This document shows, in pieces, positions 1 through 64,000 of a stretch of DNA of 64,000 nucleotides (the stretch's first letter is position 1; the number at the start of each line of letters is the position of its first letter). Under the pieces are notes generated by a model that had not been told where the DNA came from, did no database searches, and worked only from the letters and a program-made list of their open reading frames with translations. Position numbers and translations under genes: made by a program. Origin of the DNA: Candidatus Moraniibacteriota bacterium (GTDB taxonomy: Bacteria > Patescibacteriota > Minisyncoccia > Moranbacterales > GWC2-37-73); contig DAOOTD010000002.1 of assembly GCA_035390125.1 (NCBI GenBank), forward strand, positions 169,908 to 233,907. The letters run 5' to 3'.

Positions 1-272
1 TTCTTAATGATGATGAATCGTTGCTGATTAAAGTTTCTGGTATCGGTAAAAAAATTGCTAGCCGTCTAATATTAGAACTTAAAAATAAAGTCGCAGGCGT
101 TTCATTGGGTGAGAAGACCCAGATAACTGCCGATAGTGATGCTATAGAGGCTCTAGTTTCAATGGGTTATTCAATTTCTGATGCAAGAGAAACATTAAAA
201 GGTGTTTCACTAGAAGTTAAAGATGTCGGGGAAAGAATTAAAATTGCCTTGAAAAATTTAGGCAAAAAATAG
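1..272 (+). CDS. ruvA: Holliday junction DNA helicase RuvA, C-terminal fragment (5' end lies outside the window; in frame from nt 3)
   Basis: Frame-0 translation from nt 3 reads LNDDESLLIKVSGIGKKIASRLILELKNK, a HhH GIGKK motif followed by a RuvA domain III-like tail. Confidence 0.7.
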   Translation, partial: LNDDESLLIKVSGIGKKIASRLILELKNKVAGVSLGEKTQITADSDAIEALVSMGYSISDARETLKGVSLEVKDVGERIKIALKNLGKK

Positions 273-308
273 GAAAACATGCTATAATAAAAAAACAAAA
301 CTTGCATT

Positions 309-803
309 ATGGTTTATAAAAAAAATAAAATTAAGATGCAAACAATAAGAAGATATTTTTTTATGAAAAATAAAGGATCAATTCTCGCTTATTCGCTTAT
401 CATCCTGACAATGATGGTGGCAATTGTTGCTACCATGTCAATATCAACAATGCTTGAAAAGAAATCAGCTAGTTCTACTGATTTTTCTGTTCAGGCTTAT
501 GCTGCTGCAGACAGTGGAATTCAACTAGCAATAAAAAAAATAAACGGCAATATAAAAGATGAAAAAACAATAGAGCAATTGTTTTGCCCAACTGGCGATG
601 GTTGTGAATGCAAAGATGGAAAAGTGACGGGGCTTAAGGATGGCGGTCTGGACTCTTATGACATATCATTTTTTTCTGACGATGTTAGTGTTCCTTTAGG
701 CTGTGACATACCAGCATTAGGAGAAAACATAAAAAATATAAGAGCTTTAGGAAGATATAAAGATGCAATACGCTCAATAGGTGTTTCAGTGTCTTTGTTG
801 TAA
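309..803 (+). CDS. membrane-anchored PilX-N-like (pseudopilin-like) protein; likely start at the internal Met near 363
   Basis: N-terminal hydrophobic helix ILAYSLIILTMMVAIVATMSIS followed by AYAAADSGIQLA, which resembles the PilX N-terminal consensus. Confidence 0.4.
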   Translation: MVYKKNKIKMQTIRRYFFMKNKGSILAYSLIILTMMVAIVATMSISTMLEKKSASSTDFSVQAYAAADSGIQLAIKKINGNIKDEKTIEQLFCPTGDGCECKDGKVTGLKDGGLDSYDISFFSDDVSVPLGCDIPALGENIKNIRALGRYKDAIRSIGVSVSLL

Positions 804-856
804 AGCTATTTCTTCTTTATTGCAGCATTTTTATTGAATTGGAAAGTTTTTATCTA

Positions 857-891
857 GAAGGCTTTAATCAATCAAAGCCTTCTTTTCTTTT
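857..891 (+). terminator. rho-independent terminator (GAAGGCTTT-loop-AAAGCCTTC followed by a T-run)
   Basis: 9-bp perfect inverted repeat followed by TTTTCTTTT. It lies inside the 5' part of track ORF 839-1900, implying the real start of that gene is at 920. Confidence 0.5.
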
Positions 892-919
892 ATACAATTT
901 TATTGCTATAATAAATTCT

Positions 920-1900
920 ATGGATGAGAATAAAAAAAATGAAAATTTTCTGCAATCGCCGGAATGGCGGATGTTTCAGGAAAGTGTTGGAAAAAAAACT
1001 TTTATTGTTAAAGAAAGCGGTTTTTCAGCAAGCATTATCAAACATAGGTTGCCTATAATTGGGGCGTATTTTTATTGTCCTCGTGGACCAATTTTAGAAA
1101 AGGGGGATTTAAGACAAAATGTAAAATATATTGAAAAAATTATCCAATTAGCTAAGGAAGAAAATGCCAGTTGGATTAGGATTGAACCTGAAAATAATGA
1201 AATACTGGAGTTGCTTAGAGAAAATAAAAAAAATGTTATAGTTATGGCACCTCACAACATGCAACCAAAGCAAATTTTCATTATTGACATCTTAAAAACA
1301 GAAGAAGAGCTTTTAGCAGAAATGAGACAAAAGACCCGTTACAACATACATTTAGCAGAAAAGAAGCAATTGAAAATTTTCATTTCAAGAGAAGAAAAAT
1401 ATGTCCAGCGTTTTTGTGACTTAGTTAAAATTACTGCAAAGCGTGATAAAATTTCTGTTCATCTTGAAAATTATTACAAAAAAATGATTGAAAAAATTCC
1501 GGAAAATATGCTTAAACTTTATTGCGCAGAATATGAAGGTAAAATTATTGCAGCTAACCTGGTTGTTTTTTTTGGAAATACTGCAATTTTTCTTCATGGT
1601 GCCTCTGATAATGAGCACAGAAATGTTATGGCGCCATATCTTTTGCAATGGAAAGCTATTTTAGATGCTAAAAATAGTGGTTGTAAATATTATGATTTTG
1701 GAGGAATAAAAATGTCGAATGGATGGGAAGGCATTACAAAATTCAAACTTGGATTTTCACCAAATACCCAGCCAACTGTATTTCCAGGAAGCTATGACAT
1801 TATAATAAAAAATCGAAAGTACTTATTCTATAAGATTTTTAGTTTATTTTTTGGCATATATAAAAAAATAATTAATAAAATTAAGGTATTTTTTATTTAA
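920..1900 (+). CDS. FemAB-family peptidoglycan interpeptide-bridge aminoacyltransferase (track ORF starts at 839; Met at 920 preferred)
   Basis: Motifs FLQSPEWRMFQ, YFYCPRGPI and FLHGASDNEHRNVMAPYLLQW are typical of the FemAB/FemX family. Confidence 0.6.
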   Translation: MDENKKNENFLQSPEWRMFQESVGKKTFIVKESGFSASIIKHRLPIIGAYFYCPRGPILEKGDLRQNVKYIEKIIQLAKEENASWIRIEPENNEILELLRENKKNVIVMAPHNMQPKQIFIIDILKTEEELLAEMRQKTRYNIHLAEKKQLKIFISREEKYVQRFCDLVKITAKRDKISVHLENYYKKMIEKIPENMLKLYCAEYEGKIIAANLVVFFGNTAIFLHGASDNEHRNVMAPYLLQWKAILDAKNSGCKYYDFGGIKMSNGWEGITKFKLGFSPNTQPTVFPGSYDIIIKNRKYLFYKIFSLFFGIYKKIINKIKVFFI

Positions 1901-2001
1901 TATAAAAAGCTAGAATTAGTTGACTTTTTATTTTTTTTATAGTAAGTTTATCATTACCTAAAAAAGTACTTTAAATCTAAAAAAGAAAGGGGGTGACCTT
2001 T

Positions 2002-2646
2002 ATGGCGCTCAATATCTCAAAGGAAGAATTTGTTTGGAGTTATATAAAATATCATAATGTTCCTGTTTTCAAGCGTTCATATGAAGTTGCTCAATATTGT
2101 CATAGAAATCATTTCAGGCAGGATGGAACTCCATATTTTGGGCATCCAAATGAGCTTTGTTATGTTCTGCTTATTAACAATATGGAAGATGAAATCATGC
2201 TTTCTGATGGCATATGTCATGATATTGTTGAAGAATGCAGAGACCAAGAAAACATCATCATAACCAAAGAAGATCTTCTGAAGGAAATTAAAAATGACAC
2301 AGTTGTGGAAGAAACTTTCATTACCACCAAACCTTATAAAAAAATGACCCCTATTCAAATTAAAGAGTATTTTAGTCTGATAGAAGAAATCACCAGGTTA
2401 GTGGTCAATAAACATGTGGATCGCTTTATAAATATGCGAAGAAGCATGTTTGGAAATTTTGAAAGGGAAAGACTTGTAAAATATGATGTTGAAACGGTTA
2501 ACCATGTTTTACCTATGTCGGAGAGAATCATAAATAGTGGTCTATACCCCGAATATGAAAATATTCTAAGAATGTTAAGGAGCGGTATCAAAGGTTTACT
2601 AGAAGGCGTACGTGCCCAAGTTAAGCTTATGAATGGTAAGAATTAA
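2002..2646 (+). CDS. HD-domain protein, small alarmone hydrolase-like (RelA/SpoT-type HD fold)
   Basis: HRNHFRQDGTPYFGHPNELCYVL ... ICHDIVEE matches the H..HD metal-binding pattern of the (p)ppGpp hydrolase domain. GGGGG RBS lies 8 nt before the ATG at 2002. Confidence 0.45.
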   Translation: MALNISKEEFVWSYIKYHNVPVFKRSYEVAQYCHRNHFRQDGTPYFGHPNELCYVLLINNMEDEIMLSDGICHDIVEECRDQENIIITKEDLLKEIKNDTVVEETFITTKPYKKMTPIQIKEYFSLIEEITRLVVNKHVDRFINMRRSMFGNFERERLVKYDVETVNHVLPMSERIINSGLYPEYENILRMLRSGIKGLLEGVRAQVKLMNGKN

Positions 2647-2739
2647 TTTTTTATAAAAATAAATAAACATAATGGCTTGTTGATTATTCTGCAAGCCATT
2701 TTCCATTTTATTTACACCTAGGTTATAATTAGCATAGAT

Positions 2740-3984
2740 ATGAAAAAAATAATCCCACAATCTATAAAAAATGTCTATCATCTGAGTCAGGCGATTATGG
2801 CTAATTTTTTGTATGGCTTTCCATCGCATAGGATAAAAATAATTGGCGTGACAGGAACCAATGGAAAAACAACCACTGTGCAAATGATTGCTAAAATTTT
2901 AGAAGAAAATGGGTTTAAAACGGCAGTTGCCTCAACCATAAATTTTAAATTAGGCAGTGAAGAATGGGTTAATAAAACAAAATTTACAACACTCTCTTCT
3001 TTTGCTGTACAGAAATTTATAAAAAAATCAGTTCAGGCAGGTTGTAAATATTTGGTTTTGGAGACTTCTTCGCATTCCCTTGATCAATATAGAGTATGGG
3101 GTGTTAAATATGAAACTGCTGTTATTACTAATGTCACCAGGGAGCACCTAGACTACCATAAGACAATGAAAGAATACAGAAAGGTTAAATCAGAATTATT
3201 TAAAAAGGCCAATAATGCAATTATAAATTTAGATATGGAAAATCCGGGAGAATTTTTAAACATTTCTACTGGCAAAAAAATTACTTATTCATTAAAAAAC
3301 AATAAAGCTGATATTTTAGCGAAAAATATATCATTAAATCCATCAGGAACTAAATTTTCGGTTAAAAATACAGAAATAAATTTAAAATTGCTAGGAGAAT
3401 TTAATATAGAAAATGCACTGGCGGCTATCTGTGTGGGCATTTCTGAAGAAATAAACATGGAAATAATAAAAAATTCCTTAGAAAAAATAAAACTAGTGCC
3501 AGGTAGAATGGAAAATATCCCGAATAAAAGAAAGATTAATATTATTATTGACTATGCGGTAACTCCGGATTCTTTAGAAAAACTCTACCAATTAATAAAT
3601 CATATCAATACCTCAAGATCTAAGATTATTGCCGTGTTTGGTTCTTGCGGTGAAAGAGACCGCGGCAAGAGGCCGATAATGGGAGAAATAGTTTCAAAAT
3701 ACGCTGATTATATAATTGTTACTAACGAAGATCCATATAATGAGAATCCGATTAGAGTAATTGATGAAGTTGCTTCAGGGATTAGAAACAAAATTGAAGG
3801 AGAAAAGTTTTGGAAAATTTTAGATAGAAAAGAAGCAATTAAAAAAGCCCTGATTTTATCGAAAGAGGGCGATTTTGTTATCGTAACTGGCAAAGGGGCG
3901 GAAGAAACCATGGCGGTTGGTAAAAAAAGAATTCCTTGGAATGATAGGAGAATTATAGAGGAAGAATTAGAAAGTTTAAGCTAG
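2740..3984 (+). CDS. murE: Mur ligase family protein, MurE-like (UDP-MurNAc-tripeptide synthetase)
   Basis: P-loop GVTGTNGKTTT, ETSSHSL, NVTREHLDYH and a C-terminal TNEDPYNENP that is DNPR-like. Confidence 0.6.
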   Translation: MKKIIPQSIKNVYHLSQAIMANFLYGFPSHRIKIIGVTGTNGKTTTVQMIAKILEENGFKTAVASTINFKLGSEEWVNKTKFTTLSSFAVQKFIKKSVQAGCKYLVLETSSHSLDQYRVWGVKYETAVITNVTREHLDYHKTMKEYRKVKSELFKKANNAIINLDMENPGEFLNISTGKKITYSLKNNKADILAKNISLNPSGTKFSVKNTEINLKLLGEFNIENALAAICVGISEEINMEIIKNSLEKIKLVPGRMENIPNKRKINIIIDYAVTPDSLEKLYQLINHINTSRSKIIAVFGSCGERDRGKRPIMGEIVSKYADYIIVTNEDPYNENPIRVIDEVASGIRNKIEGEKFWKILDRKEAIKKALILSKEGDFVIVTGKGAEETMAVGKKRIPWNDRRIIEEELESLS

Positions 3985-4416
3985 CAGGCTTATAAAAACT
4001 AAAGTGAAAACAAATCCTAAAATTGCACCGACAATAACCTCACTAGTTCTGTGCCCCGTTCGTTCTTTCAAGCGAGGAAACTTGCTCTCATCGAAATTAA
4101 GTTGCTGTATGAGCATATTAAGGTAACGTCCCTGGTCTCCCAGGTACATGCGTATTCTTGTCGCATCGTCAATAATAATAAATGCTAGTGCAAAAGTTAC
4201 AGCAAATGAACCAGAGTGGAAACCTTCAAAATAGCCTACTGATGTTACTAGAGAAATTGCAAAGGCCGTATGAGCCGATGGCATGTGTCCATGAGTAAAA
4301 AGGTAACGAATATCCCAACCATGTTTTGTGCTATAAATTATAAATTTGATGGCTTGTGTAATAATACCGACAAAAACAGGAATAAGAAAAATGGCATAGG
4401 AAGTAATAAATTTCAT
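3976..4416 (-). CDS. DUF212 / divergent PAP2-like membrane protein
   Basis: Multi-TM protein with GHMPSAHTA (PSGH-type) motif. Confidence 0.45.
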   Translation of the reverse strand: MKFITSYAIFLIPVFVGIITQAIKFIIYSTKHGWDIRYLFTHGHMPSAHTAFAISLVTSVGYFEGFHSGSFAVTFALAFIIIDDATRIRMYLGDQGRYLNMLIQQLNFDESKFPRLKERTGHRTSEVIVGAILGFVFTLVFISLLA

Positions 4417-4552
4417 ATTTTTTTTGTATTATTTTCTTACTGGTTAAATTATAGCATGATTTTTAAGTTGGTGGTATAATAAATATATTAATAAATCCAA
4501 TCATTTAAGCGGTAAATATAAATTTCTTTACAACTTTAAATGATAAAAAAAT

Positions 4553-5104
4553 ATGAGTATTGGAATAATTATTTTAATCGTTGCAGCTTTTTTGGTTGTA
4601 GCAGGTATCGGAATTTACAATGGGCTGATAACATTAAAAAATCGCGTAGATGAGGCTTGGAGTGATATCGATGTTCAACTTAAACGCAGATATGATCTTA
4701 TTCCAAATTTAGTTAGTACTGTTAAGGGTTATGCGACACATGAAAGAGAGCTTTTTGAAAAAGTTACTGAAGCTCGTGCAGCTGCTATGGGAGCTGAAAC
4801 TCCTGCTCAAAAAGAACAAGCGGAAAATGTGCTGAGTGGAACACTAAAATCATTGTTTGCAGTGGCTGAGAATTATCCAGATCTTAAAGCCAATCAAAAT
4901 TTTCTAGAGCTACAAAGAGAGCTAACTGATACGGAAGACAAAATTCAGGCTGCTCGCAGATTTTACAATGGCAATGTTAGAGACTTCAATATTAAGATCG
5001 AAACAGTTCCAAGCAATATTATTGCTGGAATGATGAATCTTACTAAGCGTGAATTTTTTGAAGCTGAAGAAGGCGAAAAAGAAGCTGTTAAAGTCGAGTT
5101 TTAA
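4553..5104 (+). CDS. lemA: LemA family protein
   Basis: N-terminal TM helix followed by the conserved LemA core (NRVDEAWSDIDVQLKRRYDLIPNLV). Confidence 0.85.
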   Translation: MSIGIIILIVAAFLVVAGIGIYNGLITLKNRVDEAWSDIDVQLKRRYDLIPNLVSTVKGYATHERELFEKVTEARAAAMGAETPAQKEQAENVLSGTLKSLFAVAENYPDLKANQNFLELQRELTDTEDKIQAARRFYNGNVRDFNIKIETVPSNIIAGMMNLTKREFFEAEEGEKEAVKVEF

Positions 5105-5106
5105 TT

Positions 5107-6000
5107 ATGTCTACACTTTATAATCAAGCGGATAAAAATATCCGTTTAACTTGGATATATATCACCGGTTTTCTCGTGTTTGTGATTGGAGTTGGGTACG
5201 TTTTCGCGGGAGCGATGGGCAACAGCTCTATTCTTTATGGTGCTGTAATATTTTCAATTTTAATGAGTTTCGGTTCATATTGGTGGAGTGATAAAATAGT
5301 GCTGGGAATGAGCAGGGCTAAAGAAATAAGCCATGATAATAATCGGGAAATATTTCATATCGTGGAAAATCTTTGCATTACAGCTGGGCTACCGATGCCG
5401 AAAATATATATCATAGAAGACAGTGCTCCAAATGCTTTTGCAACAGGGAGGGATCCGAAACATGGAGTAATTTGTCTGACAACCGGAATAATACAGAAAT
5501 TGGAAAAGGTCGAGCTAGAAGGAGTAATTGCGCATGAACTTTCCCATATTGGTAACCGAGACATTCTTCTTTCCACAGTCATTGTTGTTTTAGTTGGTTT
5601 TATAACTCTTTTAGCTGATTGGTTTCGTCACTGGGCTTTTTTTGGCGGTAAATCACGTGATAGTGAGGGAGGGAGTCAACTACGTGCAATTTTGATACTT
5701 ATAGCTGTTGTTCTTTCAATTTTAGCTCCAATTGCAGCCATGCTAATGCAATTGGCTATTTCACGAAAAAGAGAATTTTTAGCCGATGCTTCAGGAGCAC
5801 TTCTTACGCGGCATCCTGAAGGCTTGGCGCGCGCTTTGGAAAAAATTTCAGTTGATCAGGAACCGCTAGAGGCTGCCAATCGTGCCACAGCCCATCTTTA
5901 TATTTCTAATCCTTTTAAGGGGAAAAAAGTTTCTAAATTATTCTTAACCCATCCTCCTATTGAAGATAGAGTAAAGGCTCTACGGGGAATGTCTGTTTAG
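5107..6000 (+). CDS. htpX: zinc metalloprotease HtpX (M48)
   Basis: HELSHIGNRD HExxH motif, 4 TM segments, and the usual LemA-HtpX pairing. Confidence 0.9.
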   Translation: MSTLYNQADKNIRLTWIYITGFLVFVIGVGYVFAGAMGNSSILYGAVIFSILMSFGSYWWSDKIVLGMSRAKEISHDNNREIFHIVENLCITAGLPMPKIYIIEDSAPNAFATGRDPKHGVICLTTGIIQKLEKVELEGVIAHELSHIGNRDILLSTVIVVLVGFITLLADWFRHWAFFGGKSRDSEGGSQLRAILILIAVVLSILAPIAAMLMQLAISRKREFLADASGALLTRHPEGLARALEKISVDQEPLEAANRATAHLYISNPFKGKKVSKLFLTHPPIEDRVKALRGMSV

Positions 6001-6003
6001 GAT

Positions 6004-6465
6004 ATGCAATGGAAAAAGCCGAAAAATACGGATAAATATTTTTGGACGCAGCACGTCCAGGAAAAAATGCATTATTACGGGCTTTCTGAGCAAAAAGTTT
6101 TGGGTGTGATTCGAAAACCGCAAAGAATTGAAACCGGAATTGCAGAAAATACAGTAGCAGTTATGATTCCAGTTGGAAATATTAAAAGAAATAAAAAACC
6201 TTCAATATGGAATCGTTCGTTTAACGATGATGGCGAACAAGAAAAATGGAGTCAGGAAGTTTGGGTAATGTACCAAACGAAAAATCAAAAAATAAAAAAT
6301 AAAGTAACAACGCAGAATTCAAAATTAAAAGAATTACAAAATAAAATAAATTCAAATAAAAAAATCACAATAATTTCAGCTTGGCGGTATCCTGGAGTGA
6401 GTCCGGAAAAAAATCCGATTCCTGAAGAAATCATGAGGGAAATAGAGCAAATTGGCTTAAAATAG
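6004..6465 (+). CDS. hypothetical Lys-rich protein
   Basis: ORF tightly following htpX; no recognisable motif. Confidence 0.35.
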   Translation: MQWKKPKNTDKYFWTQHVQEKMHYYGLSEQKVLGVIRKPQRIETGIAENTVAVMIPVGNIKRNKKPSIWNRSFNDDGEQEKWSQEVWVMYQTKNQKIKNKVTTQNSKLKELQNKINSNKKITIISAWRYPGVSPEKNPIPEEIMREIEQIGLK

Positions 6466-6553
6466 GGACATTTTAATAGCTATTATTATTTTAGTAAATA
6501 TGATAGAATATAAAAAGATAAGTTAAAAATATAATCTTTTAAAAATTAAACTT

Positions 6554-7114
6554 ATGGAAGAAAACACACAAAAAACAGAGGCTCCAAAACAAGAGTCTCA
6601 AGAACAAGCTAAAAAATCTGCGCCTGCGTCTGAACCAAAAGTTGAACAAAAAAGCGTGAAAGGAGATATTTCACAATTCGAAGCTTTTTTAGAAGAATAT
6701 TTAGTAAAAAAGGCTCCCTTTGCGATTCCAGCTGGTGGCAAAGAATTTATTGTTAAGGTTGCTCCGTATCTAATTATCATTTTTGCTATTATTGCAATTC
6801 CAGGAATTTTATTAGCATTGGGTCTTTCTACTGTTTTAGCTCCTTTTGCAATGGTTGGTTATGCGATTGGCCATGGATTCGGATTTCTTGCTCTTATTTC
6901 CCTCGTAATTTCTATAGTGGTAGTTGTTATGGAACTTATTGCTGTACCGGGATTATTTAAGCGAACCAAGGGAGGATGGAAATTGGTTTTTTACGCCAGT
7001 ATCGTAAGCTTGATTGGAAGTATAATTTCTGTAGCAGGTATCATAAGCGGAATTATAGGAGCAATTATTGGTTGGTACATTTTATTTCAGGTTAAAGAAC
7101 TTTATAAAAACTAA
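6554..7114 (+). CDS. hypothetical integral membrane protein
   Basis: Polar N-terminus followed by 4 to 5 hydrophobic helices. Confidence 0.45.
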   Translation: MEENTQKTEAPKQESQEQAKKSAPASEPKVEQKSVKGDISQFEAFLEEYLVKKAPFAIPAGGKEFIVKVAPYLIIIFAIIAIPGILLALGLSTVLAPFAMVGYAIGHGFGFLALISLVISIVVVVMELIAVPGLFKRTKGGWKLVFYASIVSLIGSIISVAGIISGIIGAIIGWYILFQVKELYKN

Positions 7115-7132
7115 GTTTTTTCATTCTGACAG

Positions 7133-7160
7133 CAAGCAGCCTTTCCGGGTTGCTTGTTTT
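7133..7160 (+). terminator. rho-independent terminator
   Basis: CAAGCAGCC-loop-GGTTGCTTG hairpin followed by TTTT. Confidence 0.45.
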
Positions 7161-7197
7161 GTTATAATATTACTGTATAAACACAAAAATATCTTAT

Positions 7198-8601
7198 ATG
7201 AAAAAACACACAAAAATTGTAGCTACTTTAGGGCTTGTCTCTGATAAAAAGGAAGTAATAAGAGATATGATTGAGGCTGGTATGGACGTGGCACGTCTTA
7301 ATTTTTCACATGGAAGTTATGAGTGGCATAGAGACGTTATCAAGATCGTCCGTGAACTTTCAGAAGAAATGCAAAAACCAGTAGGAATAATGGCTGATTT
7401 GCAAGGACCGCGCATACGCACATTAGTGGAGGCTGAAGTTGAAATAAATACTGGCGATAAAATTGCAGTAAGTGATATTGAAAAAGTCAAAGATGTAAGA
7501 CATAGAATACAAGATAAACAATGCTTTTTATTGGACATACCAAACATTATTGATGATATTGAAGTAGGTAATGAGATTTTAATTGAAGACGGATTAATGA
7601 AAGTTGTTGTTCGCGAAAAAGATAATAATATTTTATTAGCAGAAGTTATTGATGGAGGAATTATTAAAAATCATAAAGGTATTAATATTCCGGATGCAAA
7701 ATTACATATTGATCCAATTACCGAAAAAGATGAAAAGGATCTGGATTTTTCTCTTGAAAATGAAGTTGATTTTGTAGCCATGTCATTTGTGAGTTCCGGA
7801 ATGGATATTGAAAATCTTCGAAGTAGAATTGAAAAAATTCTCGGACGTACTGAAAATCTTCCGCAAATAGTAGCAAAAATCGAGCGCAAGGAGGCTATTA
7901 AAAATCTAGAAGATATTGTTGCTCATGCTGATGTAGTAATGGTAGCTCGTGGGGATTTGGGAATTGAAATGGATGAAAGTAAGGTCGGAGTTTTTCAGAA
8001 AGAAATCGTGGGTAAAAGCCTGCAAAATATGAAGCCGGTAATTATGGCGACACAGATGATGAATTCTATGATTGAAAATCCGCGTCCAACACGGGCCGAA
8101 GTCAGTGATGTGACTAATGCAGTCATCGATCATGTTGATGCCGTCATGCTTAGTGGAGAATCAGCCAGTGGTAAATATCCGGTAGAGAGCGTAAAGATTA
8201 TGAAGGAAATTATTGAAAACACGGAAGCTTCTCCTTATGATAATGTCGATCACTTGCTTAAATTAAGAAATGAAGAAGAATTTAATTCTTTCATAAAAAA
8301 TACATATAAATTAGTAAAAGATAAGAAAATAAAGGGCATTGCGGTGGCCAGTTTTTCTGGATTTACGGCACGCCTCATTTCCCATTTCCGTTTAGAAAAG
8401 CCACTTCTAGTTGCAACTAATAACAAAAAGACATATAATCAGCTATCCCTCCTCTGGGGTGTTGAAGGTTATTATACTAGCCAGGATAAACCCAAGCAAA
8501 TGCTGGAAGCCATGATGAAGGCAAAAAATCTGGATAAAAAGGAGGAAATTATCAGAATTGCTGGGAACACGCCACAAGGGGAAAAAATGAAATTAATTTA
8601 A
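7198..8601 (+). CDS. pyk: pyruvate kinase
   Basis: KIVATLG, NFSHG and MVARGDLGIEM motifs. Confidence 0.9.
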   Translation: MKKHTKIVATLGLVSDKKEVIRDMIEAGMDVARLNFSHGSYEWHRDVIKIVRELSEEMQKPVGIMADLQGPRIRTLVEAEVEINTGDKIAVSDIEKVKDVRHRIQDKQCFLLDIPNIIDDIEVGNEILIEDGLMKVVVREKDNNILLAEVIDGGIIKNHKGINIPDAKLHIDPITEKDEKDLDFSLENEVDFVAMSFVSSGMDIENLRSRIEKILGRTENLPQIVAKIERKEAIKNLEDIVAHADVVMVARGDLGIEMDESKVGVFQKEIVGKSLQNMKPVIMATQMMNSMIENPRPTRAEVSDVTNAVIDHVDAVMLSGESASGKYPVESVKIMKEIIENTEASPYDNVDHLLKLRNEEEFNSFIKNTYKLVKDKKIKGIAVASFSGFTARLISHFRLEKPLLVATNNKKTYNQLSLLWGVEGYYTSQDKPKQMLEAMMKAKNLDKKEEIIRIAGNTPQGEKMKLI

Positions 8602-8619
8602 CTTTTAAACCAAAAATAA

Positions 8620-8706
8620 GGAGAGGTCGCATAGTGGTCGAGTGCACCACCTTGGAAAGGTGGCATACTGGAAACGGTATCGAGGGTTCGAATCCCTCTC
8701 TCTCCG
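8620..8706 (+). tRNA. tRNA-Ser (anticodon GGA), long variable arm, no encoded CCA
   Basis: Hand-folded. Acceptor GGAGAGG/TCTCTCC, anticodon stem CCACC/GGTGG with loop TTGGAAA, T-arm GAGGG-TTCGAAT-CCCTC. Confidence 0.85.
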
Positions 8707-8749
8707 CTAATTGTTTGCTTTTTTCTCTAAAGTTCTTTAGTCTGAAAAT

Positions 8750-10555
8750 ATGAATAAAAATGTAGAAGAAATAAAATCGAGACTTAATATCGTTGATGTA
8801 GTCGGCGAATATGTCCGTCTAACAAAAGCAGGCGCAAACTGGAAAGGCTTATGTCCTTTTCATCATGAAAAAACTCCTTCTTTCACGGTTAATGAAGAAA
8901 AACAGATCTTTCATTGCTTTGGCTGTACTAAGGGTGGGGATGTTTTAACTTTTATTCAAGAGATAGAAAGTATTGAATTTAGAGAAGCCTTGAAAATGCT
9001 GGCAGAAAAAGCCGGAGTAGAGCTGGAAGAATATAAATCACAAGATACAGATAATAAAAAAAGAATTTTAGAAATTCTAGAACTTGGGACTAAGTTTTAT
9101 GAAACACAGCTTTGGAAAGGAGCAGGAAAAGACAAAATACTAAAATATCTTTACGATCGCGGGCTGACCGAAGAAAGCATTAAAAAATTCCGTTTAGGTT
9201 ATGCTCCGGAGGGGTGGATAAATATCCTAAATTTTTTGATAGAAAGAGGTTATAAAATTGATGAAATAAATAAAACCGGTCTTTTGGTAGAAAAGTCTAA
9301 CGAAGCTAAAAGCCACAAACTGGAAGCTAATTATTATGATCGATTTAGGGATAGGATAATTTTTCCTATTCAGGATATTTTTGGAAATGTGATTGGTTTT
9401 TCGGCCAGGGTAGCTCCAGGAGGAGATGAATCACAGGCAAAATACGTGAATACTCCAGAAACAGCAGTTTATCATAAAAGCAAGGCTCTTTATGGTATCT
9501 CGCATGCGAAGAATGAAATAAAAAATAAAAATTATACGCTTTTAGTGGAAGGGAATATGGACGTTATTGCGGCTTCCCAAGCAGGAATTCAAAACGCAGT
9601 TGCAGTTTCTGGGATAGCCTTGACTGCCGATCAGATTATAATGCTTAAAAGATATTCCCAGAATCTGGCCATGCTTTTTGATATGGACAGTGCCGGGCAA
9701 CAGGCTGCAGAGAAAAGTGCAGACTTGTGTTTTGAGAAAGACATGAAGGTAAAAATAGTCGCCTTGTCTGATGGAAAAGATGCGGCTGATGTGGTTAAAA
9801 AAGACCCGCAGCTTTTATTAAAAGCGGTTAAAGAATCAGTCGGAGCTATGGAATATTTTTTCAATTTAATCTTGAAAAAATATGATAAAAATTCAGCCAG
9901 TGGCAAGAATGGTATTGCCAAAGAAATTCTGGCACATGTTTCACATATTGAAAATAAAATAGAAAAATCACATTGGGTAAAGAAAATCTCGCATGAGCTT
10001 GATGTGGAAGAAAATGTAATAAACAATGTATTAAAAGAAGTTGTTGCTATTCCCAGGGAATACGCTGGATATGAAAGCGAACAGACAGAAAAAAAATCAT
10101 CCTTTCAGAAACGCAGTGATTTAATAAGTGAATCATTAATAGGAGTTATTTTAAGCAGTAGCGAAATATGGAAAGGAATATTTGAAAAAGAAAGAGAAAA
10201 TGAAAGTATTAAAAATGATGAACTATTGTGGTTCGTGCTTAAGAAAGGTCCAGAGGCTGAGTTTTCTTTCGATAAAATGCTTACAATAATTGAAGATGAC
10301 CAGATTGTGGAAAAACTGCGCAGGATTTATTTTGAAACAAAGTACCGCTTCGCACAGGAAGAAATAGTCGAACAAACAGAGGAAGAGCTTAAAAAATTAG
10401 CAGATGGATATATGGTTGAATATAATAGAGAATTGCAAAAAGAAAAAATCCGTAGTATTATAAAGGAAATCGAGAAAGCTGAAAACAAGGGCGATAAAGA
10501 AACCCTTGCCAAATTAATGAGCGAGTTTACTAAACTTTCTCAAGAGATTCAATAG
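8750..10555 (+). CDS. dnaG: DNA primase
   Basis: Zinc finger CPFHHEKTPSF...HCFGC and a TOPRIM region (EGNMDV). Confidence 0.9.
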   Translation: MNKNVEEIKSRLNIVDVVGEYVRLTKAGANWKGLCPFHHEKTPSFTVNEEKQIFHCFGCTKGGDVLTFIQEIESIEFREALKMLAEKAGVELEEYKSQDTDNKKRILEILELGTKFYETQLWKGAGKDKILKYLYDRGLTEESIKKFRLGYAPEGWINILNFLIERGYKIDEINKTGLLVEKSNEAKSHKLEANYYDRFRDRIIFPIQDIFGNVIGFSARVAPGGDESQAKYVNTPETAVYHKSKALYGISHAKNEIKNKNYTLLVEGNMDVIAASQAGIQNAVAVSGIALTADQIIMLKRYSQNLAMLFDMDSAGQQAAEKSADLCFEKDMKVKIVALSDGKDAADVVKKDPQLLLKAVKESVGAMEYFFNLILKKYDKNSASGKNGIAKEILAHVSHIENKIEKSHWVKKISHELDVEENVINNVLKEVVAIPREYAGYESEQTEKKSSFQKRSDLISESLIGVILSSSEIWKGIFEKERENESIKNDELLWFVLKKGPEAEFSFDKMLTIIEDDQIVEKLRRIYFETKYRFAQEEIVEQTEEELKKLADGYMVEYNRELQKEKIRSIIKEIEKAENKGDKETLAKLMSEFTKLSQEIQ

Positions 10556-10652
10556 AAAACAAAAACTGGGTCAGCCCGGTTTTTGATGTTTGTTTGTTGA
10601 AACTTAATCTTCAGTGGAATAGGAATATATTCCATAATATATTTTTTAAATT

Positions 10653-11999
10653 ATGAAAAGAACACAAAAAAAGAAAAGCAAGAAGAAAGTGTTAAAGAAA
10701 CATATTATACGCAAGGCTAAAAAAATAAAATCAGGAAAACTTAAAAGATCCTTACGGAAAAAGGTATCTATAAAATTAAAGAAAAAACCTAAAAATGCTA
10801 AGAAAGTAAAATCAAAAACAAAATCAAAGAAAAAAGATATTCTGACTAAAAAGAAATCTAAAAATAAAAAATTAACAATAAAATCGAAAGAAATTCAGCC
10901 AGAAGGCATGGATGTAGTGGCTGAGTTGATTGCACGCGGAAAGCAGCGAGGATTTGTGACTGAAGATGAAATAATCCATCTTATCCCAGAAATCGAAGAA
11001 GAATTGGATGAATTGGAAAATTTATATGAAAAACTTGAAACTGCCGGCATAAAAGTTGTCGTTTCTGATGATATGTTGAAAATAGATACTGATAAAGAGG
11101 TCGAAGCTTATGAAAAGAGTAAAAAGGATAAAAATGCCGATATTATCCTGGGAGAAGGAGTTGAGGACAGTTCATCAGACTTGGTTCAAATGTATTTTCG
11201 TGAAATAGGACGGGTTCCACTTTTAAAATCAGAAGAAGAAATAAAATTGGCTAAAGCTAATGAAAAAGGAGATTTGGCGGCCAAACAAAAACTTACTGAG
11301 TCAAATTTACGTTTAGTTGTCAGTATTGCGAAAAAATATGTCGGACGTTCTCATAATTTGTCTTTGCTTGATCTTATTCAGGAAGGAAATATAGGTCTTT
11401 TCAGAGCAGTAGAAAAATTTGATTACAGAAAAGGATACAAATTTTCTACTTATGCCACCTGGTGGATACGCCAGGCAATTACACGCGCTTTAGCTGATCA
11501 GTCCAGAACCATACGCATACCGGTACATATGGTTGAAACTATAAATAAATATACCCAGATTACGCGCAGACTCGTCCAGGAATTAGGAAGGGAACCTTTA
11601 CCGGAGGAAATAGCTGCCGAAATGAATTTAGAAGTGGATAAAATCAGACATATCCAAAAAATTTCCCAGGAAACTGTTTCCTTGGAAACGTCAGTCGGTG
11701 ACAGTGATGATGACAGTGTGCTTGGAGATTTTATTGAAGACACTGAAACTGTAATGCCTCATCAGGTAGCTTCCAGAAAACTTTTAAAAAATCATGTGGT
11801 AGAAGTTTTAAGAGAACTTACTCCACGTGAACAAAAAATCTTGAAAATACGTTTCGGACTTGAAGATGGGGTAACCCACACCCTAGAAGAAGTTGGAAAA
11901 GAATTCGGAGTAACTCGAGAACGCATTCGTCAAATTGAAGCTAAAGCTCTAGATAAAATCAGGCAGCATAGGTCAATAGGAAAGCTTAAAGACTACTAA
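10653..11999 (+). CDS. rpoD: RNA polymerase sigma factor RpoD with a roughly 85-aa Lys-rich N-terminal extension
   Basis: Region 2 ([22 protein letters not shown]) and region 4 ([20 protein letters not shown]) motifs; dnaG-rpoD synteny. Confidence 0.9.
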
Positions 12000-12087
12000 T
12001 ATTGAACCTTGCCAGATTAGAATATTTTTGATACAATGTTTTCGTTGTCTGTTTAGGCAACATTTTTCAAAATCAAATAAAACATAT

Positions 12088-12162
12088 TCCGGCGTAGCGC
12101 AACGGTAGCGCAGGGGACTGTTAATCCCTTGGTTGTAGGTTCGAATCCTACCGCCGGAGCCA
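12088..12162 (+). tRNA. tRNA-Asn (anticodon GTT) with encoded CCA
   Basis: Hand-folded. Acceptor TCCGGCG/CGCCGGA, anticodon loop CTGTTAA, T-arm TAGGTTCGAATCCTA, 3' GCCA. Confidence 0.9.
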
Positions 12163-13632
12163 TTCTTTAGTTTTGGCATATTCCATTATGCCATTAAAGG
12201 GAGCTTTTACCTCAAATGAAAGCTTTCCTGCATTTAAAGTAAGGTTCTGAAGTAAGAAACCCAATAGTTGGGTTTTTTCTTGTGGTTCAGAATTTTGGAA
12301 CAATTCTAATGCCCTTTGCGACAAGTCTAATACTTTATTTGCTGTAAGACTGAAGTCTCTATCAGCGGACGAATGTTCCTGAAGTTGTGTATTTAAGTTT
12401 TCTCTTTCTTGTGTGTATTCAATAGCCATTTTGTCATATTCGTCCGCAGTAATACGTCCATCAAGTCTGTCTCTATACATAACCTTTAACCTTGCATCTA
12501 TATTGCCTATTTTTCTTTGAATAGTTGCTTTATTTTTCTCATAATACACTTTTTCAGCATCATGAATAGTTCTTAGCTCATCTTTGAGCCTATCAAGGGC
12601 TTCTGGCTCCAATTTTAAACTCTGAAATAGGTCTTTAGTTTGATCCACTAATTCATCTTCTCTCAACCACTTTATTCCTTTATCAGGACAAGTCCCGTAA
12701 TAATTAGTGCAATGATAGTAAACATGCCCTTTCTGAAGTTCTGGCGTAATTGCTAATCCGCAATGTGAACATTTTATCAATCCTCTGAAAATATATGGAT
12801 TGTTTGTTCGTTTGAAATTTTGCCTATTATAGCCGTTTATAACTTCTTGGACTTTTTCAAATAAATATCTTGAAACGATAGGTTGATATTTATGCGGATA
12901 TAGCTTACCCTTAACTCTCATTACGCCGTAATAGAACGGGTTTCTTAAAATTGCATGAACTTGGCTTGTTGTCATCTTCATTCCGCTCCTACTTCTCAAG
13001 CCTCTGTCGTTCATTTCCTGTGCAAGCTTTTTCATTGAAAATTTACCCGTGGCATACAACTGAAACATTTTTAGGACTAGAAATTCTTTGTCCTTGTCTA
13101 TGATAATATGCTTTTTTTCATTTTCCAGTGTTATATTTTTATATCCCAGATAGGCTTGTCCAATCCATTCGCCATTCCTTAATTTCTGCTCGTAAGCTCT
13201 TTTTACATTGTCGCTAATTGCATCAGAATAATATTTCGCCAGACCTAAATTTATTCCAAAATGAAATTTTTCTGCTGCCGATATATTTGAAGAGATAACA
13301 AGGTTGTCTGAAACAAAATGTAATTCTATTTTATCTTGCATTGCTAAATCATATAAAAGTGGAACGCGTTTATCAAAAACATTTCGCGTAAATCTATCTA
13401 CTTTGTCAAAACAGACTACAATTTTATCTTTGCTTTTCTTTACTAAATCAATTGCCTTATCAAATTCGTCTCTTTTTTGTTTATAGGCACTTTCATCAAA
13501 GCTAAAGATTTCTAAAACTGCAAAACCTTTTGTTTTGCAGTATTCTTTAAGCCTATGAATTTGAGCTGGTAGAGAGTTTCCGGCGTCTTTTTGTTCTTCT
13601 GTTGAAACTCTAGCTAATATTATCGCTTTCAT
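12148..13632 (-). CDS. large serine recombinase (resolvase/invertase-type N-terminal domain + recombinase domain + Zn ribbon); start at MKAIIL (track ORF extends to 13677)
   Basis: ILARVSTEEQ...GNSLPAQ catalytic Ser region, and a Cys cluster CSHCG...CTNYYGTC. Confidence 0.8.
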   Translation of the reverse strand: MKAIILARVSTEEQKDAGNSLPAQIHRLKEYCKTKGFAVLEIFSFDESAYKQKRDEFDKAIDLVKKSKDKIVVCFDKVDRFTRNVFDKRVPLLYDLAMQDKIELHFVSDNLVISSNISAAEKFHFGINLGLAKYYSDAISDNVKRAYEQKLRNGEWIGQAYLGYKNITLENEKKHIIIDKDKEFLVLKMFQLYATGKFSMKKLAQEMNDRGLRSRSGMKMTTSQVHAILRNPFYYGVMRVKGKLYPHKYQPIVSRYLFEKVQEVINGYNRQNFKRTNNPYIFRGLIKCSHCGLAITPELQKGHVYYHCTNYYGTCPDKGIKWLREDELVDQTKDLFQSLKLEPEALDRLKDELRTIHDAEKVYYEKNKATIQRKIGNIDARLKVMYRDRLDGRITADEYDKMAIEYTQERENLNTQLQEHSSADRDFSLTANKVLDLSQRALELFQNSEPQEKTQLLGFLLQNLTLNAGKLSFEVKAPFNGIMEYAKTKEWLRR

Positions 13633-15320
13633 TTTACGAATGCGTTTTGGACTGTTTGCGAAATTTGCTGATACCAATCTTTTTCATTTTCAGTTTTCAA
13701 CGCAAGATTAGATAGTGAATTAAACAAATTTTTTAAATCATCTGCTTTCGGTTTAATTGCGGAGCTATGGGCGTTTTTTAATAAACATTTGAAGTCCTCT
13801 AAACTTAAAGGTATTATTTGTGATTTTCCGCCATAATATTCTATGTTGATGCGATACAAACCGTAGTAGTGAGCAATGGTAGCATTATTCAAATTAGGAG
13901 CTACAAATATTCCAAATACAGGTTTTGAATTGCTTTTTTTATATTGACCATAGTGTCTTGCTACAGGCTCTCCTTCCATTTCATATTGTTTTTGTCCTGA
14001 TGATAGAGTGACTTCAACAATTGCATCAAAATCTTTATATTTACAAACTATATCGGGTGTGTTGCCTGGAGCTGTATATAATGGCATACCATCGTCATCA
14101 ATTTTAAAGTTTCCTTGAATATCTCCGTCGTTCAACATTGTAAAAGCTCTCCAAATATTCCATTCAAAGAAAAGAGATGGATCTATATTTTCTCTATTTA
14201 CAATACCTGAAAAAACTTCAAGTATATCATTATATTCTTCATAATTTCGTAATTTACTTTTTTCATTTTCAATATATTTTTCAAGACTCTCTTTGATTAG
14301 GCTTTCATAGATATTTTTCAAGTCTTCCGTGTCCTTCTCTTTGAGTGCCGAAACACTAACTCTTGTATCTTTCTGTGTAATTTTAGAAATTATCAAGTCT
14401 TTATTATCTACAAGAAGCAATGGCTTGCTCGCATCAAACAAATTCGCTTCATAATCTTCTTCATCTTTATATGCAAATATATCCCTATCAATATTCTTTA
14501 GAATAAATTCAATATCATTTTTTCTTTCTTTGAGAATGTATACTTTTGATGTTTTTGGATTTAACGAAAACAGTCCGGTAGCACGAAGATACCTAATAGA
14601 GGCATCGGCATAATCAAGATGATTACTTCGTTTAGTTTTAACAAAATTATCTAAAGTTTGTTCCTTACTTTCCCTTATTGATAACTTTCCTTGCTCAATG
14701 TCTTCCTTGAATAATTCAGTCAGCTCTTTCTCAAATTGCAAGGCGATAAATTTTTTATAATTTATCTTTTTTGTTCGCAATAACTTTTTTTCTTCTCTGA
14801 AATTGATAATTTTATTTTTTACATTATTGTATTTAGCAAAATCTGTAAGTTGAATAACAAATAGCCCTATCTCATGCTTGCTTAAACCGTCTAATTCATA
14901 AATAAGTCTCATTAACTCAAGGTAGGGCTTTATTCTAAATGTGTTATTTTTATCTTTATGATAAGGCGAATGAAGCTGGAACTTCAATAGCTGTCTTAAA
15001 AATATCTCTTCCGGTCTGTTTCCATAAACATATTTTTTTCCAGCTTCAGTAAGCTTGATAACTGGCTTTAAGTCAATCAATCCAAGAGATTTAGGAGCTC
15101 TGTTTACTCTATCTCTAGCCTTAAAAGCGACATCTCCAGTTGCTGAACCCTCAAAAAAATCTTGTTTAGCTAGTTGTAAATAAAACTTTTTTTGAGTCTC
15201 TGAATTCCATTTCTGACCTTCAAAATTTTCTGATAAAAATTTTATCTCATCAACCAGTTTGTGTGGTGACCTAGGCGAGGTAACGAAAAATATTGTTTTT
15301 TTATCTGTTATGTGAGCCAT
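13629..15320 (-). CDS. putative type II restriction endonuclease (possibly AlwI-family-like; identity uncertain)
   Basis: 563-aa protein immediately downstream of a DNA methyltransferase in the same operon. C-terminal TPDIV..DAIVEVT..QK resembles a PD-(D/E)xK core. Confidence 0.4.
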   Translation of the reverse strand: MAHITDKKTIFFVTSPRSPHKLVDEIKFLSENFEGQKWNSETQKKFYLQLAKQDFFEGSATGDVAFKARDRVNRAPKSLGLIDLKPVIKLTEAGKKYVYGNRPEEIFLRQLLKFQLHSPYHKDKNNTFRIKPYLELMRLIYELDGLSKHEIGLFVIQLTDFAKYNNVKNKIINFREEKKLLRTKKINYKKFIALQFEKELTELFKEDIEQGKLSIRESKEQTLDNFVKTKRSNHLDYADASIRYLRATGLFSLNPKTSKVYILKERKNDIEFILKNIDRDIFAYKDEEDYEANLFDASKPLLLVDNKDLIISKITQKDTRVSVSALKEKDTEDLKNIYESLIKESLEKYIENEKSKLRNYEEYNDILEVFSGIVNRENIDPSLFFEWNIWRAFTMLNDGDIQGNFKIDDDGMPLYTAPGNTPDIVCKYKDFDAIVEVTLSSGQKQYEMEGEPVARHYGQYKKSNSKPVFGIFVAPNLNNATIAHYYGLYRINIEYYGGKSQIIPLSLEDFKCLLKNAHSSAIKPKADDLKNLFNSLSNLALKTENEKDWYQQISQTVQNAFVK

Positions 15321-15347
15321 AATTATTTTTTTCTTATCGTTTATTAT

Positions 15348-16139
15348 TTACCAAAATATTTTCTCGTTATCTGGAATAGAGGAATTTTTTTGAAGAATAT
15401 CTTTTTTAAATTTAATATATTCTTTAATTCTCTTTTCCGATATTTCAATAGACTTGTTTGAGATATCACAGCCTATAAAATTACAATTATGTTTGATTGA
15501 AGAAATTGCTGCAGAGCCACTGCCTAAAAATGGGTCACAGACAACAAAGTTTGGTGAAGTGCTGGCACTTAACATTATGTCAAATAATTCAACCGGTTTC
15601 TGCGTAGGATACTTTGCTTGATGAACCCTCTTAATTCTCCAAACATCTGGAAATGAGCGGCTCTTTATCTTACGGTTGTTTTTATTTGTTGCAAAAATAA
15701 TAAATTCGTGTCGCCTTCTGAAATAATGTCCCATTCCTAAATTGACCTTATCCCAGGAAATAATATTTTTCACATCAAATAGTTCTCTTACTATTGGACC
15801 AAGCGAAAGAAGGGAGTAGGAATCAAACATTATATATAAATGACCTGAACTTTTCAGTGCTTTTTTGCACAATAGCAAAAAATTTCTATAATTTTCTTCT
15901 GTATCTTTGAATTCCTCAAACCATTTTCCATTTACTGTTCCTTTTTCGGCATATTTTCCAACAATTCTTCCGTTCCCCAAGCTTAAATGATTATTCATTC
16001 CTGAATAAGCTGGATCTGTTACAATAATGTCTATACTTTTTTCTGGCTGACTTTCAAGAAATTTTAATACATCATCGTGAACGATTTTTATTGTATTTTT
16101 TCCTTTATTATATTTGACCTCAAAAGATAATTTTCTCAT
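15348..16139 (-). CDS. beta-class N6-adenine/N4-cytosine DNA methyltransferase (N6_N4_Mtase family); start at MRKLSF (track ORF extends to 16160)
   Basis: Motif IV TDPAY (DPPY-like) at the N-terminus, YPTQKP, and motif I DPFLGSGSAA at the C-terminus; this motif order defines the beta class. Confidence 0.8.
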   Translation of the reverse strand: MRKLSFEVKYNKGKNTIKIVHDDVLKFLESQPEKSIDIIVTDPAYSGMNNHLSLGNGRIVGKYAEKGTVNGKWFEEFKDTEENYRNFLLLCKKALKSSGHLYIMFDSYSLLSLGPIVRELFDVKNIISWDKVNLGMGHYFRRRHEFIIFATNKNNRKIKSRSFPDVWRIKRVHQAKYPTQKPVELFDIMLSASTSPNFVVCDPFLGSGSAAISSIKHNCNFIGCDISNKSIEISEKRIKEYIKFKKDILQKNSSIPDNEKIFW

Positions 16140-16143
16140 AGAT

Positions 16144-16320
16144 TTATTTTGTTGATGCATTTTCTACAAAACTTTGAAACTCGTTCTTTTTAATACGAAA
16201 CTCTTTACCGAATTTATAAGCTTTAATTTTTCCAGCTTTAATGTAGCGATAAATAGTCATTATATTTACCCTTAAAATATCAGCTAATTCTTGAGCTGTG
16301 TAAAATTCTTTTTCTTGCAT
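16144..16320 (-). CDS. excisionase-family (HTH_17/MerR-like) DNA-binding protein, 58 aa; not in the ORF track because it is under 60 aa
   Basis: Hand translation gives MQEKEFYTAQELADILRVNIMTIYRYIKAGKIKAYKFGKEFRIKKNEFQSFVENASTK, which matches the HTH_17 consensus (sELAeiLgVsrrTIYRwikaGklpayKiGr.wRI). Its stop lies 4 nt before the methyltransferase ATG. Confidence 0.6.
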   Translation of the reverse strand: MQEKEFYTAQELADILRVNIMTIYRYIKAGKIKAYKFGKEFRIKKNEFQSFVENASTK

Positions 16321-16357
16321 ATGTTTATTTTTTAATTATAAGATACTTTACTTTTCT

Positions 16358-16558
16358 TTACAAGAAACAGTCCTTACGATCATTGCAACCACCACACGCA
16401 TCGCAATAATCATACTTTCCTATTACAGTAATCTCGTCCTCCAAGCCTCTTTTCTTTAGCTCCTTTCTTATTTCTTCAGCAGTTCGTCCTTGAAAAATTT
16501 CATCAAGCAACTCATCAGTGAGTTCAACTTTTTTCTTTTTTAAATTTTTTTTACTCAT
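16358..16558 (-). CDS. small CxxC-motif protein (YCDACGGCNDRKDC)
   Basis: 66-aa ORF between the Rep-like gene and the HTH gene, with a C-terminal 4-Cys cluster. Confidence 0.35.
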   Translation of the reverse strand: MSKKNLKKKKVELTDELLDEIFQGRTAEEIRKELKKRGLEDEITVIGKYDYCDACGGCNDRKDCFL

Positions 16559-16576
16559 TTATTTAGAATTAAATAA

Positions 16577-17722
16577 TTAACTCGTAATTTGCTCTTTCTT
16601 AAAGACATCAAATTTTTTTAATCCTTCTTCAATATCCTTCAAATAAAGCTCTGGCGACAATGCGTTTGTATTTAATGCTATTGCATTTAATTCTTTCAAG
16701 TGCTTGTTTACATTATTCCAAGAGCCTTTTCCGAATTTGTCCTCTATAATCTGACGAAACAATTCTGCACCCTCGCTCTTGCAAAAATCTTTGATAGCAT
16801 ACAGAGCTACTGCTTTTGTAGGTCTTCCATTTTGATTTGCGATATAATCAGAAATTTCCATAAGCTCATCTTTCTTGCTTTTGTTTTGCTGAAAGAGATG
16901 CAGGTTTCTTTCTTGGACAAGCGTATTCCAATAATCAAGCAAAACTTTTTGGCAAACATCTTTTTTAAAAATATCTCTGAAGTTTGGATTTTTGCCAAAT
17001 CCTATTTTTTCCAAAACCGTGTCCATTTTTCTTTTTTGCGAAAGCCTAACCTCCATTTTAAGAATTTCAATGTCAGTCTTTCTTCGCCACTCGTTTATCT
17101 GACAAAACAAACTTTTTTGATTTCCTTTCATATCGTGGTCAATTGACCTTTTTTCGTCTTTTCCCATATCGGCGATTTTATCGTAGAAAACTAGGGAGTG
17201 AGATTTTGAATAATACTGAAGTGAATGACCGCCGTTGCGAAAATCCGTCTTTGTCAGATCCAACCTCTTTGTTAGCTGTATTTTGGAAAGCTCTTTGATT
17301 GCCATTGTAGCTGTTATGTAGCCGTTTAACTCAATGTTTTTTGAGGCGTGAAATCCGGACACAGTAGCTTCCGCTAAATTATCTCGCATAATATAGACAC
17401 CTTTTTTGATTAGTTTTTCCTGTAATTTGAGGATAACTTCTTCAAAATCACTTTCTTTAATTTCGTCTAGATTATTCTGAAATAGTAACTTTGGAACTGA
17501 AAATTCAACTCTTAAACCGATATTTATTCCCATTCTTGAAGGTCGTCTATAGAGTGTCATTCTTGGATAATATTCCCATTTTGATTCTTCCTTTGAAGGA
17601 TTGTTAACGGCTTTGCCATATCCGGCATCAGATAAAAAGTCTTTCGCGTTAGGAAAAAACATTTCTGGCGTCCAAATATCAAACTTATCAAGTGGAAAAT
17701 TCAAGATTACTGTGTCTAGCAT
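16577..17722 (-). CDS. putative rolling-circle replication initiation protein (gpII/Phage_CRI or Rep_trans-like)
   Basis: N-terminus MLDTVILNFPLDKFDIW resembles the MIDxLVLRLPF start of filamentous-phage gpII-type Rep proteins. Context is a mobile element. Confidence 0.35.
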   Translation of the reverse strand: MLDTVILNFPLDKFDIWTPEMFFPNAKDFLSDAGYGKAVNNPSKEESKWEYYPRMTLYRRPSRMGINIGLRVEFSVPKLLFQNNLDEIKESDFEEVILKLQEKLIKKGVYIMRDNLAEATVSGFHASKNIELNGYITATMAIKELSKIQLTKRLDLTKTDFRNGGHSLQYYSKSHSLVFYDKIADMGKDEKRSIDHDMKGNQKSLFCQINEWRRKTDIEILKMEVRLSQKRKMDTVLEKIGFGKNPNFRDIFKKDVCQKVLLDYWNTLVQERNLHLFQQNKSKKDELMEISDYIANQNGRPTKAVALYAIKDFCKSEGAELFRQIIEDKFGKGSWNNVNKHLKELNAIALNTNALSPELYLKDIEEGLKKFDVFKKEQITS

Positions 17723-17907
17723 AATTTTGCGTTATTTTCATTATTCGTCTTATTTGAGCTATTTTCCTTTTGTTGTTCATTTATTCGTTTGTCAATTCTA
17801 AAAAGCAAGTCAAAAAATCCCACAAAATTGTGCTTTGCTTCAAATACTTCCTTGTTAGAAAGCGTCTTTTTGCTTAATTTCTCATAGAATTCCTTGTCAG
17901 ATAACAT
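17716..17907 (-). CDS. small hypothetical protein, first gene of the island operon
   Basis: 63-aa ORF overlapping the Rep start by 7 nt. Confidence 0.25.
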   Translation of the reverse strand: MLSDKEFYEKLSKKTLSNKEVFEAKHNFVGFFDLLFRIDKRINEQQKENSSNKTNNENNAKLC

Positions 17908-17910
17908 AAA

Positions 17911-17932
17911 ACCAGCAACTTTAAATTGCTGG
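17911..17932. promoter_or_regulatory. 7-bp perfect inverted repeat CCAGCAA-N7-TTGCTGG just upstream of the island operon (operator or candidate nick/origin hairpin)
   Basis: Seen directly in sequence at 17912-17918 and 17926-17932. Confidence 0.3.
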
Positions 17933-18222
17933 CTTCTGAAGACAAAAAAAGAGACAACAGAGGCTAATCAACTTAAAGTTGAATGCTTTGTTATCTCAAA
18001 GGCTGTATGCAGGTTAAGATTGCTGTAGTGCCCTAGGGCGACTTATAGTATTAACGTTCCAAGTCTTATATTGAGCTAAATCAAAACTTTATTAACTTTT
18101 TAAGGCTTATATATACAATATCATACAAAAATAGACTTTGTCAAGGTGTAGTTATTTTGTTATAAATTTAATTTTTAAGCCAAAAAATGGCTTAAATAAG
18201 CTGTCGCGCAGCTGAACATTCA

Positions 18223-18438
18223 TTACTTTTTCTTACTTTCAGTAATTTTCTTTAGAAATTTTTTTCTTTCGCTTTTGTTTAAAAAAACGCTTTCAAAGAA
18301 GTATTGCATTTGAACTAAATTATAGTCTAAATTTACACTTTTCAGCTCTTTGTTGATGCTTTTAACTACGAATTTTTCCAGCTTGGCGTTCTCTCTTCTC
18401 TGAATTCTTGGCAGTAATAGTTTCTTCGTAAACCTCAT
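18223..18438 (-). CDS. hypothetical small basic protein
   Basis: 71-aa ORF, Lys/Arg-rich. Confidence 0.25.
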   Translation of the reverse strand: MRFTKKLLLPRIQRRENAKLEKFVVKSINKELKSVNLDYNLVQMQYFFESVFLNKSERKKFLKKITESKKK

Positions 18439-18503
18439 ATAATTTGTGATAAATTTTTAATTTTTATATACTTTATAAAAGAAACTCATAATATTTTAAT
18501 AAA

Positions 18504-19427
18504 ATGGACTTATCTGAAATTGAAAAAAGAAATGCTTCTGTAAATAAATACCTAGAAGGTATTAGCGATGAGGAGCTTAGAAAAAAAGGTGATGAAGAAT
18601 ATGCCAAGGCGGAAAAGGATTTTAAGGAATTAAAAGAAGCTCTTGCGGAAGGAAAATGTAGTTTCTGCGGAAATTCTATTTCTCATTTTTCTGAAAAGAA
18701 ACCGTGTTTTCATTGGCTTTTAAAACCGAATGGCTTTAAGAAAAGACACTTTCCCTTGCTATATAAAAAATATAGTTTTCGTAGAATGGAGGCATATTTA
18801 CGCTGGGTGGCAAATACTGATATACCCCTTAAAAATATAAACGATTTAGTTGAAGAAAAAACATCTTCAAAAAAAATTGAGCTAACAGTGGTCTATAAAG
18901 ATTTAGAATGGTCATTTTCCTGTTCTAGGTCTGATTATCAAGGACATCAAGACAAACGAGAAGGAAAAATGCCTCACTATCATTTTCAGATGAAGAAAGC
19001 TGGCAATGTAATAATAAACTATGCCGGCTTCCATATTCCTTTTCACGATGAAGATTTTTTTTCATTTGCATTGAGTGAAGGAAAAATTCCCAGACTAGGC
19101 TATAAACATATTCACGGTGCGGGAATGCAAGAACTTCTTGATAATTTTTCTCCAGAAGAAATTCTTGAGCAAATGGTAAAGGCTGACGATGAAGAAAATG
19201 CTCAATTTCATACCTCTACGCTTGTCGAGGCTGATCCCGGAACTACAATATCAGGTTCAGTCATCGCTGATTTAGTAGAGGAGCATAAACGAACAGGAAT
19301 TCCAATGGCACGACTTATTCAAAAATTACCAAACATTAAAGCGACTAGCTATATTACTCCCGGTCCCGGCGTGCCAGAATTAGCAAAAAGAACTCCAAGA
19401 CGTAAAAAAATGCAAGAAGACAAATAG
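18504..19427 (+). CDS. hypothetical Cys/His-rich protein (possible Zn-binding; CSFCGN...CFHW, HYHFQ, HIPFHDED)
   Basis: 307-aa ORF in island cargo; no recognisable family. Confidence 0.4.
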   Translation: MDLSEIEKRNASVNKYLEGISDEELRKKGDEEYAKAEKDFKELKEALAEGKCSFCGNSISHFSEKKPCFHWLLKPNGFKKRHFPLLYKKYSFRRMEAYLRWVANTDIPLKNINDLVEEKTSSKKIELTVVYKDLEWSFSCSRSDYQGHQDKREGKMPHYHFQMKKAGNVIINYAGFHIPFHDEDFFSFALSEGKIPRLGYKHIHGAGMQELLDNFSPEEILEQMVKADDEENAQFHTSTLVEADPGTTISGSVIADLVEEHKRTGIPMARLIQKLPNIKATSYITPGPGVPELAKRTPRRKKMQEDK

Positions 19428-19631
19428 CATTCCTCTGATTTGTCCTGTGATGTCCTGTTATAGCTCTGCAAATGCTGGCAACAATTCCATTTCTTGCATA
19501 AGTCTTCCTAAATTCAAGTTTCTGAACATATTAGCTAGCGGGAGCAACGATTTTCAGGACTTATTTAAAGCCCTGTTTTTTATATTTGTTCAATTCATAA
19601 TTCTAAATTTTTATAATTAGCGAATTATATA

Positions 19632-19660
19632 TTGACAAAAATATAGCCTGGGTATATGAT
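19632..19660 (+). promoter_or_regulatory. near-consensus sigma70 promoter (TTGACA-17-TATGAT)
   Basis: TTGACA at 19632-19637 and TATGAT at 19655-19660. AGGAGG RBS at 19692-19697 precedes the ATG at 19703. Confidence 0.5.
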
Positions 19661-19702
19661 TTTTTGTTATACAAAAATTGTTCTATTAAAAAGGAGGAAA
19701 CA

Positions 19703-19999
19703 ATGAGAATCATTAACAAAACTTCTTTTAATCTAATTGCATTCGGTTGGCACACAAAGTATGGCTACGGAAATGATGTGGAAATAAAAACAGGCCAATT
19801 CGCTGATATTTCTGGTTCATATATTGGCGAAATGGGCGGCGGAAGTTGCTGTATAGCCATTGAAGGAGAAGTTATTTGTCAGGAAACTCCTGATGATGAA
19901 AACGGATTTCAAGTTATTCCTGGTAGTCAACTTAACCTTCAGGCTGGTGACAAGGGTATAACCGTTCGTCATTTCTCGGAAGAAAGAATCATTGGATAA
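19703..19999 (+). CDS. hypothetical 98-aa protein (track ORF 19664-19999; start moved to the RBS-supported Met)
   Basis: Strong RBS AAAGGAGG 7 nt upstream; Gly/Cys motif GGGSCCIAIEGE. Confidence 0.45.
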   Translation: MRIINKTSFNLIAFGWHTKYGYGNDVEIKTGQFADISGSYIGEMGGGSCCIAIEGEVICQETPDDENGFQVIPGSQLNLQAGDKGITVRHFSEERIIG

Positions 20000-20003
20000 T
20001 AAT

Positions 20004-20045
20004 ACCCGCCGGCAGAAAATCTGCTTTGGTGGGTTTTCTGTTTTT
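20004..20045 (+). terminator. hairpin + T-run terminator (CCCGCCGGCAG...CTGCTTTGGTGGG TTTTCTGTTTTT)
   Basis: Imperfect GC-rich stem followed by a T-tract. The 3' arm and T-tract are the start of the 52-bp repeat. Confidence 0.45.
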
Positions 20046-20073
20046 ATATCAAACTTAAATTAAATTCTTCCAA
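20022..20073 (+). repeat. copy 1 of a 52-bp direct repeat (TGCTTTGGTGGGTTTTCTGTTTTTATATCAAACTTAAATTAAATTCTTCCAA)
   Basis: 51 of 52 nt identical to 20761-20812. Confidence 0.8.
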
Positions 20074-20178
20074 AATTTTCCAAAACTTTACTCACTTAAA
20101 AGTGCTCAATTTTTAGTATGGGCATCATATTTTAATGGCTTATTTAAGCCTTTTTTTATTTAATTTATTAATTGCTTG

Positions 20179-20206
20179 TTGACATAAAGTTTAATTTATG
20201 TATAAT
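20179..20206 (+). promoter_or_regulatory. consensus sigma70 promoter (TTGACA-16-TATAAT, TG immediately upstream of the -10)
   Basis: TTGACA at 20179-20184 and TATAAT at 20201-20206. GGAGG RBS precedes the TTG start at 20259. Confidence 0.55.
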
Positions 20207-20258
20207 AAAAAATCTGATTCATTATGGATCAGAAATATTATAATTAGGAGGTAGTAAC

Positions 20259-20717
20259 TTGGAAAAAGCAATCGAAGCGGTAAAGGGTTCATTTTTGGCT
20301 GATGTTTTGGGCTTTATTGGCAAAGGAGTTTTTCCTAGCGTTGGAGCAGCCGTAAAGGAGAATGAAGAGGTAATCGGCGATATGAGTCTTTTCGAAAAAG
20401 GCTTGCTAGCTTACGCAGATTTCTGCGGTAAAAAAGAAGAAGAACTGGTAGAACAGCTCAATAAGATGAAAGAAAAAAACGAGCAGGAGTCGCCGGAATT
20501 CAAGCCGAAGCATAATGAGCTTAAAACTATCAGGGAAAATTTTGAGATTTCCAATGAGCTCATGTGGAATTCGATAAGGGGAAGATTTGGCGTTTGGGAC
20601 TGCGGCACCGGCATAAGAGATGGCTATAAAGTCATCAAGATGAGCAAAAATCTGCTCGGGGCCGGTTTTCCTGATCTTGGAGGCATCTCCATAATTCATG
20701 TGAGTCTGAAGGATTAA
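20259..20717 (+). CDS. hypothetical 152-aa protein (TTG start)
   Basis: ORF with RBS TAGGAGGT 6 nt upstream; no recognisable family. Confidence 0.4.
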   Translation: MEKAIEAVKGSFLADVLGFIGKGVFPSVGAAVKENEEVIGDMSLFEKGLLAYADFCGKKEEELVEQLNKMKEKNEQESPEFKPKHNELKTIRENFEISNELMWNSIRGRFGVWDCGTGIRDGYKVIKMSKNLLGAGFPDLGGISIIHVSLKD

Positions 20718-20742
20718 GTAAAGTTACTTTATTATAATATAA

Positions 20743-20785
20743 CCCACCAGCAAGGAAACTTGCTTTGGTGGGTTTTCTGTTTTTA
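20743..20785 (+). terminator. rho-independent terminator (CCCACCAGCAAG-GAAA-CTTGCTTTGGTGGG followed by TTTTCTGTTTTT)
   Basis: 12-bp stem and T-run; overlaps repeat copy 2. Confidence 0.6.
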
Positions 20786-20812
20786 TATCCAACTTAAATT
20801 AAATTCTTCCAA
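20761..20812 (+). repeat. copy 2 of the 52-bp direct repeat
   Basis: 51 of 52 nt identical to 20022-20073. Confidence 0.8.
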
Positions 20813-20954
20813 TAATTCACCAAATTATCTATAATTAAAAGTTATAATTTTTTTACTAAATTGAACCAAATAAAACACACTTTTTATGGGGTTATTTTTT
20901 ATACCAGAGTAGGATGATAGAATTTATGTTATAATAAACCTAGTAATAATTTTT

Positions 20955-21407
20955 TTGAATATTATTATGAAAAACACATTAAGTAATTTCAAAGCATCGT
21001 TGGTTTTCTTTTTTATCACAATTGTTCCTTCTATTTATATTTCTGCAATTTTGAGTAATTTTGTTTTCAACAGCATAATATCTGATACTGATATAAGTTA
21101 TAAATCTATGATGAGTATATTGTTTGTTATCAGGATATTGGCAAATATATTTATAACTTGGATTCTTATTATGGTGGTTTCAAATTTTATTAAAAAATTT
21201 TTTTCCATAGATCAGCCCAATGTTATTGTTATTACGGCCACAACACTGCTTGTTTTTCTTGAATTGATTTTGTTATTTCAAACAGGAACTTTTTCGCCGG
21301 AAGTTATTAGTCAAGAAAAAATGCAATTTACTATCATTATTGCAAGTCTACTGTCTTATTTCGTATTTTATTATTTTATCAGTAAATTCTATTTGAACGA
21401 TAAATAA
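20955..21407 (+). CDS. hypothetical polytopic membrane protein
   Basis: Four hydrophobic helices, no motif. Confidence 0.4.
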   Translation: MNIIMKNTLSNFKASLVFFFITIVPSIYISAILSNFVFNSIISDTDISYKSMMSILFVIRILANIFITWILIMVVSNFIKKFFSIDQPNVIVITATTLLVFLELILLFQTGTFSPEVISQEKMQFTIIIASLLSYFVFYYFISKFYLNDK

Positions 21408-21437
21408 ACAGCAATAGATAGAAAAGAAAAAAAACAA

Positions 21438-22247
21438 ATGAAAAATAAAAAAGGTAGCATTGTTTTAACTCTAGTCATTATTATTATTTGGATAATCACA
21501 GCCGGAGGCGGCGGTTGGTTTTTGGCGTTTTTGGAAAGTAAAAAACAAACTGCAACTCCCTTGCCACCTGCTCACACTTATGATGAAGCTGTAAAAATCC
21601 CGACTCAAAATGAAAAAAAAGCTTCAGATAAATCAATAAAATTAGATGAAAAAGCATCACCTAAAAAAGAGATTGTTTTGCCTGAAGAAACAAATCTATC
21701 TATACCATTTGTTCTGCAAGCGCCAAACCAGAATTGGGTCTATCCCTATGAAGATTTCTGTGAAGAAGCATCGGTTTTAATGGCAGCTAGTTATTTAAAA
21801 AACAGCCCAATACTCAATTCTAACGATGCTGATGCAAAACTTCTTTCTATTATGGATTTCGAAATGAAAAAATTTGGATATCACAAAGACACAAACATAG
21901 AAGAAACAGCAACTATTCTTCGTGAGTTATATAATTTGCAAAAGATTGAAATAGTTTATAATCCAAGCGTGAATGAAATTAAAATTGCTTTGGCTGAAGG
22001 GAAAGCCGTAGTAGTTCCATTGGCTGGCCGAGAATTAAAAAATCCTAATTTTCGTAGTCCTGGCCCGCTATATCATATGCTGGTAATTAAAGGTTATGAT
22101 AAGAATGATAATTTTATAACGAATGAACCGGGAACCAGAAAAGGTGCTAATTATAGGTATAAAACAGGAATAATAATGAATGCTATTCATGATTGGAATA
22201 ATGGAGATGTGTATAATGGGAAAAAAGCTGTGATAATAGCAGGCTAG
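21438..22247 (+). CDS. membrane-anchored peptidase C39-like domain protein
   Basis: N-terminal TM helix, then VLQAPNQNW...CEEASVLMA (candidate Cys) and YHMLVIKGYD (candidate His), resembling Peptidase_C39_2. Confidence 0.45.
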   Translation: MKNKKGSIVLTLVIIIIWIITAGGGGWFLAFLESKKQTATPLPPAHTYDEAVKIPTQNEKKASDKSIKLDEKASPKKEIVLPEETNLSIPFVLQAPNQNWVYPYEDFCEEASVLMAASYLKNSPILNSNDADAKLLSIMDFEMKKFGYHKDTNIEETATILRELYNLQKIEIVYNPSVNEIKIALAEGKAVVVPLAGRELKNPNFRSPGPLYHMLVIKGYDKNDNFITNEPGTRKGANYRYKTGIIMNAIHDWNNGDVYNGKKAVIIAG

Positions 22248-23566
22248 TGGCCGTTATTTATCTTACGTAAACGCAGTGGAAGTAAGATCAATAGGATTAA
22301 TAATTCAAAAGCACTACCCAGGAAAAAAGCGAATGGCAAAGCTACTAATCCATAATGAAAACTCATAAAATATCCCCCTGGTATAGCGATTATAATTCCT
22401 AATATGCTGATTACAACTGGAATGGTTGTATTTTTTGTTGCATAGAAAGCTCTGGCCATAAGGTGGACTAATGACTCGGTAGGAATACTCAGACAAAATA
22501 CTCCAAGGGCAGCAGATGTGCGGATTATGTCAGAAGATTCGAATGCTCCACCACCCAAAAAAATACTTATTAGTTCATCACGAATTAAAAAAATAATGGA
22601 TGCAGATAATAAGCTTGCCAAAAGTATCAAGAGAAAAGAATTCTTTAGTGTTTTTAAAAAATTATCCTTAGCGTTATCATTAATAGCGTTAGCTAGCAAA
22701 GGAAAACTGGTTGTGGCAATAGTTATGCCAATAAGGCTTATCGGGACACTTTGAAAATTACGCGCAAAGCTTATTGCTGTTACTGATCCAGGCTGAAGCA
22801 TTGAAGCTATAGCTGTAAAACCCCAAAAAGTCGCAAGTTCAATAGGATGTCCAAACATCTTGGGTATCATCATTCTGATGGTTTTACGAAAAGGAGCGGA
22901 TTTGAAATCATATGCTGTTCTAAATCTGAAACCATGCCACCAAGCATCACCAAATCTTGCTAAAAGATGAAGAAAAGCCCCAAAAACTGTGCCTACAGCT
23001 ACGCCCGTTATACCAAAAAATGGAGCCAAAAATAATGTTCCAAGAATTATCCCAAAATTGTAAAGAACTGGGGACATTCCATAAAAAAGAAATCGCCTTT
23101 GAGTTATCAACATGGCACCAATAGCGTTGGAAGCTGCAAAAAAGATAGGAGACAGTGCCAGAATTCGTACAATCTTTGCTACTAAAAGTCTATCAGCTTC
23201 ATTAAAACCAGGAGCCACGATGACACTTATATAATTTGCAAATATTATAATAATTACGGCGATTATAAACATGATGCCAGTAGCGGCTGTTATTATGGAA
23301 TTGACATATTCTTTAGCCTTTTCTTTGTCTGAGTGCAAAAGTTCTGAAAGTATTGGCACAAAGGCAGCAGTAATCCCTCCGGCGATAAGAATATTAAATA
23401 AAAGATCAGGAAAAAGAAAAGCAGCGTTATAAGCATCTAATGGTCTTGAAGCGCCAAAAGTCTGCGCAAAAAAGTGATCTCGCGCCAATCCAAGAACATA
23501 GGAAGCAAAAGATGTAATTGCAAGTATCACGCTACCCTTGGGGATTATATTTGTCCATTTCTTCAT
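22244..23566 (-). CDS. murJ: lipid II flippase MurJ/MviN family
   Basis: N-terminal LGLARDHFFAQTFGASRPLDAYNAAFLFPDLLFNI matches the MurJ signature; about 12 TM helices. Confidence 0.75.
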   Translation of the reverse strand: MKKWTNIIPKGSVILAITSFASYVLGLARDHFFAQTFGASRPLDAYNAAFLFPDLLFNILIAGGITAAFVPILSELLHSDKEKAKEYVNSIITAATGIMFIIAVIIIIFANYISVIVAPGFNEADRLLVAKIVRILALSPIFFAASNAIGAMLITQRRFLFYGMSPVLYNFGIILGTLFLAPFFGITGVAVGTVFGAFLHLLARFGDAWWHGFRFRTAYDFKSAPFRKTIRMMIPKMFGHPIELATFWGFTAIASMLQPGSVTAISFARNFQSVPISLIGITIATTSFPLLANAINDNAKDNFLKTLKNSFLLILLASLLSASIIFLIRDELISIFLGGGAFESSDIIRTSAALGVFCLSIPTESLVHLMARAFYATKNTTIPVVISILGIIIAIPGGYFMSFHYGLVALPFAFFLGSAFELLILLILLPLRLRKINNGH

Positions 23567-23720
23567 ATAAATACTATATCACCAAACAGAAAGATTTGAA
23601 ATTACCAAATATATTCCTTGTTTTTTTGGAATAAACTTATTTTGTTTGGTTTAGTAAATCTTGCAAACCATATTTTTATCTAAAATTGTAATAATGCCCA
23701 TAAGTGATAAAATGTAATAG

Positions 23721-24419
23721 ATGAAAAAAGAAAAAACTAAAAAAACAAAAACACATACAATAATAATTTCTGACCTTCACCTGGGATCAAAAGTGAGCCA
23801 ACCGGAAAAAACTTTGGCAATGCTGGAAAATTATTCTTTCCAAAAGCTTATACTCTTGGGAGATGTTTTTGACAACATGGATTTCCGCAATCTTTCTAAA
23901 GAATGCTGGAATCTGCTTACTTATATTGGAAAAATATCTAAAAATAAGAAAGTCAGGTGGGTTATTGGAAACCATGATGAGGGATTGGTAAATATTTTTA
24001 AATCTCTAATGGATGCCAAAATATATGAAACATACGTTTGGCATTATAAGCAGAAAAAATATCTTGCCATACATGGACATCAATTCGACCGTTTTTTAGT
24101 TAATAATGCTATGATTAGTTATTTGGCGAATAAAATTTATAATTTTATACAAAGAATTGATTCTAATGAAAAAAAATTTAGTCATTATCTTAAGAAAAAA
24201 AGCAAAGGTTGGCTAAGACTTTCTGAAAAAGTAGCCCGTTCTGCAATTATTTATGGTAAAGAAAATGGAGCCGATTTTGTTTTCTGTGGACATACACATA
24301 AGTCTATTCAAAGAAAAAATCATAAAATAAAATATTTTAATTCGGGCTGTTGGGATGACACTCCATGTAGTTATATAACTATTAACGATGGAGGTATAAA
24401 AATTCAAGAATATATATGA
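23721..24419 (+). CDS. calcineurin-like metallophosphoesterase
   Basis: Motifs SDLHLG, LGDVFD, GNHDE and GHTH. Confidence 0.65.
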   Translation: MKKEKTKKTKTHTIIISDLHLGSKVSQPEKTLAMLENYSFQKLILLGDVFDNMDFRNLSKECWNLLTYIGKISKNKKVRWVIGNHDEGLVNIFKSLMDAKIYETYVWHYKQKKYLAIHGHQFDRFLVNNAMISYLANKIYNFIQRIDSNEKKFSHYLKKKSKGWLRLSEKVARSAIIYGKENGADFVFCGHTHKSIQRKNHKIKYFNSGCWDDTPCSYITINDGGIKIQEYI

Positions 24420-24539
24420 AATTATCAAAGGACAAAAAACATGCTATTTTAAATATAGTAAGAATATGGCAAAAATATCCTTAGAATAATAAATATTTTT
24501 TTATTTAGCTTTAAAAATAATTATTAATTTTAAAAAATT

Positions 24540-24941
24540 ATGTTAAAAGAATTCAAACAATTTCTTCTTCGCGGAAATGTCGTTGATCTGGCCGTAGGAG
24601 TTGTAGTTGGTGCCGCTTTTGGGTCAGTAGTTTCAGCTCTTGTGTCTGATTTGCTGACTCCAATGATTGCAGCCATTGCTAAAGTACCTGATTTTTCTGG
24701 TTTAATTTTTACAATCAATGACAGCAAATTTATGATTGGACATTTTATTAATGCTCTCATTTCATTTATATTAGTTGCGGCTGCCATTTTCTTTTTTATA
24801 ATAAAACCGATGAATATGCTTGTTGCGCGTTCTCGCAAAGAAGCGCCGGCAGATCCGACTACCAAGAAATGCCCGGAATGTCTGAGTGAAATTCCCACTG
24901 AGGCCAAACGCTGCTCACATTGTGCACAGATTACTTCATAA
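24540..24941 (+). CDS. mscL: large-conductance mechanosensitive channel MscL with a C-terminal CPxC...CxxC zinc-ribbon tail
   Basis: FKQFLLRGNVVDLAVGVVVGAAFG core, and a tail KKCPECLSEIPTEAKRCSHCAQ. Confidence 0.8.
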   Translation: MLKEFKQFLLRGNVVDLAVGVVVGAAFGSVVSALVSDLLTPMIAAIAKVPDFSGLIFTINDSKFMIGHFINALISFILVAAAIFFFIIKPMNMLVARSRKEAPADPTTKKCPECLSEIPTEAKRCSHCAQITS

Positions 24942-24961
24942 ACTTAAAAAAATAAAATACA

Positions 24962-25003
24962 AAAAGAAAAAACCACGCAATTTGTTAATTGCATGGTTTT
25001 TGT
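24962..25003. terminator. bidirectional terminator between the convergent mscL and sigma-like genes
   Basis: AACCACGCAA-loop-TTGCATGGTT hairpin flanked by an A-run and a T-run. Confidence 0.55.
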
Positions 25004-25019
25004 AAATAGTATCTTGTTC

Positions 25020-25760
25020 TTATCTTAGGCCAAAACGTAATCTGATGACTTTTTCTTCACTAGCTTTCAATGTAGTCAAAACCTTATGAATTTGATCAGC
25101 CATATCTTTGTCTTGCACTGTCTCTTCGGAAGAAATATTTTTAGAGTCTGGTATAACGCAATCGATCGTCGAGTCATCATCTTCGTTGACTAGTTTAGAA
25201 AAGGAGAATGTTTTTCCTCTTTTCCTTATAACCTGTACTTCAGAGATTTTCTCCTTAGTAAGGCCCAAACACTCTGCCAGCTCTTCATGAGTTGGTAACC
25301 GCTTGTAATTCTGCAAAAAATTCTTCTCAGTTTTTTCAATTTCTATTATTGCCCTCCTTAATTGGCGCGAAACAGAAATATTATCTGATTGATAAGCCAA
25401 CTCAACGTCTATCCTGGTCTTGATGTAAAACCCGGCCCATCTTGCAAACCCGCAACCGCAATCAGACTTAAATGTTTTAACAGCCAAGATTAATCCGATA
25501 TTTGCCGTTTGGATTAAATCTTCAATTGCTAATCCACTATTCCAATTTTTTCTGGCGAAAAAAATGGCAAAAGCCATATTCGATTCGACTATTTTTTTCT
25601 CCATCTCCGTTAATTTTTTCTTTTCTTCGCCTTCATTTCTTTGTTCGCATATTTTTTCCAGGAGCTCGCTCTCTTCTGTTCTAGATAATCGTGGGCATTT
25701 TTGTGCTTGTTTTATGAGAAAACGCAAGCAAGCCGTTTCTTCATTTTGATTTTTTGCCAT
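25020..25760 (-). CDS. sigma-70 family protein truncated just before the region 4.2 HTH (possible pseudogene or decoy)
   Basis: Region 2 and 3-like motifs (DLIQTANIGLILAVKTF). The protein ends at ...VIRLRFGLR, where sigma factors normally continue with the -35-binding HTH. Confidence 0.5.
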   Translation of the reverse strand: MAKNQNEETACLRFLIKQAQKCPRLSRTEESELLEKICEQRNEGEEKKKLTEMEKKIVESNMAFAIFFARKNWNSGLAIEDLIQTANIGLILAVKTFKSDCGCGFARWAGFYIKTRIDVELAYQSDNISVSRQLRRAIIEIEKTEKNFLQNYKRLPTHEELAECLGLTKEKISEVQVIRKRGKTFSFSKLVNEDDDSTIDCVIPDSKNISSEETVQDKDMADQIHKVLTTLKASEEKVIRLRFGLR

Positions 25761-25780
25761 TATTCACCTCGATTTTTATG

Positions 25781-26338
25781 CTATTGTGCAGATTTTGAGT
25801 TTATAAAAGATATTTCCTCCATTTTTACATCATGGCCAATAAGAATTAGTCTGTCGGCCAATGCTCTCAGTTCTCTTGAAACTGTATCATCTGAAGACAC
25901 GATTGTTACGCTGATTCCTCCTCTTTTTTTTATTTTGCTGAGAAGATATTCAAAATCTGAATCGCCGGAAAGAAGTATAATTTCATCACAATCTCTTCGC
26001 CAGAAGCTGTCGCTGATGTCTGTCGTAATTTCTACATCAAAATTAGCCTTCTCTTTTGTACCGACCCCGGTCCATATACGTTTTACTTCTTTCGTAACAA
26101 CGTTAAAGCCTTTAACGGAGAACTGATACAAGAATTTTCGCTGGCCAACCTGGTCATCCGTGCTTCTTGTTTCTACATACACTGTTTTTGAGGCAACATT
26201 TGAGCCCATCGTTGCAATATTGACAAGCTTCTCCAAATCAAGTTTACTTCTTGGATCCAAACCAGACTTTCTTCTAATATCTTCAAAAGCTGAAGTTATA
26301 TTAGAGAAATCTACTGCTACTATTGCATTTTTTGGCAT
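25781..26338 (-). CDS. NYN-domain (LabA-like, PIN-related) putative ribonuclease
   Basis: AVDFSNI...DVEITTD...ILLSGDSDFEYLL pattern typical of NYN domains. Confidence 0.6.
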   Translation of the reverse strand: MPKNAIVAVDFSNITSAFEDIRRKSGLDPRSKLDLEKLVNIATMGSNVASKTVYVETRSTDDQVGQRKFLYQFSVKGFNVVTKEVKRIWTGVGTKEKANFDVEITTDISDSFWRRDCDEIILLSGDSDFEYLLSKIKKRGGISVTIVSSDDTVSRELRALADRLILIGHDVKMEEISFINSKSAQ

Positions 26339-26603
26339 AAAATACTCCTTTTTTATTCTGATTTTAAACTACTAATATTAATGCTTTTTTTAACCTCCTT
26401 TCCTAAATGTTTTAAATGGATCGTACAACACGTGCTCTCATTTGTCAACCAAACAAAGAGATTTGTCAAATCGTTAAGCATTAATAATAAAGGTGTATTT
26501 TATGTTTTCAATTAATATCTGTGCTAAAATAGAAACATTAAGAATTGCAAACTAAAAAGTTAATTAGCCGTATAACTAACCGGTTGGTTAAGCTAAAATT
26601 TAT

Positions 26604-27182
26604 ATGCCAGAAAAATCAGCCGAAATGACAGATAATGAATTGGTTCAGTTTTCAAAAAGAAGTCCAGATGCTTTCAGTGAAATCGTATTGCGATATCAAG
26701 ATCGCCTGTTTCGCTATATTAAAAGAATTTCTTATTTTGCCGATGAAGATATAGAAGACATTATACAGGAGACATTTATAAAAGCGTATAAAAGCTTGAA
26801 TATATTTGATAATGATTTAAAATTTTCTTCGTGGATATATCAAATAGCCAGGAATGCAACGATTGATGCCATAAGAAAAAAACAGGCGCGGCCACAGGCT
26901 ATGTATTTCGAAGAAAATGATGTGCTTAAATTTTTTCAGTCAGACATAGATGTGCATATACAGGCGGAAGCAAGAAATCATCTGGATATCATACGCAAGA
27001 TAATAGACGAGCTGCCGTATAAATATAAAGAAGTGCTGGTGCTAAGGTTTTTGGAAGACAAAAATTATGAGGAAATAATGGATATTATCCAGAAACCCAA
27101 GGGGACGGTGGCGGCACTTATAAACCGCGGAAGAAAAATGCTTCTTAAAGAGGCCAGTAATAAATTTGGAATAAATAATTAA
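26604..27182 (+). CDS. ECF-type RNA polymerase sigma factor
   Basis: Region 2 (IQETFIKAYKSL...WIYQIARNATIDAIRKK) and region 4 (VLVLRFLEDKNYEEI). Confidence 0.8.
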   Translation: MPEKSAEMTDNELVQFSKRSPDAFSEIVLRYQDRLFRYIKRISYFADEDIEDIIQETFIKAYKSLNIFDNDLKFSSWIYQIARNATIDAIRKKQARPQAMYFEENDVLKFFQSDIDVHIQAEARNHLDIIRKIIDELPYKYKEVLVLRFLEDKNYEEIMDIIQKPKGTVAALINRGRKMLLKEASNKFGINN

Positions 27183-27186
27183 ACAT

Positions 27187-27993
27187 ATGAAAGACATCTC
27201 TAAAAAAATCATAGAAAAAATCAAAGAAGGACACATTATTCCCGAATCAAAATTAAAGTTGCAATGGAAAAGCTATTTGTTTTGGATTTTAATGGTAGTG
27301 ATGATACTTATAGGAGCACTATCTCTGTCGCTAGCTATTTTGAATGTTTCTGATATAGATCCAAGATTTATACGCCACATGGAATTATTTAAATTTGTCA
27401 GAATTATTACTGTTACCGCTCCTTATTTATGGATAATCCTTTCTTTGGCGGCTCTTTATTTCGGCATAAAAGCTTTCAGGGGAACCCATAAAGGTTATAG
27501 GCACAGTACACTTTTTATAACTAGCCTGGTTGTGCTTATAATTTCCATCTTGGCTTTTATTAGTCATTTTCTCAAGATAGACAATAAAATGCACGGAGCA
27601 TTTTCAAAAAATACACCTAATTTAAAAAGATTGGTCGCTCCTAGGGAAGGACGCTGGACAAGACCTGGGGACGGTCTCATTGGTGGGGAAATTATAAACA
27701 TTGGGACAAATGAATTTTCAATAAAAAGTTTTGATGGTGAAGAATGGAAGATAGTTTATAACGATAGAACAGAGAAAAATAATCCATCTGAATTTTCTGT
27801 GGGCGATAAAGTAGGAATTATAGGCAAAAAAAATAATGACTTTTCAATAAGTGCGTTTTCAATAAGAACTTTTCCGGAAGACTGGGACGGAAAAACTCCG
27901 CGCAATCAGCGTTTTAATCGGCAGGGGAAAAACAATCCAGAGCATTTACCTCCACCTGAAAATTTTTCGCCTTTTGAAAACATGCATCCATAA
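27187..27993 (+). CDS. putative membrane anti-sigma factor with a C-terminal DUF5666-like beta domain
   Basis: Located 4 nt after the ECF sigma gene. Has TM helices, and its C-terminal region is paralogous to the 31173-31622 protein. Confidence 0.4.
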   Translation: MKDISKKIIEKIKEGHIIPESKLKLQWKSYLFWILMVVMILIGALSLSLAILNVSDIDPRFIRHMELFKFVRIITVTAPYLWIILSLAALYFGIKAFRGTHKGYRHSTLFITSLVVLIISILAFISHFLKIDNKMHGAFSKNTPNLKRLVAPREGRWTRPGDGLIGGEIINIGTNEFSIKSFDGEEWKIVYNDRTEKNNPSEFSVGDKVGIIGKKNNDFSISAFSIRTFPEDWDGKTPRNQRFNRQGKNNPEHLPPPENFSPFENMHP

Positions 27994-28005
27994 CTTTTAA
28001 TATTT

Positions 28006-29190
28006 TTGACAATCAATCAGATGAAATTTAAGAAAAAATATTTTTGGTTAGCTATAGCACTCGTAATAATCGGAGGAGGTTATTATTGGTACAGCAAATC
28101 AAAATCTTCCTCAATATCTGTTACATATAAAACGGCTGTAGCAGAAAAAGGAACGTTAACAACCTCAATTTCTGCTAGCGGAAATGTTATTGTTGACGAT
28201 AGCGCCACAGTCGATCCAACTATAACCGGAACAGTCTATGGTTTAGCAGTAAGCGTTGGCGATACTGTTAAAAAAGGCCAGCTACTTTTTATGATTGAAA
28301 ATAACGATCTGGGAATTGATGCCAATAAAGCTTATTCTTCATATCTTCAGGCAAAATCTTCCCTGGAAACAGCTAAGGCTAACAGAAGAGACGCTAAAAA
28401 TAATTATGAAGATGCAAGTTCGGAAGAGGAAAAATCTTTAAAATATAAATATAAAGCTGCTGAAATTTCATTAGAAGTGGCGGAAAAAAATGTAGAAACA
28501 AACTGGAGCTCATACCAAAATGCTTTAACTGATGCTTCAAAAAGAAAAGTTGTTTCTCCGATAGAAGGAACAATTAATGCGGTTAATATAAAAAACGGAG
28601 ATGATTTAGGCAGACTTTCGTCAAATAGTAATTCTTCCGCACCAATAATAATTGGAAACATGGACACGCTGAAAGCGCAAGTTGAAGTTAATGAAGTTGA
28701 TATCGCCAATGTTAGTATTGGTCAAAAAGTATCGCTCACATTTAACGCCATTGATGGTCTTACTTCAACTGGCAAAGTGGAGAAGATAGATTCCTTGGGT
28801 ATTTCGAGCTCAGGAGTTGTTTCATATAACGTGACTATAGGACTTGATTCGCTCGATGAAAGAATAAAACCGGAGATGAGTGTGTCTGCTGCCATAATCA
28901 CAAACGTTAAACAGGATGTTCTTCTTGTTCCGAACAGCTCAGTGAAAACGCAAAATGGAAGTTTTTATGTGCAAGTGCTTTTAGGAGAAACTCCGGAGAG
29001 AAAAACAGTAGAAATTGGTTTATCGAATGATGTACAAACGGAAATAATAAGCGGTATGAGCGAAGGAGAAAATATTATTACACAAACAGTCAGTTCTGAT
29101 AGTGTAAATTCATCTTCATCTTCTCCAAGTTCAAGATCTGGAAGTAGTGTTAGAATCCCAGGTTTGGGCGAAGGAGGGCGCTTTGACTAA
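28006..29190 (+). CDS. efflux periplasmic adaptor subunit (HlyD/MacA-like)
   Basis: N-terminal TM helix, coiled-coil, and lipoyl/beta-barrel motifs (VSPIEGTINAVNIKNGD). Confidence 0.8.
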   Translation: MTINQMKFKKKYFWLAIALVIIGGGYYWYSKSKSSSISVTYKTAVAEKGTLTTSISASGNVIVDDSATVDPTITGTVYGLAVSVGDTVKKGQLLFMIENNDLGIDANKAYSSYLQAKSSLETAKANRRDAKNNYEDASSEEEKSLKYKYKAAEISLEVAEKNVETNWSSYQNALTDASKRKVVSPIEGTINAVNIKNGDDLGRLSSNSNSSAPIIIGNMDTLKAQVEVNEVDIANVSIGQKVSLTFNAIDGLTSTGKVEKIDSLGISSSGVVSYNVTIGLDSLDERIKPEMSVSAAIITNVKQDVLLVPNSSVKTQNGSFYVQVLLGETPERKTVEIGLSNDVQTEIISGMSEGENIITQTVSSDSVNSSSSSPSSRSGSSVRIPGLGEGGRFD

Positions 29191-29196
29191 TTTTCT

Positions 29197-29874
29197 ATGA
29201 TTGATTGTAAAAATATTACAAAAGTCTATAACAATGGAGGAATTGAAACGGTTGCTCTTCGCAACATTTCTTTCCACGCGGAGAAAGGAGAATTTGTTTC
29301 TATTGTAGGTCCTTCCGGAAGCGGAAAGTCAACCCTGATGCATATTATCGGAGCCCTCGATGTTCCGACCAGCGGAAAATATTTTCTCGACAGCCATGAA
29401 GTTTCTCGTCTTAATGATGATGAACTTTCTGATCTGAGAAGGAATAAAATAGGATTTGTTTTCCAATCTTTTAATCTACTCCCAAGAACAACTGTGCTTA
29501 GAAATGTCATGCTTCCGATGCTGTATTCCGGGCTTAGTGAAGAAGAGAGAGAATCGCGCGCGCGCGAATGCTTGGAATATGCGGGTATGGAGAAAGAAAA
29601 ATTCATGAATCTTTCCAATCAACTTTCTGGAGGACAAATGCAGAGAGTCGCGATAGCGAGAGCGCTCATTAATAATCCTGCCATAATTCTTGCTGACGAA
29701 CCAACTGGAAATTTGGACACGAAAACAAGTCATCTTGTTATGGATGCTCTAAAGGAGCTGAATGAAAAAGGACACACTATAATTCTCATTACGCATGAAA
29801 TAGATGTTGCGAATTATGCTAACAGGATAATCCATATACGTGATGGAATGATTGAGAAGGATGATGTTAAATAG
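29197..29874 (+). CDS. ABC transporter ATP-binding protein (MacB/LolD-like)
   Basis: Walker A GPSGSGKST, signature LSGGQMQRVAIARAL, Walker B ILADEPTGNLD. Confidence 0.9.
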   Translation: MIDCKNITKVYNNGGIETVALRNISFHAEKGEFVSIVGPSGSGKSTLMHIIGALDVPTSGKYFLDSHEVSRLNDDELSDLRRNKIGFVFQSFNLLPRTTVLRNVMLPMLYSGLSEEERESRARECLEYAGMEKEKFMNLSNQLSGGQMQRVAIARALINNPAIILADEPTGNLDTKTSHLVMDALKELNEKGHTIILITHEIDVANYANRIIHIRDGMIEKDDVK

Positions 29875-29919
29875 GATAAAATAAAATGAAATTAAAATTT
29901 TAATTTCATTCATAAATCG

Positions 29920-31137
29920 ATGCTAAAAGATTTGTTTAAAGAAACAATTTGGTCATTGGCTGCAAACAAAGTGAGATCAGGCCTCACTATTTTAGGTATT
30001 GTGATTGGAATTGCTTCGGTGATTGCGCTTGTTGCAGTAGGTCAAGGCGCGCAAAGTTCAATCGAAAAAAATATTGAGGCAATCGGATCAAACCTTATTA
30101 TGATAAGTCCTGGCTCGCAAAGAGTTGGTGGAGTAAGCCAAGGAATAGGAAGTATTCAAACGCTCACAGTTGAAGACGCTGATGCAATCAAAGACGAAAT
30201 TGAAAATATCAAAGCAGTTGCGCCGTCAATTTCCAGGCGTTATCAAGTGACTGCCAAAGGCAACAATACGAACACGCAGGTTATCGGTACCACAGAAGAC
30301 TATTTGACAATCAGAAATGTAAGTATGGACAGTGGCTCGTTTTTCAGTGAACAACAGCTCAAAGGATCATCCAAAGTAGCTGTCGTTGGCCCTTCTGTCA
30401 GGGACGATCTTTTCGGAGAAAATGCTGATCCGGTTGGAAAAACAATAAACATTAATAAAATGGATTTTACGGTGATAGGTATGACGGTTTCCAAGGGCGG
30501 AAGCGGATTTAATAATCAAGATGATGTTATCTATGTTCCGATAACTACAGCCCAGCACTATCTGTCAGGAAATGATTATCTTAATAATATAAGTGTGGCA
30601 GCTGCCGATCAGAATTCCATGGCTGCCGTGCAGGATCAGATTTCCACTTTGCTTTTGACGCGCCACAAAATTTCCGATCCGAACAATGCTGATTTTAATA
30701 TCATGAATCAGAATGATATTATCGCTACAGCTACCAGCATAACCGGAACTTTTACAATGCTGCTTTCTTCTATTGCCGGCATTTCGCTCTTAGTCGGAGG
30801 AATCGGAATTATGAATATGATGCTGACAACTGTTACCGAAAGAACTCGTGAAATCGGACTGAGAAAAGCTGTAGGCATCAGGAAAAAATATATAAACCTG
30901 CAGTTCTTGGCTGAAGCGGTAGCGCTAACTTTTATCGGAGGAATATTGGGGGTTATTGTTGGATGGATAATGTCTTTGGCTATCGCTCATTTTGTCAGCA
31001 ATCTGACGACTAGCATATCACTCTCATCAATTTTGTTGGCATTCGGAGTTTCAGCTGGAGTCGGGATTATTTTCGGCTTTTACCCAGCCCGCCGCGCTGC
31101 CAATCTCAGTCCGATAGAAGCGCTTAGGTATGAATAA
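29920..31137 (+). CDS. ABC transporter permease, FtsX/MacB-like
   Basis: N-terminal TM helix, large periplasmic domain, and three C-terminal TM helices. Confidence 0.85.
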   Translation: MLKDLFKETIWSLAANKVRSGLTILGIVIGIASVIALVAVGQGAQSSIEKNIEAIGSNLIMISPGSQRVGGVSQGIGSIQTLTVEDADAIKDEIENIKAVAPSISRRYQVTAKGNNTNTQVIGTTEDYLTIRNVSMDSGSFFSEQQLKGSSKVAVVGPSVRDDLFGENADPVGKTININKMDFTVIGMTVSKGGSGFNNQDDVIYVPITTAQHYLSGNDYLNNISVAAADQNSMAAVQDQISTLLLTRHKISDPNNADFNIMNQNDIIATATSITGTFTMLLSSIAGISLLVGGIGIMNMMLTTVTERTREIGLRKAVGIRKKYINLQFLAEAVALTFIGGILGVIVGWIMSLAIAHFVSNLTTSISLSSILLAFGVSAGVGIIFGFYPARRAANLSPIEALRYE

Positions 31138-31172
31138 TAGAAATTTAAAACTAAAAAATTAATTTTAAAAAA

Positions 31173-31622
31173 ATGAACAACAAAAAAATTATAATTCTTG
31201 CAGCAATTGCAGTTGTGGCTGTGGGAGTCGGTATGTTTTATGCCGGGATGAAGTATGAAATTAAAAAAGAGAAAACCGGGCAGTTTGACACAAAAGGAAG
31301 TTTTAATGGAGGGCAGCGCGGCAATAGACAGATTCCGGTGCAAAACAGGCCAGGAATGGGCATGGGCGGCGGCAATATGAGTGAAGGCGGATTTATGGGC
31401 GGAGAAATATTATCCAAAGATGATAAGAGTATTACAGTAAAAGACAGAAAGGGAAATTCTAAAATAATTTTCTTTTCTGACTCAACAATAGTCGGAAAAA
31501 CAATCGATGGGTCACTTTCTGATTTGAATGCCGGGCAAGATGTAATGGTCAATGGAAAAACGAATGCTGATGGCAGTATTACTGCCCAAAATATCCAAAT
31601 CCGCCCTTTGCCACAGCAATAA
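31173..31622 (+). CDS. membrane-anchored Gly-rich protein with a DUF5666-like domain (paralogue of the anti-sigma C-terminal domain)
   Basis: Shares the pattern GGEI...SI.VKD..G....I...D.T.........SD...G..V...GK.N.D.SI.A..I with 27187-27993. Confidence 0.4.
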   Translation: MNNKKIIILAAIAVVAVGVGMFYAGMKYEIKKEKTGQFDTKGSFNGGQRGNRQIPVQNRPGMGMGGGNMSEGGFMGGEILSKDDKSITVKDRKGNSKIIFFSDSTIVGKTIDGSLSDLNAGQDVMVNGKTNADGSITAQNIQIRPLPQQ

Positions 31623-31780
31623 AAGAACCCTCTTTACTTTTACAGGGAGTATTACAGTGTATATCTCCACACTAATTTAAAACAAAAAACAAAGATTGTT
31701 TTAGCTTGCTTTAGTAATGAAATATGTGGTACTTATATAAAAAGAGAATGTGTAATTGCTTAATTGGTGTGGGGATGTAG

Positions 31781-33031
31781 GTGCTTCCTATGATTAATAA
31801 ATCGAACAATCTTCAATATGCTCCGCCGTCACCAAGTTTTGGCGAGGCAAGGCCATTGGCGGACAGGATGCGTCCCAAAAAACTTGAGGATTTTTTCGGG
31901 CAGGAAGAATTGGTTGGAAAAGATTCTTTCCTCCGAAAAGCCATTCAGGATGACAAAGTTCCATCGCTGATTTTTTGGGGACCTCCGGGTAGCGGAAAAA
32001 CAACCTTAGCTTCAATCATTGCCCATGAAACTAATTCAGAATTTGTGGTTCTTAGCGGTGTTGCCAGTGGAAAAAAAGATCTAATGGCTGTGATTAAAAC
32101 TGCCAAGGAAAACAAAGAAAAAAATATCAAAACTATTTTATTCATTGATGAAATCCACCGTTGGAACAAGGCTCAGCAGGATGCATTGCTGCCTCATGTG
32201 GAGCATGGGGTTGTAACTTTAATCGGAGCGACGACAGAAAATCCAAGCTTTGAAGTAATTTCAGCTTTAATTTCCAGATCGCGTGTACTGGTTCTGAATA
32301 AACTGGAAGCTAAAGATATCCAAAAAATTATTGAGCATGCTTTAAGTGACAAAGAAAATGGTTTTGGCAAACAAAAAATAAAAATTTCCAAGGAAGTTAT
32401 TTCTCATATTGCAGCTTTTGCTAATGGTGACGCGCGCATGGCGTTGAATACTCTGGAAGCAGCTACTCAGCAGAATACAAATGTAACTTCGGAACTCATA
32501 AAAAAAATATTGCAGAAATCGCATCTTTATTATGACAAAACTGGGGAAGAACATTATAATATAATTTCAGCGCTGCATAAATCTATGCGCGGCGGAGATG
32601 CCAATGCGGCTTTGTATTGGCTGGCACGGATGCTGGAGGGTGGAGAAGAACCAAGATATGTCGCCAGGAGACTGTTCCGTTTTGCTTCCGAGGACGTTGG
32701 CTTGGCGGATAATTTTGCTGTGGTCTTAGCTAATAGTGTCTTTGATGCCTGCCATAAAATCGGTATGCCGGAATGTAGCGTGCATCTAGCGCAATTGGTA
32801 ATATATCTTTCCAATGCCAAGAAAAGCGTAAGCGCCTATATGGCATACGGAAAAGCCAAGAGGGACGTTGAACAATATGGAAATCTGCCGGTGCCGATGC
32901 ACATCCGCAATGCGCCGACAAAACTTATGGAAAAATTAGGTTATGGAAAAGGTTATAAATATACACCACTTGAAGACAGCACAGGACAACAATACTTGCC
33001 GGATAAATTAAAAAACAAAAAATACATTTAA
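31781..33031 (+). CDS. rarA: replication-associated recombination protein A (AAA+ ATPase RarA/MgsA)
   Basis: GPPGSGKTT Walker A, DEIHRWNK Walker B/sensor, and a MgsA C-terminal domain. Confidence 0.85.
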   Translation: MLPMINKSNNLQYAPPSPSFGEARPLADRMRPKKLEDFFGQEELVGKDSFLRKAIQDDKVPSLIFWGPPGSGKTTLASIIAHETNSEFVVLSGVASGKKDLMAVIKTAKENKEKNIKTILFIDEIHRWNKAQQDALLPHVEHGVVTLIGATTENPSFEVISALISRSRVLVLNKLEAKDIQKIIEHALSDKENGFGKQKIKISKEVISHIAAFANGDARMALNTLEAATQQNTNVTSELIKKILQKSHLYYDKTGEEHYNIISALHKSMRGGDANAALYWLARMLEGGEEPRYVARRLFRFASEDVGLADNFAVVLANSVFDACHKIGMPECSVHLAQLVIYLSNAKKSVSAYMAYGKAKRDVEQYGNLPVPMHIRNAPTKLMEKLGYGKGYKYTPLEDSTGQQYLPDKLKNKKYI

Positions 33032-33090
33032 AAGGCTTGATTTTTTTCTCGATTGGGTGTATAATTAACGTATTGAAATAGATAGAGCAG

Positions 33091-33116
33091 AAACGGGTGA
33101 ACCCCGTTTTTGTTTT
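33091..33116 (+). terminator. rho-independent terminator after rarA
   Basis: AAACGGG-TGAAC-CCCGTTT followed by a T-run. Confidence 0.5.
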
Positions 33117-33220
33117 ATTCTAAGCTCAATAAGCACAATTTAATACAAAAACAAAAACAAACCTCAGAAATCATGCTACTAACAGCATAAAATTAACAAA
33201 GTTATTTGTCATAGGTTTGG

Positions 33221-33245
33221 AAAGAGGACATTAGTCCTCTTTTTA
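33221..33245 (+). terminator. second hairpin + T-run 45 nt upstream of dus (terminator or attenuator)
   Basis: AGAGGAC-ATTA-GTCCTCT followed by TTTTT. Confidence 0.45.
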
Positions 33246-33289
33246 CTATAAAATTTCTTCTTTATTTGTTTTTTTGGTAACATAAAGAT

Positions 33290-34288
33290 ATGAAAAATTT
33301 CTGGCAAAAATTAGCGAAAGAAAAAAAAACTTTTTTTGCATTAGCACCAATGCATGATATCACTGACATTGCCCAAAGGCAGATGCTTGTTAAATATGGC
33401 AAACCTGATGTTCTGTATACCGAATTCGTAGCTTGTGATGGGTTGGTAGACAAAAAAGGAAGAAAAGTATTAATGAAAACTTTGCGTTTTTTTGAAAATG
33501 AACATCCGCTTGTCGCCCAATTTTTTGGAGCCAAGCCAGAAAATTTCCGCGAATGCGCAAAAATTGCCCGCAAACTTGGTTTTGATGGTATTGATATAAA
33601 CATGGGTTGTCCTGACAAAAGCATAGTAGATCAGGGAGCTGGCGCGGCGCTTATAAAAAATCCGAAAAGAGCCAGAGAAATTATACGTGCTACCAAAGAA
33701 GGAGCTGGTAGTTTGCCTGTTTCCGTGAAAACCCGAATTGGATATAATGAAAATGAAATTAAAAAGTGGCTTCCTGAACTATTGGCCGAAGAACCGGCGG
33801 CAATAACAGTTCATGGACGGACAAAAAAGCAAATGTTTACCGGCAAAGCAGATTGGGATGCGATTGCGCAAGCTGCAGAAATTGCCAAGGGGCTCGGAGT
33901 CATAATTATAGGAAATGGTGATGTAGAAAGCATTAAAGATGGAATCTTGAAAGCTAGAAAAGCGAAAATTAGCGGTATTATGGTTGGGCGGAGAATACTT
34001 GGAAATCCTTGGTTTTTTAACCGTAAAATAAAAATAGAAAAAATTTCTGTCAAAGAAAGGCTACAGGCTATGATAGAACATGTGAAAATTTTTGAGAAAG
34101 AGCTAAAAGGAATAAAAAACTATGATGTAATAAAAAAACATTACGCCACTTATGCTAGGGGTTTTGACGGCGCCAAAGAACTCCGCATGGAACTTATGAA
34201 AACCAGGAATGCTAAGCAAACAGAAAAGGTTGTGCAAGATTTTTTAAAAAAGTTGTATAATATAAATAAGATAAATATAAAAATATGA
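33290..34288 (+). CDS. dus: tRNA-dihydrouridine synthase
   Basis: LAPMHDITD, DINMGCP, FMN-binding TIM-barrel motifs. Confidence 0.85.
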   Translation: MKNFWQKLAKEKKTFFALAPMHDITDIAQRQMLVKYGKPDVLYTEFVACDGLVDKKGRKVLMKTLRFFENEHPLVAQFFGAKPENFRECAKIARKLGFDGIDINMGCPDKSIVDQGAGAALIKNPKRAREIIRATKEGAGSLPVSVKTRIGYNENEIKKWLPELLAEEPAAITVHGRTKKQMFTGKADWDAIAQAAEIAKGLGVIIIGNGDVESIKDGILKARKAKISGIMVGRRILGNPWFFNRKIKIEKISVKERLQAMIEHVKIFEKELKGIKNYDVIKKHYATYARGFDGAKELRMELMKTRNAKQTEKVVQDFLKKLYNINKINIKI

Positions 34289-34647
34289 AAATTATCATTC
34301 ATTGGTTTTTGTCAGCGGTAGCTATTGTTATAACGGCCTATCTGTTGCCGACAGAAGCAATTTTTGTTCAAAGTTTTTTTGTGGCTCTGGTAGTGGCTGT
34401 GGTTTTGGGATTTTTAAATACCATAATAAAGCCGATTCTAATCCTATTATCATTACCTTTTCAAATATTAACATTAGGCTTATTTACTTTCGTAATTAAT
34501 GCCGGACTGGTTTTGCTAACTAGCCGGATTGTCGATGGTTTTCACGTGCAAGATTTTTGGTGGGCGTTGGCTTTCAGTCTTGTGCTTTGGTTAGTCAACA
34601 CGTTTCTTCATTTTTTCGAACCAAGCAAAAAGCATAATCATGAATAA
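34285..34647 (+). CDS. Phage_holin_4_2/DUF360 family membrane protein (YvlD-like)
   Basis: Four TM helices with the conserved LGFLNTIIKPIL pattern; ATGA overlap with dus. Confidence 0.55.
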   Translation: MKIIIHWFLSAVAIVITAYLLPTEAIFVQSFFVALVVAVVLGFLNTIIKPILILLSLPFQILTLGLFTFVINAGLVLLTSRIVDGFHVQDFWWALAFSLVLWLVNTFLHFFEPSKKHNHE

Positions 34648-34777
34648 AAAATGGACAATTAGTGAAATATGTGCTATAATCGACTTAGATAGGCTAAAAA
34701 TAAGCTCTATTTCTATAATTTTGTTAGCTTTTTAGACGGGTGACCGTCTTTTTTTATTAATTTTAAAAAACAAACAT

Positions 34778-35965
34778 ATGTCAAAAATTGAAGGAAATTA
34801 TTCAAGAGAATCTTATGATAAAACCCAAGAGGATGAGGCAAATCTAAAGCAACAGATAGGTAACGCAAAATCTGCCGATGAAATGATAGAAATCGCCACG
34901 AAACTCAAAGAAATCGAGAGCAACAAACAAGAACTTCATGATGCCGCTTATGATGAAGCTTTGGCTGAAAATCAAGCAAGAATGCAGAGGGGCGAGTTAA
35001 AGGAAAGTGGTTCGGAAAAAACAATGTACGAAGAAGCGGAAGACGAAAATAAGGAATTTGAAAAAGCTAAAAATATAAATCAGCTCGAAGAGACTTCCAA
35101 AAATTTAAAAGAACAATTAAACCAAGCAAAATCTGCCGATGAGATGATAGAGATTGCAAAACAATTAAAGGAGATTGAAGAAAAAAAGAAAGAAATTGAA
35201 GGAGGTTCGCAAAAAGAGGAAACAGGGGAGAAAATTACAACTATAGAAGAATTAAAATCGAAAGATAGTGAAGATACTACTAAAAAAATTGAGGAAATAC
35301 GAAAAAAAATAAATGGAGGAGAGGAGGATAAAAATAAGAATGAAGCGCAACAAGAAAATCCCTTTTTAAAATATGCATATCATGACCAAGAATCATACCA
35401 AAAAACAATGAAACAACTTCATAATGATGAAATGAATCAAATAAATGAATTAGTTGGTCAAATTGAAAATGGAACAATCAGTAGCTTAGATAAATTTAAA
35501 TTAAAAGAGCTGATGTGGAGAAAACAAGGTGGGATGAAAGAAGAAGAAAGGAATTCTATCTGGGAAAAGATAGATGGATCATCAAAGAAAAAGAATGAAG
35601 TGCAACAAGAAAAACCAATGCCATCTGCAGAAGATATAGAAAGTGCCGAAAAAATATTCGGAAAAGTATTGCAGGGTCCAATGACTTCAGAGCAATTTGA
35701 GGGTAGTAAGATTTTTTTATGTCAGGGACCTGATAGCAAACTTCGATATTATGCTATTAGACGTAATTCAAAGGGTTCCTTGGAGGGAAATGAGTTTTCT
35801 CTTATGGAAAAAACAGATGGTCAATGGAAGAATTTTATTTCAACTGGACTGCATCGGATTGATAATCGCGATCCTAATGTTACGACTGGGCCGACTTATC
35901 AAATGCATAGCTCTGAACTAGAAAAAATGGAAACATTGCTCCGATCTTACGATATAAAAATTTAA
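34778..35965 (+). CDS. hypothetical acidic coiled-coil protein with internal tandem repeats
   Basis: Duplicated 30-aa block (N/Q)AKSADEMIEIA(T/K)(K/Q)LKEIE and duplicated KNE(A/V)QQE(N/K)P. Confidence 0.4.
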   Translation: MSKIEGNYSRESYDKTQEDEANLKQQIGNAKSADEMIEIATKLKEIESNKQELHDAAYDEALAENQARMQRGELKESGSEKTMYEEAEDENKEFEKAKNINQLEETSKNLKEQLNQAKSADEMIEIAKQLKEIEEKKKEIEGGSQKEETGEKITTIEELKSKDSEDTTKKIEEIRKKINGGEEDKNKNEAQQENPFLKYAYHDQESYQKTMKQLHNDEMNQINELVGQIENGTISSLDKFKLKELMWRKQGGMKEEERNSIWEKIDGSSKKKNEVQQEKPMPSAEDIESAEKIFGKVLQGPMTSEQFEGSKIFLCQGPDSKLRYYAIRRNSKGSLEGNEFSLMEKTDGQWKNFISTGLHRIDNRDPNVTTGPTYQMHSSELEKMETLLRSYDIKI

Positions 35966-36072
35966 AAAGATTTAAAAAGCAAATTTATTTGTTTTTGTGA
36001 GAATGATATATTTTGTGCAATTTCCAAATTAAGATAAATAAAAACACTGCTTAAATAAATCAAGTGGTGTTT

Positions 36073-37035
36073 TTATTTTTCCTTCTCAATCTTATTCAGC
36101 AATTCTTTGACTTTTTGGATGCTATCCCAGTCATGGATTGAGATTGGCAAAATATTGGAAGAAATTTTTTCCAGCTTCTTAATTTTTTTCTTAAGCTCTT
36201 CCGGCGAAACAATATCGGTTTTGCTAATGAAAATATATTCCGGTTTTTTAAGTAAAATTGGGTTGTATTTCTCCAATTCTTTTCTTATGGTTTTATAATC
36301 TTTGATTGGGTCTTCAGATTCAACTGATAAAAAGTGAAAAAGAATTTTTGTGCGTTCAACGTGCCGCAAAAATTTTATGCCTAAGCCCTTGCCCTCAGAA
36401 GCTCCTTCAATCAGTCCCGGAATATCAGCTAAAATAAGCCCATAGTAGACGCCTAAATTTGGTTCAAGTGTGGTGAATTGATAATTGGCGACTTTGGCGC
36501 TGGCATTGGTGATCTCATTGAGCAGGCTTGATTTTCCAGCATTGGGAAGTCCGACAAATCCAACATCGGCAATCAATTTTAGCTCCAGACGCAAATTGAA
36601 ATGCTCGCCAAGTTTTCCTTCTTCAAATTCTTCCGGAGTTGTGTTGGTTGAAGACCTGAAAAGAAAATTTCCGCGGCCGCCTTTGCCGCCCTTGGCAACC
36701 AAAATTTCTTGTCCGACTTTAGTTATTTCTAAATCTTCCTTGGTGTCTAGATTATGGATAACAGTTCCGATAGGAACTTTTATGGCTAAATTTTCACCAT
36801 CTGGACCATCGCAAAACTGGCCCTTGCCATCGCGGCCGTTTTGAGCGCTAAGCTGCTTTTTATAGCGGAACTGGCCAAGCGCATTAAGATCAGAAACACC
36901 AATGAAAATTATATTTCCTCCATTACCGCCGCTTCCACCAGCAGGCCCAAGACTCATAAGATTCTTGTTAAAACTCGCGCATCCTTTTCCGCCATGCCCG
37001 GCAGTTATTTCAATTTTTACGTCATCAATCAGCAT
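36073..37035 (-). CDS. obg: GTPase Obg (short form without a C-terminal domain)
   Basis: Obg fold, Gly-rich N-terminus, then G1 GLPNAGKSSLLN, G3 DIPG and G4. Confidence 0.85.
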   Translation of the reverse strand: MLIDDVKIEITAGHGGKGCASFNKNLMSLGPAGGSGGNGGNIIFIGVSDLNALGQFRYKKQLSAQNGRDGKGQFCDGPDGENLAIKVPIGTVIHNLDTKEDLEITKVGQEILVAKGGKGGRGNFLFRSSTNTTPEEFEEGKLGEHFNLRLELKLIADVGFVGLPNAGKSSLLNEITNASAKVANYQFTTLEPNLGVYYGLILADIPGLIEGASEGKGLGIKFLRHVERTKILFHFLSVESEDPIKDYKTIRKELEKYNPILLKKPEYIFISKTDIVSPEELKKKIKKLEKISSNILPISIHDWDSIQKVKELLNKIEKEK

Positions 37036-37119
37036 AACTGAATAAGTATAAAATAAAATCTCAAAAAAGGCAATGCTTTATGTTTGCTTATGCCTTTTTC
37101 TGTGCTAAAATAAGGGAAG

Positions 37120-38418
37120 ATGAATAAAAAAACAAAAAAATTGGCTTTAATAATGGCCTGGGCTTTAACAGTTCCTGTATTTTTAGTGTCCCAGATTTCT
37201 TTTTGGCAGGCTCCAGTCATTGTTGTTTATGCAGCAGACAGTATATCCAATATTGAAGAAGAAAAAGAAGAAATTGAAGACAAAATCGAAAGAGAACAAA
37301 AAGCCCTGCAAAAAAGCCAACAGGAACTTTCACAAATACAAGGCGCAGTTAATTCAACTCAATCAGCCATAAATAAGACCCAGTCTGATTTGAATAAAGT
37401 TAAAGAAACAATTTCTCGTAAGGAAATGGAAATAGTAAATTTGAATGATCAGATAAAATTGAGTGAAGAAGCACTGAAAAGTTTTTTACAAAAAATTTAT
37501 TATATAAAAAATAAGGCTATTCTGGAAGTGGTTCTATCTGAAGAAAGTTTCACGGGCATGTTTTCTAGTGTTGATAATATCCTGACTCTTGAAGATAAGA
37601 TTATGGATATGACAAATAAAATTTCAGAAACAAAAAAACAGGTTGAACAAGACAAAATTGAGCTAGCCGATATAAAAGAAAAACATGAGGATGTTTTAGA
37701 AAAAAGAATTGATGAAAAGCAGGGCTTACTTGCAGATAAAGCAGAAGCTGCATCAGATGTAGCAGAAAAAGAAGCAACAATTGAAGAATTACAGGCGAAA
37801 TTAGCAGAATTGGAAAGCGATTTAAATGTTTTAACCGGAAAATCATTCAACGCTAAAGACATTAAAGAAGCGGTCGAATATGCTAGTGATAAGACGGGAG
37901 TTCCAAAGGGGGTTCTTTATGGATTTTTGAAAATGGAAACGAATTTAGGGGCCAATACGGGACAGTGTACTTATAAAGAAGTTGAAAAAGTGGCAATTGC
38001 AAGGTATAAGAAATACGGATCAAAATACAAGAACTCAATTGCATTGCTTTATAAAAGGAGGGACCTTTTTTATGATTTAGTGGACGATTTAGGATACAGT
38101 AAAAGTAAAAAAGTTTCCTGTTCGCCAAGTGGTTATATCGGACAAGGAGGAGCTATGGGTGTCCCACAATTCATGTCTGACACGTGGCAAGGATATAAAT
38201 CAAGGATAACTGCCAAGACTGGGCATAAAACGCCGGATCCATGGGATTTAACTGACGGTGTTATGGCTATGGCTATAAAATTGAGGGAAGCTGGAGCAAC
38301 TTCAGACAGTAAAACTGCAATTAAAAAAGCTTCAATCAATTATCTGGGAACATTCTATGCAAATTATTACAATGGCATAGTTTATTGGTCTAAGAATTAC
38401 AAGCGGCTTTTTAATTAA
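37120..38418 (+). CDS. secreted coiled-coil protein with a C-terminal lytic-transglycosylase-like domain
   Basis: Signal/TM helix, long coiled-coil, and a C-terminal GAMGVPQFMSDTW resembling the SLT GLMQ..P.T motif. Confidence 0.4.
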   Translation: MNKKTKKLALIMAWALTVPVFLVSQISFWQAPVIVVYAADSISNIEEEKEEIEDKIEREQKALQKSQQELSQIQGAVNSTQSAINKTQSDLNKVKETISRKEMEIVNLNDQIKLSEEALKSFLQKIYYIKNKAILEVVLSEESFTGMFSSVDNILTLEDKIMDMTNKISETKKQVEQDKIELADIKEKHEDVLEKRIDEKQGLLADKAEAASDVAEKEATIEELQAKLAELESDLNVLTGKSFNAKDIKEAVEYASDKTGVPKGVLYGFLKMETNLGANTGQCTYKEVEKVAIARYKKYGSKYKNSIALLYKRRDLFYDLVDDLGYSKSKKVSCSPSGYIGQGGAMGVPQFMSDTWQGYKSRITAKTGHKTPDPWDLTDGVMAMAIKLREAGATSDSKTAIKKASINYLGTFYANYYNGIVYWSKNYKRLFN

Positions 38419-38424
38419 TGAGTT

Positions 38425-39840
38425 ATGAATAATAAACTTTACATAACAACTACTTTACCATACGTTAATGCTCAGCCTCATATTGGTTATGCTTGGGAGG
38501 TGGTTAGGGCAGATGCCTGGGCAAGATTTCAAAGACTTTCAGGCCATGAAGTTTTTTTCAATATCGGGACAGATGAACATGGGGCTAAAATTTATGAGCG
38601 TGCCAAGGAGCTAGGCATTGATACGCAGGCCTATTGCGATCAACAGGTAGAAAAATTCAAAGAATTGAAAAATATTTTAAATTTAAGCTTCGATAATTTT
38701 ATTCGTACAACCGATGAACATCATATTCAGGCAGCCCAGAAATTCTGGAAACAGGCTGATGCCAATGGTTATATTTACAAGAAAAATTACAAGACTAAAT
38801 ATTGCATAGGTTGTGAGATGGAGAAGACAGATTCAGAGCTTATTGACGATTGCTGTCCATTGCATCCTGACAGAAAAATTCAAATTGTAGAGGAGGAAAA
38901 TTATTTCTTTAAATTTTCAGCTTTTCAGAAAGAATTGTTGGATTTATATGAAATAAATCCTGAATTTGTAGTGCCAAAACATCGTTTTAATGAAATTAAA
39001 AAATTTGTAGAGATGGGTCTCATGGACTTCAGTATTTCCAGGATAAAAGAAAAGATGCCTTGGGGTGTACCAGTTCCAGGCGATGAAAACCATGTAATTT
39101 ATGTCTGGTTTGACGCTCTAGTTAACTATATTTCGGCTATTGGTTGGCCAGATGATCTGGAGAAATTTAATTCTTGGTGGCCGGGAATTCAAGTAGCCGG
39201 CAAGGACAACATTCGCCAGCAGTCAGCTATGTGGCAGGCGATGCTTTTGTCAAATAAACTGCCTCCGTCCAAGCAGATTTTTATAAACAGTTTCATAACC
39301 AGTAATGGGCAAAAAATGTCCAAGTCATTAGGAAATGTTATTTCACCCTATGAAATGGTTGAAAAATTCGATGTCGATGGCACGCGCTATCTTTTGCTTA
39401 TCCTTAATAGCTTTGGGGATGATGTGGATATTAATTGGGGCTGGATGGTAGAAAAATATAATGCTGATTTGGCAAATGGACTAGGCAATCTAACTTCACG
39501 AGTTATAAAACTTGCTAAAAATTTTAAATTTAAAATTTCAGATTTCAGATCAAGTCCTAATGAAAAAATATCTAATTTCTTAAAAAATTTAGAGATAAAT
39601 AAGGCGTTGGAATATATATGGGATATTGTAAAAGAAGATAATAAATATATTGAAGATAATAAACCATGGGAACTTTCTAAAAATGACGAGAATAAGTTTA
39701 AAGAAGTTATGGAAAAATTAATCTCAGATCTTCATCTCATATCTCAATTTCTAGCGCCTTTTTTGCCTGAAACATCAGAAAAAATCAAAAAAGCATTGGA
39801 AACAAAGCAGGTTGAGCCTCTTTTCCAAAGAATAAAGTAG
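38425..39840 (+). CDS. metG: methionine--tRNA ligase
   Basis: HIGH-type PHIGYA, KMSKS, and a Zn knuckle CIGCE...CCPLH. Confidence 0.85.
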   Translation: MNNKLYITTTLPYVNAQPHIGYAWEVVRADAWARFQRLSGHEVFFNIGTDEHGAKIYERAKELGIDTQAYCDQQVEKFKELKNILNLSFDNFIRTTDEHHIQAAQKFWKQADANGYIYKKNYKTKYCIGCEMEKTDSELIDDCCPLHPDRKIQIVEEENYFFKFSAFQKELLDLYEINPEFVVPKHRFNEIKKFVEMGLMDFSISRIKEKMPWGVPVPGDENHVIYVWFDALVNYISAIGWPDDLEKFNSWWPGIQVAGKDNIRQQSAMWQAMLLSNKLPPSKQIFINSFITSNGQKMSKSLGNVISPYEMVEKFDVDGTRYLLLILNSFGDDVDINWGWMVEKYNADLANGLGNLTSRVIKLAKNFKFKISDFRSSPNEKISNFLKNLEINKALEYIWDIVKEDNKYIEDNKPWELSKNDENKFKEVMEKLISDLHLISQFLAPFLPETSEKIKKALETKQVEPLFQRIK

Positions 39841-39909
39841 TTTAAGAAATAAGAATTCATATTGTTTGTATTATATGGCAATAGATAAAATTTAACCTGT
39901 ATAAATAAT

Positions 39910-40296
39910 ATGAAGATAGCAATTAGTGGCAATATTTATATGTTGCCAGACATAATAGAGATGCAGGAATTGTTAGAGGAGCGTAAACATAAAGTCATTC
40001 CTACTTTTGAATATTTGGATCAGCTAGAGGAAATAAATGAAAAAAAAAGAACTAAAAACAGGACATCTTTTTTTGATAAACTGAAAAAATGCGACGCGCT
40101 TTTAGTGGTTAATAATTCGCTAAAAAAGGGTCGTGAAAATTATATTAGCGGAAGTTCTTTTCTGGAAATGGGATTTGCACACGCCTTAGGAAAAAAGATA
40201 TTTATTTTGCAAGACATTCCTGATTTATCATATAAGGACGAAATTATGGCTATGAAACCAATTGTATTAAATGGAAACTTAAACAAAATAAGATAG
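39910..40296 (+). CDS. nucleoside 2-deoxyribosyltransferase-like protein
   Basis: SGSSFLEMGFAHALGKKIFIL resembles the NDT catalytic-Glu motif (GT.FE.G.A.A.GKP). Confidence 0.4.
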   Translation: MKIAISGNIYMLPDIIEMQELLEERKHKVIPTFEYLDQLEEINEKKRTKNRTSFFDKLKKCDALLVVNNSLKKGRENYISGSSFLEMGFAHALGKKIFILQDIPDLSYKDEIMAMKPIVLNGNLNKIR

Positions 40297-40303
40297 ATAA
40301 ATT

Positions 40304-41137
40304 ATGCAGTTTATTGATAGTCATGCGCATGTAAACTTCAATGCCTATAAAAATGATGGCGAAGAAGTTCTGAAAGAAGCACTCAACAAAGGAGTGCTTG
40401 TTGTTAATGTCGGTTCGCAGTATTCGACCAGTCAGCGTGCAGTTAAATATGCACACAAACTGAAGGGAGTATATGCAGCCGTTGGAATTCATCCAATTCA
40501 TCTTAATAAAAAAACAGTTCATATAGACTCCGATGAATTGGATTCAACTATAGAAATAGAAGCCAATGGCGAGGATTATGATGCAGAAAAATATTTAGAA
40601 TTAGCTAGAAACGAAAAAGTTGTGGCTATAGGTGAAATCGGTTTAGATTACCATCATTTTACAGAGGGAGATGATGTTGAATTTTTGAAAAATAAACAGA
40701 AAGAAGTTTTTATAAAATTTATCGAACTTGCCAATTCAGTTGGTAAGCCAGTTATGTTGCATTGTTGGGATGCATATGATGATCTGTTGGAAATTTTGGA
40801 AAAACATCCAGTAAAAAAGAAAGGTATATTGCATAGTTTTATCGGGAGTTATAAAACAGCTAATAAATTTATTGAACTTGGATATAAAATCGGTCTCAAT
40901 GGAATTGTCACGTATGGTGAAGGTTATGATCGATTGATAAAAGAAATAGATCTAAAGAATATTGTTATTGAGACTGATTGCCCATATCTGACTCCGCGTC
41001 CGCTCGAAAGAGAAAAACGCAACGAACCGGTTTTTGTGAAAATTGTGGCTGAAAAAATAGCTGTAGTAAAGGAAATTTCTGTTGAGGAAGTGGCAGAAAT
41101 AACGACCAAAAACTCTAAGGATTTGCTTGGTATATAA
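40304..41137 (+). CDS. tatD: TatD family hydrolase
   Basis: IDSHAHVNF, GEIGLDYH, LHCWDA motifs. Confidence 0.85.
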   Translation: MQFIDSHAHVNFNAYKNDGEEVLKEALNKGVLVVNVGSQYSTSQRAVKYAHKLKGVYAAVGIHPIHLNKKTVHIDSDELDSTIEIEANGEDYDAEKYLELARNEKVVAIGEIGLDYHHFTEGDDVEFLKNKQKEVFIKFIELANSVGKPVMLHCWDAYDDLLEILEKHPVKKKGILHSFIGSYKTANKFIELGYKIGLNGIVTYGEGYDRLIKEIDLKNIVIETDCPYLTPRPLEREKRNEPVFVKIVAEKIAVVKEISVEEVAEITTKNSKDLLGI

Positions 41138-41218
41138 AAATTTTTTATGCTTGACTTTACTGGGCTTTTGAGAGATAATAGATACTAATGGTTGATCAAA
41201 TAAACCGGCTAAAGGCCG

Positions 41219-41491
41219 TTGTTTTTTATGGAAAAAAGTAAGAAACAAGATTCATGGTCTGCAATTGGTTTCGCATGGGAGTTGGGATATTCAATTTCTA
41301 TCCCACTTGCAGTTTTTACTCTGGGAGGAAGAATATTGGATAAAAAACTTGAAACATCTCCGTGGTTGCTTTTAGCAGGATTGTTTATTTCAATTATAGT
41401 TACGTTCTACATCGTTTATCAGAAATTGATGGCGATAATCAATGATCAAGAATCCTCAAATAAAGACTTAAAAGATAATAAAAAAGAATAA
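41219..41491 (+). CDS. AtpZ/AtpI-like small membrane protein preceding the ATP synthase operon
   Basis: Two TM helices; position upstream of atpB. Confidence 0.5.
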   Translation: MFFMEKSKKQDSWSAIGFAWELGYSISIPLAVFTLGGRILDKKLETSPWLLLAGLFISIIVTFYIVYQKLMAIINDQESSNKDLKDNKKE

Positions 41492-41498
41492 AAAAATA

Positions 41499-42254
41499 AT
41501 GGAGATTTCATTATCAGCAGAATCACTCTTTCACATTGGCAGTTTCCCGATTACTAACACACTAGTGATGACTTTTTTGCTTAGTACGCTGATTATAATT
41601 ACCTCGCTTGTTTTACGGAATAAGCTTAAGCTTATTCCGCGTGGTTTTCAAAATGTTTTTGAATATATAGTCGAGGCTATTTTAGACTTGGTAGACAGTG
41701 TGACACAAAACAGAGAACAGACAAAAAAATTTTTTCCAATTGTCACTACGATTTTTATATTTATCATCTTATCTAATTGGATAGAGATAATTCCTGGACT
41801 TGGAACTATTGGAATAAATGAAATTAACAAACATGGAGAAACAGTTTTAGTTCCATTTATCCGCAGTACTTCAGCTGATCTTAATGTTACTCTAGCTATA
41901 GCTCTTATTTCCGTTTTTACCATTCAATTCATGGGTATTGCTGCTATTGGTGCTGCTAAATATGCAGGAAAGTTTTTTGTAAACCCATTCCATAAGCCAT
42001 ATTTTATAGGAACATTTGTCGGAGGTTTGGAACTTATCAGTGAAATTGCAAAAATAATTTCATTCTCTTTTCGTTTATTCGGAAATATTTTTGCTGGAGA
42101 GGTGTTGCTTATTGTGATGCTAAATCTGGTTCCATATTTTGTACCACTTCCTTTTTTATTTTTGGAATTATTTGTCGGATTTATCCAGGCACTGGTTTTT
42201 GCAATGTTGACATTGGTCTTTCTGAAAATGGCAGTGACAGAAGTGGCACACTAA
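41499..42254 (+). CDS. atpB: F0F1 ATP synthase subunit a
   Basis: Conserved RLFGNIFAGE motif. Confidence 0.85.
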   Translation: MEISLSAESLFHIGSFPITNTLVMTFLLSTLIIITSLVLRNKLKLIPRGFQNVFEYIVEAILDLVDSVTQNREQTKKFFPIVTTIFIFIILSNWIEIIPGLGTIGINEINKHGETVLVPFIRSTSADLNVTLAIALISVFTIQFMGIAAIGAAKYAGKFFVNPFHKPYFIGTFVGGLELISEIAKIISFSFRLFGNIFAGEVLLIVMLNLVPYFVPLPFLFLELFVGFIQALVFAMLTLVFLKMAVTEVAH

Positions 42255-42272
42255 AATTGGTTAATTTTTTAA

Positions 42273-42566
<294 letters not shown>

Positions 42567-42631
42567 TTGGTTTATAGTCAGCAGCTCGTAATATTGCGGG
42601 CTGTAAACTATCAACTAATAATTATAAAAAT

Positions 42632-43117
42632 ATGGAACTGTTAAATAATCTCGGAATTAACGCCAAACTGCTTATTGCGCAAATTGTTAATTTTTTAATA
42701 TTGTTATTTGTATTGTATAAATTTGCTTATGGCCCAGTATTAAAATTGCTTGATGAAAGAACCAAAAAAATTGAAAGAGGCTTGAAAGATGCTGAAGATG
42801 CACAAAAAAAACTGTCTGAAATCTCTGGAAAGGAAAAAGAAATTTTGATTAAAGCTAAAAAACAAGCTCAAGAAATTGTAGCTAAAGCAGAAGAAATAGC
42901 CATAAAAAATAAAGAGGAAATAATTGCTTCTGCTAAAGAACAATCAGAGAAAATTATAGCCGATTCGAACAGAAAAATTGAATCAGAAAGGACACTAATG
43001 TTCCAGGAAATAAAAAAACAGGCGGCAGAACTAGTTGTGGCTGCGACAGAGAAAATTATTGATGAGAAAATGAATTATGAAAAGGATAAGAATTTAATAG
43101 AAAAGGCACTAAAATAA
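42632..43117 (+). CDS. atpF: ATP synthase subunit b
   Basis: N-terminal TM helix followed by a long charged helix. Confidence 0.8.
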   Translation: MELLNNLGINAKLLIAQIVNFLILLFVLYKFAYGPVLKLLDERTKKIERGLKDAEDAQKKLSEISGKEKEILIKAKKQAQEIVAKAEEIAIKNKEEIIASAKEQSEKIIADSNRKIESERTLMFQEIKKQAAELVVAATEKIIDEKMNYEKDKNLIEKALK

Positions 43118-43118
43118 A

Positions 43119-43520
43119 ATGAAAGCTACAATTCAGCAATATGCTAAAACATTATCGGAGATTACAGCAGATAAAACTGAAAAAGAAATCAGCGGTATTG
43201 TTGCGCATTTTGCTGAAATTCTGAAAAAAGAGGGACAATTTAAAAATATACAAAAAATAATTGAAAAATTCTCTGAATTTTATAATTCAGAACATGGAAT
43301 CGTGGAAGTAAGCGTCACCACGAAGTTTGGAATTCTGGGCAAAGAATTGAAAGATATTGAGGATTTTATAAAAAATAAATGCAAAGCAAAAAAAGTTATC
43401 ATTAAAAACACTATCGATGAAAAAATAAAAGGAGGAATAATTATAAAAATAGGAGACGAAATTTTAGACGGAAGTGTATCCAGCAAATTGAAAAAAATTA
43501 AAAAAGTATTGAGTAATTAA
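43119..43520 (+). CDS. atpH: ATP synthase subunit delta (short)
   Basis: Operon position and OSCP-like C-terminus. Confidence 0.6.
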
Positions 43521-43542
43521 TTTTCATTTCATTATAAATAAT

Positions 43543-45042
43543 ATGAATAAAGATTTTATTGTAGAACAACTTAAAAAGCAGATAGAAAATTTTAAGGTCG
43601 AAATGCAAATTGAAAAAACCGGTAAAGTTATCGAAGTTAGTGACGGAGTCGCCCGCATTTCAGGGCTTAGCGATATCATGGCTTCAGAAATGGTTGAATT
43701 TCCCAATGGAGAAATCGGTGTGGCTCTTAATCTTGAAGAAGACTATGTAGGTGTCATGATTTTAGGAAGCTTCTCTGGAATTAAAGAGGGGGATGAAGTA
43801 AGGGCTACTGGCAAAGTACTTTCTATTCCTGTTTCCGATTTTATGGTTGGTCGTGTTATTAATTCTCTGGGGATGCCCATGGATGGTAAGGGCGATATCA
43901 GGGCTGAAAAATATTATCCAGTTGAAAAAATTGCTCCCGGAGTTATAACCAGAAAATCAGTCAATCAGCCTGTTCAGACGGGAATAAAAGCCATTGACGC
44001 TATGATTCCTATTGGACGTGGACAACGCGAACTTATTATCGGTGATCGCCAGACCGGAAAAACAGCCATTGCTATTGATACTATTATCAACCAAAAGGGG
44101 CACAATATGAAATGTATTTATGTTGCGATTGGTCAAAAAGAATCAAAAATTGCCAGGATTGTTGGTGAGCTTGAAAAAAGAGGTGCTATGGAATATACCA
44201 CAGTTATTATAGCTGGTGCATCAGACAGTGCAGCGCTTTCTTATATTGCTCCTTACTCGGGGTGCGCATTGGGAGAATATTTTATGGATAAAGGTGAGGA
44301 TGTGCTGATAATTTTTGATGATCTTTCTAGGCACGCTTGGGCTTATCGACAAGTTTCTCTTATCTTAAAACGTCCGCCGGGACGTGAAGCTTATCCTGGT
44401 GATGTTTTTTATCTGCATTCACGTCTCCTGGAAAGAAGTGCGAAACTTAATGATGATTTTGGCGGAGGAAGCTTGACAGCGCTGCCTATTATTGAAACGC
44501 AGGCTGGGGATGTTTCAGCCTATATTCCGACCAATGTTATTTCCATTACTGACGGGCAGATTTTTTTGGAATCAGATCTGTTTTATAAAGGTGTAAGGCC
44601 GGCACTTAACATAGGAATTTCAGTTTCACGTGTTGGTTCATCTGCGCAGATTAAAGCTATGAAAAAAGTAGCTGGAAAATTGAGATTGGATTTGGCGCAA
44701 TTCAGAGAGCTAGAAGCTTTTGCCCAATTTGGATCCGATCTCGATGAAAAAACAAAAGCACAAATCGAAAGAGGATTAAGAACAATCGAAATTGTTAAAC
44801 AAGGGCAATATGAACCGATGGCTGTCGAACACCAGGTTGCAATTTTGTATGCGTTGACTAATGGATTTTTAGATGATGTGGCTGTCGAAAAAGTAAAAGA
44901 ATGGGAAAATGGTTTCCATAAGTATTTAGATGCGCAGGCTAAAAATTTAATCAAATTAATTGAAGATAAAAAAGAATTAACAGAGGAAGTTATAAATGCG
45001 CTTGAGAAAACGATTAAAGAATTTAAAGAAATCTATCAATAA
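43543..45042 (+). CDS. atpA: ATP synthase subunit alpha
   Basis: GDRQTGKT Walker A, DDLS motif. Confidence 0.95.
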
Positions 45043-45051
45043 TACAATAAA

Positions 45052-46011
45052 ATGCCTAGCTCAAAAGACATAAGACGTCGAATAAAATCAATAAATTCTA
45101 CAAGGAAAATAACCCGTGCCATGGAGATGGTTTCTGCTGCCAAAATGCGTAGGTCTGTGGCTAGCGTGCTTAATGTCAGACCCTATGCGCATGCTGCTTG
45201 GAGTGTTCTGACCAATTTAGCTAGAGCTTTTGAATCTTCCAATACAAAAGGGTTTTTGGATGTACGTGAAGTAAGAAGCATATTAATGGTGGTTATTGCT
45301 TCTGATAGAGGTCTATGCGGATCTTTTAATACGCAAATATCTAAAAAAATAAAAGAAGAAATTTCAAATCCAGAGAGGTTGAAGATTAACAGGTTTGGAA
45401 ATAGAAAAATAGAGTCAATAATCAAAAATGAAGATTTAAAAATTGATTTTATAACCGTCGGAAAGAAAGGAGAGAATATAGTACGCAAATTGCGCAGGGA
45501 TATAATTGCTTCTTTCACTGACGCAGGAGCTTTTGCTAAGGTTGGAGACATAGAACCTCTTTTTAAAATCGTAGCTAATGATTATTTGGCGAAAAAGTAT
45601 GACAAAATAGTTGTGGTTTATACTGATTATGTTTCTACAATTATACAAAGGACGTGCATACGTCAGGTGTTGCCTATTTCTAAAGTTGATATAGAAAAAC
45701 AAATCGCGGAAATGGATGTGCTAGCCAAAGAGTATGGCTTAGAAGAACCAATTTTGGAATATAAAATTGAACCAAGTCCCAGGGAAGTTCTGGAGTTTAT
45801 ATTGCCACGCCTTATTGAAATGCAGCTTTTTCATGCAATTTTGGAATCACAAGCTTCAGAACAAAGCGCGCGGATGATGGCCATGAGGAATGCTAGTGAT
45901 GCGGCGGCAGAAATGTCTGAAGATCTGACTTTAGCATACAATCAGATAAGACAAGGAAAGATTACACAGGAAATAGCGGAGATCAGCGCAGGAAGAGCGG
46001 CGTTAGAGTAA
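45052..46011 (+). CDS. atpG: ATP synthase subunit gamma
   Basis: ITRAMEMVSAAKMRR N-terminus, C-terminal ITQEI..I..GAAAL. Confidence 0.9.
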   Translation: MPSSKDIRRRIKSINSTRKITRAMEMVSAAKMRRSVASVLNVRPYAHAAWSVLTNLARAFESSNTKGFLDVREVRSILMVVIASDRGLCGSFNTQISKKIKEEISNPERLKINRFGNRKIESIIKNEDLKIDFITVGKKGENIVRKLRRDIIASFTDAGAFAKVGDIEPLFKIVANDYLAKKYDKIVVVYTDYVSTIIQRTCIRQVLPISKVDIEKQIAEMDVLAKEYGLEEPILEYKIEPSPREVLEFILPRLIEMQLFHAILESQASEQSARMMAMRNASDAAAEMSEDLTLAYNQIRQGKITQEIAEISAGRAALE

Positions 46012-46028
46012 TTTATTTTTTGCTATAA

Positions 46029-47423
<1,395 letters not shown>

Positions 47424-47432
47424 TTTACTAAT

Positions 47433-47867
47433 ATGAAAATAAATTTTAAAATTATAACTCCAGAGAAAATTGTCTATGAAGATGAAGTTGACCAAGCAAC
47501 AATGCCAGTGTCTGATGGAGAGATTACAATTCTTCCCAATCATCGTAGCTATATAGCTTCTCTTAAACCCGGAGAAATAAGGCTAAAAATGGGAAAAAAT
47601 GAAAAATTTCTGGCAACTTCAGGAGGTTTTATTGAATTTAATAAAAATACACTTGTTGTATTAGCCGATACGGCTGAACGCGCTTCAGAAATAGATCTCC
47701 AGCGCGCTGAAGAAACGGCCAGAAAAAGAGCAGAAGAACTTAAGAAAGAAAAAGTTGCTATGAGCGAAATTGAATATGCACGAATAGCATCTTTAATTGA
47801 AAAAGAACTGGCACGTGTCAAGGTTGCTAAAAAACATCGTAGCAGGCAAGGAATGAAAATTAACTAA
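47433..47867 (+). CDS. atpC: ATP synthase subunit epsilon
   Basis: Operon position; beta-sandwich plus helical hairpin pattern. Confidence 0.85.
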   Translation: MKINFKIITPEKIVYEDEVDQATMPVSDGEITILPNHRSYIASLKPGEIRLKMGKNEKFLATSGGFIEFNKNTLVVLADTAERASEIDLQRAEETARKRAEELKKEKVAMSEIEYARIASLIEKELARVKVAKKHRSRQGMKIN

Positions 47868-47893
47868 ACTTATAAAATATTTTTTTAAAAAAT

Positions 47894-48337
47894 ATGAAAA
47901 CACTATTTAAATTTAAAAATACACACCATTGTGAAGCAGTGGTTTTATCATGCATAGATTTCAGGTTCTGGAAAGAAACTGCTGAATTTATTGAAAAAGA
48001 GCTAAATATTAAAAGTTTTGATTTTCCCTCACTACCTGGATCAGCTAAAGCCATCAATGAAAGCCAGGAAGGAGACATTGTTTCACAATGTATCAACGTG
48101 CCGGTTGAGCTGCATCATGTAAATAAAATTATTATTATCAATCACGAAGACTGTGGCGCCTATGGCGGGTCAAAAAAATTTGCAGGCAATGCTGATGCTG
48201 AACAAGAATTCCATATATCTGAGCTCCAAAAAGCCAAGGAAAAATTAGTTAGCAAATATGCAGATAAAGAAATATTTTTAGTATATGCTGCATTGGACAG
48301 CGAAAAAGAAAATATTGAATTTATAATAGTAAAATAA
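47894..48337 (+). CDS. small beta-carbonic-anhydrase-like protein (divergent)
   Basis: CIDFR (C.D.R) and HEDCGA (H..CG) match the beta-CA zinc-ligand motifs, but the protein is only 147 aa. Confidence 0.3.
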   Translation: MKTLFKFKNTHHCEAVVLSCIDFRFWKETAEFIEKELNIKSFDFPSLPGSAKAINESQEGDIVSQCINVPVELHHVNKIIIINHEDCGAYGGSKKFAGNADAEQEFHISELQKAKEKLVSKYADKEIFLVYAALDSEKENIEFIIVK

Positions 48338-48382
48338 AAAAATTATTCAAACATAAAATCCCTATTTAAATTAGGGATTTTG

Positions 48383-48464
48383 TGCCCGAAGAGAGACTCG
48401 AACTCTCATGGCTTGCGCCACACGATTTTGAGTCGTGCGTGTATACCAATTTCACCACTCGGGC
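48383..48464 (-). tRNA. tRNA-Leu (anticodon CAA), long variable arm
   Basis: Hand-folded on the minus strand. Acceptor GCCCGAG/TTCGGGC, anticodon stem CACGA/TCGTG with loop CTCAAAA, T-arm GAGAG-TTCGAGT-CTCTC. Confidence 0.85.
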
Positions 48465-48536
48465 ATTATTTAAGCCATAATAACTTCTTAATGATAGATA
48501 TTTGAAAGTCATTTGTCAATGTGATAATATTAGGTT

Positions 48537-49325
48537 ATGGCTAAAATAATTTCACTCATAAATCAAAAGGGCGGAGTAGGAAAAACCACGACAGCGATCA
48601 ATATCGCAACTTACCTAGCAAGTGCTGGAAAACTGGTACTTTTGGTCGATCTTGACCCTCAAGGAAATGCTTCATCAGGCCTAGGTATTGATGTACGCAA
48701 TCTTAATAAAGGTTTATATAATTCTCTGGTTGGCGGAGAACATCCAAGGAATATAATTATAAAAGCAGAAGGTTCTGGACACGATATCTTGCCATCCTCT
48801 CAGGATCTAGCAGGTGCAGGTATTGAATTAGTAAATTTTGATAATAGGGAATTCAAGCTCTATGATGTTCTTAGACAGATTCGCACTGATTATGATTATA
48901 TTATTATTGATAGTCCGCCAAGCCTAGGATTGCTTACAATTAACGGACTTGTTGCAAGTGATGAAATTTTAATTCCAGTTCAAACGGAATACTATGCCTT
49001 GGAAGGTTTAAGTCAGTTATTGCAGACAATTGAATTGGTACAAAAACATTTGCAACCAAATCTAAAGATAATGGGTGCTGTGCTTACCATGTATGACAAG
49101 CGCAATCGTTTAGCTAAGCAAGTTGTTAGAGAAATGCGCAATCATTTTCCAGGGCATGTTTTCGATAGTGTAATCCCAAGGAGCGTCAGGTTAGCTGAAG
49201 CTCCAAGTTATGGAAAATCAATTTTGAATTTCGACAGTCTTTCAAAGGGGGCGAGATCTTATAAAAATTTAGTCAAAGAAATTTTAGAAAAAGAAGAAAA
49301 AAATAGCAAAAAATTTACAATATAA
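48537..49325 (+). CDS. parA: chromosome partitioning ATPase ParA/Soj
   Basis: Deviant Walker A KGGVGKTTT. Confidence 0.9.
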   Translation: MAKIISLINQKGGVGKTTTAINIATYLASAGKLVLLVDLDPQGNASSGLGIDVRNLNKGLYNSLVGGEHPRNIIIKAEGSGHDILPSSQDLAGAGIELVNFDNREFKLYDVLRQIRTDYDYIIIDSPPSLGLLTINGLVASDEILIPVQTEYYALEGLSQLLQTIELVQKHLQPNLKIMGAVLTMYDKRNRLAKQVVREMRNHFPGHVFDSVIPRSVRLAEAPSYGKSILNFDSLSKGARSYKNLVKEILEKEEKNSKKFTI

Positions 49326-49348
49326 ATATAAAATTTAGAAAATATATT

Positions 49349-50251
49349 ATGGTACAACAATTTGGTTTGGGGAGAGGGCTTTCTTCGCTTATTCCTAACA
49401 AACAATCTAGGCCCAAAAATATGGAAGAATTTTCTGGAACTATTTCTAGTCCAGCGGTTGATTCAATTCGGGGAGATAAATATATAGTTGAAGTAGATAT
49501 AAATCAAGTAATTGCTAATCCTTACCAGCCGAGAATGCAATTTGATGACGATAAGTTAGAAAATTTAGCACAATCTATAAAGATACATGGCATAATACAG
49601 CCCCTAATTGCTACTAAAAAAGAAAATTACTATGAAATTATTGCTGGGGAGCGAAGATTCCAGGCTGCTCATAAAATTGGGCTTAAAAAGATTCCAGTTA
49701 TTTTGCGTGAAGCCGATGAACTTCAAAAACTTGAATTGGCAATTGTAGAAAATGTGCAACGCCATGATTTGAATCCAATTGAAGAAGGAATTGCTTACCA
49801 AAAATTAAGTGATGAATTTCAGATGGGGCAGGAAGAAATTGCCACGAAAATAGGTAAAAGCCGTAGCTTAGTAGCTAACAAGATTAGGCTTTTAAGTCTC
49901 CCAATTGAAATTCAGAAAGGTTTAGTGGAAGGAAAAATAAATGAAGGTCATGCCAAAGCAATTTTGTCAATTGAAAATTCTGAAAAACAGCGGGCTTTAT
50001 ATGAACTAATTCTCAAAAATAATTTAACAGTTAGGCAAATTGAAGATAAAAGCCGGGAAGTTTCAGTTAGATCACATAAGCGGGTTGTTTCAATCGATCC
50101 GCAGATTAAACAATTGGAAAATAGGCTGGTAGAAATATTGGGCACGAAAGTTAAAATTTCTAAGGCCGGCGACGGCGGAAAAATCGTCATTGAATATTAT
50201 TCCAAGGAAGATCTAGAAATACTTCTAGAAAAACTTTCACAAAGAAAATAA
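49349..50251 (+). CDS. parB: chromosome partitioning protein ParB/Spo0J
   Basis: GERRFQAAHKIGL ParB box and HTH. Confidence 0.9.
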   Translation: MVQQFGLGRGLSSLIPNKQSRPKNMEEFSGTISSPAVDSIRGDKYIVEVDINQVIANPYQPRMQFDDDKLENLAQSIKIHGIIQPLIATKKENYYEIIAGERRFQAAHKIGLKKIPVILREADELQKLELAIVENVQRHDLNPIEEGIAYQKLSDEFQMGQEEIATKIGKSRSLVANKIRLLSLPIEIQKGLVEGKINEGHAKAILSIENSEKQRALYELILKNNLTVRQIEDKSREVSVRSHKRVVSIDPQIKQLENRLVEILGTKVKISKAGDGGKIVIEYYSKEDLEILLEKLSQRK

Positions 50252-50319
50252 AAAATTATTATTTAACACGTTAAGTAACAAAATCAAAAACAATCCTACG
50301 CAGGGTTGTTTTTTGTAAT

Positions 50320-51813
50320 CTATTTTATAATATTTTCTTTCCGTAGTTCTCTCCTGATGTGCGATTTAGCGACGGTAGTTTTTACAAATTTCAGCCAGTC
50401 CTGATTGGGATTTTTGCGATCCTTAGAAGTCAAAATTTCTAAAACGTCTCCATTTTTGATTTTATAATCCAGCGGAACCATATTGCCATTAACTTTAGCA
50501 CCTGTAGCATGATTACCTATTTCTCCATGAATAGCATAAGCAAAGTCAATAGGTGTTCCTTCTTCAGGCAGGTCTATTATGTCACCTTTAGGCGTAAAGG
50601 CAAAAATATGGTTTTTAAAAAAATCAATTTTTAGACTTTGCATAAATTCTTCATCATCGCGTCCTATTTCATTTTGCCATTCACGGAGTTGTTTGACCCA
50701 TTCAACTTCCTTTTCTGGAATTACCTCTTTCTTTTTAAACGTTATATAATCTTTCCAGTTCTTTTTCTTTTTTTGCTCGCTGTAAATCCAATGAGCAGCT
50801 ATTCCGAATTCTGCTTCATTATGCATTTTTAGTGTCCTAATCTGTACTTCAATTATTTTTCCATCTGGTCCGAAAACTGTAGTGTGAATAGATTGGTAAC
50901 CGTTAGGCTTTGGCAGGGAGATGTAATCCTTGATTCGTCCAATCATTGGGCGGTATTTTTTGTGTACTATACCTAAAACTTCATAACAGTCGGCAATTTC
51001 AGAAACTATAATTCGTACAGCAACTAAGTCATGAATGCGACTGATATCCATGTCATATTTTTTAAGCTTTAGAAAAAGACTGTAGAGGCTTTTAGCTCGC
51101 CCATCTATTTTTATTATATTTATCCCTTCCTTCTTTATCTCTTCGCTGAGTTCACTAATGGCCTGGTAGACATATTTTTCTTGCTGTTTATAATTTTTTT
51201 CTTCTAAATTCTTTACTAATGTAAAATTTTCATTATCAAGGTATTCAAAAGCAAGATCCTGAAGTCTGCTTTTAATATCTCCCATCCCAAGCCGGTTGGC
51301 TATTGGTGCGAAAACTTCCATGGTTTCGCGGGCAATACGTATTTGTTTTTCCGAAGGATTATATTTAAGTGTCTGCATATTATGCAAACGGTCAGCCAAT
51401 TTGATTATTATTACCCGGATATCAGTAGCCATTGCAATAAACATCTTGCGTAAATTTTCCAGAAAATATTCCTCATGAGATCCACGCAGCTTTATTTTTC
51501 CTAATTTTGTGATTCCATCAATCATTCCAGAAATTTCTCTGCCAAAAATTTTTTCAATTTCATCCAATGTCACTGGTGTATCTTCCGGAACATCATGAAG
51601 TAATCCAGCAGCAATGGTCTTTGAACCCATACCTATTTCTGCCAGTATTTTTGCTACTGCAATGGGGTGCTGTATATATTCTTCACCACTGCGCCTCTTT
51701 TGTCCCAAATGCGCCTTGCTGGCAAAGTTAAAAGCCTTAGTTATTAATTTAACTTTTTCTTCTGTAGGATCCCTAAGAATGCTTAAAATATCTTTTAAAA
51801 TTAACGGTTTCAT
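50320..51813 (-). CDS. rel: bifunctional (p)ppGpp synthetase/hydrolase (Rel/SpoT family; short, without TGS/ACT domains)
   Basis: HD hydrolase domain (HPIAVAKIL...LLHDVPEDT) and synthetase domain (YQSIHTTV...EVQIRT). Confidence 0.85.
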   Translation of the reverse strand: MKPLILKDILSILRDPTEEKVKLITKAFNFASKAHLGQKRRSGEEYIQHPIAVAKILAEIGMGSKTIAAGLLHDVPEDTPVTLDEIEKIFGREISGMIDGITKLGKIKLRGSHEEYFLENLRKMFIAMATDIRVIIIKLADRLHNMQTLKYNPSEKQIRIARETMEVFAPIANRLGMGDIKSRLQDLAFEYLDNENFTLVKNLEEKNYKQQEKYVYQAISELSEEIKKEGINIIKIDGRAKSLYSLFLKLKKYDMDISRIHDLVAVRIIVSEIADCYEVLGIVHKKYRPMIGRIKDYISLPKPNGYQSIHTTVFGPDGKIIEVQIRTLKMHNEAEFGIAAHWIYSEQKKKKNWKDYITFKKKEVIPEKEVEWVKQLREWQNEIGRDDEEFMQSLKIDFFKNHIFAFTPKGDIIDLPEEGTPIDFAYAIHGEIGNHATGAKVNGNMVPLDYKIKNGDVLEILTSKDRKNPNQDWLKFVKTTVAKSHIRRELRKENIIK

Positions 51814-51907
51814 TTTTTATATGAATTTAATTGATATATATAGTATAAATAAGCAATAAACAAGTGGCAAGTTTTAAAATTAAAATCCGCTGGTTGCGGA
51901 TTTTAAT

Positions 51908-54142
51908 TTACTTTTCAAATTTGCATCCCTTGCCAGAACACTTAATTTTTCCCTTAGCAGCAAAGGCAAGTGGTTGTCCGCAATTAGGACAAAAATCACC
52001 TGTAGGTTTATTCCACATGGCAAAATCACACTCCGGATATTTATTGCATCCATAAAATATTTTTCCATTTCTAGATTTACGGGCTACTATATCTCCAGTT
52101 TTGCACTTAGGACATTTCAATCCTGTTTTTTGTTCTATTTTCATTATATTTTTGCATTCAGGATATTTTGAGCATCCTAAAAAAGATCCAAATCTCCCTC
52201 GTTTTACTACCATTAAAGCTCCGCATTTATCGCAAATAATCCCGGAGTTTTTCTCATCTTCTTTTTTTTCTTCTTCTGTTTTCCCTGTATATTTACAGGT
52301 TGGAAAATTAGAACAGGCAATAAATTTTCCAAAGCGTCCAAATTTTATAATCAAATCTCCTCCACATTCGGGGCATTTCTGATCAATTTTTTCTTCCTTT
52401 TTTTCAACCGTTTCTATTTTAATTTCTAAGTGGCTATGGAAAGGTTCATAAAATTCACGGATTATTGGAACCCACTGCCTCTGCCCTTCGGCAATTTCGT
52501 CAAAATCCTTTTCAATGGTAGCAGTAAAATCTATGCTGACTATTTCTGGAAAATGTTCAACTAAAATGTCGTTAACTAGTAAACCAATTTCCACAGGATA
52601 TAATCTTTTTTCCTCGTTCTTTTCTACGTACTTACGTTCAATTATGGTAGAAATTGTCGGAGCATATGTAGAAGGCCTACCTATTCCATTTTCCTCTAAG
52701 ACTTTTACTAGCGTTGCTTCATTATATCTTGGAGGAGCAGAAGTAAATTTTTGTTGGGTTTCAATTTTTTTAATATCCAAAATATCCCCCTCTTTGAGTT
52801 TAGGTAAAAACGATTCTGCTTTCGCAGCTTTTCCATTATAGACTTTCATAAATCCATCAAAAACTATAATTGAACCAGTTGCCTTAAACAAATAATTATT
52901 TTTTATTCCCTTTGCTTCAATATCAACTTTAACTGAATTTAATTTGGCACTTTGCATCTGACAAGCAATGGTACGATTCCAAATTAAACGATATAATTTG
53001 TATTGGCTTGATTCCAGATCCGACTCAAGTTTATCAGGAGACGTTTCTAGGTTTGTCGGACGTATGGCTTCATGTGCTTCTTGTGCTGACTTAGATTTAT
53101 TTTTATAATAACGCGGGCTTGAAAGTGAATATTTCTTTCCAAATTTTTTTTCAATTACTTTACGTGCACTCACGAGTGACTCCAATGACAAATTCAAACT
53201 ATCAGTTCGCATGTAGGTAATATATCCCTGTTCGTAAAGTTTTTGCGCGGTGGCCATAGTTTGTTTAGCGGAAAAACCAAAATTATTGATAGCTGCCTGT
53301 TGTAAAGTCGAGGTCGTGAATGGTGCAGCTGGATTGCGCAAGGTTTCTTTTTCTTCAACAGAGAAAACAGCGAATTTTGCCTGATTTATTTCTGTAGCAA
53401 TTTCTTCAGCTGATTTTTTATCAGTGATTATGCTCTTTTTTGTCTTATAATCTCCGGCGAAAAGCTTCAGGGTTACATTTTCTTCTATTTTATTGCCATT
53501 CTTTTCCGTAAGGTTGGCATCAAACTCTTGTTTTTCGTTATGTTTCTGCAACTTTGCATTAATAGTCCAAAATTCTTCTGCTTTAAATTTTTCTATTTCC
53601 CTTTCACGTTCCACGATTAATCTTAAGGCCACTGATTGCACGCGTCCAGCGCTTAAACCCCTGCGTATTTTTTTCCAAAGAAACGGAGAAAGTTCATAAC
53701 CGACCAAGCGGTCAAGCACGCGGCGCGCCTGCTGTGCATCAACGAGGTTTAAATCTATTTTTCTGGGATTTTGCAGAGCTTTTTCTATAGCGCTCTTAGT
53801 AATTTCATGAAAGACAATTCTGGAATATGGTTTTTTATTTTTATTTTCTAAATCTAAAGCCTCAACCAGATGCCAGGAAATTGCTTCTCCTTCTCGGTCT
53901 TCGTCAGATGCTAAAATTATTTCTTTAGCTTTGACAGAGGCCTTTTTAAGTTCAGTTACTTTTATGCGCGACTTAGTCGGAATAATATAATGAGGAGCAA
54001 AATTATTTTCAATATCAATTCCCATTTCGCTTTTTGGCAAATCGCGAACATGGCCAAAAGATGATTTTACGGTGAATCCTTTACCTAGAAATTTTGAAAT
54101 CGTTTTGGCTTTAGTAGGTGACTCTACTATTACAAGTTTCAT
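51908..54142 (-). CDS. topA: DNA topoisomerase I with C-terminal C4 zinc ribbons
   Basis: TOPRIM VIVESPTKA, catalytic Tyr region GYITYMRTDS, and multiple CxxC...CxxC ribbons. Confidence 0.95.
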   Translation of the reverse strand: MKLVIVESPTKAKTISKFLGKGFTVKSSFGHVRDLPKSEMGIDIENNFAPHYIIPTKSRIKVTELKKASVKAKEIILASDEDREGEAISWHLVEALDLENKNKKPYSRIVFHEITKSAIEKALQNPRKIDLNLVDAQQARRVLDRLVGYELSPFLWKKIRRGLSAGRVQSVALRLIVEREREIEKFKAEEFWTINAKLQKHNEKQEFDANLTEKNGNKIEENVTLKLFAGDYKTKKSIITDKKSAEEIATEINQAKFAVFSVEEKETLRNPAAPFTTSTLQQAAINNFGFSAKQTMATAQKLYEQGYITYMRTDSLNLSLESLVSARKVIEKKFGKKYSLSSPRYYKNKSKSAQEAHEAIRPTNLETSPDKLESDLESSQYKLYRLIWNRTIACQMQSAKLNSVKVDIEAKGIKNNYLFKATGSIIVFDGFMKVYNGKAAKAESFLPKLKEGDILDIKKIETQQKFTSAPPRYNEATLVKVLEENGIGRPSTYAPTISTIIERKYVEKNEEKRLYPVEIGLLVNDILVEHFPEIVSIDFTATIEKDFDEIAEGQRQWVPIIREFYEPFHSHLEIKIETVEKKEEKIDQKCPECGGDLIIKFGRFGKFIACSNFPTCKYTGKTEEEKKEDEKNSGIICDKCGALMVVKRGRFGSFLGCSKYPECKNIMKIEQKTGLKCPKCKTGDIVARKSRNGKIFYGCNKYPECDFAMWNKPTGDFCPNCGQPLAFAAKGKIKCSGKGCKFEK

Positions 54143-54155
54143 TTATTTTTTTAAA

Positions 54156-55238
54156 TTATAATTTTATATACTGCTGTCCTCCTATATTTTTCACTAACCC
54201 TTTTATTTCTAAAAGAGAAAGTGTAGAAGAAACTGTCGCTGTTTCAAGTTTAGTCAGTTTAGTTATTCTGTCAATATATATTTTTTCATGCGACAGTACG
54301 GAAAGTATATTTTTTTCTTCTTCTGTCAGTTCTAAATTTATTTTTTCTGTAGCCGGTTTAATATCTTGTTCTATTCTTAATTCACTTAAGATATCAGTAG
54401 CGCAGGATACTAATTTAGCTCCCGATGATTTTATCAGCATATGTGTGCCTGCTGACTGCGGAGAGAAAACTGATCCCGGTACAGCAAAAACTTCGCGATT
54501 ATAATCTAGTGCCAGATTAGCAGTAATAAGGCTGCCGCTTTCTAAAGCAGCTTCAATCACAAGTGTACCCAAACTCATTCCGGCCATAATCCTGTTGCGT
54601 GCCGGAAATGTCCAATTGGCTGCCTGGGTTTTCATAGCGAACTCACTAATAAGTAGCCCATCATTTTCTATTATATCTTGTGCTAGTTGGAAATTAGAAC
54701 GCGGATAAATACTTTCTGCATCTAAGCTGTTACCTAACACTGCAATAGTTTTTCCTTTAGCATCAAGCGCGCCCTGGTGAGCAGCAGAGTCAATGCCAAA
54801 AGCTAGCCCGCTGACTACGCAAATTCCATTATTAGCTAAATCTCTGGCAAATACTCTTGTAACTCGACTTCCATATTCTGTCAATTTACGCGAACCGACA
54901 ACAGCCACCATTGGAAGTTTAAGGCAATTTAAATTACCTTTCATGTATATAAGGTAAGGGCTGTCAGGTATTTGCTTGAGAAGTTCCGGATATTCTTCGT
55001 CTTGAATAGTGAAAACCTTTACGTTTTCTTTTTTAAGCTTATCCCACTCCTCATTTGGATTTATATTTGGGCGCTGGGTAACAATTTTTTCGGCTACTAA
55101 TTCGCCGATGCCGGATTTAACCAAGGAAGAAAAATCGGCTTCCCAGACTATTTCCGAGGAATTGAAAAAATTCATGAGCTGTTTCAGTTTCTTGCATCCG
55201 AGCCCGTCAATTTTATTTAAAGCGTTTAAGTACTTCAT
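54156..55238 (-). CDS. dprA: DNA processing protein DprA/Smf
   Basis: Rossmann-like VVSGLAFGIDSAAHQGAL motif. Confidence 0.85.
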   Translation of the reverse strand: MKYLNALNKIDGLGCKKLKQLMNFFNSSEIVWEADFSSLVKSGIGELVAEKIVTQRPNINPNEEWDKLKKENVKVFTIQDEEYPELLKQIPDSPYLIYMKGNLNCLKLPMVAVVGSRKLTEYGSRVTRVFARDLANNGICVVSGLAFGIDSAAHQGALDAKGKTIAVLGNSLDAESIYPRSNFQLAQDIIENDGLLISEFAMKTQAANWTFPARNRIMAGMSLGTLVIEAALESGSLITANLALDYNREVFAVPGSVFSPQSAGTHMLIKSSGAKLVSCATDILSELRIEQDIKPATEKINLELTEEEKNILSVLSHEKIYIDRITKLTKLETATVSSTLSLLEIKGLVKNIGGQQYIKL

Positions 55239-55753
55239 TATTTAAAAATTTTCGACAAAAACTTTTTTATTTCTTTTAAAACTTTCTCAATTTTTTCTTT
55301 TTCTTTATCGGAAAATTTTTGCAGAACAAAATCCTCAGCAGGCAAATTTGTGTTTGTTCCAATGCCAATTCTAATCCTTTTAAATTTCTGTGTGCCGAGG
55401 TTGTCAATGATATTTTGCACGCCATTATGTCCAGCTGAAGAGGAATCTTCTGCGAGGCGGTATTCTCCAAGCGCAATATCTTTGTCGTCATGGATAACCA
55501 AAATATCATCAGCAGACAATTTATAAAAATCCAAAATTTTGCGTAATGCTTCACCAGAAAGATTCATGAATGTTTGCGGTTTCACTAAAATAACTTTTTC
55601 TTTTGCAGAAATTTCAGCGTTGAATTTTTTATTAAATTCAAATTCAGGGAAAGCCAGTTCTTCTTTAAAATTATCCAGAAATTCAAAACCTATGTTATGA
55701 CGTGTTCCTAAATATTTTTTGCCGTGATTTCCTAGGCCTATGATAATTTTCAT
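55238..55753 (-). CDS. pth: peptidyl-tRNA hydrolase
   Basis: IIGLGNHGKKYLGTRHNIGFEFLD N-terminus. Confidence 0.9.
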   Translation of the reverse strand: MKIIIGLGNHGKKYLGTRHNIGFEFLDNFKEELAFPEFEFNKKFNAEISAKEKVILVKPQTFMNLSGEALRKILDFYKLSADDILVIHDDKDIALGEYRLAEDSSSAGHNGVQNIIDNLGTQKFKRIRIGIGTNTNLPAEDFVLQKFSDKEKEKIEKVLKEIKKFLSKIFK

Positions 55754-55759
55754 AATTAT

Positions 55760-57361
55760 TTATTTGGTATTATTTATATAAAAAATTTCTTGTTTATCTT
55801 CAGCATTTTCCAAATCCTGCATCGTATCTTCCTCGTATTTATAAATATTAGCCAAGTCACTACCTAATGTAATTATAATATCATATGCGGGAGTTGTCGT
55901 ATCTATAGGTTCATTGGATAAAGTTGCAGGCAGTTTTTTAATAAGTTCATCTAGTGTAAATATTTTTATACCATTTGAATTATCTGTTATTTTTGTTTGT
56001 GAAACTACTATATCTTGTGATTTTTGTATATAGTAAACATTTTTTATATTTAATTTTTCAGTCAATAAATTTTTAATTTTTGTATTTAATTGACTTTCTC
56101 CACTGTTATTTATGATACCTATTTTAGCTTTTTCTTCAACTATTGCATCCTGACGTTTTTTAAGTTCATCTAAATTAAAAATATTTTTTTCTAAATCATG
56201 GATCTCGCTATAATTTCCGATGCGAGGTATGAGTATAAAAGCTGAAGCGTTTCCTAATGTTACATGGGATACTTTCAATAAGCTATCTTTTTTCCAAGCA
56301 TCTGCAACTATATTATTGATGTTTTGCATATCAACTTCCTGGCTAAGCTTTATAAATCCATCAATATCTTCAAAAGTAATATCTGTTTTAATACTTTCTT
56401 CAAGTGTGTTAAGGATATTATTAAGCGTTATAACATTAAGAAGTGTTTTTACAGAAAATAATTTATTTTTCACCGCTTGGATAACTTGCTGTTGTCTTTT
56501 AGCTCTGCCAAAATCACCTTCAGGATCGCCATGTCTTTGGCGAACATACTTCAGAGCAGTTTCTCCGTCTAAAACATGAAAACCCTTGGATAATGAGAAT
56601 GTTTCATAGCTATAATTTTGTCCAGGATATTGGGTGTCGTAAATGTCTCGCTGGGAAATTATGTTTATTCCGCCAATCTGATCGATAATTTTCTTGAATC
56701 CTTCAAAATTAATTACTAAATAATAATTTAATTCAATTCCTGTAATTTCTTCGACAGATTTTTTTATGATATTGACTCCCTCATTCATCTTTATCCCAAT
56801 TGGATAAAGACTGTTTATTTTCGCGTGGGATTGCGTGTCCGGGATCTTAACATAAAGGTCGCGCGGCAAAGAAAACATGGCTACTTTTTTATTTTTCGTA
56901 TCAACACTCATAATAATAACCGTATCAGTAAGATTTCCCCCGGGCTTATGCTCTCCTGCCGTTCCCAATAGTAATATATTTATACGTCCATTTTCTTCTC
57001 CTTTTAATTGATTATGACTACTTGGAATAATTGGAGAAATAATTGCACGTGCATATTGCGACAAAGTTTTTTTCTCTGCAGAAAAATATTCCGAATTGAT
57101 TTTTTTACTTATAGTATATGTTTTCCAAGAGAAGTATAATCCGTATGATACTGAAAATATTAAAACTAAAACTGCCAATAAAGCAATGCTTTTTTTAAAT
57201 ATAATTATTGTACGAAATTCTTTTTCCTTTTTATCCATAACTTCAGATTCATCGCAGGAAATAAAAACTTCTTCCTTGCCCTGATTATTGCGAGTATTAT
57301 TTTTTAAGCATTTTAGTGAATTTTGAGAATCTTTAAAAAGATTTCTTTTAATGCTATCCAT
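55760..57361 (-). CDS. LytR-CpsA-Psr (LCP) family protein
   Basis: TM anchor followed by the LCP core (INILLLGTAG...NLTDTVIIMSVD...LPRDLYV). Confidence 0.75.
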   Translation of the reverse strand: MDSIKRNLFKDSQNSLKCLKNNTRNNQGKEEVFISCDESEVMDKKEKEFRTIIIFKKSIALLAVLVLIFSVSYGLYFSWKTYTISKKINSEYFSAEKKTLSQYARAIISPIIPSSHNQLKGEENGRINILLLGTAGEHKPGGNLTDTVIIMSVDTKNKKVAMFSLPRDLYVKIPDTQSHAKINSLYPIGIKMNEGVNIIKKSVEEITGIELNYYLVINFEGFKKIIDQIGGINIISQRDIYDTQYPGQNYSYETFSLSKGFHVLDGETALKYVRQRHGDPEGDFGRAKRQQQVIQAVKNKLFSVKTLLNVITLNNILNTLEESIKTDITFEDIDGFIKLSQEVDMQNINNIVADAWKKDSLLKVSHVTLGNASAFILIPRIGNYSEIHDLEKNIFNLDELKKRQDAIVEEKAKIGIINNSGESQLNTKIKNLLTEKLNIKNVYYIQKSQDIVVSQTKITDNSNGIKIFTLDELIKKLPATLSNEPIDTTTPAYDIIITLGSDLANIYKYEEDTMQDLENAEDKQEIFYINNTK

Positions 57362-57561
57362 AGAGAAAGGGCAACAAAAGGTATTAATATGTGTTAATGA
57401 TAGCCCAATAAAAGGCTAAATGTCAAAAAATACTTATTTTAAGCTATAAAACAACCCTTGCATTAAGCAAAAATACGTGCTATTATTGCTTTGTTTTATC
57501 CTCTAAAAACGCTATTTATTTGGTGTTTATTAGCTAGTATGAAATAATCTTTTAATAATTT

Positions 57562-58188
57562 ATGAATTATCAGAACAATATAAAAATCGAAAACAATGAA
57601 GAAATATACGGTGTTGGCAATTTTCTTTGGGAAGTTATAAAAGTATTTTTTTGGGCACTGGTAATCATTGTTCCTATTAGGGTATTCCTTTTTCAGCCAT
57701 TTTTTGTGCAAGGCGCAAGTATGCAACCAAATTTTGAAAATGGAGATTATCTTATTATAAATGAACTAGGCTATAAAGAAACTGATATAAAGGTTGCAGG
57801 TGTTAGCGTTCTTTCGGCAGGATCTTTCAAGGAATTAAAACGATATGATATTGCTGTATTTCGTTATCCTTTAAATCAAAAACAATTTTTTATTAAGCGT
57901 GTGATAGGACTTCCCGGAGAGAAGGTGAAAGTTGAAAATGGCAAAATCAGAATATATAACGATAAAAATCCAGAGGGGTTTATTCTTGATGAAAGCGAAT
58001 ATCTTTCTCAGACTGTTTTTACTGTAGGTGATTCAGAGGTTAAATTAGAGCAAGATCAATATTTTGTATTGGGAGATAATAGAAAAGCCAGCTATGATTC
58101 ACGTGCATGGGGCGCTGTTCATAAAAGCGATGTAATCGGCAAGGTTTTTATTAGGGCATGGCCAATTTCAAAAGCTGAAATATTATAG
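57562..58188 (+). CDS. lepB: signal peptidase I
   Basis: GASMQP Ser box, VLGDNR and SYDSR boxes. Confidence 0.85.
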   Translation: MNYQNNIKIENNEEIYGVGNFLWEVIKVFFWALVIIVPIRVFLFQPFFVQGASMQPNFENGDYLIINELGYKETDIKVAGVSVLSAGSFKELKRYDIAVFRYPLNQKQFFIKRVIGLPGEKVKVENGKIRIYNDKNPEGFILDESEYLSQTVFTVGDSEVKLEQDQYFVLGDNRKASYDSRAWGAVHKSDVIGKVFIRAWPISKAEIL

Positions 58189-58220
58189 CATTAATATTTA
58201 TCTTTAATTTTTAGAAAAAT

Positions 58221-59633
58221 ATGTTGAAAAGAAAGAAAACCAAAAGGACTATTAAAAAAAAGAAAAGTAAAAATGCATCATTAAAAAAATCAGTTAGTTC
58301 ATCTAAGAAACAGAAAAGTCAAAAAATAGAGGAAGAAATTTTAATGCAGCCACCAAGAGGCATGCGTGATTTGTTGCCTGGCGATCAATCATATTGGAAT
58401 CAGCTTAGGCGTGTGCTTTCCAGGATAGCACTCGAATACGGATTCGGGAGAATAGACACTCCTATTGTTGAATATGCTAATCTTTTCATACGTTCAATTG
58501 GCAAGGGAACCGATATTATAGATAAAGAAATGTATATCTTTAACACTAAAGGAGGAGACCGTGTTGCCCTAAGACCCGAAATGACAGCTAGCATAGGACG
58601 TGCTTATATACAGCACGGTATGAATGTTCTTTCAAAACCAGTAAAATTATTTTCAACTGGACCAGTATACCGTTATGACCGTCCACAAGAAGGTCGCTAT
58701 AGGGAGCATTTTCAAGCTAATTTCGATGCATTTGGCGAGCAAGATCCGATTCTTGATGCTCAGATTATTCAATTAGCACACCGCATTATTACAACGCTTG
58801 GTATTAAAAATGTTCAATTTCAAGTTAATTCTATAGGTTGTCCAAAGTGTAGAAAGGAATATCAAGAACTTTTAGTAGCTTATTTTGAATCCAAGAAGCA
58901 GAAATTATGTCAAAATTGTAAAAAAAGATTAGAAACAAATCCATTGCGCATTCTAGATTGCAAGGAAGATAAATGCATTCAGGTTGCATCGACTGCTCCC
59001 CAATCAGTTGATCGTTTATGTAGTGAATGCCGGGTACATTTTAAGAGTCTTTTGGAATATTTAGATGAATTGGATTTGCCATATGTTATTAATCCGCGTC
59101 TCGTAAGAGGCCTTAGCTATTATACAAAAACTGTATTTGAAATTTGGTCTGGAGATGAAGAACAGAGAAAATATTCTTTAGGTGGAGGAGGAAGATATGA
59201 TTATTTAATAGAGGAATTTGGAGGTGAGCACACTCCTGCTGTTGGGTTCGGAATTGGAATGGATAGGATCATATTTGAAATGAAAAGAGTACATGCAAAA
59301 ATGTACATAGAACCAAAACCACGCGTATTTCTGGCACAGCTTGGTGAGTTAGCGAAGAAAAAAAGCCTTAAAGTATTCGCTGAATTGCAAAAAAATAGTA
59401 TTCTTACAGCCGAAAGTTTTGGTAGGGGAAGTCTAAAATCACAACTCAGATTAGCTGATCGTTTGGGTGTTGAAATCACTCTTATTGTTGGGCAAAAAGA
59501 AGCACTTGACGAGACAATAATAGTTAAAGACATGGTGAGTGGTACGCAAGAAACCGTGACTAAAGAAAAATTAATAACAGCTGTTAAGAAAATTTTGAAA
59601 AACAATGTAATTGTTTCGCATGAAGGAGAATAA
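58221..59633 (+). CDS. hisS: histidine--tRNA ligase (Lys-rich N-terminal extension, or alternative start at MQPPRG near 58344 with a GAGGAAG RBS)
   Basis: RGMRDLLP motif, class II motifs, and a C-terminal anticodon-binding domain. Confidence 0.9.
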   Translation: MLKRKKTKRTIKKKKSKNASLKKSVSSSKKQKSQKIEEEILMQPPRGMRDLLPGDQSYWNQLRRVLSRIALEYGFGRIDTPIVEYANLFIRSIGKGTDIIDKEMYIFNTKGGDRVALRPEMTASIGRAYIQHGMNVLSKPVKLFSTGPVYRYDRPQEGRYREHFQANFDAFGEQDPILDAQIIQLAHRIITTLGIKNVQFQVNSIGCPKCRKEYQELLVAYFESKKQKLCQNCKKRLETNPLRILDCKEDKCIQVASTAPQSVDRLCSECRVHFKSLLEYLDELDLPYVINPRLVRGLSYYTKTVFEIWSGDEEQRKYSLGGGGRYDYLIEEFGGEHTPAVGFGIGMDRIIFEMKRVHAKMYIEPKPRVFLAQLGELAKKKSLKVFAELQKNSILTAESFGRGSLKSQLRLADRLGVEITLIVGQKEALDETIIVKDMVSGTQETVTKEKLITAVKKILKNNVIVSHEGE

Positions 59634-59781
59634 TTAAATCTTTTAAGAAATCAGAAAAATTATAATTTAATGCAAAAGTATTGATAGTTGTTCAATGTTT
59701 TTTATAGGGGTTGAACTTATTTATACTACATGATAAATTATATATAAGTATATTTGGTTAAAATATAGAGAGGAGGAATTT

Positions 59782-60036
59782 ATGATAGAAGTTAGAAAAA
59801 AAGACAAAGAAACTGCAGAAAGTCTGATGAGGAGATTTTCTCGCCGCATCCAACAAAGCGGTATTTTAGTCCGTGCCCGTAAAACCAGATTCAGGTCTGA
59901 AGAAAAGAGTAAACCAGAAAAAAGACAAGAAGCTTTGTACAAAGTTAAAATAAGAAAAGAAATTGACAAATTAAAAAAGCTTGGAAAGTTTGATGATGAA
60001 GCTTTGAAAAATATCAAGCGTAAAATGAGCGAATAA
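59782..60036 (+). CDS. rpsU: 30S ribosomal protein S21
   Basis: SLMRRFSRRIQQSGILVRARKTRF matches the S21 core; GAGGAGG RBS. Confidence 0.8.
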   Translation: MIEVRKKDKETAESLMRRFSRRIQQSGILVRARKTRFRSEEKSKPEKRQEALYKVKIRKEIDKLKKLGKFDDEALKNIKRKMSE

Positions 60037-60041
60037 AGCTT

Positions 60042-60494
60042 ATGAATCTAAAGGAAAAAATAACTTCAGATATTAAGAATGCAATGCTTTCTGGTGACAC
60101 GGTTCGCAGAGACACGTTGCGTTTTTTGGATAGTGCTATAAAGAACTTTGAGATTGAAAAAAAGAAAAAAGACTCTGGACTAAGTGATGAAGAAATTTTG
60201 GAAGTTATTAGTCGTTCAGTAAAACAAAGAAAAGACAGTATTCAGCAATACATAAATGGTGAACGTCCGGAATTGGCCGAGAAAGAAAAAATGGAACTGG
60301 AAATACTAAAAACTTATATGCCGGAACAGATAAGTGAAGATGAAATTAGGAAAGCTGTTAAGGAAATTATTTCTATTATGGGTGCAGTTGGCGCATCTGA
60401 AATTGGAAAGGTGATGGGACAAGCTATGGCAAAACTTAAAGGTAAGGCTGATGGAAATATTGTAAAGAGGATTGTCAGTGAGGAATTACAATAG
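60042..60494 (+). CDS. GatB/YqeY domain protein
   Basis: LKEKI..D.K.AM...D..R...LR...SAIKN and a C-terminal YqeY pattern. Confidence 0.8.
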   Translation: MNLKEKITSDIKNAMLSGDTVRRDTLRFLDSAIKNFEIEKKKKDSGLSDEEILEVISRSVKQRKDSIQQYINGERPELAEKEKMELEILKTYMPEQISEDEIRKAVKEIISIMGAVGASEIGKVMGQAMAKLKGKADGNIVKRIVSEELQ

Positions 60495-60660
60495 GTTATA
60501 AATATTCAATTTTATAAAAGCACCTCGACAATTCATTGGGGTGTTTTTATGTTTGCATTTTTTAATCTTAGCTGGTAGTATAACGATCTGACGGCATTGG
60601 TTAAAAAAGAACCTTAACATAAATTGATAAATAAAGCTATATTAAAGGGGGTAATTTTTA

Positions 60661-61034
60661 TGCAAAGAAGGTCGCGAAAAACTGTGTTTGGTGGGATTTA
60701 CATTGGAATTAAAGGGGGAGGAGATGCTAACACTAATGAAATTTTGTATAAAGCTCTTGTGGATGCAAATTTATCCACAGAACATGAACGCAAAGAATAC
60801 AAAGGCACACCTATTAATGTGTGGAAAGTAACCTCATCCTTCGTAAAAATGTTGTATAAAAAGCAACATAATTTCAATCTCCTGTTTGTTGCTTATGAGG
60901 AAATCAATTACACGCTTCAAATTTTTAAATTCTTAGATCCGATTGTGCGGAAAAAAGCAAAACAGATGAAACTTGCCAAGGAATGTGAGAAAAAAAAGAG
61001 AGAAAAAAGCGAAGTGCAAAGAGCGCCATATTAA
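60661..61034 (+). CDS. hypothetical protein (track ORF 60624; start moved to the RBS-supported Met)
   Basis: AAGGGGG RBS 9 nt before the ATG at 60661. Confidence 0.35.
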
Positions 61035-61059
61035 AACTTTCAGCAAAATATTTTCTTGA

Positions 61060-61092
61060 GGGGCAACACTAAATAGTGTCGCCCCTTTTTTC
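61060..61092 (+). terminator. strong rho-independent terminator (GGGGCAACACTA-AA-TAGTGTCGCCCC followed by TTTTTT)
   Basis: 12-bp stem and T6. Confidence 0.6.
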
Positions 61093-61262
61093 ATATCTAA
61101 ACTTGTCTTGACGGATATTTTTATAAGATTATAATGGACCAGGAACTGGATAAGCAGACAAAAAAATGAATAAAAAACTGAAACTAATTTTAATATTAGA
61201 AAATACCCCCCCGAGGGGTTTTTTATTTGTTTTTTAACAAAAATAATGTATAGGAGGATAAA

Positions 61263-61550
61263 ATGACATCAAAGGAAATGAAGGAAAAAGAAGCATTTAT
61301 GGGTATTGCCCTTAAGGAATTTTTAAAAGAGATAAAAAATTTAGGCTTTTCTGGGAGATGTTGGGGGACAAAGAGCAGTATGTTTAGGGGCAGCCATTGC
61401 ACCTTTGGCTTCAAAGATGAAGCAGCTACTGTGTATATTAAAGATGGAAGAATCCATATTATTGAATACAGGGTATCTAATAAAAAGACAAAACTAGGAG
61501 TAAATATCAGAAAAATTCTTGAGTCAAAAAAAATATTTATTACTAAATAA
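61263..61550 (+). CDS. hypothetical protein
   Basis: Strong RBS TAGGAGGAT; no motif. Confidence 0.4.
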   Translation: MTSKEMKEKEAFMGIALKEFLKEIKNLGFSGRCWGTKSSMFRGSHCTFGFKDEAATVYIKDGRIHIIEYRVSNKKTKLGVNIRKILESKKIFITK

Positions 61551-61671
61551 TTCTATTAAAAGGCTGGTGAACTAATCAGCCTTTCTAATTTGACAGAATA
61601 TTTGATAAAAACAATTCTTTGACATAGAATTATACTAAGTATTAATAAAAATATAATTAGAAGCAAAAAGA

Positions 61672-62250
61672 ATGAAACTCAAGTTAACAAAAATATGGCA
61701 ATTTATGGTTGGATTTTTTGTTTTAATAATAATCGACCCATTTATCCACATATTAGGAGAAAAACTAATTGGATTTTCAGGAATGTTTTTGGCTGCTTTT
61801 ATTATGGCGGTTTTATTTTTCATCTTAATAATTATGTGGATGAATTTTGTATCTGAAGCAAAAAAAAGGTCAGAGCGATTGAGGGGTGAATATAATGTAG
61901 CTATGAATATATCAAATCAAGATATTCGAATTAAAAATTATAACATATGGAAAAAAATTAGTAGTAAAAATAAGTTAATCATATTAATATCTGCTACCAT
62001 TTTTATCATTATTATTTTATCTGCTTATTATTTTTATGTAAAACCAAGAAATGAGAAAAATATTTATAACGAATGTGTTTATGAGGTAAATAAGAATTCT
62101 AATGTCATTAAATTTCCATTAGCTGCTTCTATTCAAAAGCTTCAAATCGATGCTTGTGTGAAAGCGGGAGGTGTAAAAAATTATAGTAAAAATAAAAAAA
62201 TATTTTTCCCTTTTGATTTAATTAATCCACCATCAGACAATAAAAAATAA
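61672..62250 (+). CDS. hypothetical membrane protein
   Basis: Three TM helices. Confidence 0.4.
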   Translation: MKLKLTKIWQFMVGFFVLIIIDPFIHILGEKLIGFSGMFLAAFIMAVLFFILIIMWMNFVSEAKKRSERLRGEYNVAMNISNQDIRIKNYNIWKKISSKNKLIILISATIFIIIILSAYYFYVKPRNEKNIYNECVYEVNKNSNVIKFPLAASIQKLQIDACVKAGGVKNYSKNKKIFFPFDLINPPSDNKK

Positions 62251-62266
62251 ATATAATTTTAAAATC

Positions 62267-62731
62267 ATGAAAATATTAATTATTTATTATTCTCGAACAG
62301 GAACAACAAAAAAGATAGCTTTGGCGGTAGCTAAAAGAATAGGCGCAGAGGTTGAAGAAATAAAAGATACAATAAATAGGGATGGAATTAAAGGGTATCT
62401 TATTTCTGGACGTGATGCTATGCAAAAAAAGCTTACTATTTTAAAGCAATCTTTAAAAAATCCGGCCGAATTTGATCTTGTTATCATAGGAACACCAATT
62501 TGGGCCTGGAGTATTTCGGCTCCAGTGAGAACCTATATAACAGAGAAAAAAAATAGTTTTAAAAAAATAGCTATATTTTGTACGATGGGAGGATCGGGAG
62601 ATGTTAAGGTTTTTTCAGAGATTGCAGAAATTATTGGCTTAAAACCAATTGCTACCTTAGCATTATTAACTAAAGATGTTGCGAGGGACAAATTTATTGA
62701 AAAATTAGAAAAATTTATTGCTAAAATTTAA
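62267..62731 (+). CDS. flavodoxin-like fold protein
   Basis: MKILIIYYSRTGTTKKIA flavodoxin N-terminal signature. Confidence 0.55.
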   Translation: MKILIIYYSRTGTTKKIALAVAKRIGAEVEEIKDTINRDGIKGYLISGRDAMQKKLTILKQSLKNPAEFDLVIIGTPIWAWSISAPVRTYITEKKNSFKKIAIFCTMGGSGDVKVFSEIAEIIGLKPIATLALLTKDVARDKFIEKLEKFIAKI

Positions 62732-62751
62732 GAAAAGTATTGAATTAAGAT

Positions 62752-63210
62752 ATGAAAACCAATATAGAGGTGAATAATATTACGAGCAATTTTGTTCAGA
62801 TAAGTTTTATAAAATCTGTAGTGAAAAAAACTTTTAGTAGCTTGAATTATGGTTTCCTAAAAAACAAAAATATTATAATAAGTATAGCCATAGTTACGCC
62901 TAAAGAAATAAGAAAATTAAATAAGAAGTATAGGAAACGGGATGAAGTGACTGATATTTTGTCTTTTTCTGAATATAAAAACATAGAAAAAATAAAAAGA
63001 ACCATAAAGGAAAAATCAGACGCAGAGCTATTTTTAGGTGAATTAATTTTGTGCTATGATTATATAAGGAAATATGTTCGTATGAATAATCTAAATTTAA
63101 ATATGGAATTATCCGATGTTTTATCGCATGGGATATTGCATATTTTAGGCTTTAGACATGGAATAAAAATGTTTACTATACAAAATAAAATTAAAGATAA
63201 TTTTAAATAA
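62752..63210 (+). CDS. ybeY: rRNA maturation endoribonuclease YbeY
   Basis: HGILHILGFRH zinc-binding H..H....H motif. Confidence 0.75.
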   Translation: MKTNIEVNNITSNFVQISFIKSVVKKTFSSLNYGFLKNKNIIISIAIVTPKEIRKLNKKYRKRDEVTDILSFSEYKNIEKIKRTIKEKSDAELFLGELILCYDYIRKYVRMNNLNLNMELSDVLSHGILHILGFRHGIKMFTIQNKIKDNFK

Positions 63211-63228
63211 TAAAAAATAAAAAATATT

Positions 63229-63600
63229 ATGGAAGAGTGGAATAGGTTCAAAAAAAGCATGAAGCATGCCTTAGATGGATTATTTTACGCTGCTAAAAAA
63301 GAAAAAAATTTCCGTATAGAAATTATGGTAGCAGTTTTTGTAATGATCCTCATGTTTGCTCTCAATTTAAAGAGCTGGGAAATTATAGTGCTAATTTTAA
63401 TGATTATGTGGGTTCTTGTTTTGGAATTAGTAAATACGGTTTTTGAGCGCGTAGTCGACATCTTAAAACCAAGAATCCATCCGTATGCGCGTCTTATAAA
63501 AGATCTCATGGCAGCGGTGGTGCTTATATCTTCCATAGTTTCAGTAGTCATTGGTGTAATAATTTTTTATCCTTATTTTAGCAATTTATTTTTTTCATAA
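63229..63600 (+). CDS. dgkA: diacylglycerol kinase (DgkA/UDPK family)
   Basis: Three TM helices; N-terminal amphipathic helix with E..NRF-like residues. Confidence 0.7.
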   Translation: MEEWNRFKKSMKHALDGLFYAAKKEKNFRIEIMVAVFVMILMFALNLKSWEIIVLILMIMWVLVLELVNTVFERVVDILKPRIHPYARLIKDLMAAVVLISSIVSVVIGVIIFYPYFSNLFFS

Positions 63601-63729
63601 ACATGGCCAAGCTATTATTTGCTTTGCAATAAAGGTAATATTTATATATAATGAATCGCAGGGCAATATTAATATTAATAAAAGAATATTGTCGCTTAAG
63701 CTGTAAAATTACTATTTAGCTTAAAAATT

Positions 63730-64000
63730 ATGTCCAGAGATAGAAATTCTATTATTGTAGGCATTGATATAGGTTCATCTAATATTCGAACTATTATATC
63801 CCAGCAATTAAAAGGAGAGGATCAGCTTCGTATTATTGGTGTTGGTTCAATCCCTTCTCTGGGTATGAGGAAAGGAGTCATTATTGATCCAGATGATGTT
63901 GCGAAATCAATAAATGAGTCAGTAGAAATGGCCCAAAATATGGCAGGAATTAAAATTAGAAAAGCTATTGTAAACATCGGAGGCTGTGACATTGAATTTC
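63730..64000 (+). CDS. ftsA: cell division protein FtsA, N-terminal fragment (continues beyond the window)
   Basis: IVGIDIGSSNIR actin-fold phosphate-1 motif. Confidence 0.8.
   Translation, partial: MSRDRNSIIVGIDIGSSNIRTIISQQLKGEDQLRIIGVGSIPSLGMRKGVIIDPDDVAKSINESVEMAQNMAGIKIRKAIVNIGGCDIEF

Follow-up and report, generated by a model that had tools for sequence, protein, structure and literature searches.

Genes at the tRNA-Asn locus

We analyzed a 64,000-nt window of a Candidatus Moranbacteria genome, in which a tRNA-Asn gene is the host locus of a mobile element (Table 1). Eight minus-strand ORFs, all intact and densely packed, and one plus-strand ORF make up its coding content. The ORF adjoining the tRNA encodes a large serine recombinase (LSR), whose start codon overlaps the stop codon of the upstream gene as ATGA. 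In its integrated form, the LSR gene is transcribed head-on against the tRNA gene.

The assignment of the product to the serine recombinases held up in Pfam searches, which matched Resolvase (PF00239, 9.4e-21, residues 18-171 of the TTG-start ORF), Recombinase (PF07508, 4.5e-17), and Zn_ribbon_recom (PF13408, 1.9e-7). We found 3343 LSR homologs. In an alignment of 35 homologs, the catalytic-domain residues R8, S10, R54, D79, R80, and R83 and the zinc-ribbon cysteines C288, C291, and C308 were invariant. PDB sequence searches matched the N-terminal part to a TP901-1 integrase domain (3bvp) and the C-terminal part to an A118 integrase domain (4kis/6dnw), with a likeness to the solved integrases that is weak at the sequence level (E about 1e-6). 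The AF2 model of a homolog (P0005) contained long paired helices at residues 343 to 447, i.e., an inserted coiled coil.

Further upstream on the same strand lie the restriction-modification, HTH, and Rep-like genes of the original prediction. The AlwI-family endonuclease adjoins a DNA methyltransferase, as expected for a type II restriction-modification system, and had no homolog in 79 related loci; this cargo is unique to this copy and thus implies recent turnover. The excisionase-like HTH_17 protein, with homologs in 29 of the 79 loci, is a candidate directionality factor or regulator. The Rep-like protein has a Rep_trans fold, with plasmid Rep_trans proteins as its best structural matches, and contains the invariant residues Y180 and D181/K182/D185. 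Directly upstream of the operon, the conserved leader includes a promoter-like site (18144-18115) and a hairpin (17936-17908) and is a candidate promoter and/or replication origin. Nothing was found for the 66-, 63-, 71-, and 307-aa ORFs in PHROGs, Pfam, and PDB sequence searches, and the 307-aa ORF had no homolog in the related loci.

The original prediction placed the right end of the element at 17932, which proved too short. Similarity to a circular relative (L088) runs on to 18438 and the attR junction lies at 19541-19545; the element therefore spans approximately 12158-19542 (7,385 bp) and also holds the 71-aa and 307-aa ORFs.

Table 1. Features of the element and its insertion site (window coordinates)
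Feature	Coordinates	Strand	Basis
tRNA-Asn(GTT), hybrid gene	12088..12162	+	ARAGORN
B arm of attL, an attB-type half-site (tRNA T-arm and acceptor 3' strand)	12133..12157	+	Arm comparison, 10 loci
LSR, integrated form, 494 aa, ending KEWLRR-stop	12148..13632	-	Pfam PF00239, PF07508, PF13408
attL core GGAGC, tRNA positions 70-74	12156..12160	+	attL/attR comparison, window and 9 other loci
P' arm, element-derived; new tRNA 3' trailer	12158..12185	+	Near-identical to P' side of L088 attP
Terminator-like hairpin and T-run, tRNA sense, inside LSR coding region	12254..12278	+	Consensus scan
AlwI-family type II restriction endonuclease, cargo	13629..15320	-	Pfam RE_AlwI PF09491, 1.9e-61
N6/N4 DNA methyltransferase, cargo	15348..16160	-	Pfam N6_N4_Mtase PF01555, 3.1e-26
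HTH_17 protein, 58 aa, excisionase-like	16144..16320	-	Pfam HTH_17, 4.8e-14; PHROG excisionase families
66-aa ORF, C-terminal Cys cluster	16358..16558	-	ORF; no Pfam/PHROG match
Rep_trans-like rolling-circle replication initiator, 381 aa, family backbone gene	16577..17722	-	Rep_trans fold
63-aa ORF, kept in element family	17716..17907	-	tblastn, 16 related loci including circular L088
Conserved noncoding leader	17908..18145	-	Consensus scan; similar to L088 3528-3768
71-aa ORF, common to circular L088 and L011	18223..18438	-	tblastx, tblastn
307-aa ORF, cargo, between common backbone and attR	18504..19427	+	Position
Coding segment of predicted excised-form LSR tail, split off by integration	19458..19541	-	Joining at core
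P arm of attR (attP-type half-site)	19518..19542	+	Close to L088 attP over ~40 nt
attR core GGAGC	19541..19545	+	Sequence comparison
B' arm: displaced original tRNA trailer (AACG..., no CCA)	19546..19585	+	Sequence

Attachment sites in the tRNA gene and the LSR ORF

Over its last 15 nt (12148-12162), the LSR ORF reads the opposite strand of the tRNA 3' end, CCA included, which confirms the predicted placement of the last four LSR codons inside the 3' half of tRNA-Asn. The ORF ends AAA GAA TGG CTC CGG CGG TAG (K E W L R R stop), and its final two codons and stop come from host tRNA DNA. The tRNA gene is itself a hybrid, with positions 1 to ~71 consisting of host DNA and positions ~72 to 76 (A-G-C-C-A) coming from the element. 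It encodes CCA, which is missing from the tRNA-Ser and tRNA-Leu genes of the window and from the unoccupied tRNA-Asn genes of relatives.

The only sequence common to attL and attR in the window is the core, GGAGC. In nine other loci (element sizes, 3.2 to 11 kb), the common core is 5 to 10 nt, and there are no long flanking direct repeats. A tandem copy in L074 narrows the core to tRNA positions 71 to 74, and the center of a palindrome in L060 falls between positions 71 and 72. The crossover thus falls at about positions 71 to 73, with the crossover dinucleotide probably at about 71 to 72, so that the element would contribute just the final few tRNA bases, CCA among them, in line with the earlier suggestion that it supplies or abuts the tRNA 3' end. 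We also looked for the signature of tyrosine integrases, in which the tRNA 3' end recurs as a long direct repeat, and rejected it (no second copy of the 25-mer within 3 mismatches and no relevant repeat family). GAGCCA at 23795, beyond MurJ, was discarded as attR because it would enclose MurJ in the element and lacks P-arm similarity.

The arms of the two sites differ in the spacing of their outer motif. For LSRs, the motif bound by the zinc-ribbon domain is expected at bp 11 to 19 in attB and 16 to 24 in attP (Rutherford 2013, PMC3783163). In the 10-locus comparison, the T-loop TTCGAAC of the B arm occupies +13 to +19 from the center of the site, in agreement with the attB position. The P arm carries a mimic of the T-loop on the minus strand, TTCAGAA(A)C, at +17 to +24, and TT[CT]AGAAC occurs at the same positions in 11 compared P arms (clearest in 8). 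GAAC lies at +16 to +19 in B arms versus +21 to +24 in P arms (clearest in 8 of 10 pairs and in L088), i.e., the P-arm motif is 5 bp further out than the true T-loop, which is the canonical attP/attB geometry. The inner motif GGA[CT] is unshifted between arms in most pairs.

Within the P' arm lie the codons for the LSR residues ...MEYAKTKEWL and an inverted repeat, TGGCATA-N6-TATGCCA. No convincing symmetry between P' and P was seen in the arm comparison, which is atypical of characterized LSR sites. The B' arm holds an imperfect hairpin, CAGGAC-N9-GCCCTG, followed by T6, laid out as at the unoccupied tRNA-Asn genes of L089 and L093. We read this hairpin as the native tRNA terminator, although a strict scan did not flag it; B' arms showed no conservation between hosts, which is likewise atypical. 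The terminator-like hairpin inside the LSR coding region is a possible surrogate terminator for the tRNA transcript.

Joining 19518-19542 to 12158-12185 reconstructs attP, and the 3' 25 nt of tRNA-Asn followed by AACGATTTT... reconstruct attB. In the mechanism that we propose, attB would consist of the T-arm and acceptor 3' strand (B), a core within GGAGC (positions 70 to 74), and a nonconserved trailer (B'). attP would span the 3'-terminal part of the ORF that encodes the LSR itself, with P' formed by its last ~8 codons, CTC (Leu) being the final one, and followed by P, in which the T-loop mimic would be displaced outward by 5 bp, as is expected where the zinc-ribbon domain binds an attP half-site. 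The tRNA would stay intact after strand exchange because the element brings A72-G73-CCA and a new trailer. The same exchange would cut the LSR ORF, such that the circular form would encode a 519-aa LSR with a ~27-aa helical tail and the integrated form a 494-aa LSR ending in two Arg codons and a stop from the antisense acceptor/T-stem. Judged indirectly, from a circular relative, integrated and tandem copies, and the co-occurring excisionase-like HTH_17 gene, the LSR probably catalyzes unidirectional attP × attB recombination, and excision would depend on a directionality factor.

Related elements and competing explanations

Comparison of the predicted insertion neighborhood among relatives revealed an empty site. 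In L089 (rpoD identity, 78 to 87%), dnaG-rpoD-tRNA-Asn and a terminator are followed, with no LSR or island, by a C39 peptidase gene and MurJ as in the window; more relatives have rpoD-tRNA-Asn and no LSR. L089 lacks a counterpart of the variable region beyond attR, a point against the proposed insertion. L088 is a 6,347-bp circular contig with a 27-nt terminal overlap, and its 545-aa ORF closes across the junction of the contig ends. It has the LSR, the 63-aa and 71-aa ORFs, and the noncoding leader in common with the window, although a collapsed tandem array, and not a free circle, may underlie the contig. The tandem copies in L060 (9,318 bp) and L074 (5,653 bp) are the same up to the core and then split off into a P arm. 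L050 was rejected as a further tandem array because its LSR is a frameshifted pseudogene.

In 54 of 78 related loci, ARAGORN placed a tRNA antisense to the 3' end of the LSR gene; at 11 further loci, this position is taken by the 3' half of a tRNA that contains an intron or is cut by the contig end (65 of 78 in total). Seven tRNA species are hit (Asn, Gln, Asp, Glu, Arg, Tyr, and His), and the phase of the overlap is constant, with TGG corresponding to CCA wherever CCA is encoded. The frequency of the overlap indicates that it is not due to chance. LSRs with "...PIDYTYPxVS" tails and no tRNA detected by ARAGORN were considered as free attP forms and rejected; a group I intron interrupts the tRNA-Asn genes in which they end (Rfam RF00028 in L006 and L059; the same 3' half in L026, L027, L052, L069, and L083; compare PMC13011429). 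The family has 396 matches among GTDB species representatives and includes 3.2-kb members.

We conclude that the element is very probably a small replicon of the rolling-circle type, either an integrative plasmid or a satellite-like element, that entered tRNA-Asn by LSR-mediated attP × attB recombination and is present here as an integrated copy. Sequence comparison establishes the junctions, the core, the arm geometry, the empty site in relatives, the circular relative, the tandem copies elsewhere, and the recurrence of the design in the family. In reduced genomes, overlaps between convergent genes are common, and the one here is only 15 nt, so the island might simply lie beside a tRNA that is wholly host DNA. 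We give almost no weight to such chance packing, given the recurrence of the overlap at seven tRNA species in constant phase, the attL/attR core inside the tRNA, a CCA foreign to the host's tRNA genes (GAGCCATTCTTT being the tRNA-Asn end at issue), and the divergence of the tandem copies exactly at the core. It is also improbable that the element, instead of being a plasmid-like replicon, is the integrated prophage of a phiRSM-type filamentous phage (inovirus-like). The many small ORFs would suit such a prophage, as would the matches of some Rep homologs to Phage_CRI (the inovirus G2P N-terminal domain); phiRSM phages combine a serine recombinase with a tRNA 3' end in reverse orientation (PMC3816273), and inoviruses have been reported from the Candidate Phyla Radiation (PMC6813254). 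Against these points stand the plasmid-type structural matches of the Rep protein, a recombinase that is large rather than of the small serine type, and family members of only 3.2 kb. In addition, the five uncharacterized ORFs matched no morphogenesis (pI/Zot) or major coat family in Pfam or PHROGs, sequence methods by which distant homologs could be missed.

The mobility of this copy is a separate matter. The island was present in every one of the 12 to 14 contigs with an identical rpoD or LSR, and no empty site was found among them. The exact 30-mer of the reconstructed attB was absent from contigs of the metagenome collection, the attP junction from viral contigs, and the 519-aa protein from the protein collection; the other reconstructed free-form proteins were likewise absent from the latter, save the expected L060 tandem copy. 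These results, together with decayed relatives such as L050, would fit a fixed, immobile relic, in which the overlap is a leftover of an ancient insertion and the LSR, should it be expressed at all, is decaying or serves another role (e.g., multimer resolution). We regard such a relic as unlikely, since the eight minus-strand ORFs, attL, and attR are all intact, the P arm is still near that of the circular relative, the separated tail segment remains open, and the restriction-modification cargo implies recent turnover. We infer that the copy may still be excisable.

The LSR tail and comparison with known systems

Joining the sequences at the core restores a 519-aa ORF, the tail of which (PLANMFRNLNLGRLMQEMELLPAFAEL-stop) is still an open, 27-codon frame next to attR. 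Reconstruction gave tails of 28 to 33 aa for 9 of 10 elements, and L088 also has a tail of this kind. Because the crossover lies within the ORF, a C-terminal tail of ~30 aa and conserved length is swapped for a short tRNA-antisense peptide on integration. The tail may have a function; in the AF2 model of the free-form LSR P0005, it is predicted as a single helix at pLDDT 45 to 68, too low to judge packing. We raise as a tentative idea, which we consider rather doubtful, that attP lies within the integrase ORF to serve as a built-in switch and not as an accident of compaction. The circle would then make the full-length enzyme with its conserved, ~30-aa C-terminal helix, and integration would remove the helix, leaving a prophage-state enzyme that behaves differently and may be integration incompetent, dependent on a directionality factor, or unstable. 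If true, this switch and the use of the T-arm as an attB half-site would define an undescribed and very widespread clade of self-modifying, tRNA-targeting LSRs spanning Patescibacteria, Dependentiae, and other uncultured lineages, with a possible case of integration-dependent remodeling of a serine integrase.

Insertion of large DNA segments relies mainly on large serine integrases as tools. The family described here inserts at the 3' ends of seven or more tRNA species and has a clear, testable att-site anatomy; it thus offers a natural series of related integrases retargeted among conserved, universal sequences, useful for understanding and engineering specificity. Little is known of the mobile elements and genetic tools of Patescibacteria and Dependentiae, for which the family is a first clearly delimited class of integrative elements. 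It also explains a common annotation artifact, namely, that "Recombinase" proteins ending ...LRGQDSNLRPID result from read-through into an antisense tRNA.

Surveys describe large serine integrases as avoiding tRNA genes. Mageeney et al. (2020; PMC7192596) predicted tRNA targets in 14 of 297 cases, a prediction for which they asked for proof, and Durrant et al. (2022; PMC10083194) make no mention of such targets. The LSR has the three-domain architecture with a coiled-coil insert of the A118/LI, TP901-1, Bxb1, phiC31, and SPbeta SprA integrases. As with large serine integrases of phages and ICEs, the att sites are short, the common core is small, the outer motif is ~5 bp nearer the center in attB than in attP (PMC3783163), and an accessory small protein is expected for excision. 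Characterized large serine integrases target protein-coding or intergenic sites, whereas this family targets tRNA 3' ends with the T-arm as a half-site, places the crossover inside the integrase ORF, and has a nonconserved trailer as B'.

The phiRSM phages of Ralstonia (ORF14; PMC3816273) are similarly rolling-circle replicons with a serine-family recombinase and an att core that is a tRNA 3' end, begins with TGG (i.e., CCA), and is reverse to the recombinase gene. Their enzyme is of resolvase/invertase size and their 13-nt common core lies between two genes, in contrast to a 494/519-aa LSR with Recombinase and zinc-ribbon domains, a 5-nt core, and attP within the ORF. Islander-type tyrosine-integrase islands (PMC4383910) resemble the element in that int lies at the edge by the tRNA, element DNA restores the tRNA, and the displaced fragment is found at the far end. 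Tyrosine systems duplicate ~15 to 50 nt of the tRNA; here, ~5 nt are shared, no direct repeat of at least ~15 nt is detectable, and the enzyme family differs, with no Pfam match to Phage_integrase in the nine ORFs (12148-19427). The closest parallels for the altered protein are the SSV1-type archaeal integrases (PMC8371274), with attP in the integrase gene, a tRNA target, and a protein altered by integration, and phiRSS0 ORF13 (PMC3816273), with attP within a gene and integration-dependent truncation. These are tyrosine-recombinase or XerCD systems, whereas the element uses a serine recombinase; SSV integration splits the integrase into two large parts, whereas the element exchanges only the C-terminal ~30 aa and keeps the catalytic and DNA-binding domains.

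Overlap of the recombinase gene with tRNA-Asn

All three profiles named in the original prediction for the large serine recombinase (LSR) were matched in Pfam, i.e., Resolvase (9e-21), Recombinase (4.5e-17), and Zn_ribbon_recom (1.9e-7); matches to the TP901-1 and A118 integrases were weak yet significant. ARAGORN and reading of the ORF bore out the claim that the gene overlaps the tRNA-Asn 3' end and terminates in ...KEWLRR. The final codons (AAA GAA TGG CTC CGG CGG TAG) encode K E W L R R stop, the tRNA 3' end (CTACCGCCGGAGCCA) is the reverse complement of the last codons, and the encoded CCA of the tRNA is a TGG (Trp) codon of the LSR. The "CPR-like" host guess was right as well, since the annotation of a Candidatus Moranbacteria MAG includes an identical LSR protein. 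A terminator-like hairpin (AAACCCAATAGTTGGGTTTTTT, tRNA sense) lies within the LSR coding region at a conserved EKTQLLGFLLQN motif and could be a candidate stop for tRNA transcripts that run on into the antisense LSR gene.

Features of the window, with strand and basis
Feature	Position	Strand	Basis or remark
tRNA-Ser	8620-8707		no encoded CCA
tRNA-Asn(GTT)	12088-12162	+	ARAGORN
LSR ORF	ATG at 13632, TAG at 12150-12148	-	ORF reading
attL core	12156-12160		GGAGC (tRNA sense)
TGGCATA-N6-TATGCCA	12172-12191	+	P' arm/LSR coding sequence
Terminator-like hairpin	12254-12278	+	within LSR coding region
AlwI-family endonuclease	upstream of LSR	-	Pfam; its stop and the LSR start form an ATGA overlap
N6_N4 methyltransferase	upstream of LSR	-	Pfam
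HTH_17 protein, 58 aa	upstream of LSR	-	Pfam
ORFs of 66, 381, and 63 aa	upstream of LSR, after HTH_17 gene	-	ORF reading
Hairpin	17908-17936	-	directly upstream of first operon ORF
Noncoding stretch shared with L088	18083-18145	-	
71-aa ORF	18223-18438		shared with L088
attR core	19541-19545		GGAGC (tRNA sense)
Repeated terminator-like hairpins	19550-19590 and 20129-20169		
101-nt direct repeat	20014-20114 and 20753-20853		80% identical
tRNA-Leu	48382-48464		no encoded CCA

The tRNA/LSR overlap characterizes the family as a whole. Among the 120 best of the ~3,300 LSR homologues (these 120 being 49 to 68% identical), nearly all C-termini resemble antisense-tRNA peptides (e.g., ...WLRR, ...LLRG, and ...LRGQDSNLRPID). 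When one genome per GTDB species was scanned, 396 relatives were found, mostly from Patescibacteria and Dependentiae/Babeliales MAGs. We fetched 78 loci and classified them by the tRNA at the LSR 3' end. ARAGORN placed an antisense tRNA exactly there in 54 (Asn, 23; Gln, 11; Asp, 8; Glu, 6; Arg, 4; Tyr, 1; His, 1), 11 had a tRNA 3' half that was truncated at the contig edge or separated by a group I intron in the anticodon loop, and 9 had a non-tRNA tail. The reading phase of the LSR over the tRNA was invariable; wherever a CCA is encoded, it is the Trp codon. The intron often interrupts the anticodon loop of tRNA-Asn genes that related LSRs target; ARAGORN therefore misses these genes, and gene callers lengthen the recombinase to "...PIDYTYPxVS." A match to Rfam RF00028 confirmed the intron in L006 (4552-4802) and L059 (10592-10864); such introns in patescibacterial tRNA-Asn have been described (PMC13011429).

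Several further observations concern the related loci. Split tRNA-Asn genes also occur immediately past the LSR stop in L026, L027, L052, L069, L083, and the flank of L006, from a Parcubacteria MAG, contains a LOOT RNA (964-1087; Rfam RF03000; 96.5 bits). More distant LSRs (33 to 37% identical) also adjoin rpoD-linked tRNA-Asn (L098, 11144-11219; L156, 13117-13192); one overlaps the tRNA by 12 nt, and the aligned part of the other stops ~250 nt from it. By record title, family members include a Bathyarchaeia MAG (L011), Methanoculleus (P0110), "Bdellovibrionales" (L012, L015, and L029), and many "Gammaproteobacteria" binchicken MAGs. These titles, far from Patescibacteria and Dependentiae and including archaea, may reflect mis-binned small contigs or real spread.

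Empty site and limits of the element

Comparison of the dnaG-rpoD-tRNA-Asn-murJ neighborhood, which the original prediction had proposed as a means of defining the junctions, revealed an empty-site variant in L089, the nearest relative recovered (rpoD, 78 to 87% identical). In L089, dnaG-rpoD-tRNA-Asn, with the tRNA ending ...CCTACCGCCGGAGC|ATATGC, is followed by a terminator, and no LSR is present within 10 kb; further along are a variable stretch and then C39 peptidase and MurJ genes, matching the order in the window. No LSR accompanies rpoD-tRNA-Asn in several other relatives, and in L098 a more distant LSR overlaps the same tRNA. No island-free contig was found among those with an identical rpoD or LSR, and a search of metagenome contigs for the exact reconstructed attB gave no match.

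The crossover point was located from tandem and circular relatives. Tandem element copies are present in two chromosomal loci: L060, at tRNA-Asn, repeats every 9,318 bp, and L074, at tRNA-Asp, every 5,653 bp. The second LSR 3' end in each is identical over 60 nt or more as far as ...GCTCCC (L060) or ...TGGCGG (L074), beyond which the second copy leaves the tRNA sequence for a different one, and an internal attP-like junction is present within both tandems. Such copies are consistent with the integration of replication dimers. A close homologue, P0005 (67% identical), lacks the ...KEWLRR ending and has ...KEWLPIVYMFRRLELKK... there. The two ends of its contig, L088, overlap by 27 nt, and circularization (6,347 bp) merges two partial ORFs into one 545-aa ORF; L088 is thus a circular form or a collapsed tandem. 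In either case, it displays the junction of the two attP half-sites, P and P'. The LSR, a 63-aa ORF, a noncoding stretch, and a 71-aa ORF are common to L088 and the window.

For attR, the far junction, the minus strand was scanned by a regular expression in which an L088-like arm follows the core. One candidate was found just past the backbone shared with L088 (19545), with the arm cgttGCTCCCGCTAGCTAATATGTTCAGAAACTTGAATTTAGGAAG (L088 attP, aatgGCTCCCGATAGTTTATATGTTCAGAAGGCTTGAATTAAAGAA). Eight further matches, from 21.2 kb onward, had no resemblance to the L088 arm or anything else. Given that attR and attL (the tRNA-side junction) share only GGAGC, the element spans ~12158 to 19542 (7,385 bp). 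Its reconstructed junctions are ...CTAAAGAATGGCTCCCGCTAGCTAATATG... (attP) and ...AATCCTACCGCCGGAGCAACGATTTTCAGG... (attB), and the predicted crossover dinucleotide is G71-A72. The end initially placed at 17932 was too short: the 71-aa ORF and noncoding stretch common to L088 carry the element past it, with homology continuing to 18438 and the attR core beyond.

To the right of the attR core, AACGATTTTCAGGACTTATTTAAAGCCCTGTTTTTT consists of a CCA-less trailer and, after it, a hairpin and T-run. Neither tRNA-Ser nor tRNA-Leu of the window encodes CCA, whereas tRNA-Asn at the junction does; the unoccupied tRNA-Asn genes of the closest relatives also lack it (ending ...GGAGC|N). The CCA of tRNA-Asn therefore belongs to the element, which is independent evidence for a foreign origin of the last tRNA bases. 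The view that the element supplies or abuts the tRNA 3' end holds, with a much smaller contribution from the element. With this share and the right boundary corrected, the original interpretation was essentially right.

Between attR and the C39 peptidase gene lies a variable region, without counterpart in L089, that contains a direct repeat and repeated terminator-like hairpins, each copy upstream of a small ORF.

Attachment-site anatomy and the exchanged C-terminal tail

Nine more tRNA-Asn loci yielded their far junction within 10 kb of flanking sequence; the elements measure 3.2 to 11 kb, and the smallest shared core was GCTCC (LSR sense). We set the center at GCT|CC, the center of the palindromic attP of L060. 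The T-loop TTCGAAC is at +13 to +19 in every B arm (the T-arm and acceptor 3' strand of the tRNA), and TT[CT]AGAAC is at +17 to +24 in the 11 P arms compared (clear in 8; degenerate in L035, L013, and L088). GAAC is consequently 5 bp farther from the center in P arms than in B arms. An inner GGA[CT] motif is unshifted in most B/P pairs. The 5-bp offset is the published serine-integrase rule, in which the zinc-ribbon-domain motif occupies bp 16 to 24 in attP and bp 11 to 19 in attB (Rutherford et al. 2013, PMC3783163). A literal CTTCGAAC is present in P arms of Asp-, Glu-, and Arg-type elements. The arm comparison revealed no convincing P'/P symmetry and no conservation among B' trailers.

Additional repeats were observed in the arms. 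Several P arms contain an inverted core copy, GGGAGC, ~35 to 40 nt past GCTCCC (L021, ~425-470; L025, ~2062-2105; L064, ~2260-2300), which is absent from the P arm of the window; in tRNA sense, the region could form acceptor-stem-like pairing around the T-loop mimic, i.e., a mini tRNA-like unit. Short inverted repeats are found 8 to 30 nt past the tRNA 3' end in several clades, including the window (P' arm) and equivalent positions in L088 and L013, with other palindromes past the tRNA in L021, L025, and L064. The P'-arm repeat may belong to the att site, may serve as a signal for tRNA processing, or may have arisen by chance.

Joined across the core, the window LSR ORF is 519 aa long and ends KEWL-PLANMFRNLNLGRLMQEMELLPAFAEL. 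L088 and 9 of the 10 reconstructed elements keep the tail open for 28 to 33 codons, even in pairs at only 49 to 59% nucleotide identity, and synonymous change is in modest excess. Given that a stop is expected about every 14 codons at ~33% G+C, the uniform tail lengths in several lineages argue for a real coding sequence. The first ~8 tail codons (LPxxDxFRT) coincide with the P arm, and part of the conservation therefore acts at the DNA level. AlphaFold modeled the P0005 tail as a single helix with low confidence. In the integrated state, the tail is swapped for an antisense-tRNA-encoded peptide of 2 to ~20 residues.

Nature of the element and comparison with known systems

The ORF map and Pfam agreed with the predicted contiguous minus-strand run of restriction-modification, HTH, and recombinase genes, with no overlap or gap longer than 37 nt. 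Among the backbone genes, HTH_17 homologues, the window protein matching excisionase PHROGs, were present in 29 of 79 loci, and the 63-aa ORF was present in 16. The AlwI endonuclease, 66-aa ORF, and a 307-aa ORF had homologues in none of the 79 and are thus cargo of this copy. Pfam and PHROG searches detected no virion genes in the element, which is best described as an integrative rolling-circle replicon. The noncoding stretch conserved with L088 contains a promoter-like site as well as the hairpin that precedes the first operon ORF; they are a candidate promoter and/or rolling-circle origin.

Serine integrases were described as "not known for targeting tRNA genes" (Mageeney et al. 2020, PMC7192596), and an LSR survey does not mention tRNA (Durrant et al. 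2022, PMC10083194). In the literature searched, which included few subscription journals, we found no published report of this LSR family or of a large serine integrase with attP in its own ORF. Of the systems studied by experiment, phiRSM comes closest: this filamentous phage replicates by rolling circle, its 13-nt core is a tRNA-Ser 3' end in reverse orientation, and its serine recombinase, unlike the enzyme here, is small (PMC3816273). SSV-type elements likewise have attP inside the integrase gene, but their enzyme is a tyrosine integrase (PMC8371274). The tRNA/LSR finding is real. Judged from sequence, the mechanism would be a recognizable large-serine-integrase reaction and so not categorically new; its specialist interest lies in the tRNA target, T-arm mimicry, and crossover inside an ORF across a large family of uncultured lineages.

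Follow-up and report, generated by a model that had tools for sequence, protein, structure and literature searches.

Why does a recombinase gene start inside the last codons of a restriction–modification (RM) operon? The locus lies in the window, a 64,000-nucleotide stretch of DNA, at a point of a Candidatus Moranbacteria chromosome that adjoins dnaG–rpoD. The original prediction was that an addictive RM module stabilizes a mobile element, that the recombinase is co-translated with it, and that a small helix-turn-helix (HTH) protein at the operon head acts either as a C-protein-like controller or as a recombination directionality factor. The explanation that probably accounts for the locus is an integrated mobile element that combines an RM cassette with a tRNA-targeting large serine recombinase (LSR), a replication initiator (Rep), and an HTH protein of the directionality-factor type.

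Organization of the gene array

The four genes at issue are all on the minus strand, in the order HTH_17 protein (16144–16320), N4/N6 methyltransferase (15348–16139), AlwI-family endonuclease (13629–15320), and LSR (12148–13632), and the list of open reading frames (ORFs) agrees with the coordinates originally given. The spacing is also as described, with 4 nt between the HTH gene and the methyltransferase (ATG at 16139), 27 nt between methyltransferase and endonuclease, and a 4-nt ATGA overlap of endonuclease stop and LSR start at 13629–13632, read directly from the sequence. The HTH gene is not the head of the operon. Together with the other three it makes up the 3′ half of an array of seven genes on one strand, which continues upstream through p66, a gene for a 381-aa protein, and p63, with spacers of 37 nt from the HTH gene to p66 and 18 nt to the 381-aa gene, followed by a 7-nt overlap with p63. 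None of the seven genes is preceded by a Shine-Dalgarno-like sequence, so that the lack of one before the LSR is uninformative.

Target tRNA and element boundaries

The integration target is most likely tRNA-Asn(GTT), found by ARAGORN on the plus strand at 12088–12162 (Rfam tRNA, 72.7 bits). The LSR stop codon (12148–12150) lies inside this gene; 15 nt of the LSR ORF are within it, and the last 15 nt of the tRNA are the last five codons of the LSR, stop included, on opposite strands. The original prediction made no mention of this overlap. Among 75 related loci, 54 likewise have an LSR ORF that runs over a tRNA 3′ end, in every case on the opposite strand.

The element would span about 6 kb (12158–18182, far end approximate) at the 3′ end of the tRNA. 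The candidate crossover core is AGCCA at 12158–12162, where the LSR-proximal junction would coincide with the tRNA 3′ terminus. In the related locus L053, which carries a tandem LSR copy (99.7% identical) with an attP-like junction, the identity between the attP-like and tRNA-side junctions stops 6 nt into the tRNA. The 5-mer recurs at 18178–18182 within a candidate far junction (18174–18196), placed by this repeat and by a short conserved motif, AAAATGGCTTA, which occupies the corresponding position in L013, L014, and L015. Joining the far junction to the LSR 3′ end produces an in-frame stop after 2–3 codons in all four elements. This boundary could shift by about 100 nt, as L014/L015 homology extends 76 nt further. 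The arms beside the candidate core, read by eye, have no clear dyad symmetry, and no partial tRNA copy is present at the element.

The recombinase and its start

The LSR is a 494-aa protein with Pfam Resolvase, Recombinase, and Zn_ribbon_recom domains. It keeps every residue that is invariant across 33 homologues, including R8, S10, D79, R80, and R83, and its 3333 homologues at E ≤ 1e-20 come mostly from bacteria of the Candidate Phyla Radiation (CPR).

The 4-nt ATGA is the commonest type of same-strand gene overlap in prokaryotes. Taken by itself, the overlap seen here is unremarkable, and across the sequences compared it is the recurrence within the LSR family that is non-random. The LSR start could be located in 67 related loci, where it nearly always reads ATGAA(A/G); in 18 of them the −4 overlap is made with very different upstream genes, and the spacer is −1 to +5 nt in 16 more. 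Judged from these loci, the overlap is a family-wide habit of the LSR start, whatever gene precedes it, and is not tied to RM. The recombinase may plausibly be co-translated with the RM genes, and the tight gene spacing may be a by-product of CPR genome compaction.

The restriction–modification pair

The 563-aa protein had been called a putative endonuclease, and at the family level it is a nuclease. It matches Pfam RE_AlwI (E 1.9e-61) over profile positions 3–440 of 441, which makes it AlwI-family and type IIS-like, and it matches the N.BspD6I structures 2ewf/5liz over its full length (E 4e-51) with the PD...EV motif aligned. Its partner is a 263-aa beta-class N4/N6 DNA methyltransferase (Pfam N6_N4_Mtase, E 3.1e-26) with partial CcrM-like matches that fall under the NCBIfam cut-offs. 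Translation could also begin at an ATG further upstream (16160), which would bring the gene into overlap with the HTH gene; the start at 16139 is favored because the methyltransferase of the related locus L083, 69% identical, is also 263 aa long. The RM pair of the window shares 62–69% identity with that of L083, against 49% for the LSR and 42% for Rep. The methyltransferase–AlwI pair is found without LSR or HTH gene in L086–L088, and in L089 it lies upstream of an HTH gene that directly precedes the LSR. The two genes are one of the cassettes of the cargo slot described below; the pair is also found apart from these elements and, in one relative, in another slot. The host avoids neither GAGTC nor GGATC, so that specificity and activity are not assignable to the pair.

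The cargo slot

Across CPR and Dependentiae genomes the conserved backbone consists of Rep, HTH, and LSR (with p63), and comparison of related loci marks the stretch between HTH and LSR as a variable cargo slot. RM genes occupy this slot in 21 of 29 HTH-bearing relatives and belong to types I-like, II, IIG, III, or IV. They include type III systems, MvaI/BcnI, C5-MTase with BsaWI-like and Vsr, C5-MTase with EcoRII-C, HsdR_N-MTase with S, MmeI-like, EcoRI-MTase with HNH, and Mrr. Some of the 29 loci have Fic, Erm-like, or pentapeptide genes instead, and in one the slot is empty. The spacers from HTH to cargo and from cargo to LSR are mostly 8 nt or less, and cargo differs even among closely related backbones. 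The RM genes are best described as swappable cargo of a putative mobile element whose relatives carry many other defense systems in that slot.

The proposal that the RM pair rides on a recombinase-borne mobile element is upheld by the LSR family, the tRNA junction, and the conserved backbone. The original interpretation as a whole stands in part: the recurrent linkage in the relatives fits a stabilizing or defense cargo, whereas the role given to the HTH protein as a C-protein controller does not hold.

Whether the element still moves is a separate matter. It could be a fixed island, an old integration that is no longer mobile, in which the RM genes have become a chromosomal locus and the ATGA and tight spacing are by-products of streamlining. 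CPR genomes have tightly packed genes, 4-nt overlaps are common in prokaryotes, and the GC content of the element region matches that of the host. Neither an excised circle nor an empty site was found; every contig with this RpoD carries the element, and in all 12–14 contigs of this organism it is at the same place. Two metagenome scans for an empty site were uninformative, as not even the window's own flank was returned from the collection. Against this, none of the seven ORFs is broken, and the LSR is complete in its invariant residues. Recent activity in the family is suggested by the tandem copy in L053 and by remnants of LSR 3′ ends on the far side of L067 and L084. Furthermore, the differences in cargo between closely related backbones, and the zero or near-zero spacers that flank very different cassettes in about 25 loci, which suggest selection for operon continuity, make permanent fixation unlikely.

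The HTH protein

The 58-aa HTH protein (Pfam HTH_17, E 4.8e-14) belongs to the excisionase family, scoring 51.4 bits against TIGR01764 (cut-off 28.8) and matching PHROG excisionase families as well. It is present in about 30 related loci (31) irrespective of cargo. Its identity is 74% to the homologue in L012 (pentapeptide cargo), 68% in L019 (no cargo), and 66% in L083 (same RM). Identity of the HTH protein tracks that of the LSR (Spearman 0.51) and is independent of cargo type (0.55 for the same cargo versus 0.53 for different cargo).

These data bear on the possibility that a C-protein-controlled RM operon lies beside the recombinase by chance, with the HTH protein as the RM system's own controller that delays the endonuclease in a new host. 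The arrangement invites this reading, since the HTH gene is immediately upstream of the methyltransferase, which in turn precedes the endonuclease, and a promoter-like site, TTGTAA-17-TATAAT, is just upstream of the HTH gene (16335–16363, minus strand; 10/12 matches in a consensus scan). That site is not conserved in relatives with overlapping Rep and HTH genes. HTH, methyltransferase, and endonuclease are each closer to L083 than LSR or Rep is, and the HTH protein weakly matches, below cut-off, the MAD1 HTH of a methylation-associated defense system. C-proteins, however, are generally XRE-type. The HTH family heads unrelated RM types as well as the Fic, Erm-like, and pentapeptide cargo, directly precedes the LSR in L019 and L072 as in L089, and is dispensed with by the methyltransferase–AlwI pairs of L086–L088. 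It follows the recombinase and not the RM type and so is not a C-protein, which leaves a chance neighborhood quite improbable. The better reading, and a plausible one, is that the HTH gene is a backbone gene encoding a candidate recombination directionality factor or element regulator. For serine integrases, phiRv1 and TP901-1 offer precedents of small, basic, Xis-like directionality factors (PMC1470463).

Serine recombinases drive RM phase variation elsewhere, as in hsdS invertons (PMC7672463), but an invertase or resolvase that rearranges the RM genes is hardly credible here given an LSR with Recombinase and zinc-ribbon domains that is not a small invertase, inverted repeats flanking or within the RM genes that are AT-rich and only at chance level, a type II pair without a specificity subunit, and an LSR family tied to tRNA 3′ ends.

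Upstream genes and promoters

Upstream of the HTH gene, p66 (16358–16558, minus strand) encodes a small Cys-rich protein specific to this element, with no family match in profile searches (Pfam, PHROG, NCBIfam) and no homologue in 78 loci. The 381-aa backbone protein (16577–17722, minus strand) has homologues in 50 related loci; PF05144 is matched by 8 of 40 homologues and PF02486 by 4 of 40. Its AlphaFold model (pLDDT 90) matches Inoviridae G2P in BFVD (E 3.2e-5), and its structural matches are of one class with TM-scores of 0.3–0.5, with no match in the PDB. Weak sequence matches in a minority of homologues, together with one structural class, make it a probable rolling-circle Rep (G2P/Rep_trans-like).

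The small backbone protein p63 (17716–17907, minus strand) has homologues in 25 related loci. In the minimal elements L008 and L013–L015, 230–270 nt separate it from the downstream LSR, and this interval contains no more than a short ORF. Alignment with these four elements and a promoter/terminator scan delineate a conserved leader (17908–18144, minus strand) that contains a promoter-like site at 18144–18115, nested stems, and a perfect palindrome with a T-run (17936–17908) that abuts the p63 ATG. The leader has a fold z-score of −2.2 and matches no Rfam family. Further promoter-like sites fall within the methyltransferase and LSR genes, and the overall count of 33 such sites is not above the 26 ± 5 expected from shuffling, so the genes may have separate transcripts. 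The terminator scan found no terminator-like site on the minus strand from 16281 to 12148.

Proposed mechanism

In the proposed mechanism, the LSR would integrate a circular form by crossing over between attP and attB inside the AGCCA at the end of the tRNA. The HTH protein, which is small and basic, would serve as a directionality factor with the LSR, as a repressor of the element promoter, or as both, and Rep would replicate or mobilize the excised circle. The genes would be carried on one or two polycistronic messages from the candidate promoters upstream of p63 and of the HTH gene. Without a spacer of its own, the LSR would be translated by termination–reinitiation at the ATGA, which is proposed to keep its level low and tied to cargo expression. 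The RM pair, methyltransferase before endonuclease, would guard the host against foreign DNA and penalize loss of the element.

Comparison with known systems

[quoted passage not shown] Common to these and the present element are small size and integration, a site-specific serine recombinase gene at one end, junctions with very short direct repeats, an initiator of the rolling-circle type, and RM or toxin–antitoxin cargo read as element-stabilizing. Serine-recombinase IMEs typically insert inside dispensable genes, which they disrupt, and they have no proposed directionality factor (PMC5704250). The present element targets the very 3′ terminus of a tRNA that remains intact and that contains the end of the LSR ORF; its backbone includes an excisionase-family gene, and its cargo occupies one defined slot within the operon. 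The hosts also differ, being CPR and Dependentiae. These are not known to have conjugation machinery.

Prochlorococcus tycheposons similarly target tRNAs in streamlined genomes, with an integrase at one end and variable cargo; a small replication module is optional, and copies, whether tandem or degenerate, accumulate at one tRNA (bioRxiv 10.1101/2020.12.28.424599). They are 10–20 kb, mostly rely on a tyrosine recombinase specific to the lineage (910 of 937 cases), leave partial-tRNA repeats, and have primase/helicase replication modules and cargo that is mostly for nutrient acquisition or PICI-like (bioRxiv 10.1101/2020.12.28.424599). The present element instead has an LSR integrase, no partial tRNA copy, a G2P-like initiator, and, in its family, mostly RM cargo.

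Staphylococcal cassette chromosome (SCC) elements, moved by the Ccr large serine recombinases, are likewise LSR-mobilized chromosomal cassettes with exchangeable cargo. Some of them carry RM genes. The window LSR is partially similar to CcrA/B and XisF models (Ccr, 94 bits versus a cut-off of 900). SCC elements differ in that their insertion site is rlmH (orfX) and not a tRNA, they are far larger, and their cargo is carried outside the recombinase operon.

With the MlyI/PleI/AlwI and BstNBI/BspD6I type IIS systems, the cassette shares an N.BspD6I homologue (RE_AlwI) and a small beta-class methyltransferase (PMC3017599). The ORF list has no small catalytic subunit next to the endonuclease, which would therefore resemble the homodimerizing class I enzymes or a lone nickase. 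At only about 30% identity, neither GAGTC nor GGATC is transferable to it. C-protein-controlled type II RM operons also have a small HTH gene just ahead of the RM genes and on their strand (PMC3874152), but here the HTH is of another family, has no RM-type specificity, and co-varies with the recombinase.

Gene Array and Genomic Context

The four minus-strand reading frames between 12148 and 16320 lie exactly where the original prediction placed them, as judged by ORF calls and Pfam. They encode an HTH_17 protein (16144–16320; E 4.8e-14), an N6_N4_Mtase methyltransferase (15348–16139; E 3.1e-26), a 563-aa RE_AlwI endonuclease (13629–15320; E 1.9e-61 over nearly the whole profile), and a large serine recombinase, or LSR (12148–13632), with Resolvase, Recombinase, and Zn_ribbon_recom domains. 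The spacing was likewise correctly described, with 4 nt between the HTH and methyltransferase genes, 27 nt between the methyltransferase and endonuclease genes, and a 4-nt ATGA overlap (13629–13632) between endonuclease and LSR. An alternative methyltransferase start at 16160 is unsupported by the homologue in L083, one of the related loci fetched for comparison (L handles). The HTH gene had also been taken for the head of the operon, a position it does not hold: genes for p66, a 381-aa Rep-like protein, and p63 carry on upstream on the same strand, with spacers of 37 nt (HTH to p66) and 18 nt (p66 to the 381-aa protein) and a 7-nt overlap (381-aa protein and p63).

The LSR stop codon falls 15 nt inside a tRNA-Asn(GTT) gene on the opposite strand (12088–12162, plus; ARAGORN and Rfam). 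The flank of the element reads dnaG-rpoD-tRNA-Asn, an order that recurs in related CPR genomes, also with an LSR at that tRNA. Identical proteins are encoded on a 279-kb JGI contig and a few more contigs, for which the NCBI name is Candidatus Moranbacteria. In an Rfam scan of the element the tRNA is the sole match; the window holds no remnants of a second recombinase, and a repeat search around the locus yielded AT-rich chance matches only.

The p66 gene (16358–16558, minus) encodes a protein that is rich in lysine and has a CxxCxxC...C cluster at its C terminus, and it lies between the Rep and HTH genes only in the element of the window; no homologue of p66 was found in the 78 fetched loci or any family library. 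Farther out, a 101-nt direct repeat of 80% identity (20014–20114 and 20753–20853) is intergenic and precedes two small genes without known function. A second, short sigma-70-like gene comprising regions 2 and 3 only (25020–25760, minus) lies ~13 kb from rpoD.

Recombinase Family and tRNA Target

By its catalytic and C-terminal domains, the recombinase of the window is assigned to the large serine recombinases. The N-terminal resolvase domain (PF00239, E 8.8e-21) contains R8, S10, D79, R80, and R83, all invariant across 33 homologues, and is followed by a C-terminal Recombinase domain (PF07508, E 4.3e-17) and a zinc beta-ribbon (PF13408, E 1.8e-7). Scanning genomes with a profile built from the 33 homologues yielded 440 confirmed hits, from which 78 loci were fetched and 75 parsed for tRNAs. 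The hosts are Moranbacteria, other Parcubacteria, Levybacteria, Woesebacteria, Dependentiae/Babeliales, and bins with other labels.

A tRNA gene lies within 400 nt of the LSR stop in 55 of the 75 parsed loci (ARAGORN), on the opposite strand every time, and in 54 of these 55 (54/75 overall) the LSR reading frame enters the tRNA 3′ end. The last residues of the LSR are therefore encoded by host DNA. Target tRNAs are those for Asn (26), Gln (11), Glu (6), Asp (6), Arg (4), His (1), and Lys (1). At L024, L050, L061, and L083, where ARAGORN reports no tRNA, a tRNA 3′ half (GGATTCGAACC-type) stands just past the LSR stop and is followed by unrelated sequence. Intron-containing tRNA genes have been reported for Patescibacteria (PMC13011429), and these halves probably belong to such genes.

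The constant position at the tRNA 3′ end points indirectly to recombination of attP with attB by the LSR, as does a tandem arrangement at L053. This locus holds two LSR copies, 99.7% identical and 9.3 kb apart (L053:683–2167 and L053:10001–11485). The junction of the first copy is attP-like and looks intact, and its match to the tRNA-side junction stops 6 nt into the tRNA. Elsewhere (L067 and L084), LSR 3′-end remnants only are found at the far side of the elements. These junctions suggest that crossover takes place at the extreme tRNA 3′ end. Such a crossover explains the lack in the window of a displaced tRNA-Asn 3′ copy, which was sought with up to 3 mismatches over 25 nt and by local alignment that gave nothing convincing.

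Restriction–Modification Pair

The original prediction regarded the 563-aa protein as a putative endonuclease, and its match is indeed to a nuclease, as a full-length homologue of N.BspD6I (E 4e-51); the match to a non-nuclease family that would have refuted the prediction is not seen. Residues 3–551 align to residues 6–589 of N.BspD6I, a nickase of solved structure and the large subunit of R.BspD6I, and the protein covers positions 3–440 of 441 in PF09491, which comprises a FokI-like binding domain and a C-terminal PD-(D/E)XK domain. The PD...EV segment is aligned with its N.BspD6I counterpart; the position of the downstream lysine differs. By sequence, the enzyme is placed in the type IIS group of MlyI, PleI, AlwI, and BstNBI. 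No ORF for a small subunit of the BstNBI/BspD6I type (~190 aa) adjoins the gene, which is preceded by the methyltransferase and followed directly by the LSR, so the endonuclease resembles the homodimerising class or a nickase (PMC3017599).

The methyltransferase gene directly upstream is paired with the endonuclease gene in the same way in L083, L086, L087, and L089. Its product carries the motif TDPAY and gives partial CcrM-like matches below cut-off. The DPPY motif is characteristic of adenine methyltransferases, and TDPAY is closer to this form. Our guess is that, for a GAGTC-type endonuclease, a single methyltransferase acting on a GANTC-like site would be enough. Site avoidance is not seen in the 64-kb window, where observed/expected ratios are 1.17 for GAGTC and 1.18 for GGATC.

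Between the window and L083, identity is 69% for the methyltransferase and 62% for the endonuclease, compared with 49% for the LSR, 42% for the Rep-like protein, and 35% for p63. The greater likeness of the RM genes argues that the cassette moved between diverged backbones. In L088, one of three loci (L086–L088) in which the pair lies outside LSR elements, the methyltransferase carries, as an N-terminal fusion, a LexA DNA-binding and S24 peptidase domain (L088:4550–6040), which suggests SOS-like, self-cleaving control of that RM system.

Cargo Slot Between HTH and Recombinase

The genes between HTH and LSR were assigned by Pfam in 29 loci with an HTH detected upstream of the LSR, and in these 29 all intervening genes lie on the same strand. 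RM-type cargo occupies the slot in 21 of them. Type III Mod and Res are present in nine loci (L010, L023, L029, L049, L053, L062, L074, L077, and L078), an HsdR_N-methyltransferase protein with an S subunit in three (L024, L061, and L076), and MmeI-like fused enzymes in two (L047 and L079). Single loci contain an N4/N6 methyltransferase with MvaI/BcnI (L020), a C5 methyltransferase with a BsaWI-like enzyme and Vsr (L038), a C5 methyltransferase with EcoRII-C (L054), an Eco57I/TaqI_C methyltransferase with an unknown (L051), an EcoRI methyltransferase with GmrSD/HNH (L084), Mrr (L081), and the methyltransferase and AlwI pair as in the window (L083). The slot also holds Fic (L080), an Erm-like rRNA methylase (L041:3417–4304 and L044:9109–9996; RrnaAD E 2.7e-49), a pentapeptide-repeat protein (L012), and unknowns (L045, L050, and L082). 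No cargo is present in L019, where the HTH stop lies 1 nt before the LSR ATG. Both junctions of the slot are tight: the distance from HTH to the first cargo gene is −14 to +8 nt, with one locus excepted, and that from the last cargo gene to the LSR is −4 to +13 nt.

ATGA Overlap and Transcription

The ATGA overlap had been interpreted as translational coupling of the RM genes to the recombinase. The LSR start is ATGAA(A/G) in nearly all family members, so that a TGA stop is built into the start itself. In 18 loci the stop of the upstream gene is this TGA, and the genes ending in it encode Res, S subunit, EcoRII-C, Mrr, Vsr, the pentapeptide protein, a MerR/HTH_17 protein, and unknowns of 61–194 aa. 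In a further 16 loci the spacer measures −1 to +5 nt. Loci of the Dependentiae branch mostly show longer ones. Because the overlap recurs with such diverse upstream genes, it is a trait of the LSR family and not specific to RM. The arrangement would be compatible with a long message at whose end the LSR is translated by reinitiation. A scan of the minus strand between 16281 and 12148 found no terminator-like site. Promoter-like sites are present upstream of p63 (18144–18115; conserved in L008, L014, and L015) and of HTH (16363–16335), and also within genes, at a density not above that of shuffled sequence.

Role of the HTH Protein

The HTH protein is lysine-rich and 58 aa long. It scores 51.4 bits against the excisionase-family domain TIGR01764 (cut-off 28.8) and also matches PHROG excisionase families. 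Its likeness to other members is independent of cargo. Identity to the window protein is 74% in L012 (pentapeptide), 73% in L020 (MvaI-type), 71% in L079 (MmeI-like), 68% in L019 (no cargo), and 66% in L083, which carries the same RM system; mean identity is 0.55 for same-cargo pairs and 0.53 for different-cargo pairs. HTH identity correlates with LSR identity (Spearman rho 0.51). The gene stands directly upstream of the LSR in L019, L072, and L089. The L072 gene, which encodes a MerR/HTH_17 protein, overlaps the LSR start, and in L089 a related methyltransferase and AlwI pair lies upstream of HTH, between it and the Rep-like gene, leaving HTH adjoining the LSR. Endonuclease homologues with 55–67% identity occur next to a methyltransferase in ordinary chromosomal context, with neither HTH nor LSR (L086–L088).

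The cargo-independent similarity, the correlation with the LSR, the placement in L072 and L089, and the RM pairs that lack HTH indicate a partner of the recombinase or backbone. A recombination directionality factor is plausible and reasonable on this analysis because the phiRv1 and TP901-1 serine integrases are directed by small basic Xis-like factors (PMC1470463). Equally open is a repressor of the element. As HTH heads the methyltransferase and endonuclease genes, any autoregulation by it would also set RM expression. The C-protein-like controller of the original prediction does not survive, being of the HTH_17/TIGR01764 rather than XRE type, occurring with unrelated or no cargo, absent from L086–L088, and downstream of RM in L089; the claim of a mobile RM module that accompanied it is supported. 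No C-box palindrome is visible on reading the 37-nt spacer of the window (16321–16357).

Backbone and Rep-like Protein

Window proteins were compared with all ORFs of the related loci; L001–L004, which duplicate the contig of the window, are excluded from the counts. The 381-aa protein has homologues in 50 related loci, HTH in 31, and p63 in 25; p66 and the genes past 18.2 kb have none. The usual order in the family is p63, 381-aa protein, HTH, variable genes, LSR, and tRNA.

The 381-aa protein can be read, with moderate confidence, as a divergent rolling-circle initiator. It has no match itself in Pfam and other family libraries, and its homologues match weakly PF05144 (Phage_CRI, G2P N-terminal; 8 of 40, best E 2.5e-5) or PF02486 (Rep_trans; 4 of 40). 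The predicted structure (pLDDT 90) matches Inoviridae G2P in a viral structure library (E 3e-5 to 9e-8, TM 0.3–0.5), one such match having E 3.2e-5 with a TM of about 0.36, and nothing in the PDB. Tyr180, within Y-D-K, is invariant in the 40 homologues. Searches of phage and plasmid collections gave no match and IMG/VR one truncated match only, so neither a virus nor a plasmid can be recognised in the element. An inovirus prophage was rejected, as the seven genes include no Zot-like ATPase or coat-like membrane proteins.

The leader upstream of p63 (17908–18144, minus) is a conserved non-coding region in which a promoter-like site is accompanied by nested stems GAGATAAC...GTTATCTC and by a perfect palindrome CCAGCAATTTAAAGTTGCTGG with a T-run (17908–17936) that ends at the p63 start codon. 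The palindrome shows a two-sided change in L008, and Rfam contains no match to the leader. Possible roles for the leader are those of operator, attenuator, and rolling-circle origin; assigning the replication origin to the palindrome itself is speculation.

Candidate Element Ends

The region upstream of p63 is conserved and aligns with L008, L013, L014, and L015. On its distal side the aligned loci have AAAATGGCTTA in common, for which the window equivalent is TTTTTGGCTTA at 18182 and below, within a hairpin (18196–18174). Since TGGCT is the reverse complement of the tRNA-terminal AGCCA, a 5-bp direct repeat (12158–12162 and 18178–18182) would bound an element of ~6.0 kb. The position of this far boundary is uncertain and good to about 100 nt; homology with L014 and L015 extends 76 nt past it. 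The empty-site junction would join 18183 onward to the tRNA 3′ end, ...CCGCCGGAGCCA|AAAAATGGCTTAAATAAG, and the circle junction would join 18182 downward to 12163 upward, ...AATTTTTAAGCCA|TTCTTTAGTTTTGGC.

When the candidate arm is joined to the LSR 3′ end, an in-frame stop follows after 2–3 codons in four of four elements (EWLKN*, WLT*, WLI*, and WLM*). If the candidate far junction is right, the excised-form LSR would end in EWLKN and the integrated form in EWLRR. By eye, the candidate attachment arms have no convincing dyad symmetry. Two scans of metagenome contigs, for the empty site and for the flank, gave 0 matches and are uninformative, as the second pattern, although present in the window, was unmatched in the collection. 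Contigs with identical RpoD include no empty site, all being element-occupied or ending inside the tRNA.

Just beyond the candidate boundary, a 71-aa ORF (18223–18438, minus) has 79% nucleotide identity to L013:6683–6834, which likewise lies outside the element of L013. This ORF may have been left behind by another element, or it may be a frequent neighbour of this tRNA.

Significance and Comparison with Known Systems

RM systems on integrative elements, and their interpretation as cargo that stabilises the carrier, are a familiar theme (PMC5704250, PMC3874152). What the window shows is itself ordinary RM cargo on a mobile element, and interest lies in the family-level pattern.

A broader reading, which we consider unlikely, is that the elements are a defence-gene cassette platform of ultra-small bacteria, an LSR-based counterpart of the integron that combines slot swapping, a reinitiation-coupled integrase, and switching of tail residues. 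Unrelated RM systems would replace one another in a single slot, flanked by an excisionase-like gene and the integrase gene. With both slot junctions trimmed to a few nt, the integrase would depend entirely on reinitiation behind the last cargo gene for its translation, and excision and integration would be tied quantitatively to cargo expression. The integrase gene would span its own attachment core, its tail reading ...EWLRR when integrated and tRNA-encoded and ...EWLKN when excised. Archaeal integrase genes of the SSV type are split by integration, and such tail switching would resemble this.

If the main reading of the family is right, one compact backbone of Rep, Xis-like HTH, and LSR spreads all RM types among organisms thought poor in defence, and cargo could be found by a simple rule, namely to look between an HTH_17 gene and a tRNA-adjacent LSR. 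Dozens of natural LSR/att pairs directed at tRNA ends would also become available, along with a candidate class of small directionality factors, both of practical interest for genome engineering. Little has been described of the mobile elements in CPR/Patescibacteria and Dependentiae, and published surveys report islands and RM systems without naming their vehicles; one survey of genomic islands and RM in these organisms leaves recombinases and tRNA targets unmentioned (PMC12455944). Full-text literature searches of incomplete coverage turned up no account of this family in Patescibacteria, and an earlier one is possible.

Two known kinds were rejected for the element. An integron would have a tyrosine IntI, an attI site, and promoterless cassettes flanked by attC, and here the recombinase is of the serine type and the cargo has no flanking repeat family. 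A tycheposon would have a lineage-specific tyrosine recombinase in place of the LSR, repeats of part of the tRNA, and hallmark genes shared with its kind, and a partial tRNA-Asn copy (up to 3 mismatches in 25 nt) is absent from the window. The nearest counterparts of the element are serine-recombinase IMEs, tycheposons (bioRxiv 10.1101/2020.12.28.424599), and SCC elements. From these the element differs in its tRNA-end target, with the LSR reading frame ending inside the tRNA; the excisionase-family gene in its backbone; the G2P-like initiator; the one in-operon slot with near-zero spacers; and its host range.

Follow-up and report, generated by a model that had tools for sequence, protein, structure and literature searches.

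A 58-aa excisionase-family helix-turn-helix protein as operon leader and probable autorepressor in a tRNA-Asn-associated element of a Candidatus Moraniibacteriota bacterium

In a 64-kb stretch of DNA from a Candidatus Moraniibacteriota bacterium, which was analysed in its full length and is called the window here, a gene of only 58 codons stands directly ahead of a methyltransferase, a restriction endonuclease and a large serine recombinase. Its product belongs to a protein family that is named after excisionases. This raises the question of what a small DNA-binding protein does at such a position, i.e., whether it assists excision, times restriction-modification (R-M) genes, serves replication or regulates transcription. 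The reading that we favour, to which we assign a probability of about 0.6, is that this helix-turn-helix (HTH) protein leads its operon and is probably an autorepressor within a small integrative element at tRNA-Asn.

The HTH gene and its neighbourhood

The gene had been proposed in a first-pass annotation on the basis of a hand translation. The ORF listing of the window contains an ATG-initiated frame of 58 codons at this position, its translation is identical to the one made by hand, and its location between an ORF with a CxxC motif and the methyltransferase gene was likewise borne out (Table 1). The gene had also been called unannotated, which is accurate for the ORF track of the first stage, where it is absent because a 60-aa cut-off was used. 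It is not accurate for public databases: the identical protein, from a MAG, is held at NCBI as a helix-turn-helix domain-containing protein of Candidatus Moranbacteria bacterium, and gene callers placed it on 14 public contigs with identical neighbours. It is an ordinary small HTH protein that is already in public annotation.

Table 1. Coordinates of the HTH gene, its neighbours and the associated promoter elements, counted from the first nucleotide of the window.
Feature	Position	Strand	Evidence
Upstream sigma-70-like promoter (TTGACA ...) for the 63-aa, 381-aa and 66-aa genes	18115..18144	-	promoter scan 10/12
63-aa ORF that opens the upstream (Rep) transcription unit	17716..17907	-	ORF listing; homolog in 4/80 loci
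381-aa conserved backbone protein, Rep-like	16577..17722	-	co-directional homolog upstream in 40/80 loci
66-aa CxxC ORF, located between Rep-like gene and HTH promoter	16358..16558	-	ORF listing
Sigma-70-type promoter of the HTH operon	16335..16363	-	promoter scan 10/12; homologous to family consensus
Putative operator, a pair of direct 7-mers with a 10-bp period: TGTAAAG (16362-16356), AAA, AGTAAAG (16352-16346)	16346..16362	-	motif match
HTH_17/excisionase-family winged-helix gene (feature under study)	16144..16320	-	ORF listing, HTH_17, TIGR01764, AF2, pN/pS
Type II N4/N6 DNA methyltransferase, first cargo gene	15348..16139	-	PF01555 93 bits; PADLOC MTase_II 373 bits
AlwI-family Type II restriction/nicking endonuclease, second cargo gene	13629..15320	-	PF09491 RE_AlwI 208.9 bits; PADLOC REase_II
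Large serine recombinase (integrase)	12148..13632	-	Resolvase, Recombinase and Zn_ribbon_recom domains; PHROG 95 integrase 271 bits
tRNA-Asn(GTT), integration target/attL side	12088..12162	+	ARAGORN; Rfam tRNA 72.7 bits

The assignment to the HTH_17/excisionase family, for which a profile search had been suggested, was confirmed. The protein scored 52.8 bits against the Pfam profile HTH_17 (PF12728; gathering cut-off 27), with residues 6-55 covering positions 1-50 of 51 and therefore nearly the whole model, and 51.4 bits against the NCBIfam domain model TIGR01764 'excise' (excisionase family DNA-binding protein; cut-off 28.8). It also grouped with the 'excisionase and transcriptional regulator' families of PHROGs (PHROG 66). 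A Pfam search gave no match to the Xre-type HTH_3 family at E <= 0.01. Narrower assignments were rejected: the protein lies outside the BldC subfamily (NCBIfam NF033787, 17.6 bits against a cut-off of 77) and below the equivalog cut-off of MADS MAD1 (NF047737, 29.6 against 80 bits). The PADLOC mad1 profile reached 34 bits over residues 3-36 only. The neighbouring genes encode an AlwI-type endonuclease and an unremarkable Type II methyltransferase.

Database searches returned 1269 relatives at E <= 1e-3, and the best 120 of these are 57-88 aa long (nearly all 57-64) and 69-88% identical to the HTH protein. Across orthologs from 80 loci (3160 pairwise comparisons; the loci are described below), pN was 0.16 and pS was 0.86, values that point to purifying selection with synonymous differences near saturation. 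In view of the 1269 relatives and the low pN relative to pS, the 58-codon ORF is a genuine gene, as opposed to a frame that is open by chance. It is present in a single copy within the window.

All genes between 17907 and 12148 lie on the minus strand and are densely packed. The HTH gene heads the methyltransferase, endonuclease and recombinase genes behind a conserved sigma-70-type promoter, with successive gaps of 4, 27 and -4 nt: the methyltransferase ATG follows the HTH stop codon after 4 nt (an alternative ATG at 16160 would overlap the HTH gene), and the start of the recombinase overlaps the stop of the endonuclease. Read as its reverse complement, the 3′ end of tRNA-Asn supplies the final four codons and the stop codon of the recombinase (W-L-R-R-stop). 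Because the 3′ end of the recombinase gene lies inside the tRNA gene in this way, the locus has the arrangement of an element integrated in a tRNA gene. A search of the window with 25- and 15-nt probes from the 3′ end of tRNA-Asn, at up to 3 mismatches, yielded no second, displaced copy, no exact repeat was longer than 8 nt, and the element in the window may be decayed. We also observed a 101-nt direct repeat of 80% identity at 20014-20114 and 20753-20853, 739 nt apart; the far end of the element might lie in this region (20014-20853). The tRNA was the only known RNA that Rfam matched in the island.

Upstream of the HTH promoter, the 66-aa CxxC ORF had no family match in Pfam, NCBIfam, PADLOC or PHROG and no homolog in the 80 loci, and it appears to be specific to the lineage of the window; unrelated small ORFs occupy this position in other elements. 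The preceding 381-aa protein may be a divergent rolling-circle Rep-like initiator. Three of its residues (Y180-D181-K182) are invariant among homologs, and matches to Rep_trans and Phage_CRI are weak hints. Its AF2 model has a pLDDT of 91, the best match among solved structures being an unconvincing TBP-like fold (E 0.014). The idea of an inovirus-like prophage was considered and dropped, the 381-aa protein having only one relative among 2.9 million IMG/VR contigs; a survey paper on inoviruses offered no specific connection. The transcription unit of the 381-aa protein has, ahead of the 63-aa ORF, a non-coding leader of 315 nt (17908-18222, minus strand); this leader contains the TTGACA promoter and has no Rfam match. 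Two hairpins were noticed there: one at 18196-18174, immediately ahead of the promoter, resembles a terminator, and the other, of 13 bp (17936-17908), ends at the ATG of the 63-aa ORF.

Related loci and the genes behind the HTH gene

Relatives of the HTH gene were sought in a scan of one genome per species, which yielded 331 loci. The best 80 of these were analysed, and almost all of them belong to CPR/Patescibacteria. A co-directional gene follows the HTH gene in 77 of the 80 loci, and the remaining three contigs stop just past the HTH gene. The spacing is tight, with -26 to +24 nt between the two genes in 74 of these 77 loci and 1-5 nt in 50 of them. What follows at this spacing varies widely, from products of 65 aa to products of 1160 aa. 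Among the 74 next genes tested for domains, methylase and Eco57I domains were frequent (N6_N4_Mtase 17, N6_Mtase 12, Eco57I 8, D12 4 and C5 2), accompanied by helicases and nucleases (PLD+SNF2 7, ResIII 6, Mrr 2, HindIII 1, Tsp45I 1, and also HSDR_N); in 10 of the 74 the next gene was a large serine recombinase. Three closer homologs likewise had three unrelated defence cassettes behind the HTH gene. We saw no recombination site at the junction between HTH gene and cargo, only the conserved C-terminus and stop codon with an ATG 1-5 nt later.

A homolog of the recombinase in the window was present in 59 of the 80 loci and lay downstream in the same direction in 53 of these, where its start lay up to 6.6 kb past the HTH stop codon or, at the other extreme, overlapped this codon. 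Where the recombinase is present, its 3′ end is in most loci abutted or overlapped by a tRNA gene that runs on the other strand. The target is most often tRNA-Asn, and tRNAs for Gln, His, Leu, Asp and Ser also occur. Three loci (L039, L054 and L070) have exact 14-16-nt repeats of the tRNA end that bound elements of approximately 6 kb. The interval between the HTH gene and the recombinase is, in the relatives, a variable cargo slot filled mostly with R-M and other defence genes, and the conserved unit is accordingly composed of a Rep-like gene, the promoter with its putative operator, the HTH gene, variable cargo, a large serine recombinase and a tRNA gene.

The first-pass annotation had anticipated that a small HTH gene, a methyltransferase and an endonuclease would keep their order in other CPR islands. 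The HTH ORF is kept in homologous islands, but this gene order is not: homologs of the methyltransferase and the endonuclease were found in 7 and 2 of the 80 loci, respectively. In one locus (L097, 8180-10700), both genes could be compared with 13629-16139 of the window. The methyltransferases are 68% and the endonucleases 62% identical, compared to 39-47% for backbone genes, which suggests that the methyltransferase-endonuclease cassette moves between backbones.

These data bear on the idea that the HTH protein is a dedicated R-M controller, analogous to the C proteins, that times the endonuclease relative to the methyltransferase upon entry into a new host. Such a role would agree with its place directly ahead of both genes in the window, with the fact that the next gene encodes a methyltransferase, a restriction enzyme or a defence helicase in approximately two thirds of the 74 loci, and with the weak matches to the MADS MAD1 HTH protein. 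The C proteins themselves are HTH dimers of the Xre type; their binding sites, the C-boxes, are inverted repeats, and they act mainly as activators. The likeness consists of a small DNA-binding leader gene, an operator at its own promoter and R-M genes downstream. The protein studied here differs in that it belongs to HTH_17 and not to HTH_3, in that its putative operator, described below, is a direct repeat and not an inverted-repeat C-box, and in that it belongs to the backbone of the element. Because the HTH gene and its putative operator precede unrelated Type I, II, IIG, III and IV systems, we regard the gene as part of the backbone and not of any one R-M system. The 10 loci with the recombinase directly next to the HTH gene have no R-M gene and lack cargo altogether, and the MAD1 score falls far below its cut-off. 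Moreover, because endonuclease and methyltransferase both lie downstream in one unit, the HTH protein alone cannot delay the one relative to the other. Dedicated R-M control is accordingly an explanation that we hold to be very unlikely, although the HTH protein would in practice still govern expression of the R-M cassette.

A tandem repeat in the promoter spacer

To characterize the region ahead of the HTH gene, k-mers were counted in the 3 kb upstream of HTH genes and the upstream regions were then aligned. The resulting family consensus, TTGcta-TGTAAAG-nAt-tGTAAAG-TATAAT (with the separator of the repeats also given as nnn), is that of a sigma-70-type promoter in which two direct 7-mers, repeated with a period of 10 bp, make up the 17-nt spacer. 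In 980 kb of loci, the pattern WGTAAAS-N3-WGTAAAS occurred 84 times on the strand of the HTH gene and once on the opposite strand, compared to 0.17 occurrences expected from shuffled sequences. In 63 of the 80 loci, the 900 nt ahead of the HTH start contain the tandem repeat; it leads directly into TATAAT (with at most 1 mismatch) in 61 of these 63, and TTG stands at the -35 position in 50. The exact motif is absent from the 900 nt upstream in the other 17 loci, some of which have versions with one mismatch. Where the site does not adjoin the HTH gene, one small gene intervenes between promoter and HTH gene. No tandem repeat was found downstream of the HTH start.

The window contains one exact match to this pattern in its 64 kb, located in the promoter of the HTH operon. 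This promoter consists of a -35 element TTGTAA (16363-16358), a 17-nt spacer and a -10 element TATAAT (16340-16335), and the HTH ATG follows 14 nt past the -10 element. Compared with the family consensus, the -35 element is displaced onto the first repeat, which also contains the stop codon of the 66-aa ORF, and the position of the consensus -10 element reads TATCTT. Because of this shifted -35 element and the TATCTT sequence, the promoter in the window may be weaker, or transcription that starts at the upstream promoter (18144), which lacks TGTAAAG repeats, may partly read through it.

A second copy of the repeat pair, typically TGTAAACTAAAGTAAAG, was found in 21 loci (among them L018, L025, L044, L058 and L097) at 2-3 kb upstream of the HTH gene. 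It mostly lacks a -10 box and ends 1-19 nt ahead of the ATG of another ORF, the exception being L075 with a distance of approximately 67 nt. The ORFs behind this copy are variable, encode 160-480 aa, lie upstream of the Rep-like gene and matched no Pfam family. The window has neither the second copy nor its ORF. The position of a second repeat pair before the ATG of another backbone gene in about 21 relatives suggests that the HTH protein co-regulates a second gene of the element.

The putative target is a short direct repeat, and the HTH protein might alternatively be a replication or partition accessory of the excised element, for example one that binds iterons or a centromere, comparable to pSK1 Par or RacA and acting together with the Rep-like 381-aa protein. 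The DNA-binding domain of pSK1 Par and RacA are among its fold neighbours, and a Rep-like gene lies just upstream in half of the loci (40 of 80). The geometry is that of a promoter, however, with two repeats per site placed exactly between the -35 and -10 elements in 61 of 63 cases; the module is also present in elements that lack the Rep-like gene, and no gene for a partner ATPase was seen. We give this alternative hardly any weight. The repeats could also belong to another factor or be a feature of the spacer that is read by RNA polymerase. We infer the pairing of the HTH protein with the repeats from their co-occurrence in the sequences and by analogy to the systems described in the next section.

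Fold, closest known systems and likely function

The AF2 model of the HTH protein (pLDDT 89.9) has the topology b1-a1-a2-b2-b3-a3, in which a2 would be the recognition helix and b2-b3 the wing, and predicts a winged-helix fold of the MerR/Xis type. Foldseek returned a probability of 1.00 for BldC, Pukovnik Xis, RacA and RdfS. The best structural matches were BldC on direct-repeat DNA (TM 0.72-0.77), with Pukovnik Xis second, and further neighbours included RacA, pSK1 Par, RdfS, TraN, P2 Cox and the N-terminal domains of MerR proteins. An alignment of 45 homologs contained 16 invariant residues, and 11 of these lie in or next to the predicted recognition helix (N19, M21, T22, I23, Y24, R25 and Y26) and wing (K36, G38, K39 and R42).

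The closest relatives from annotated phages are the gp1 proteins of the betatectiviruses GIL01, GIL16, Bam35 and AP50, which are 41-44% identical to the HTH protein. The tblastn matches to gp1 covered 50-51 of the 58 residues (E 4e-5 to 5e-7), with 44% identity over 50 residues for GIL01. In GIL01, gp1 (58 aa) is encoded by the first gene behind the strong promoter P2 and represses P2 from a direct-repeat nucleation site; it polymerises over the -35 element and the transcribed region and so exerts negative feedback on replication and regulatory genes (PMC11511902). The likeness extends from the length of 58 aa and the winged HTH fold to the position as first gene and a direct-repeat site, putative in our case, at the -35 element and spacer. 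There are differences as well: gp1 forms a filament of seven subunits over 65 bp, whereas the site described here has two 7-mers within a 17-nt spacer; GIL01 is a linear, non-integrating Bacillus phage and not an integrative element of CPR bacteria; and the genes downstream are replication and regulatory genes instead of R-M or defence cargo and a serine recombinase.

The second informative relative is BldC of Streptomyces, a MerR-like winged HTH protein without dimerisation or effector domains that is 26-28% identical to the protein studied here. BldC, which consists of the winged HTH domain alone, binds direct repeats of 10-bp period in a head-to-tail manner (PMC5859096). It differs in being a chromosomal, pleiotropic regulator of development, whereas the HTH protein leads the operon of a mobile element. 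Our best reading, which is based on analogy, is that the HTH protein would work most like GIL01 gp1 and BldC.

The family name points to a different function. According to this alternative, the HTH protein is an excisionase, or recombination directionality factor (RDF), that switches the serine recombinase from integration to excision, either exclusively or in addition to regulation as in Apl, Cox and RdfS. The protein passes the TIGR01764 cut-off and falls into PHROG 66, and its only sequence-level match in the PDB, 4J2N (E 8.6e-5, 58 aa), is named Pukovnik Xis in the Foldseek table. That this closest solved sequence relative is a true excisionase is a point against an autorepressor. In addition, the integrase is encoded in the operon of the HTH gene within a tRNA-integrated element, serine recombinases are present in 59 of the 80 loci and adjacent in 10, and five loci with the class-B recombinase, in which HTH and recombinase genes overlap by 11 nt, share a distinct HTH tail (...TNGK/R). 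RDFs that act on serine integrases are small proteins of diverse structure (bioRxiv 10.1101/2025.01.03.631226), so that the fold is compatible with such a role.

The known excisionases nevertheless differ from the HTH protein in several respects. The mycobacteriophage Xis proteins (Pukovnik gp37, L5/D29 gp36) share membership in the TIGR01764 family with it. They partner with tyrosine integrases and bind arrays of sites in attP and attR, thereby bending the DNA. The HTH protein, in contrast, is associated with a large serine recombinase, and no tandem TGTAAAG sites were found at the ends of the elements. Apl of phage 186, P2 Cox and the ICE protein RdfS are similarly small winged HTH proteins that recognise direct repeats spaced by one helical turn; they act with tyrosine recombinases and have sites at both promoters and att, whereas the sites described here are confined to the promoter and a gene's 5′ end. 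Tandem TGTAAAG repeats were found neither near the tRNA junction of the window nor near the 14-16-nt repeats that end the elements of L039, L054 and L070. One Xis homolog, Gp36 of D29, is itself a transcriptional repressor that acts on direct repeats (PMC12266134).

Conservation argues in the same direction. The known RDFs of large serine integrases bind DBD2 and the coiled-coil of the integrase, not DNA, and vary between systems (bioRxiv 10.1101/2025.01.03.631226). Because of this contact, an RDF should co-evolve with its integrase. Across the 80 loci, the median identity was 68% for the HTH protein compared to 44% for the recombinase (and 38% for the Rep-like protein). The HTH-operator module was found with two classes of serine recombinase that are only 24-26% identical to each other, with a tyrosine integrase (L008) and, in L012-L017, with no visible integrase in the 6-kb flanks. 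Finally, the closest characterised homolog comes from a phage that persists as a linear extrachromosomal prophage (PMC11511902), and because GIL01 is not integrated, its gp1 is not an excisionase. Excision is therefore possible but unsupported as the primary role, and we regard it as unlikely. The label 'excisionase' used in the first-pass annotation stands as the name of a fold and family, but the evidence favours a transcriptional autoregulator over an excision factor.

Autorepression is the best-supported reading because a two-repeat site fills the spacer of a near-consensus promoter and because invariance extends equally to the DNA word and to the predicted DNA-binding surface of the protein. 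By analogy to BldC, Xis and GIL01 gp1, two or more HTH monomers would occupy the repeats in a head-to-tail manner, and the bound protein would block RNA polymerase at the -35 element and spacer. After entry of the element into a naive cell, the promoter would fire, and the HTH protein, the methyltransferase, the endonuclease and the integrase would be made. The build-up of the HTH protein would then exert negative feedback that holds the promoter at a low steady level, so that the protein would set the expression of all genes coupled behind the promoter, i.e., those for methyltransferase, endonuclease and integrase. It may also act on the second element gene that has a repeat pair at its ATG in about 21 relatives. 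It is possible that the HTH protein activates instead of represses its promoter.

Within the literature searched, we found no relevant prior description of integrative elements with serine recombinases in CPR bacteria, nor of a CPR-wide element family with a fixed cargo slot and a conserved promoter-operator. As a tentative extension that we consider possible but would not bet on, the HTH gene and its two-repeat promoter may form a portable, self-limiting module that defines the cargo slot in a widespread, undescribed family of small tRNA-integrating elements (approximately 6 kb plus cargo) of CPR/Patescibacteria. If this is true, cargo between the HTH stop codon and the recombinase would be translationally coupled to the HTH gene, expressed in a burst on entry and throttled thereafter. 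Such cargo would span Type I, II, IIG, III and IV restriction systems and PLD-SNF2 helicases, and the elements would be a main vehicle by which defence systems are exchanged among lineages mostly devoid of CRISPR. In that case, the HTH protein would gate the establishment of integrase and defence genes, and it might double as a recombinase directionality factor.

The value of the locus lies more in the conserved putative operator and the cargo-slot architecture than in the HTH gene itself. The gene is a marker of compact integrative elements; the scan of species-representative genomes gave 331 relatives, almost all of them from CPR bacteria. In these elements, very diverse restriction and defence cassettes occupy one and the same position, behind a promoter and putative operator that are strongly conserved. 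The combination of TTGcta-TGTAAAG-nnn-TGTAAAG-TATAAT with a 58-aa HTH gene could serve as a signature with which uncultivated CPR genomes are searched for mobile elements and defence cargo, and the putative protein-operator pair with its near-consensus promoter might be used as a genetic part where tools are absent. For annotation, the label 'excisionase family' is no proof of a function in excision when the partner is a serine recombinase.

Two further observations concern the distribution of the HTH gene. Nine loci (L020, L036, L045, L060, L068, L072, L074, L085 and L088) represent a second type of element, in which the HTH gene is followed directly by a distant serine recombinase and a homolog of the 381-aa protein is missing. 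The repeat pair lies upstream of the HTH gene in all of them except L074, the HTH and recombinase genes overlap by 11 nt in six of the nine, and tRNA-Gln (4 loci), tRNA-Asn or tRNA-Ser lies next to those in which a neighbouring tRNA was identified. The class-B recombinase loci with the 11-nt overlap and the distinct C-terminal HTH tail are L020, L036, L045, L060 and L072. In addition, close relatives of the HTH gene occur in bins assigned to DPANN archaea (Woesearchaeota, Pacearchaeota) or to non-CPR bacteria (L034, L055, L028, L040, L041, L051, L080, L082 and L092), which could reflect misbinning or transfer between lineages that share habitats.
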